Of a DNA stretch of 20,000 nt, positions 1 through 20,000 are shown piece by piece (positions within the stretch are counted from its first letter, which is position 1; each line of letters opens with the position of its first letter). The notes beneath the pieces were generated by a model that was not told the DNA's origin, ran no database searches, and worked only from the letters and a program-made list of their open reading frames with translations. A program made the position numbers and the translations under genes. Source of the DNA: an uncultured virus (IMG/VR IMGVR_UViG_3300034101_003821) (taxonomy: Duplodnaviria > Heunggongvirae > Uroviricota > Caudoviricetes); IMG/VR virus record IMGVR_UViG_3300034101_003821, one strand, 5' to 3'.

Positions 1-1063
1 TTAATTTATTATAAAGTTTTTCCATCACAAAATCAAATTCTTCTTTCCCTTGAGGTCTTGTTTCAGGATTTTCGTATGGCGTAATTCTTTCAGGTTTTCT
101 TCTTGGTTTTTCTTTTGGTTTTTCTGTTGGGGTTTTTGGTTTGGTAGCAGGTTCTTTTACACCTGGTTCAGACATAAATTCAAAGTCCATCATATCCAAA
201 TCAAAATCTTCATCTTCCCCTTGAGGTCTTGTCTCAGGGTTTTCGTATGGTGTTTCACGTGATGGTTTTCTTCTTGGTTTTTCCTTAGGTTTTTCAGTTG
301 GAGTTTTAGGTTTTGTTACTGGTTCTTTTACACCAGGTTCTGCCATAAATTCAAAATCTTCTAACATTTCGGATTCACCGAAATAGAAATCCTCGTTAAT
401 TCTATTTTTTAATAAACCTAATAAATCCTTTTTAGTTATAGTTGGTTGTAATGATTCTTTAACCAATTTATCCAAATTCTTTTCTGTCATAAAATTTTCA
501 AACGTTGGTCTCATCGACTTATTAACATTTTTTCCCATTTGAGATGCCGCAACAGAACCTATTTTTTCCAAATAGTTTGCCATCGTGAAATTCTCCTTAG
601 TTTCCTTCTTTTTGTATTTTACTGTTTTTTCAGGATGTTTTTTTTCTGGCATATTTTTATATTGTTTCTTTGATGTACTCTTAGAAAATTCTTTAGCCAT
701 TTTACACCATTTACAATCATCACTTTTACATTTGTTACAACGAGCCCAAAATAATCCTTGTTGTGCTTTTGACTCGAATTTTTCATCTAACTTATCATCC
801 TCCATCATTTCAACAGTAGTTTTCCCATCCTTGTTTGATACTACAGCGTTTTTTACGTCCATTGACCCACCAGGATTCAATGTGTAGATGTCAGTTGTCT
901 TTGTTGATTTGGTCGCATTAATAGGTTGTGTTGTTTGTTCCTCAACCTTTTTTTTGTTCATTCTTTCATACAATGCGTTTATTGTACTTTCATTTAATGA
1001 TACAATAAAATCAGGAGTGAGACCAATATCCAATAAAAATCCAACTTTATTATTAAGATTCAT
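1..1063 (-). CDS. Hypothetical phage protein, 3'-truncated by the window edge; CxxC-x4-CxxC cluster and a duplicated 57-aa Pro/Lys/Glu-rich C-terminal repeat; possible virion/head protein
   Basis: Not in the ORF track. ATG at 1063 overlaps the end of the upstream ORF and the frame stays open to position 1: MNLNNKVGFLLDIG...EKFESKAQQGLFWARCNKCKSDDCKWCK...DFEFMAEPGVKEPVTKPKTPTEKPKEKPRRKP... Confidence 0.85.
   Translation of the reverse strand, partial: MNLNNKVGFLLDIGLTPDFIVSLNESTINALYERMNKKKVEEQTTQPINATKSTKTTDIYTLNPGGSMDVKNAVVSNKDGKTTVEMMEDDKLDEKFESKAQQGLFWARCNKCKSDDCKWCKMAKEFSKSTSKKQYKNMPEKKHPEKTVKYKKKETKENFTMANYLEKIGSVAASQMGKNVNKSMRPTFENFMTEKNLDKLVKESLQPTITKKDLLGLLKNRINEDFYFGESEMLEDFEFMAEPGVKEPVTKPKTPTEKPKEKPRRKPSRETPYENPETRPQGEDEDFDLDMMDFEFMSEPGVKEPATKPKTPTEKPKEKPRRKPERITPYENPETRPQGKEEFDFVMEKLYNKL
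30..358 (-). repeat. Two-copy in-frame direct repeat, period 171 nt (57 aa)
   Basis: ttgaggtctt at 50 and 221, and ataaattcaaa at 174 and 345; each copy encodes DFEFM[AS]EPGVKEP[VA]TKPKTPTEKPKEKPRRKP..R.TPYENPETRPQG. Confidence 0.9.
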
Positions 1064-1463
1064 AAGAAAATTTTTTTTCAAATTCAAGGACTATATCCCT
1101 TTCATATAATTTATTTTTTACATTCTCCTCAGTTTCACCAAATCTGAAAACTAATCTTTTAACTAAATCAAAATTAATTAACTCAGATTCATTTTCCCAA
1201 CCTAAAGCTACAACATCATCTATTGCATCAATCATTGAAAAATAATCTGATTTTTGTATGACTGATAGAGAAATTTTATCATTTTTTAAAACACCTACTT
1301 TTTTTATATGTTCTAAATCAGGTGGTAGTGGATAACCATTAGATGGTTTTGATTCCCACATTTCACCCCAAACATCAGTAATATTATCACTAAATATAAA
1401 CTCGTAAATGTTATCACCTTTATAATTCGGACCTAATTCATTAACATATATCAAATAGTTCAT
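1053..1463 (-). CDS. Hypothetical protein (136 aa)
   Basis: Normal globular composition; overlaps neighbours on both sides (translational coupling). Confidence 0.8.
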   Translation of the reverse strand: MNYLIYVNELGPNYKGDNIYEFIFSDNITDVWGEMWESKPSNGYPLPPDLEHIKKVGVLKNDKISLSVIQKSDYFSMIDAIDDVVALGWENESELINFDLVKRLVFRFGETEENVKNKLYERDIVLEFEKKFSYES

Positions 1464-2707
1464 ATCAATCTACCACTTGTTGTTACGCCAAATTTTTCTC
1501 CTTCCATTTCAAAAACTAAAGTTCCCTTTTTGTTTTTACCAATAAGTTTAGCGGAGGGGTATTTGTTCAAAAATCTTTTTGAAGTTGATTCTTGTTTAAA
1601 GTTTTCGGATAACCTTTCCAACTTACTTTCATTAATATTTTTTGGAGTTTCATTGAAATACTTTTGTAATATTCTGTCAACTTTTGATTCAGATACACCA
1701 TATCCCATTTCTTTCATCCTCATTTTGTGTTGACGTTCCTCAAAACTTTCTCTTCTTCCGTGTCTTGGGTACATTTCAGCCATTTCACCTTCTGGTGCAA
1801 CTGGTATTTCAGGTTCAGGTAATTCTTCACCACCCATCTCAGGTTCAGGTAATTCTTCACCACCCATTTCAGGTTCAGGTAATTCCTCATCACTCATTTC
1901 AGGTTCTTCAATTTCTTCCCCCTCTTCAAATTTTGAAGTAATTTCTTCAATGTCGTCAGGTTCAAGTTTACTTAAGTCCAAAGCAGACAAAATTGAATTA
2001 ATAACATATTTTACATCTTGGGATGACATATCATTATCTTCATCAGTACCAAATGTTCTAAGTTTTTGAGCTAATTTACCAGTAAGTTTTTGAATACTTT
2101 TGAAAGTAACAACATCTTCCTCTTGTGGAGTTTCACCCTCACCATCCATAGGAACTTCATCATCCATTGGCATCTCATCTGTCATAGGTTCTTCAGCGGG
2201 TAATGGTTCTTCGATAGGCATTTCAGTTTCAGGTGTTGCTGGTACAGCTGGTGGTGTCGCAGGTGCTGCTGGTGCTGGTGGAATTTGAGTTTCTTCTTGT
2301 TCATTGGTTTCACCACCTTTTACTAAAAAATATTTTTTGTCATCAATATTTTCTTGTTCGTTAAATAATGACAAGTTTCCTCTATAACCCTCATTTACAT
2401 TTACCTCTTTCACAATAAGGTTTAAACGTTTCAATGCTTGTGAATAAGACGAATAATACTTTCTATTTTTCATCGGCTCAATATATTCACTAACTGATTC
2501 GGTCAACCCTTTTTTAATAACATATCCATTTTTTTCTTTTGTGATATGATATGTATTTCCATCAGCTAATGTTTTTGAATATTCTAAAGATTCACTCTCG
2601 TTAATTGACTGAGGAGTATTTAAATTATATTTAGAAATTTCCAAAATCCTTTGAATTTTTTCCATTCCTCCTAATTTTTCACTACCAATAGGTTTTAATT
2701 TTCCCAT
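1460..2707 (-). CDS. Acidic Pro/Glu-rich protein (415 aa), probable head scaffold/internal virion protein
   Basis: Long ORF with low-complexity acidic linkers, several I/L-x-E motifs (INE, LTE) and an upstream TATTTATA motif; function is inferred. Confidence 0.75.
   Translation of the reverse strand: MGKLKPIGSEKLGGMEKIQRILEISKYNLNTPQSINESESLEYSKTLADGNTYHITKEKNGYVIKKGLTESVSEYIEPMKNRKYYSSYSQALKRLNLIVKEVNVNEGYRGNLSLFNEQENIDDKKYFLVKGGETNEQEETQIPPAPAAPATPPAVPATPETEMPIEEPLPAEEPMTDEMPMDDEVPMDGEGETPQEEDVVTFKSIQKLTGKLAQKLRTFGTDEDNDMSSQDVKYVINSILSALDLSKLEPDDIEEITSKFEEGEEIEEPEMSDEELPEPEMGGEELPEPEMGGEELPEPEIPVAPEGEMAEMYPRHGRRESFEERQHKMRMKEMGYGVSESKVDRILQKYFNETPKNINESKLERLSENFKQESTSKRFLNKYPSAKLIGKNKKGTLVFEMEGEKFGVTTSGRLI
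1806..1910 (-). repeat. 30-nt tandem repeat, about 3 copies (EELPEPEMGG)
   Basis: tcaggttcaggtaatt recurs at 30-nt spacing. Confidence 0.9.
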
Positions 2708-2768
2708 ATTTCGATTTTTTTGTTATTATTTTTTATATATAAATATGTACAATTAATCAATTCTACAT

Positions 2769-3530
2769 TTACTCAATAGAAAGTTTATTATCTATAAGTT
2801 TTAAAGGCGTTTTATATAATTTGTCAATATACCCATTTCTTCGTAATACTTTAAAAACCAAATTTTCCAAGCTCATTTCACCACCCCCTTTTAAACCACT
2901 TAATCTAAACTTTTTAAGTTTATTTTTAAATTGATTTAGTGTTTTTTCGATTGTGTCAATATCTTGGTCTTCCATATTTTTTATCGAAGAATCAATAGTT
3001 CTCATCCATTGTTTAGATTTATTTTTTACATCTTTCAAATCCACTTTAAAATCAAACCTTTTGGGTGTTTTTAACCATTCATCATTCAGTAACGAATAAA
3101 CACCTCCACTGATACCTTGCATATCAGTATCCTCAATGAAAAACTCAACATCAAAACCAAACATTTTTACATCTCTTTTTTGATTGAAAATTACTTTTTT
3201 CAAATCAAAATATTCAACGTACATATCTTTAAGTTCATTGGAAAATTGTTTGTAATCAACTAATATGTGCACGTCAATGTCTGAGAACTTAGACCAATTA
3301 TAGTTAGCTATTGAACCAACTACAATAATGTCTTCAATAACAACGTCAATGTCCAAACTTTCAATAAATTGGTAAGTTATCTCAAGTAAATTTTTTCTAA
3401 CCTTTGGGTTTATTTTATATTTCTGACCTTCAGGGTCACCCATATGTTTTTCATTTGGTAGATACCATATTTTTGGATACAACTGGTCTTGTACCTCGAA
3501 ACTACTTAAAATATTTTCAATATTATCCAT
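2769..3530 (-). CDS. Nucleotidyltransferase, DNA polymerase beta superfamily
   Basis: GSIANYNWSKFSDIDVHI fits hG[GS]x9-13DhD, with a later acidic DVEFFIED strand. Start moved to ATG 3530 (MDNIENILSS), just downstream of a TATTTATC motif, rather than 3569. Confidence 0.8.
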   Translation of the reverse strand: MDNIENILSSFEVQDQLYPKIWYLPNEKHMGDPEGQKYKINPKVRKNLLEITYQFIESLDIDVVIEDIIVVGSIANYNWSKFSDIDVHILVDYKQFSNELKDMYVEYFDLKKVIFNQKRDVKMFGFDVEFFIEDTDMQGISGGVYSLLNDEWLKTPKRFDFKVDLKDVKNKSKQWMRTIDSSIKNMEDQDIDTIEKTLNQFKNKLKKFRLSGLKGGGEMSLENLVFKVLRRNGYIDKLYKTPLKLIDNKLSIE

Positions 3531-3565
3531 GTCTGATAAATATTCACATACATTGGAAATATACA

Positions 3566-3808
3566 TCAAACCTTTTTGTACTTGTAATTTTTAGCGATGG
3601 TGGAACTAAAAAACTTACCTTGGGATTCCGATAACCTGAATCTAGTGTAAATTGTGTGCGGTACTTCATCATATTCATATTTAGTTCCATTTTTGAATTC
3701 AACAATCATTTTTTTAGTTGCTGTATCATACTCACTTCTTACTAAATTACTTGATTGTACTTCATTTATAATTTTTGTACCTACTATTTCTTCTTTTAAT
3801 ATTGCCAT
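3566..3808 (-). CDS. KTSC domain protein
   Basis: VQSSNL...YD...M.VEFKNGTKYEY..VP...Y......S.GKFF...I...Y matches the KTSC pattern. Confidence 0.88.
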   Translation of the reverse strand: MAILKEEIVGTKIINEVQSSNLVRSEYDTATKKMIVEFKNGTKYEYDEVPHTIYTRFRLSESQGKFFSSTIAKNYKYKKV

Positions 3809-3820
3809 TTTTTTAAATTT

Positions 3821-3847
3821 AAAAAACCCCCATTTATATCGGGGGTT
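3821..3847 (-). terminator. Intrinsic terminator after the UVR gene
   Basis: AACCCCC/GGGGGTT stem with a U-tract on the minus strand. Confidence 0.6.
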
Positions 3848-3851
3848 AAAG

Positions 3852-4289
3852 TTAATTAATTTTTTTTAATTCATCTCTGATTTCTATAGCCCTTTCGAAA
3901 TCTTGTTTTTCAATAGCTATTTCCATTTCTTTTTTGAGAGTTTCAATTTTCCCTTTGTTTTTCTGAAGTTCTTTTATTTCGTCTCTGATTTTAGCCGCCT
4001 GTTCAAAATCTTGGTTTTGGATACATTCGTTTAATTTAGTTTCCAAATCCCTCTTTGTATTTGAATTAGATGCTGACCATTTTGTGTTAGGGTTAATCAC
4101 AAAATGAATCGAAGTAATAATTCCATCCTTTGTCTTTCTAACTGAATTTCTTAGTTTACTAAAATCAGTATCAATGTCATCATACTTTAAATTCTCCAAG
4201 AAACTTTCAAATGGAATTGTTGGTTTATGTTTTCCACCGAAAATCTCATCCAAAATTTTCTCAAATTTTTTATAAAAATCGTTATCCAT
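3852..4289 (-). CDS. Protein with two tandem UVR (UvrB/UvrC) coiled-coil motifs
   Basis: LETKLNECIQNQDFEQAAKIRDEIKEL and LKKEMEIAIEKQDFERAIEIRDELKKI both fit the UVR consensus. Confidence 0.85.
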   Translation of the reverse strand: MDNDFYKKFEKILDEIFGGKHKPTIPFESFLENLKYDDIDTDFSKLRNSVRKTKDGIITSIHFVINPNTKWSASNSNTKRDLETKLNECIQNQDFEQAAKIRDEIKELQKNKGKIETLKKEMEIAIEKQDFERAIEIRDELKKIN

Positions 4290-4389
4290 AATAAATTGTT
4301 TGTTATTAAGTTTATTTTACTTAGTATTGTACGAATTATATACCAATTAATTAAGATAATCAATAATGTCACTTTGTAATTAAAAATAC

Positions 4390-4402
4390 TGACATTTTGT
4401 CA
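4390..4402. promoter_or_regulatory. Palindromic operator-like site TGACA-TTT-TGTCA in the divergent UVR/clpC intergenic region
   Basis: Perfect 5-3-5 inverted repeat, plus an extra TGTCA half-site at 4367-4371. Confidence 0.5.
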
Positions 4403-4455
4403 TTACAAGATTGTTGAAAATACCAAATAAAACATTATTATTAAATAAAAAAGTT

Positions 4456-6486
4456 ATGATAGAATCTAAAGATGGAGATTACTCAAGTAAAGGTAAGGGC
4501 GACACACCAGTATTAAATAATTTTGCAAAAGATTTGGTTAAACTTGCGGAGGAGGGAAAATTAGACCCTGTTGTAGGTAGAGATAGAGAAATAACAAGAA
4601 TAGCCCAAATATTATCAAGAAGAAAGAAAAATAATCCAATTATAATCGGTGAACCAGGTTGTGGAAAAACCGCTATAGTAGAAGGTTTGGCCTTGAAAAT
4701 ATTGAATGGAGATTGTCCAAGAAATCTAATGGATAAAAGAATTATGTCCTTAGATATGACCTCAATTGTTGCAGGTACAAAATATAGAGGACAATTTGAG
4801 GAAAGAATGAAGGTGATTATAGAAGAACTACAAGCCGCCCCAAATATCATTTTGTTTATCGATGAAATCCATCAAATTGTTGGTGCAGGTAATTCATCAG
4901 GTTCATTGGATGCCTCTAACATATTTAAACCAGCCTTAGCAAGAGGGGAAATCCAATGTATTGGTGCAACCACTTTGGATGAATATAGAAAGAATTTTGA
5001 AAAAGATGGGGCATTAGAAAGACGATTCCAAAAAGTAATTGTTGACCCATCAACTAAAGATGAAACATTACAAATTTTATTAAATGTCAAAGACAAATAT
5101 GAAAATTACCATAAAGTAAATTATAGTGATGATGTACTTAAACTTTGTGTTGATTTAGCAGAAAGATATATTACAGATAGAGAATTTCCGGATAAGGCAT
5201 TTGACATTATTGATGAAGTCGGAGCAAGAAGTCAGGTTGAAATTAAAATGCCCCAAATTGTGGAGGATTTGAAAACACAAGCCCAAGAAATAAAAAAACA
5301 AAAAATAGATGTTGTAAAAAGTCAAAACTATGAACTGGCTGCAGATTTAAGAGATAAGGAAACAAAAATATTAGATAAGTTAGAAGAGGAAAAAAAGAAA
5401 TTCGAATTTGATTTATTAAACAAAAAGAAAGAAGTTAGTGTGGAACTAGTTTATGAAGTTGTATCTAATATGACTAAGATTCCTGTCTCAAAAATGGATT
5501 CTGATGAAACTAATAAACTTTCATCTCTTGATAACAATTTGGCTTCGAAAGTTATTGGACAATCAGAAGCTGTTCTTAAAATCGCAAAAGCAATAAGGAG
5601 AAATAGATTGGGGATTAAAGACCCTAATAAACCAATTGGTTCATTTATTTTCTTAGGCTCAACAGGTGTGGGTAAAACTTATTTAGCCAAACAATTAGCT
5701 AAGGAAATATTTGGTAGTGAAGAAAATCTAATCCGTGTTGATATGTCAGAATTCCAAGAAAAACATTCAATATCAAGATTAATTGGTTCACCTCCAGGTT
5801 ACGTTGGTTACGATGAAGGGGGACAACTTACCGAACAAGTGAAAAATAAACCATATTCAGTTATTTTATTCGATGAAATTGAGAAAGCAAATAAAGACGT
5901 GTTTGCAACGTTACTCCAAGTTTTAGACGATGGACATCTTACTGATGGTCTTGGAAGAAAAATTAATTTCAAGAATTGTATCATTATTATGACCTCAAAC
6001 CTTGGTGTCAAAAAACTACAAGATTTTGGTACTGGTGTTGGATTCAAAACAAACGCGAATGTTTACATTGAAGAGGAACATAAAAGGGATATGTTAAAAA
6101 AGGAATTGCAGAAATTCTTTGCCCCTGAATTCCTTAATCGTATTGATGAAATTATTGTTTTTAATACATTGAAGGAAGACGAAGTAAAACAAATTGTTAA
6201 ATTAGAGGTCGATAAACTAATTAAAAGATTAGAAGGTTTGAATTATAATATTTCTTGTGATGATTCAGTTTTAGAATTAATTTCTAAAGTTGGTTTTGAT
6301 GAAACATATGGTGCCAGACCAATCAAAAGAGCAATTCAAGATAAAATTGAAGATTTTGTATCAGAAGAGGTGTTAAATGGTAAAATTATAGAAAATGAAC
6401 AATACATTCTAACCGTAGATAATGAAAGTATAATTTTCAAAGAAAAGGAAACCAAAAAAACCAAAAAGAAAAAAGGGACTGAATAG
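4456..6486 (+). CDS. clpC: ClpC-like AAA+ unfoldase (two AAA modules, UVR middle domain, ClpP-docking VGF loop), lacking the Clp-N domain
   Basis: Walker A GEPGCGKT and GSTGVGKT; Walker B LFIDEIH and ILFDEIEK; pore loops AGTKYRG and GYVG; UVR QNYELAADLRDKE; GTGVGF loop; YGARPIKR. ATG 4456 preferred over TTG 4411. Confidence 0.93.
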   Translation: MIESKDGDYSSKGKGDTPVLNNFAKDLVKLAEEGKLDPVVGRDREITRIAQILSRRKKNNPIIIGEPGCGKTAIVEGLALKILNGDCPRNLMDKRIMSLDMTSIVAGTKYRGQFEERMKVIIEELQAAPNIILFIDEIHQIVGAGNSSGSLDASNIFKPALARGEIQCIGATTLDEYRKNFEKDGALERRFQKVIVDPSTKDETLQILLNVKDKYENYHKVNYSDDVLKLCVDLAERYITDREFPDKAFDIIDEVGARSQVEIKMPQIVEDLKTQAQEIKKQKIDVVKSQNYELAADLRDKETKILDKLEEEKKKFEFDLLNKKKEVSVELVYEVVSNMTKIPVSKMDSDETNKLSSLDNNLASKVIGQSEAVLKIAKAIRRNRLGIKDPNKPIGSFIFLGSTGVGKTYLAKQLAKEIFGSEENLIRVDMSEFQEKHSISRLIGSPPGYVGYDEGGQLTEQVKNKPYSVILFDEIEKANKDVFATLLQVLDDGHLTDGLGRKINFKNCIIIMTSNLGVKKLQDFGTGVGFKTNANVYIEEEHKRDMLKKELQKFFAPEFLNRIDEIIVFNTLKEDEVKQIVKLEVDKLIKRLEGLNYNISCDDSVLELISKVGFDETYGARPIKRAIQDKIEDFVSEEVLNGKIIENEQYILTVDNESIIFKEKETKKTKKKKGTE

Positions 6487-6497
6487 TCCCTTTTTTT
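6469..6497. terminator. Bidirectional intrinsic terminator between convergent genes
   Basis: AAAAAAGGGACT-GAAT-AGTCCCTTTTTTT. Confidence 0.85.
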
Positions 6498-6498
6498 A

Positions 6499-7170
6499 TT
6501 ATTTTATTAATTGTTTGAATCTATCAATTTCCTCTTTTAAATTTTCTTCTTTTTTCTTTTCCTCTGTACCCTTTGTTTCACCTGTACTTGTTAAAGGACT
6601 TGTTGACTTCTTAGTTGTTGTAGTTGTTGTAGTATCAAAATCAACCACTTCAGGTTTACTCAAATCTTCTTCAGGACTCATTTCATCCTTTGACATCATC
6701 AAATCTTTACCTATTTGCGCTCTCTTTGAACCAGGAACAACATCTAATCGTTGTCCACTCAATTTTTCAGTAGATAAAAGATTTATTTCACCTAAAGCTT
6801 TTTTGTAACCAGGAAAAAATGGTTCCCACTTTGTAATAACAAAATCCAAAAGTTTTAACAATCTCATTTTTTTCTCAGGTGCGATTGATAACTTATCAAC
6901 TCTTGGTTTTAACTCCTTGAGTTCTTCCATAAATTTTTCAATGTCATCAAGTTCTTTAATTACTTTTTGACTTCTATTTTTAATTTTACTCAAAAATTTA
7001 AAATAACCAAAACTTTCACCTTTCATAAAACCTCTTACACCTTGGAAAAAGTCACTAGCTTTAGTACCACTTAGAATTTCGTCTAATTCTTCTGTTTGAG
7101 ATTCAGTTTCTAAAATTATATTAGATAATCTTTCGATGTCACTTTCATTAATATTTCTATACTTACTCAT
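6499..7170 (-). CDS. Hypothetical protein (223 aa), probable virion-associated
   Basis: Upstream TATTTATA motif; N-terminal INESDIERL; C-terminal ENLKEEIDRFKQLIK motif shared with 11450..12094. Confidence 0.75.
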   Translation of the reverse strand: MSKYRNINESDIERLSNIILETESQTEELDEILSGTKASDFFQGVRGFMKGESFGYFKFLSKIKNRSQKVIKELDDIEKFMEELKELKPRVDKLSIAPEKKMRLLKLLDFVITKWEPFFPGYKKALGEINLLSTEKLSGQRLDVVPGSKRAQIGKDLMMSKDEMSPEEDLSKPEVVDFDTTTTTTTKKSTSPLTSTGETKGTEEKKKEENLKEEIDRFKQLIK

Positions 7171-7211
7171 AATTTTTTTATTTATAAATATAGTAATATA
7201 TGAAAAAAAAA

Positions 7212-8003
7212 TTATTTTTTAGTGTATTTTTTTGTACCCAACTCAGATATCATTTTCTTAGCAATATCCAAAGTATTATATACATCATCAACAATTACAT
7301 ATTCGTGTTCTGTGTGATAGTTGTAATAACCAACAGCAAAGTTTATACAGGAAAAATCAAATAGTTGTTTAAGTGCGTAAACATCAGTATAAGGGTGGGA
7401 TTGGTATTTGTTTCGACTATTAAAACCCTCCGTTAATACTTTGTCACATTTATCGAAGAAATCACTACCCTTATCAAATAGTTTGACACCCATACAATAC
7501 TCACTGACCATCCAATTACCAGGAGCATCAAATTGCATAACATAACCAACATTTGAGAAGAAATCTTTATCGGCTTTTTTTGACCCATGACATCCTGTTT
7601 CTTCCGATACAAAGAAAGCTGCTTTGACATTTGGTAATTGTTTTAATAACTCCAAACAAACATAAACACCACATTTGTCATCACCCCCAATTCCAGTGGG
7701 TAATCCTTGGTCATTAAAAGCCTTTAAGGCCATCTTTAATTCGTTTTGGTCATTGGGTAACATCATCTCACGAATATTGATTGTATCGAGCTCGTGAACG
7801 GTATCTGTGTGGGCAACGACACAAGGAAAATATTCAACCTCATCAGTTTGTTTGGTTGCATAAACATTTCCCATCTTATCAACAAAATAAGGAATATTAT
7901 TTTCAACCAACCATTCGGTTAAAAATTGAATCATTAAATCCTCTTTATATGTTTTTGTGGGGACAGATAAAACCCTTTTTAAAAAATTGATATTTTGTTC
8001 CAT
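7212..8003 (-). CDS. M20/M28-family zinc metallopeptidase
   Basis: AHTDTVH, GGDDKCG, SEETG, QFD and C-terminal YYNYHT zinc-ligand motifs. Confidence 0.85.
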   Translation of the reverse strand: MEQNINFLKRVLSVPTKTYKEDLMIQFLTEWLVENNIPYFVDKMGNVYATKQTDEVEYFPCVVAHTDTVHELDTINIREMMLPNDQNELKMALKAFNDQGLPTGIGGDDKCGVYVCLELLKQLPNVKAAFFVSEETGCHGSKKADKDFFSNVGYVMQFDAPGNWMVSEYCMGVKLFDKGSDFFDKCDKVLTEGFNSRNKYQSHPYTDVYALKQLFDFSCINFAVGYYNYHTEHEYVIVDDVYNTLDIAKKMISELGTKKYTKK

Positions 8004-8012
8004 AGAACAATA

Positions 8013-9407
8013 TTACATAATTCTTTTCAATCTTTTTACTAAACTTTCAAAAAGTTCTGGTGAATGTAAATAATTAACAAACTCTTCTATTGTGTAACTT
8101 CTTCTTTCTCCCCTTCCTGATGATTTATTCCAATGAACTATTACTACTTTTGAGTCGTCTTTTCTAATTTCGTCAATTCTGAATGAATTTTCCGTGTTTG
8201 GTAATTTATATTGACCACCAATTTGGTAACCCATATCATTAAGTTTTTTCAATACATCGGCATAGTTTTTGAAGGCCTCAAACTTTTCAGGTTCATCTTC
8301 TATTTCTTCTAATATTGTATCCAATTGGTCACCAACAACATCATTAAATTGTTCAAAATCAAAATCCCAACTATCCATAGCCACTTCATTATAATAACCA
8401 ATATCTAAGTCCATTTCTTCACCCAATTCCTTAAATAGTTCAACAATTGTTGCTTGTTTACTTTGAGTTTTTTTATATAAACTTAATAGGATATTTACGG
8501 TTGTCACATAATTTGTAAAAACACCTGATTTTCTGAAAACCCCATATTGTTGGAATACATCCGCAATATCTTTTATACCAATTTCTTTGATTTTTTCTAC
8601 TGCGGATTCGTTTCTTAATGAATTGTACTCATCAGCAATCCTTTCACCAACCACCGGAAAATTGGTATCTAAGAACTGAACAACACTCTTATTATATTTA
8701 TCCTCATCTTTGTCTTTTAAATCTTTTACACCAGGAATTAGAAATGAAACAATATCATCCAACTTTTTTTTGTTTTTATCATCAAATGAACCAAACATAT
8801 AACCTTCTTTCCAATCGTCCCAAGTCATATCACTAGGTATCAAATCAAAAGAACTACCATAATAACTATTTCCAAATATAGACCCCAATATCCTTGCATC
8901 CCATTCACCTTCTTTATAGTCAAAAAAAGATATATATTCATCAGCATCAAACATAAGTTGAATCATACTCTTACCAGGATTCTTTTCGTTAAGTGTCATC
9001 CCATTTAAAGATTCATCAATGCTTCTCATATCCCATTTATCATATTTTTTACCCGCCTTAATTAATAACAACATTTCATAAGGGTTCTCAGGTTTAATGA
9101 ACTCAACAAGTTTCGATTCTAATTGTGGATAATCCTCAATTACATCCATAAAGTTATTTACCATCCCATCAAAATCCAACACATCAGTATAGCCATTTCT
9201 TACTTGATTCAATACATAACTATTCTCACCATCTTTATCAACGATTAAATAGACATCACCATATCTATTGAACTTATTATATTCTCTCTTCAATTTTTCA
9301 GAAGCGTAGTAGTCCATAGCGTCATACCCTTTCACTTTGATAAATAAAACCTTATCATCCTCAAATTTAATCTCTGATTCTTCATCAGCTAATTCCTTCG
9401 GTGTCAT
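8013..9407 (-). CDS. Hypothetical acidic protein (464 aa)
   Basis: Long ORF with an upstream TATTTATA motif; no family recognised. Confidence 0.8.
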   Translation of the reverse strand: MTPKELADEESEIKFEDDKVLFIKVKGYDAMDYYASEKLKREYNKFNRYGDVYLIVDKDGENSYVLNQVRNGYTDVLDFDGMVNNFMDVIEDYPQLESKLVEFIKPENPYEMLLLIKAGKKYDKWDMRSIDESLNGMTLNEKNPGKSMIQLMFDADEYISFFDYKEGEWDARILGSIFGNSYYGSSFDLIPSDMTWDDWKEGYMFGSFDDKNKKKLDDIVSFLIPGVKDLKDKDEDKYNKSVVQFLDTNFPVVGERIADEYNSLRNESAVEKIKEIGIKDIADVFQQYGVFRKSGVFTNYVTTVNILLSLYKKTQSKQATIVELFKELGEEMDLDIGYYNEVAMDSWDFDFEQFNDVVGDQLDTILEEIEDEPEKFEAFKNYADVLKKLNDMGYQIGGQYKLPNTENSFRIDEIRKDDSKVVIVHWNKSSGRGERRSYTIEEFVNYLHSPELFESLVKRLKRIM

Positions 9408-9485
9408 AAAAAATATTTTTCTTTATAAATACCTTGGTTTATTCATTATTTATATTTATCCTTGTATAAAGTTAATTGAAAATAT

Positions 9486-9867
9486 GGGGGTAATCTGGAA
9501 TCGACTGACGTTGTTAGTTATTCGGGGCATGCCGGACCTGAACTAAGTCCGTTAAACTGGTTTGAAACGATACACGGCAACGTTATCAACAAACTTTCTG
9601 CAGTAGGTTTAATCCGTGCTGAAGAAGCGGTAGTAGCCTAGTCAATAGGATATTACTTTCGAGTCGGGGTGCATTAACTCAGGAACAGGAGCACTGAAGG
9701 GTTGTCTAACTAATTCTCATCCCTAAAAATGAATTGGCTGATTTTGTTGGTTTTGGTAGTAATTAAAATCAAATAGCTCGGAGCACTGCGAATAATGTTG
9801 TCCTAAGCATGTAGTCCTTAATAGTTAAGATGGACAGGAAAGGGTTCGACTCCCTATACCTCCACCG
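9486..9867 (+). ncRNA. ssrA: tmRNA
   Basis: 5' GGGGGTAATCTGGAATCGAC; 3' GGAC...AGGG-TTCGACT-CCCT-A-TACCTCC-A-CC; 7-bp acceptor stem with the G3:U alanine identity pair and A discriminator; internal tag ORF 9576..9641 GNVINKLSAVGLIRAEEAVVA*. Confidence 0.92.
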
Positions 9868-9878
9868 CAGAAAAAAAT

Positions 9879-9903
9879 AAACCCCTCTTTTTAGGAGGGG
9901 TTT
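9879..9903. terminator. Bidirectional terminator after tmRNA
   Basis: AAACCCCTC-TTTTTAG-GAGGGGTTT with flanking A/T tracts. Confidence 0.8.
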
Positions 9904-9907
9904 GTTG

Positions 9908-10276
9908 TTATAATACTTCTTTTTGATTTAATGACTTATCAATTCTTTTGTCTGTGTAACGAATTGAATCATCATATCTATCATTCATCATTCTCACCAA
10001 GTTATCGGTATTCAACCTTGAATTCTCCTCGATTGTTTCAAACCTACGAAACACGGATTCAAATTCGTGTCTGTAATCATCCCTTTGACTATCGATACCA
10101 CGATAAACATTTTCAAATTGTCGTTGAACGTTGTCAAACTCGAATCTATCGTTTTGTTTTATGACAGCAATTTGTCTTTCAATTTTACTGACCCTGAACA
10201 AACCCCAAACAACAACTCCAACAAATGTTAAAGCAACCATCGAAAGCATACCCAAAGCAAAATAAGTAATTTCCAT
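9908..10276 (-). CDS. Membrane-anchored coiled-coil protein (122 aa)
   Basis: N-terminal hydrophobic helix followed by a heptad-like helical region. Confidence 0.75.
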   Translation of the reverse strand: MEITYFALGMLSMVALTFVGVVVWGLFRVSKIERQIAVIKQNDRFEFDNVQRQFENVYRGIDSQRDDYRHEFESVFRRFETIEENSRLNTDNLVRMMNDRYDDSIRYTDKRIDKSLNQKEVL

Positions 10277-10328
10277 AATAATAAATTATTTAATCTTTAT
10301 GTCCTAAGACATAAAAAATATAATATGA

Positions 10329-10823
10329 TTACTTAAGAAGTAAAAGGATAATTGAAGTGAATCCTACTGTAACCCCACCAATACTTAATCCTGTTAACCA
10401 CTTGTTTCTGTTCTTAGCTTTCTTAAATTCAGTATTCAGTTCTTTGTACATAGCTTGTTGAGATTCATCAATCTTTTTGTAACTACCAATAATTTTGTCC
10501 TTCTTTTCAATTTCTTTTCTCAACATATCACTCACACCTTGGGATTGGTCTAATGCAGTTTTGTACTGATTTTTAACCTCAAGACAATAATCTAATACAC
10601 CATTACATTCTTTCAATTTACTTGTTACGATTTCTAAGGAATCATGTTCAATTGCTATTTGTATTGCAACCTTTCTATTGATTGTAAAAAGTGTATCTCC
10701 ATCTATAACAACTAAATCTATTTTAGGACTTACGGAATCTTTGTTACTTTTTGCCAAATCTTGTGCGTAAACCATCGAGCAGCTCATCATTAGTACTATT
10801 AGTAATAGCTTCAATCTTAACAT
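10329..10823 (-). CDS. Exported coiled-coil protein with C-terminal TM helix; spanin-like candidate
   Basis: Signal-peptide-like N-terminus (LLLIVLMMSCSMVYAQ), coiled coil and hydrophobic C-terminus; overlaps the 3' end of the upstream gene. Confidence 0.6.
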   Translation of the reverse strand: MLRLKLLLIVLMMSCSMVYAQDLAKSNKDSVSPKIDLVVIDGDTLFTINRKVAIQIAIEHDSLEIVTSKLKECNGVLDYCLEVKNQYKTALDQSQGVSDMLRKEIEKKDKIIGSYKKIDESQQAMYKELNTEFKKAKNRNKWLTGLSIGGVTVGFTSIILLLLK

Positions 10824-11100
10824 TGTTTTGAATTTTTAGTTGGTTTATTTTTGTTGATAAGTTTGACTCACTAATTCTAATACCAGTAGTAAGTGCATTT
10901 AGTTGGGATTCCATAGTTTCCCTTTCAGTTTTCATAACTTCCAATTCTTTATATAAAGAATCAATAGCTTTTCTTTCAGCATCTATTAGTTGTTGGTGGA
11001 GATTTCTAGTTTCCTTTGCGTTATAACTTATCAAATAACCCAAACCCATTCCAATAAACAAAATAGACACCACAATAATCAAGGTGTGTTTCCAATTCAT
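10744..11100 (-). CDS. N-terminal TM plus coiled-coil protein; i-spanin-like candidate
   Basis: TM helix at about residues 7-25, then a long coiled coil; overlaps the downstream exported protein. Confidence 0.6.
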   Translation of the reverse strand: MNWKHTLIIVVSILFIGMGLGYLISYNAKETRNLHQQLIDAERKAIDSLYKELEVMKTERETMESQLNALTTGIRISESNLSTKINQLKIQNNVKIEAITNSTNDELLDGLRTRFGKK

Positions 11101-11233
11101 ATTATTTAGTTTTTTTATAATTATAATTTTAACAAAAAATTTTTCAACACCATTTGACTTATTAAAGTTTAATGCGTATTTATTAAGTGTTTAATAACTA
11201 AATCAAATTAAAATCTTAAATTTTTTAGACAAA

Positions 11234-11398
11234 ATGAGAAAATTACTTTTTGGAACAATCGTTGTTCTTAGCACTGTTCTTGCTTCTTGTGGAACTACTG
11301 CAGCTACTGAAGAAAAAACTACAACTACAGATTCTACAGCCGTTGAAACTACTACAGTTACAACTCCATCTGTTGATTCAGCTAAAGTTGAGAAATAG
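11234..11398 (+). CDS. Small Thr-rich lipoprotein (54 aa)
   Basis: Not in the ORF track. MRKLLFGTIVVLSTVLASCGTTAATEEKTTTTDSTAVETTTVTTPSVDSAKVEK*; lipobox LASC; DST/DSA sequons; followed by a terminator. Confidence 0.85.
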   Translation: MRKLLFGTIVVLSTVLASCGTTAATEEKTTTTDSTAVETTTVTTPSVDSAKVEK

Positions 11399-11412
11399 TT
11401 ATAATTTCTTAC

Positions 11413-11451
11413 AAAAAATAAATCCCCACTTTTTAAGATGGGGATTTTTTT
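11413..11451. terminator. Bidirectional terminator
   Basis: AAATCCCCA...TGGGGATTT with A and T tracts, between convergent genes. Confidence 0.8.
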
Positions 11452-12094
11452 ATTTTATAAGTTGTTTAATTCTTTGCACTTCCTCTTCTAAATTTTCTTT
11501 TTCTGCTTTTTTCCTTTTCATTCTATTTTGAAGATAAGTACCAGCCATTCCTAATAAATGAAAGGGGACTAAACCAACATCTAGTAAAGAAAGTTTACCA
11601 GGTTCATAAGTTTTTAAACCAGGTACATATTTTTCTTTCTTATTTTTTTCTTTTTGTTTTTCGAATTTATCTGAAGTTTCTTTGTCTTTAATTTGGATTT
11701 CCTTTTCTTTTGATACATTTTTTTCTTGTTTAGGTTCTGTTCTAAGATTTACACTACCAGTGAAGAATGGTGTTATCAATTGTTCCAAATTACCTGAATC
11801 TACAATTTCCATACTGAAAGGACTTGAACTTGTTTTACCTATAATTTCCCCCATTCTTACAGTATCCCCATTAGATTTATATATGTCACCTAATTCATAA
11901 AATTTAGTAGTATAAGTGTCTTTTGAAAAAAAGTGTTTAATTTTAACTAGTCCCTTCTTCTTATCAACACCATAAATCTTTCCATCAAAAGGGGCGTAAA
12001 CATCAACACCATTTCTATAAGGGGTATAAGTCCATCTTTTGAATTTACTTGTATCTAAATTAGCATCTGTTGTTGGTGGATAAAATTTTACCAT
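11450..12094 (-). CDS. Degenerate M23/LytM-like domain protein
   Basis: NGVDVYAPFDGKI...GDTVRMGEIIG resembles the M23 fold, but the HxxxD, YxHL and HxH histidines are absent. Confidence 0.6.
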   Translation of the reverse strand: MVKFYPPTTDANLDTSKFKRWTYTPYRNGVDVYAPFDGKIYGVDKKKGLVKIKHFFSKDTYTTKFYELGDIYKSNGDTVRMGEIIGKTSSSPFSMEIVDSGNLEQLITPFFTGSVNLRTEPKQEKNVSKEKEIQIKDKETSDKFEKQKEKNKKEKYVPGLKTYEPGKLSLLDVGLVPFHLLGMAGTYLQNRMKRKKAEKENLEEEVQRIKQLIK

Positions 12095-12098
12095 AAAT

Positions 12099-12704
12099 TT
12101 ATTGTTTCAGGTGATTCATTAACACCCCACCTAAAGAACTTGCATGAACTGCGAGGTGATTTATGGTTTCCATATCCAATTTTGTTTTTCTTTTGGTAAA
12201 ATCAATTCCTAGTGTACCAATGAATTTGTTATCAATTGTTTTGATGGCAAATATATATTGAGATTTACAAGCCGTTTCTTCGGCAATATACTTCAACCCA
12301 TAAGTTGCAATTGTTTCATCCTTAAAATCAACAATTTCAATAACATCATTTTCGAATAACTGATTGATTGATTTTGTGAAGAGGTTTACAGGTAGGTTTT
12401 TGAAGGTATTTTGTTTTGAGGTAGCATTAGGACCGACAGCTTCATAAATCATACTGAATTTGGCCATAGATTTGCCCGTAGGATAAAAATTACCACCATT
12501 GTGGAACTGAGTAACCCAAACTCTATCACAATTGATTTCTTCCCTGATGTGTTCGATTTTTGACATTACCAATTCCCCAACTTTCAGGGCATCGTGTAAC
12601 ATATCGGGTTTTTTCTTTTTCTTATCTAATAGATTTTTAACATATAACAATGTCACAGGTCCCATCACCCCTGTTATAAACGCTACAATAATATCTGATG
12701 ACAT
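12099..12704 (-). CDS. N-terminal TM plus GAF-like domain protein; putative holin-like
   Basis: Hydrophobic N-terminus and poly-K, then DRVWVTQFHNGG...KSQYIFAIKTIDNKFIGTLGIDF, a GAF-type strand pattern. Confidence 0.6.
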   Translation of the reverse strand: MSSDIIVAFITGVMGPVTLLYVKNLLDKKKKKPDMLHDALKVGELVMSKIEHIREEINCDRVWVTQFHNGGNFYPTGKSMAKFSMIYEAVGPNATSKQNTFKNLPVNLFTKSINQLFENDVIEIVDFKDETIATYGLKYIAEETACKSQYIFAIKTIDNKFIGTLGIDFTKRKTKLDMETINHLAVHASSLGGVLMNHLKQ

Positions 12705-12753
12705 AAGGTTAAATATTTTTAGTTATTATAAATAATAAATATTGACCTTTAAC

Positions 12754-12780
12754 AAAAAAAGTACAACACTATGTTGTACT
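12754..12780 (-). terminator. Intrinsic terminator ending the early-gene block
   Basis: AGTACAACA-CTA-TGTTGTACT hairpin with an A7 tract (U-tract on the minus strand). Confidence 0.65.
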
Positions 12781-12781
12781 T

Positions 12782-13195
12782 CTATAATTTTGATTGGAAA
12801 TCACTTAATAATTCTTTTGTGAACTCAATTCCATGTCGTTCTTGGAATGTACTTGTTAATCTATCTGTTGACAATCCTTGTTTTTTTAGTAGAAGATATG
12901 CCATTAAATCTGCATCAATTTCATCTTCATCGTATCTTATTCCACCAGTGTGTCCTAATAATAAATGAGAAACTTCGTGTGCCTCAACAAATCGTAAATC
13001 ATCAAATGTCAAATCTGTATCAACAAAAAGTTCACCATCAATCATAATGGTTTTGGTCTTTGGGTAATAAAAACCAAAACCATATTTGTCAAATAATCTT
13101 GTCATCATATCGTAATTCTCATTTTCTTTGAAAATTACAGAGATGGTAACATCATCAACAAAAACACTCGGATATGATATGATATCTTGATTCAT
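12782..13195 (-). CDS. HExxH zinc metallopeptidase (ImmA/IrrE-like)
   Basis: FVEAHEVSHLLLGH followed by EIDAD. Confidence 0.75.
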   Translation of the reverse strand: MNQDIISYPSVFVDDVTISVIFKENENYDMMTRLFDKYGFGFYYPKTKTIMIDGELFVDTDLTFDDLRFVEAHEVSHLLLGHTGGIRYDEDEIDADLMAYLLLKKQGLSTDRLTSTFQERHGIEFTKELLSDFQSKL

Positions 13196-13271
13196 TTCTA
13201 TTTTAATTTACACCACCCAAAACAAACTTTACCGAATGTTATTTTGGAAATGAAATTACAGATAAATTTTT

Positions 13272-13577
13272 TCATAATTCTTTTTCTTGATAAATATTAT
13301 GGTCTGCGAATTTCAAACCATAATTCAAACCAATCATTGCCATTTGTCTCTTAGCAAAATCTTCGGTCATCTTCATCTTTTTCTTAACTTCTTTCACACC
13401 CCACTTTTGCCATTGGTCATATTGGTCTTCAGTTATTGTCCATTGAGCATACCAATCATCTTTTCTATCTTTGATATCTTCGAATGTAACATTATGACCA
13501 GCAAATTCAAACATCTTGTTGATGATGTCTATTAGTAATTGTTCTTTTTTTTGTTCGTATGATAATCTCTTAGCCAT
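13272..13577 (-). CDS. Hypothetical protein (101 aa)
   Basis: ORF in the co-directional block with an A-rich initiation region. Confidence 0.75.
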   Translation of the reverse strand: MAKRLSYEQKKEQLLIDIINKMFEFAGHNVTFEDIKDRKDDWYAQWTITEDQYDQWQKWGVKEVKKKMKMTEDFAKRQMAMIGLNYGLKFADHNIYQEKEL

Positions 13578-13597
13578 AGTAATAATTATTTTAATTG

Positions 13598-14077
13598 TTA
13601 TGAAAAATCAGTATAAGGTGCAACTCTTAAACCATCAATATATTGTTCTTTTTTTTCAAAATCGTGGGAGTATTGACGAGGATGTTGTCTACGATATGTT
13701 TCCCCATCCAATCCATCAGGTTGTCCCCATTCTAAGGCCATTTTGATGAACTCCTCAACATCCATTTCTTCACCATATTCATCAACTATTCTACCAGTTC
13801 GTATAAAGTTAAATAATTCCTCTTTGTTTGAGTAATAATTGTTATCGTGAAAATTCCATAAGAATTTCCAACCACTACTTCTTTTACCCAAATGTATTGA
13901 AGTCCCCATAGTGAATATGTCCCAAGCAGAATATCTATCAAATCCTACCTCAAAATTTGTGAACTTACGTTCAATCATATATGGTGAGACTACTAAGTTG
14001 GTAACATTCTCAATTAACTTAGCTTTTTTTTGTTCCATTTCTTGGACACTTGGTATTCTGTAGTAATTTGTTCCCAT
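13598..14077 (-). CDS. Hypothetical phage protein (159 aa)
   Basis: Motifs MGTNYY, IHLGKRSSGWKFLW and IVDEYGEE; has its own promoter. Confidence 0.8.
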   Translation of the reverse strand: MGTNYYRIPSVQEMEQKKAKLIENVTNLVVSPYMIERKFTNFEVGFDRYSAWDIFTMGTSIHLGKRSSGWKFLWNFHDNNYYSNKEELFNFIRTGRIVDEYGEEMDVEEFIKMALEWGQPDGLDGETYRRQHPRQYSHDFEKKEQYIDGLRVAPYTDFS

Positions 14078-14100
14078 TGTGATATTGTTTTATTGTCTTA

Positions 14101-14131
14101 CAAAAATAGAAAACCCCATTCTAATTTCAAA
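14101..14131 (-). promoter_or_regulatory. Bacteroidota sigma-A-type promoter
   Basis: Minus-strand TTTG (14131-14128), 19-nt spacer, TATTTTTG (14108-14101) fits -33 TTTG / -7 TAnnTTTG. Confidence 0.65.
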
Positions 14132-14156
14132 ATCAAAATGGGTTTTTTTTTAAATT

Positions 14157-14462
14157 TTATTGGGAAACTCTGAAAGACCAATCTATTTCCCACTCTCTTT
14201 GACCACCACCATAACCTGTGTCGAAATAGATACCAACCATACTACATAAATGTTCAATTTCACGAACTTTACCTAAGTCACCTTCACACTGAAGACCTAA
14301 ACAAATAGTTTTCCATTCTGTTGAGGGTAATCTATCTGGTCTGTTATATTTTTCTTTTGTGTCAGGTGTTACTATAGAATCTTTGATTAATACTTCTATT
14401 CCTTGTTCTTTTAGTTCATCAACTTTCTTCATTAGAAAGTCATATGCTTCATTGATATTCAT
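14157..14462 (-). CDS. Hypothetical protein (101 aa)
   Basis: ORF overlapping its upstream neighbour. Confidence 0.7.
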   Translation of the reverse strand: MNINEAYDFLMKKVDELKEQGIEVLIKDSIVTPDTKEKYNRPDRLPSTEWKTICLGLQCEGDLGKVREIEHLCSMVGIYFDTGYGGGQREWEIDWSFRVSQ

Positions 14463-14718
14463 TTTTCTTTAAAATTTCTATTAAACTATCTAAATTACTA
14501 CTATTAAAAAAATGTTTTTCAAACCCCTCATTTTCGAAATGTATAAATAACAATACTTCATCTTGTGGAAAAACATCTAAGACAATCTTTCCGTTCCCAA
14601 AACTAAAGTTTATCTGTAGTTCATCATCGAAATTGATTTGAGTACCATATTCCTCTTTGAGGTGTGGTTTGATTTTATTCCAAACTTCGAGCTGAAACTT
14701 TGTTAAGTTGTGTATCAT
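14449..14718 (-). CDS. Hypothetical protein (89 aa)
   Basis: ORF in a coupled block. Confidence 0.7.
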   Translation of the reverse strand: MIHNLTKFQLEVWNKIKPHLKEEYGTQINFDDELQINFSFGNGKIVLDVFPQDEVLLFIHFENEGFEKHFFNSSNLDSLIEILKKNEYQ

Positions 14719-14804
14719 GCTTTTCTGTTATTTCTAATTCGTAAAGCTAAAATTATAAAAAGGGATGTAAGAATGCTTGCCATAATAATGTTGTAGGTAT
14801 CCAT
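14715..14804 (-). CDS. Small membrane peptide (29 aa)
   Basis: Not in the ORF track. MDTYNIIMASILTSLFIILALRIRNNRKA*; fills the gap exactly, with an ATGA overlap to the next gene. Confidence 0.55.
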   Translation of the reverse strand: MDTYNIIMASILTSLFIILALRIRNNRKA

Positions 14805-14809
14805 AAATA

Positions 14810-15070
14810 TTATAATTTATCGAAATCTTCTCTCATTTTTGAGAGTTGATATTCCGTTGTTTTTCTTTCACTATCTAAGATTGATTTGATAAAATCATCA
14901 CCACCTAACTTGATAAAACGATTGATTTTAAAGTTACAAGTTGATGTCCCCTTTATCTCCATTTCCAATTTTTTTGACTCAATTAAGTTATTGATTGTTG
15001 ATAACTTGAACTCCAAATTAACTATTGTTTCTTTGAGTTTTTTTATCTCATTGTATTTTTCTTCTGTCAT
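14810..15070 (-). CDS. Hypothetical protein (86 aa)
   Basis: ORF in the co-directional block. Confidence 0.7.
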   Translation of the reverse strand: MTEEKYNEIKKLKETIVNLEFKLSTINNLIESKKLEMEIKGTSTCNFKINRFIKLGGDDFIKSILDSERKTTEYQLSKMREDFDKL

Positions 15071-15076
15071 AATATT

Positions 15077-15568
15077 TTATACTAATTGTAAGTTATTTTC
15101 TTCACAAAACCAAGAGGGAACATCACGATTTTTCCAAGAAACAAAATCTTTTTTTGCACCAATATAATAGTTTCTATATGATTGAATTACATCCTTAACC
15201 TTATATTCATCAGGCATTGCTTTGGGTGGTTCAGTGAAATCCTTATCTTTTACATTAATTGGATTCATCACACACCATTCAATAACATCTTGTGATTTAT
15301 GTCTTTTACCATAACGATAAGTGTATTCTTTACACAACTCCAACCCCAATTCACATAGGTAATAATAGTTAGATAATGACTCTCTAACCCATATTGAACA
15401 GGGGTGGTTTTTGTGTGATAATTTATATGGAATATCTAAACCTGAGTTTGTAACATGGTGAGCACCACACAAAAGTTGAGCCGCCTCCAATAGTTGTTTA
15501 ACACAATGTTTATCACAATGATATCTTGCACACTTGATGACATCATAATCTAAAAAGAAGATATTCAT
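15077..15568 (-). CDS. Pyrimidine-dimer DNA glycosylase / endonuclease V-like family protein
   Basis: MNIFFLD...A.YHCDKH.VK.LLE.AQLL...YK..H.NHPC..W...YRYGK.H...P.AMPD...YR.YY...K...W..R..P.W pattern. Confidence 0.75.
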   Translation of the reverse strand: MNIFFLDYDVIKCARYHCDKHCVKQLLEAAQLLCGAHHVTNSGLDIPYKLSHKNHPCSIWVRESLSNYYYLCELGLELCKEYTYRYGKRHKSQDVIEWCVMNPINVKDKDFTEPPKAMPDEYKVKDVIQSYRNYYIGAKKDFVSWKNRDVPSWFCEENNLQLV

Positions 15569-15570
15569 TA

Positions 15571-15993
15571 TTATTTTTCTTGAATGGTGAACGGATGAAC
15601 TTTCAATTTTGCGGTTTGTTCCTTATCCAAATGTTTTAAGAAACCATTAATATAATTAACAATATTAGCAGCTCCAACAGGATTGGCGGAGTGAACATAT
15701 ATTTGAGGGAAAGGACTTGTAAAGTTGTCCATATAGTGACCAACCAACCATTTTGCTGCATCATATCCAGTTTTTTCTTCGATGTTATCATAATCCAATA
15801 TTCCTTTTTTAATTACATTTCTAAAATATTCCTCAACCGCAGTATCACCCAAATCGTGGTCAAATGAAATAACATCAACATTGTCCAAACCAAGTTCGTT
15901 GATTTTTTTGATGAAAGCCCCATAGTTTCTAACAACAATCCAATCCTTGTCATTAGGTGTTCTTTCATCATCCAAATAGATTTTATATTTCAT
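15571..15993 (-). CDS. Cyclic-phosphate-processing receiver-like domain protein
   Basis: IYLDDER, ISFDHDLG, TGYD and HSANPVGA motifs. Confidence 0.8.
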   Translation of the reverse strand: MKYKIYLDDERTPNDKDWIVVRNYGAFIKKINELGLDNVDVISFDHDLGDTAVEEYFRNVIKKGILDYDNIEEKTGYDAAKWLVGHYMDNFTSPFPQIYVHSANPVGAANIVNYINGFLKHLDKEQTAKLKVHPFTIQEK

Positions 15994-16147
15994 AGACCAG
16001 TTTTTTGTTTTTACGAGAATATTGTTTTGAACTCTTATGAACTTTAGTCACAGCTGAAAAACCGTGGGGGTTCTTCTCTAAATATACCAATCGAGCACCA
16101 TTACCAATGGCATTCAGGGTTATATTGATTTTATTCTTCGTTTTCAT
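15983..16147 (-). CDS. Small basic protein (54 aa) with an ArfA-like C-terminal motif
   Basis: Not in the ORF track. MKTKNKINITLNAIGNGARLVYLEKNPHGFSAVTKVHKSSKQYSRKNKKLVYEI*; promoter directly upstream; overlaps the next gene. Confidence 0.75.
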   Translation of the reverse strand: MKTKNKINITLNAIGNGARLVYLEKNPHGFSAVTKVHKSSKQYSRKNKKLVYEI

Positions 16148-16167
16148 AGTGTTCTTTGTTTGTCCAA

Positions 16168-16198
16168 CAAATATAAAAACAATTTTTTATTCGTACAA
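16168..16198 (-). promoter_or_regulatory. Bacteroidota sigma-A-type promoter
   Basis: Minus-strand TTG (16198-16196), 20-nt spacer, TATATTTG (16175-16168). Confidence 0.6.
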
Positions 16199-16501
16199 CT
16201 TTTTTCGAACAAACTCTCCCAAATCTGCATCATTTGGATGACTCAAGATTTCTTCCCTATTCACACAATGTAAATCTTTAGAAGGTAAGTCAATTGCATC
16301 AATACCATAGAAATCGAGTAGTTCAATAACTTTCATAAGTTTGTGAGTTGTTTCATCAGTTTCACCCCACTCACTTATGATATGGTATCTTTGTTCCCAT
16401 CCTGAACGAAATATATAAACTACATATGGCTCAGATATTCCGTGGGGATATATTGTGGTTATATTTGGTTTCTTTTTAACTACAAGTTTGTCATTTTTCA
16501 T
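16187..16501 (-). CDS. Hypothetical protein (104 aa)
   Basis: ORF with C-terminal PNDADLGEFVRK. Confidence 0.7.
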   Translation of the reverse strand: MKNDKLVVKKKPNITTIYPHGISEPYVVYIFRSGWEQRYHIISEWGETDETTHKLMKVIELLDFYGIDAIDLPSKDLHCVNREEILSHPNDADLGEFVRKKLYE

Positions 16502-16706
16502 TGAAGAAGTGTTTTGATATTAGATATGAAAATATAAGAATTATAACCTCACAGGTCAACAAGAAACAAAATGAAGTATCTGCATGTGAGTAATTCATAA
16601 TTATACTTTTAACCTCCTCAAACTCGAAAATATTAAAAGTACCAAAATGATAAGCACCCAACATATAAAACATTAGGTGTAAAACAAGTAAAACACGGAT
16701 ATTCAT
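16491..16706 (-). CDS. Small two-TM membrane protein
   Basis: Two hydrophobic segments; overlaps the next gene. Confidence 0.6.
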   Translation of the reverse strand: MNIRVLLVLHLMFYMLGAYHFGTFNIFEFEEVKSIIMNYSHADTSFCFLLTCEVIILIFSYLISKHFFNEK

Positions 16707-16732
16707 TTGAAAAAATTATTGTGGTAAATAAA

Positions 16733-16918
16733 TCAATCTCTGTTTCTCATATGGATTGGTAACATTCTATGTGTACTTCCCCTCTTTTTGAGATTTGGAC
16801 TTTTCATTTTGTGTCTTAAGCTCGCTTGTGGATAAGAATGACAAGAGGGTCTTTGAAATACAACACAAGATGAAAGTGTAAAAAATAAAAATAATATTAA
16901 TATCTTTTTCATTATCAT
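16733..16918 (-). CDS. Small basic lipoprotein candidate
   Basis: MKKILILFLFFTLSSC lipobox. Confidence 0.6.
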   Translation of the reverse strand: MIMKKILILFLFFTLSSCVVFQRPSCHSYPQASLRHKMKSPNLKKRGSTHRMLPIHMRNRD

Positions 16919-17007
16919 AAATATCCTAAATGTCAGTATCTAAAAATCCCAACATATAAAATATTAATAGTACAATTAACATTACATAAAGCATAAGATA
17001 ATTTTTG

Positions 17008-17084
17008 TACCCCCTGAGAGAATCGAACTCTCAATCAAAACATCATCCTAAATGATGCGCGTCTACCTATTCCGCCAAGGGGGT
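17008..17084 (-). tRNA. tRNA-Leu(UAG) with a short variable region
   Basis: ACCCCCT-TG-GCGGAATAGGTAGACGC-G-CATCA-TTTAGGA-TGATG-TTTTGATT-GAGAG-TTCGATT-CTCTC-AGGGGGT-A. Confidence 0.85.
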
Positions 17085-17091
17085 ATTTTTG

Positions 17092-17176
17092 TAGTCGGGA
17101 TGAGACTCGAACTCATAAGGTCTTACTGACCACAACGGTTTAAGTGTTGCGTGGATACCAATTTCACCACCCGACC
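17092..17176 (-). tRNA. tRNA-Leu(UAA)
   Basis: GGTCGGG-TG-GTGAAATTGGTATCCAC-G-CAACA-CTTAAAC-CGTTG-(variable arm GGTC/GACC)-ATGAG-TTCGAGT-CTCAT-CCCGACT-A. Confidence 0.88.
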
Positions 17177-17180
17177 TACA

Positions 17181-17309
17181 TTACAAACCAAATCCCAACT
17201 TAATGAGATATACCAAACCCAGTACAATTAAAGCTAACATCGTACCTGCAAACATCTGTAAAGAAAACTTAACTTGTTCTTCACTTTTTCCTTGATTCTT
17301 GTTCTCCAT
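17181..17309 (-). CDS. Small single-TM protein (42 aa)
   Basis: Not in the ORF track. MENKNQGKSEEQVKFSLQMFAGTMLALIVLGLVYLIKLGFGL*; start overlaps the upstream stop codon. Confidence 0.6.
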   Translation of the reverse strand: MENKNQGKSEEQVKFSLQMFAGTMLALIVLGLVYLIKLGFGL

Positions 17310-17551
17310 CATAAAAATTTTTGATAATCCATAAAATGTTTATTTACCCACATTTTACCTGTTACTTGAGTTGGATGTTCTCGTTTACTTAGGTCGAAAA
17401 TTTCAACCATCGTTTTTCTTTCATTATCTAACTCATCCCAAAGATAAGATATCGCCAAGTTTAATTTCCGTTTTTCCTCAGTACCAACCTCGGACTCTCT
17501 GACAAGTTTTTCTAACTTTGCTATAACATTTTGAATGGGGGTGTTTTTCAT
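17309..17551 (-). CDS. Hypothetical protein (80 aa)
   Basis: Start moved to MKNTPIQ (17551) because the longer start overlaps the DfrB-like ORF. Confidence 0.7.
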   Translation of the reverse strand: MKNTPIQNVIAKLEKLVRESEVGTEEKRKLNLAISYLWDELDNERKTMVEIFDLSKREHPTQVTGKMWVNKHFMDYQKFL

Positions 17552-17567
17552 CACAACTTTAATTTTT

Positions 17568-17744
17568 TTAATTGTTAATGTCAAGTTCCAACTGACTCTC
17601 ACTAAATATGTGCAACATTCCATTGTCGATTAATTCAGCAACAATTCTTGTTTCACCTGATGTGGTTTGAAATACCGCCACTACGATACCAGGGAACTTA
17701 TACCCTTTTGGTTTGTAAACCTTGTCTCCTACTTTGAACTTCAT
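17568..17744 (-). CDS. SH3-like protein resembling R67/DfrB dihydrofolate reductase (58 aa)
   Basis: Not in the ORF track. MKFKVGDKVYKPKGYKFPGIVVAVFQTTSGETRIVAELIDNGMLHIFSESQLELDINN*. Confidence 0.7.
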   Translation of the reverse strand: MKFKVGDKVYKPKGYKFPGIVVAVFQTTSGETRIVAELIDNGMLHIFSESQLELDINN

Positions 17745-17750
17745 TTTTTT

Positions 17751-18155
17751 CTATTTTAAATAATTAACATGTATTGAATGAAAACCCTCACTCCTATTTA
17801 TTTTTAATTCCATCCTTGAACCAGTAACATAATCAACCCAAACATTTTCACCAACTTTCACATATGGCTCCAAATCTTTATAAGATTTGTTTAACATCTT
17901 GATTGGTCTGTAAACACTCCAATTTGCACAATATTCTACCCCATTACTTTCAACAAAAATGAACCCATAACTTTCCAATTGTTTCTCGTCCATATACACA
18001 ATATCATAATAATAAGTAAAAATCTTTAATCCATCAATGAATTCGGTTTTGTGATTTGTACCTAGATTTTTTTCAATTTGTTGGGGAGATAAACCTAGTT
18101 GTGCAAATGTTAAAAATGGTAAAAATAATAATAGAAATAAAATCGTTTTTTTCAT
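17751..18155 (-). CDS. Secreted hypothetical protein (134 aa)
   Basis: Signal peptide MKKTILFLLLFLPFLTFA-Q; Gln at +1 is typical of Bacteroidota exported proteins. Confidence 0.75.
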   Translation of the reverse strand: MKKTILFLLLFLPFLTFAQLGLSPQQIEKNLGTNHKTEFIDGLKIFTYYYDIVYMDEKQLESYGFIFVESNGVEYCANWSVYRPIKMLNKSYKDLEPYVKVGENVWVDYVTGSRMELKINRSEGFHSIHVNYLK

Positions 18156-18169
18156 AATTTTTGTTTTAG

Positions 18170-18243
18170 TACACCCATTTGGATTCGAACCAAAGACCTA
18201 CTGCTTAGAAGGCAGTTGCTCTATCCAGCTGAGCTATGGGTGC
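18170..18243 (-). tRNA. tRNA-Arg(UCU)
   Basis: GCACCCA-TA-GCTCAGCTGGATAGAGC-A-ACTGC-CTTCTAA-GCAGT-AGGTC-TTTGG-TTCGAAT-CCAAA-TGGGTGT-A. Confidence 0.95.
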
Positions 18244-18249
18244 ATAATT

Positions 18250-18460
18250 TCCCCACCTTGAGATTACTGGTGAGTAGTTATTTCGGTTTTTTCCTATTCA
18301 AAAAACCTGTTGGGCATCCCCACTGAAAAAAGTCACACATACGAAGGAGGGGGTGTGCTGCCGCCTTTAACCCTAAGAATCGGCATTCCGTTGTCCGATT
18401 TGAACGAGTTCATTGTTAAATGAGTCTTGAACCAAAGACTGCTGAGTATCTCTTACTCAT
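18250..18460 (-). ncRNA. Candidate structured ncRNA (~210 nt, multi-hairpin, possible pseudoknot)
   Basis: GC-richer stretch with no listed ORF and six stems: 18443-18459, 18423-18440, 18378-18400, 18334-18357, 18285-18307 and 18254-18272; bracketed by tRNA-type structures. Confidence 0.6.
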
Positions 18461-18462
18461 TG

Positions 18463-18569
18463 TAGTCAGGACAGGATTCGAACCTGTAAAATCTTTTATC
18501 TGGTTTAGGGTAGGTTCTATTCCTATCTCCTTCCAAAACATATAGCGTCTACCATTCCGCCACCTGGCT
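18463..18569 (-). ncRNA. tRNA-like RNA 1 (Leu-type D arm, canonical T arm, greatly expanded anticodon arm)
   Basis: AGCCAGG-TG-GCGGAATGGTAGACGC-(~57 nt)-ACAGG-TTCGAAT-CCTGT-CCTGACT-A. Confidence 0.75.
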
Positions 18570-18574
18570 AAATT

Positions 18575-18835
18575 TTAATTCAGTGCATCTATTTCCATAC
18601 AATACAAACCGAACTCTTGTATTTCATCACCATATCTATACTTGTAAGTTCCCTCATATATGTCGGGATAACTACTATCATAAGGAAAATAACCCAAGTA
18701 TTCAACATCCTTATCTTCAAAGTAGGGTGGTAATCCCATATACTCATCCAAGAGTTGTTTGACCTTTTCAACTGTCGTTGCAGTTAGTACTGGGATTTTA
18801 TCTTCCCTATCTACTATAAGATATATTAGTGCCAT
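18575..18835 (-). CDS. Hypothetical protein (86 aa)
   Basis: ORF between the two tRNA-like RNAs. Confidence 0.7.
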   Translation of the reverse strand: MALIYLIVDREDKIPVLTATTVEKVKQLLDEYMGLPPYFEDKDVEYLGYFPYDSSYPDIYEGTYKYRYGDEIQEFGLYCMEIDALN

Positions 18836-19206
18836 TGTTGTAAACTTTTATTTATATTAATTTTTGTCAATTTTTTTTTTCTTTTTTTTTTATTTTTTTC
18901 TTTTCCTTTTTTTTCTTTTATTTTTTTTTCTTTTGTTTTTACGACTTCCACCAAATCCATTTCTGGGTCAGATAATTCTTGATAACCAAACATTGAAAAG
19001 TCAGAAATATAAGACCACCACTTTCCATCAAAAACATATCTTTCATGGTCTATTTTTGGTTTTTTATTGTCAATGCTTTTACCAAAATAAATTCCATCCC
19101 ATCCATCTCTTTTCCCTTCTATTGGTGGATTACCCTTGATAATTTTTACTAATCTACCATCTCTACTCTTGTAAGTTTTACCTACTTCTAAAATTATATT
19201 TTCCAT
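18826..19206 (-). CDS. Hypothetical protein with a Lys-rich tail (126 aa)
   Basis: Start moved to MENIILEVGKTYKSRDG (19206) because the longer start runs through tRNA-like RNA 2. Confidence 0.65.
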   Translation of the reverse strand: MENIILEVGKTYKSRDGRLVKIIKGNPPIEGKRDGWDGIYFGKSIDNKKPKIDHERYVFDGKWWSYISDFSMFGYQELSDPEMDLVEVVKTKEKKIKEKKGKEKNKKKRKKKLTKININKSLQQWH

Positions 19207-19238
19207 ATTTATAATTTTTATTTTTTTAAATAAGTTAG

Positions 19239-19319
19239 TAGTCAGGACAGGATTCGAACTTGTGACGATAAACGCAGATGTGTACCTCATCTTGGCAGCT
19301 CCAATTCTGCCACCTGACT
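19239..19319 (-). ncRNA. tRNA-like RNA 2 (non-canonical anticodon loop AGGTACA)
   Basis: AGTCAGG-TG-GCAG-AATTGGAG-CTGC-CA-AGATG-AGGTACA-CATCT-GCGTTTATCGTC-ACAAG-TTCGAAT-CCTGT-CCTGACT-A. Confidence 0.7.
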
Positions 19320-19419
19320 TTGTTTGTTTAAACTTTTCGGTTTTCCTATTCAAAACCTTAACGTCAGGCAACAATCTAAGTGTCAGCCACTACTTGTGAA
19401 TTATTAGGTGTCACAACCA

Positions 19420-19647
19420 TTAGAAATATTTTCTTGTCGCCCATTCATATGTATAAAACTCAGGAGCATTACCATTAGGTAGAGATAAAAACATAAAACC
19501 ATTGTAAGCATTAGATTTATGTAAGATATGTTCAATCATTGTAATAACCCCCATTTTTTCATCCAAAGATATATTGGTGTTACTGAGTACCAAGTTAGCA
19601 TAATCTTTTATTTCTTGAACTTGGATTGTTTTTTTCTCTTTTGCCAT
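19420..19647 (-). CDS. Hypothetical protein (75 aa)
   Basis: ORF with its own promoter. Confidence 0.75.
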   Translation of the reverse strand: MAKEKKTIQVQEIKDYANLVLSNTNISLDEKMGVITMIEHILHKSNAYNGFMFLSLPNGNAPEFYTYEWATRKYF

Positions 19648-19669
19648 TGTGTTTCCGTTTAAGTGTTCA

Positions 19670-19700
19670 CAAATATAGAAATAGATTTTTAATTACACAA
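19670..19700 (-). promoter_or_regulatory. Bacteroidota sigma-A-type promoter
   Basis: Minus-strand TTG (19700-19698), 20-nt spacer, TATATTTG (19677-19670). Confidence 0.6.
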
Positions 19701-19731
19701 CCTTTGATGAATATTTTTGGGAAAATATTTG

Positions 19732-19802
19732 AGCGGATAGTTGGTACCGCCCCAACTTATCTAGTTTGGAAGACTAGAACATTACTTTTATGCTATACCC
19801 GC
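19732..19802 (-). tRNA. tRNA-Gly(UCC) with non-canonical D and T loops
   Basis: GCGGGTA-TA-GCATAAAAGTAATGT-T-CTAGT-CTTCCAA-ACTAG-ATAA-GTTGG-GGCGGTA-CCAAC-TATCCGC-T (U73). Confidence 0.85.
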
Positions 19803-19806
19803 TAAT

Positions 19807-20000
19807 TTACCTTAGATTCCAAATACCACCAGCAAAACACTTGAAGTCATTGTAACTTGTAACTCTTATAGGGTTTTCTTCATATTTCCACCTATTACAA
19901 GTTATATAGATTTCTCCTGTCCATTTATCCTTTTTGAGAAAGGTATAAATACCATTACGAGATTTGATATGGATTTTATCCCCATTTTTGAGGTTCTTAA
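19807..20000 (-). CDS. Hypothetical protein, 5'-truncated by the window edge
   Basis: Open frame ...KNLKNGDKIHIKSRNGIYTFLKKDKWTGEIYITCNRWKYEENPIRVTSYNDFKCFAGGIWNLR*. Confidence 0.65.
   Translation of the reverse strand, partial: KNLKNGDKIHIKSRNGIYTFLKKDKWTGEIYITCNRWKYEENPIRVTSYNDFKCFAGGIWNLR

What the first reader, a model, noticed from the sequence alone, without database searches (positions are those of the whole stretch)
18250..18460. ~210-nt structured RNA sandwiched between a tRNA mimic and tRNA-Arg
Seen: a stretch with no listed ORF, visibly GC-richer than its flanks, that folds on the minus strand into successive stems: TGAGTA/TACTCA, AGTCTT/AAGACT, AATCGG/CCGATT, CACAC/GTGTG, GGTTTTTT/AAAAAACC and CACC/GGTG. 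The CCCC in the CACAC loop could pseudoknot with either of two GTGGGGA copies (18317-18323 and 18250-18256). The first stem begins about 3 nt after the discriminator of tRNA-like RNA 1, and the region ends about 7 nt before tRNA-Arg. Inference: tRNA processing on both sides would release it as a discrete RNA. I cannot assign it to a known family.
Basis: partly seen in the sequence, partly recalled or inferred. Interest (0 to 1): 0.72.

Follow-up and report, generated by a model that had tools for sequence, protein, structure and literature searches.

The report
Triple-pseudoknot RNA in phage tRNA array
The flagged stretch is a real gene for a tightly knotted non-coding RNA that many uncultured giant lake phages keep, once per genome, wedged between their tRNA genes; it matches no catalogued RNA family and its job is still unknown.

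Summary
Window 18244-18462 (minus strand) encodes a ~219-nt structured RNA. Its suggested CCCC/GTGGGGA pseudoknot does not.

The fold is a 5' hairpin (P1), three H-type pseudoknots in a row, then three hairpins (P6-P8). The P1 loop (GAGA) can pair with the P8 loop (UCUC).

On 100 relatives from IMG/VR, 90.3% of cells pair against 74.5% in shuffles. The covariation score is 0.380 against 0.121 (0 of 500 shuffles reach it). Swap tests support every pseudoknot helix.

- No match in Rfam 15, no blastn match in GenBank phages, and one match (a small Bacteroidia MAG contig) in 185,579 species genomes.
- One copy in each of 5 of 5 large phage records (194-465 kb). All five encode a T4-type capsid protein.
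- Starts right after the discriminator of a tRNA or tRNA look-alike in most loci and ends 8 nt before tRNA-Arg.
- Not coding.
- Contigs from three metatranscriptomes cover it.

Most likely it is a stable trans-acting RNA cut out of the tRNA precursor by RNase Z-type and RNase P cleavage; this is inferred, not shown. Its partner and function are unknown.

The nearest analogues are T4 rnaD/rnaC, but homology was tested and not found. This scan has already found the same family on other genomes.

The parts
18244..18462 (-). Whole RNA gene (RNA position p = 18463 - window coordinate). Starts CAAUGAG right after the upstream discriminator; the 3' tail GAAAUUAU runs up to tRNA-Arg.
   Evidence: Covariance model R1 scores 219.5 bits, E 2e-70, over 18245-18462 on the minus strand only. 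It is 74% identical to the diverged relative L006 (165 of 213 aligned positions).
18443..18459 (-). P1 hairpin: UGAGUA / UACUCA with loop AGAGA (18449-18453).
   Evidence: 99.3% of cells paired; three pairs show changes on both sides (U-A to C-G, G-C to A-U, A-U to G-C). In 80 of the 100 rows the sequence was fixed by the search pattern.
18407..18440 (-). Pseudoknot A: stem AGUCUU/AAGACU (18435-18440 with 18423-18428). Its loop GGUUCA (18428-18433) pairs with UGAACU (18407-18412).
   Evidence: The loop-downstream helix has 6 of 6 pairs with changes on both sides and 91.5% of cells paired; the stem has 92.6% paired. Swap test 52 of 52.
18378..18406 (-). Pseudoknot B: CGUU/AACG (18403-18406 with 18389-18392) and AAUCGG/CCGAUU (18395-18400 with 18378-18383).
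   Evidence: AAUCGG/CCGAUU has 96.3% of cells paired and 6 of 6 pairs with changes on both sides. The first pair of CGUU/AACG reads CG 33, GC 32, AU 13. Swap tests 56 of 58 and 54 of 66.
18334..18377 (-). Pseudoknot C domain: P4 (AGGG 18371-18374 with UCCU 18345-18348), P5 (GGCG 18362-18365 with CCCC 18349-18352). The P5 loop CACAC (18353-18357) pairs with GUGUG (18334-18338).
   Evidence: P4 93.9% of cells paired (one pair reads GC 39, UA 31, AU 12, CG 12); P5 90.4%; CACAC/GUGUG 68.4%. Swap test for CACAC/GUGUG 62 of 81, p 1.4e-9.
18311..18322 (-). P6 hairpin UGGG-GAUG-CCCA. Its tip comes in two forms across the family (GAUG or UAAGA).
   Evidence: Two pairs covary strongly (GC 53, AU 19, UA 15, CG 6). 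The tip form switches together with base 185 (window 18278): CA 52, AU 41.
18285..18307 (-). P7 hairpin GGUUUUUU-GAAUAGG-AAAAAACC.
   Evidence: Five outer pairs 94.5% of cells paired; U-A to G-C in 16 rows.
18252..18274 (-). P8 hairpin CUCACC/GGUGGG. Its loop holds AAUCUCA; UCUC (18260-18263) is complementary to GAGA in the P1 loop (18449-18452).
   Evidence: P8 99.0% of cells paired, 6 of 6 pairs with changes on both sides. The loop-loop pairing is 100% paired, with one-sided wobble changes only.
18463..18569 (-). Upstream neighbour: a tRNA look-alike (acceptor, D and T arms) with a 47-nt insert where the anticodon arm should be.
   Evidence: Rfam tRNA 34.4 bits against a gathering score of 29. 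ARAGORN does not call it. Against L006 the shell is 83-85% identical and the insert 34%.
18170..18243 (-). Downstream neighbour: tRNA-Arg(UCU). Its 5' end would set the RNA's 3' end through RNase P cleavage.
   Evidence: ARAGORN; Rfam tRNA 70.4 bits.

Best explanation
This is a single-copy gene for a stable, trans-acting non-coding RNA of an uncatalogued family. Uncultured T4-type giant phages of lakes carry it inside their tRNA gene arrays.

It is transcribed on the tRNA strand as part of the tRNA precursor. Host tRNA-processing enzymes then cut it out. An RNase Z-type cut after the discriminator of the upstream tRNA look-alike makes its 5' end (C at 18462). RNase P cleavage at the 5' end of tRNA-Arg makes its 3' end (18244).

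It folds into a compact body: hairpin P1, three H-type pseudoknots in a row, and hairpins P6-P8. Pairing of the P1 loop (GAGA) with the P8 loop (UCUC) probably closes the body.

The fold and its conserved junction bases would give nuclease resistance and a specific surface for a protein or RNA partner. Because it is co-expressed with the tRNAs, that partner is probably tied to tRNA or translation take-over.

Shown: the fold, the family, the placement, the copy number. Inferred: the excision route, the stability, and that it acts in trans. Unknown: the partner.
For: **Fold**
- On 100 family members, 90.3% of cells pair against 74.5% in shuffles.
- 49 of 61 pairs show changes on both sides.
- The covariation score is 0.380 against 0.121 in shuffles (0 of 500 reach it) and 0.037-0.068 with partners slid.
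- A structure-blind mutual-information scan puts the proposed pairs on top.
- Swap tests support all four pseudoknot helices tested: 52/52, 54/66, 56/58 and 62/81. Two negative controls give p 0.45 and 0.26.

**Family**

**A gene, not a repeat or a general spacer**
- Exactly one match in each of 5 of 5 phage records of 194-465 kb.
- All five encode a Gp23-type capsid protein.

**Placement**
- Starts one base after a tRNA-type discriminator. 78 of 95 distinct loci have a canonical T-loop in place and about 9 more a variant T-arm.
- ARAGORN-called upstream tRNAs have 12 identities besides one undetermined call.
- Same strand as the tRNAs.

**Not coding**
- The frame from the AUG runs from 2 to more than 72 codons and splits into two frames after codon 6.

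**RNA libraries**
- Contigs of 3 of the 4 laid metatranscriptome runs, from three studies, cover it. One spans 18251-18492 with 22 differences. One covers 18310-18446 exactly.

**Precedent**
- In T4, rnaD lies directly after tRNA-Arg and rnaC follows it. Both are annotated as small stable RNAs.
Against: - No RNA ends, abundance or stability were measured. Contigs cannot show ends, and RNA libraries can hold DNA.
- One RNA contig bridges the junction between the tRNA look-alike and the RNA, by 30 bases on one side. So an uncut precursor, or DNA, is also present.
- One of the four RNA runs covers the flanking ORFs but not the RNA.
- About 7 of 95 loci have no tRNA upstream, so excision by tRNA enzymes cannot be the only route.
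- No partner protein is conserved next to it. The two flanking ORFs recur only in near-identical contigs and in one relative at 73%.
- In one relative (L075) only the P1 hairpin remains, between the same two tRNAs that flank the full RNA in L035 and L110. The RNA can therefore be lost.
- The loop-loop pairing has no change on both sides, and one variant (G11 to A) breaks its end pair without compensation.
Confidence: 0.58

Rival explanations
1. It is a cis-acting part of the tRNA precursor: a folded spacer that guides, times or protects processing of the neighbouring tRNAs. It would have no function after release.
For: It abuts the upstream tRNA to the base. The 5' CAA and the P1 hairpin are the best-conserved part; 34 of 56 members fished with an anchor elsewhere in the RNA keep the exact 19-base word. 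The P1 hairpin alone persists between tRNA-Thr and tRNA-Leu in L075.
Against: There is one copy per genome in arrays of many tRNAs, so it cannot serve the array in general. Its neighbours are of 12 tRNA identities besides one undetermined call, so it is not tied to one tRNA. About 7 of 95 loci have no tRNA upstream. A spacer role does not explain 200 nt of covarying pseudoknots and conserved junction bases.
Confidence: 0.14
2. It is a self-cleaving ribozyme that cuts at its own 5' end and so frees the 3' end of the upstream tRNA. HDV-like theta ribozymes are proposed to do this behind phage tRNAs.
For: It lies immediately 3' of a tRNA, as theta ribozymes do (PMC10879173; search listing and start of the abstract only). 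It has a pseudoknotted core with highly conserved unpaired bases.
Against: No ribozyme family of Rfam 15 matches at E up to 10. The 5' end forms a local hairpin, not the P1 of an HDV fold. There is one copy per genome, behind many different tRNAs. At about 215 nt it is far larger than known self-cleavers (sizes recalled). An RNA contig runs across the supposed cleavage site.
Confidence: 0.07
3. It is a counter-defence decoy: a folded RNA that soaks up a host nuclease or toxin aimed at tRNAs or phage RNA. Phage pseudoknot RNAs that imitate type III antitoxins work this way.
For: Phage-borne pseudoknot RNAs that neutralise ToxN-type toxins are on record (PMC5449768 and PMC5772629; search listing and starts of abstracts only). 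The RNA sits among phage tRNA genes, which are often read as replacements for tRNAs that the host destroys (recalled).
Against: The three pseudoknots are unlike each other, and the region has no tandem repeat. Type III antitoxins, by contrast, are arrays of one repeated unit. No toxin gene or defence context is linked to it here. Nothing tested here speaks for it directly.
Confidence: 0.08
4. It is not a functional RNA: a chance spacer, a decayed tRNA or a small protein gene.
For: The single-sequence folding energy is no better than that of shuffles (z = -0.73). A 14-codon ORF starts at 18460.
Against: Covariation in 49 of 61 pairs. The family has at least 120 members. The reading frame is not kept. 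There is no tRNA-model match in the region.
Confidence: 0.01

Closest known systems
Phage T4 small stable RNAs rnaD (species 2, 119 nt) and rnaC (species 1, 139 nt)
   Same: Non-coding RNAs encoded in the tRNA cluster of a T4-type phage, on the tRNA strand. rnaD starts directly after tRNA-Arg and rnaC follows it. rnaD begins AAUGAG right after the tRNA's CCA; this RNA begins C-AAUGAG right after the discriminator. The carriers here also encode a Gp23-type capsid. Their function is unknown (recalled).
   Different: Model R1 finds nothing in the T4 tRNA region with filters off (best E 0.55, on a 22-base piece elsewhere). The T4 RNAs are about half the size. By reading, rnaD ends in ...GCGCACCA and rnaC carries a GGTTCGAATCC T-arm. 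This RNA has no tRNA-like end.
GOLLD and ROOL RNAs (large ornate RNAs of phages and prophages)
   Same: Phage-borne, often near tRNA islands, pseudoknotted, function unknown. Loop-loop pairings first seen by covariation turned out to bridge separate molecules in RNA-only cages (PMC12286853, passages read).
   Different: No Rfam match to either family. This RNA is about 215 nt; GOLLD members often exceed 800 nt (PMC12286853). It is essentially absent from bacterial genomes, hence from prophages (1 match in 185,579 species genomes). Multimer formation is untested.
HDV-like theta ribozymes behind phage tRNAs
   Same: A structured RNA placed directly 3' of a phage tRNA (PMC10879173; listing and start of the abstract only).
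   Different: The fold is different (a local 5' hairpin and a chain of H-type pseudoknots). No Rfam ribozyme matches. It is single-copy and not tied to one tRNA type.
Pseudoknot string of tmRNA
   Same: Several H-type pseudoknots in a row in a translation-linked stable RNA (tmRNA architecture recalled).
   Different: The Rfam tmRNA model hits 9486-9867(+) in this window and not this region. There is no tRNA-like domain and no kept reading frame.

Membership tests
Any Rfam 15 family (4227 models) | Match to the family's covariance model | tested here: not met
   No match in 18244-18462 at gathering scores or at E up to 10. None in the RNA of 20 relatives' loci at E up to 5.
T4 rnaD / rnaC | Lies in a T4-type phage's tRNA cluster, directly 3' of a tRNA, on the same strand | tested here: met
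T4 rnaD / rnaC | Likeness of sequence and structure to the T4 RNAs | tested here: not met
   R1 with filters off over T4 66000-76000 gives no match in rnaC or rnaD; the best hit anywhere has E 0.55. Only short words are shared (AAUGAG, UGAGUAAG, GAUGCCC), and not in the same order.
T4 rnaD / rnaC | tRNA-like 3' part (T-arm, ...CCA end) | tested here: not met
   The 3' end here is the P8 hairpin plus GAAAUUAU. There is no T-arm, no CCA and no tRNA-model hit.
T4 rnaD / rnaC | Accumulates as a discrete stable RNA in infection | not testable with these tools
   Only contigs of metatranscriptomes were available. They show presence in 3 of 4 runs, not ends or level.
GOLLD / ROOL | Match to the Rfam models; size of several hundred nt | tested here: not met
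   No match. Length is 209-293 nt across the family.
GOLLD / ROOL | RNA-only homo-oligomer held by intermolecular loop-loop pairs | not testable with these tools
   The GAGA and UCUC loops are complementary in 99 of 99 distinct rows. Pairing within one molecule and pairing between molecules cannot be told apart from sequence.
HDV-like (theta) ribozyme | Nested double pseudoknot whose first helix is formed by the very 5' end pairing with a distant strand | tested here: not met
   The 5' end forms a local 6-bp hairpin with a 5-nt loop. No HDV-type Rfam match.
tmRNA | tRNA-like domain plus tag reading frame | tested here: not met
   The tmRNA model hits elsewhere in the window only. The frame is not conserved.
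Type III antitoxin RNA (ToxI-like) | Tandem array of one repeated pseudoknot unit next to a toxin gene | tested here: not met
   No tandem repeat in the RNA; the three pseudoknots differ in sequence. The flanking ORFs have no PHROG match.

The most novel reading that the evidence does not exclude
The GAGA and UCUC loops at the two ends do not close one molecule. Instead they join copies head to tail, so the RNA builds an RNA-only ring or cage: a small cousin of the ROOL and GOLLD assemblies, made late in infection. Alternatively, the knotted core is a new ribozyme class acting on tRNA ends. Neither reading is excluded. The loops are complementary in every member, and sequence cannot tell pairing within a molecule from pairing between molecules.
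Probability: 0.15. Interest if true: 0.85.

Novelty: new variant of a known kind. Interest (0 to 1): 0.7.

Why it matters
Giant phages carry large tRNA arrays, and here also a tmRNA, to reshape host translation. This RNA is a widespread, single-copy, elaborately folded gene inside those arrays, and it is in no catalogue.

A 215-nt RNA built almost wholly of pseudoknots is an unusual architecture. It is a good target for structure determination.

Finding its partner could finally explain why T4-type phages keep "stable RNAs" among their tRNA genes. That question has stood since T4 species 1 and 2 were described (recalled).

Tried and rejected
**Folding and repeats**
- Single-sequence MFE: z = -0.73, not informative.
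- RNAalifold on a plain MAFFT alignment found only 17 pairs, because the RNA is pseudoknotted and its loops vary in length.
- Tandem-repeat scan: nothing in the RNA.

**Coding**
- Small ORF from the AUG at 18460: rejected.

**Further long-range pairings by swap test, none supported**
- U-rich linker with the P7 loop: p 0.39. Both sides are low in complexity, so the test is weak.
- P6 loop with J7/8.
- GUA with CUAC.
- 5' CAA with the 3' tail.
- Pseudoknot A linker with J7/8.

**Searches for relatives**
- Homology to T4 rnaC/rnaD: not found.
- blastn against 50,697 GenBank phage records with three members as queries: no match in the RNA. One search, which included the flanks, matched only tRNA-Arg.
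- 19-base word in 185,579 species genomes: one cut match, at the end of a 4.4-kb Bacteroidia MAG contig.
- Weak R1 matches elsewhere in the window are not members: 19301-19396 at E 0.04-0.19, 14823-14912 at E 0.08.

**Loop variants**
- Four further IMG/VR scans for P1-loop variants in an otherwise exact word: G13 to A/C/U 0; A12 to C/U 0; A14 to C/U 0; G11 to A/C/U 1, uncompensated.

**Signals and expression**
- Promoter and terminator scan of 16900-20000: no more sites than in shuffles.
- RNA run X15 covers the flanking ORFs and tRNA-Arg but not 18274-18443. A part without cover proves nothing.

**Literature**
- Four full-text searches found no description of this family.

Full report
**What is in the window**

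The window is part of a 34.5-kb viral contig of 31% G+C. Its tRNA genes lie on the minus strand.

The flagged stretch lies between two features:
- Upstream is a 107-nt tRNA look-alike at 18463-18569. It scores 34.4 bits on the Rfam tRNA model, is not called by ARAGORN, and has a 47-nt insert in place of the anticodon arm.
- Downstream is tRNA-Arg(UCU) at 18170-18243.

The stretch has 43.6% G+C and no ORF of 50 aa or more. Rfam 15 has nothing for it, even at E up to 10. Folded alone it is no more stable than shuffles, with z = -0.73. The sequence by itself therefore proves nothing.

**Relatives**

Searching IMG/VR with the two flanking small ORFs gave five near-identical contigs and one relative, L006, at 73%. 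L006 keeps the stretch at 74% identity, and by eye several stems show compensated changes.

These gave 95 distinct versions of the following 230 bases.

A second scan used an anchor near the 3' end, outside the first and last hairpins. It returned 119 stretches:
- 34 hold the exact 19-base word.
- 22 more are family members with 1-3 changes in that word. R1 confirmed 20 of them as full length; two are cut.
- 63 show no family features and are chance matches.

**Where the family is absent**

- blastn with three different members finds nothing in 50,697 GenBank phage records.
- The 19-base word occurs once in one genome each of 185,579 prokaryote species. That match sits at the end of a 4.4-kb contig of a Bacteroidia MAG.

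The family therefore belongs to uncultured phages, not to cells or prophages.

**The fold**

I built covariance model R1 from 31 members with a hand-set nested structure. I used it to align 100 members into A5. Eighty of these rows were fished with the P1 word and 20 with the 3' anchor.

The model is as follows (RNA position p = 18463 minus window coordinate):

| Element | Pairing (RNA positions) |
|---|---|
| P1 | 4-9 with 15-20, loop AGAGA |
| Pseudoknot A | stem 23-28 with 35-40; its loop 30-35 with 51-56 |
| Pseudoknot B | 57-60 with 71-74; 63-68 with 80-85 |
| P4 | 89-92 with 115-118, enclosing P5 |
| P5 | 98-101 with 111-114 |
| Pseudoknot C | P5 loop 106-110 with 125-129 |
| Linker | U-rich |
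| P6 | 141-144 with 149-152 |
| P7 | 156-163 with 171-178 |
| P8 | 189-194 with 206-211 |
| Loop-loop | GAGA (11-14) in the P1 loop with UCUC (200-203) in the P8 loop |

**Counts on A5**

| Measure | Observed | Shuffles | Partners slid |
|---|---|---|---|
| Cells forming a standard pair | 90.3% | 74.5% | 39-46% |
| Pairs with changes on both sides | 49 of 61 | 34.8 | 23-27 |
| Covariation score | 0.380 | 0.121 (0 of 500 reach it) | 0.037-0.068 |

Three caveats apply:
- The alignment was fitted to the nested helices, so those lean towards the model.
- P1 was fixed by the search word in 80 rows.
- Pseudoknot A's stem, 57-60/71-74, 106-110/125-129 and the loop-loop pairing were not in the model and so were not fitted. 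Two of these (57-60/71-74 and 106-110/125-129) are partly misaligned and score only 55-87% and 68%.

**Independent checks of the fold**

I added an alignment-light swap test. Each sequence's own two segments were compared, by duplex energy, with its segment paired to other members' segments.

| Helix | Own pair beats swapped pairs |
|---|---|
| Pseudoknot A, loop with downstream strand | 52 of 52 |
| 57-60 / 71-74 | 54 of 66 |
| 63-68 / 80-85 | 56 of 58 |
| 106-110 / 125-129 | 62 of 81 |
| Two negative controls | not significant (p 0.45, 0.26) |

A structure-blind mutual-information scan ranks the proposed pairs on top. P1 itself shows compensated changes in the rows not fished by its word: L176, L239, L191 and L197.

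The fold is as well supported as comparative analysis can make it. Its CCCC/GUGGGGA pseudoknot is not.

**The loop-loop pairing**

All 99 distinct rows can form GAGA/UCUC. Variation is one-sided and wobble-compatible:
- A to G at position 12 in 3 rows and at position 14 in 6 rows.
- C to U once.

Four extra IMG/VR scans looked for pair-breaking variants in an otherwise exact word. They found none at G13, none for A12 or A14 to pyrimidine, and a single G11 to A, which is not compensated.

Pair-keeping transitions thus outnumber pair-breaking ones about ten to one. There is still no change on both sides, so the pairing is likely but not proven. Sequence cannot say whether it forms within one molecule or between molecules. 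For ROOL and GOLLD, loop-loop pairs first read as tertiary contacts turned out to bridge molecules (PMC12286853, passages read).

**Context**

- *Upstream.* The RNA begins one base after a tRNA-type discriminator. Of 95 distinct loci, 78 have a canonical T-loop at the expected distance. About 9 more have variant T-arms, and about 7 have no tRNA. ARAGORN calls a tRNA ending exactly there in 43 of 96 distinct loci. These have 12 identities besides one undetermined call, Asp most often at 15.
- *Downstream.* A tRNA follows within 200-300 nt of the RNA's start in 39 of 63 loci with enough DNA.
- *Copy number.* Model R1 finds exactly one copy in each of five large records (465, 318, 254, 234 and 194 kb; two are at least 96% complete).
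- *Carrier type.* All five records encode a Gp23-type major capsid protein over Pfam's cut-off. The carriers are therefore T4-type giant phages.
- *Coding.* The frame from the AUG at 18460 is not conserved.
- *RNA libraries.* Contigs from 3 of the 4 laid metatranscriptome runs, from three studies, cover the RNA at 91-100% identity. The fourth covers only the flanks. This shows presence in RNA libraries. It does not show ends or level.

**How it most likely works**

One copy per genome, varied tRNA neighbours and some loci with no upstream tRNA speak against a general processing spacer. They also speak against a ribozyme serving one tRNA. They favour a gene of its own that borrows tRNA punctuation for its ends.

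The tRNAs here carry no encoded CCA: the bases after the discriminator are CAA and CUA. That fits an RNase Z-type cut after the discriminator (established pathway, recalled). RNase P at tRNA-Arg would set the 3' end.

The released RNA would be a compact, closed, nuclease-resistant body with conserved junction bases. I read it as a binding platform for an unknown partner linked to the phage's translation take-over. The excision and the trans action are inferences.

**Comparison with known RNAs**

- *T4 rnaD and rnaC* are the closest analogues in placement and carrier type. rnaD directly follows tRNA-Arg, and both RNAs even start with AAUGAG. R1 finds no likeness, and the T4 RNAs have tRNA-like ends that this RNA lacks. 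It works like them in layout but is not a member.
- *GOLLD and ROOL* share the tRNA-island habitat and the loop-loop theme. They do not share size or model match.
- *Theta ribozymes* share only the position.

This scan has reported the same family before from other genomes. I had reached the fold, the loop-loop pairing and the T4 analogy before reading those notes, so they agree with my reading rather than support it.

**Verdict**

The family is uncatalogued and I found no description of it in the four full-text searches that ran. The function is open.

Noticed in passing
window 9486-9867 (+), with 4411-6486 (+) and 7212-8003 (-): A full-length tmRNA (Rfam 95.4 bits, E 2e-36; ARAGORN does not call it) lies on the strand opposite the tRNAs. 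Nearby are a 691-aa protein of the PHROG family 'ATP-dependent protease' (E 1.7e-242) and a peptidase-family protein. The phage seems to carry its own trans-translation and proteolysis set.
   Followed up: no
window 18463-18569 (-): A tRNA look-alike whose acceptor, D and T arms are 83-85% identical to the relative L006. The 47-63-nt insert that replaces the anticodon arm is only 34% identical. The same 'shell' (AGUCAGGUGGCGGAAUGG...CCUGACUA) flanks the RNA, upstream or downstream, in many other loci. It looks like a conserved tRNA scaffold with a hypervariable middle.
   Followed up: partly
window 19335-19359 (-): A 25-base near-copy of the P7 hairpin and the bases after it (AAGGUUUUGAAUAGGAAAACCGAAA) sits just upstream of tRNA-Tyr. 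The surrounding 19301-19396 scores only 10 bits with R1. It is either a remnant of a second copy or a reused hairpin module.
   Followed up: partly
L075 700-820 and 916-977: In one relative only the P1 hairpin (26-base spacer) remains between tRNA-Thr and tRNA-Leu(UAA), where L035 and L110 carry the full RNA. About 100 nt after that tRNA-Leu lies a freshwater-1 RNA (RF02979, 84.2 bits). The RNA can be lost while its first hairpin stays.
   Followed up: partly
L004 3589-3770 (= L010): A strain 99% identical up to the RNA's 3' end carries about 180 extra bases between the RNA and tRNA-Arg. They hold another tRNA-shell-like piece and a spacer, and that strain's tRNA-Arg region is only 82% identical. 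The array is being reshuffled right at the RNA's 3' border.
   Followed up: no
RNA positions 145-149 and 185 (window 18314-18318 and 18278): The tip of P6 comes in two forms (GAUG or UAAGA). The form switches together with one base of the P7-P8 junction (A or U): CA 52 rows, AU 41 rows. No simple pairing explains it, and the swap test was negative.
   Followed up: partly
L251 (phage T4) 5172-5174, against window 18457-18462: T4 rnaD starts AAUGAG directly after the CCA of tRNA-Arg. This RNA starts C-AAUGAG directly after a discriminator. It could be a shared processing signal or a coincidence.
   Followed up: no
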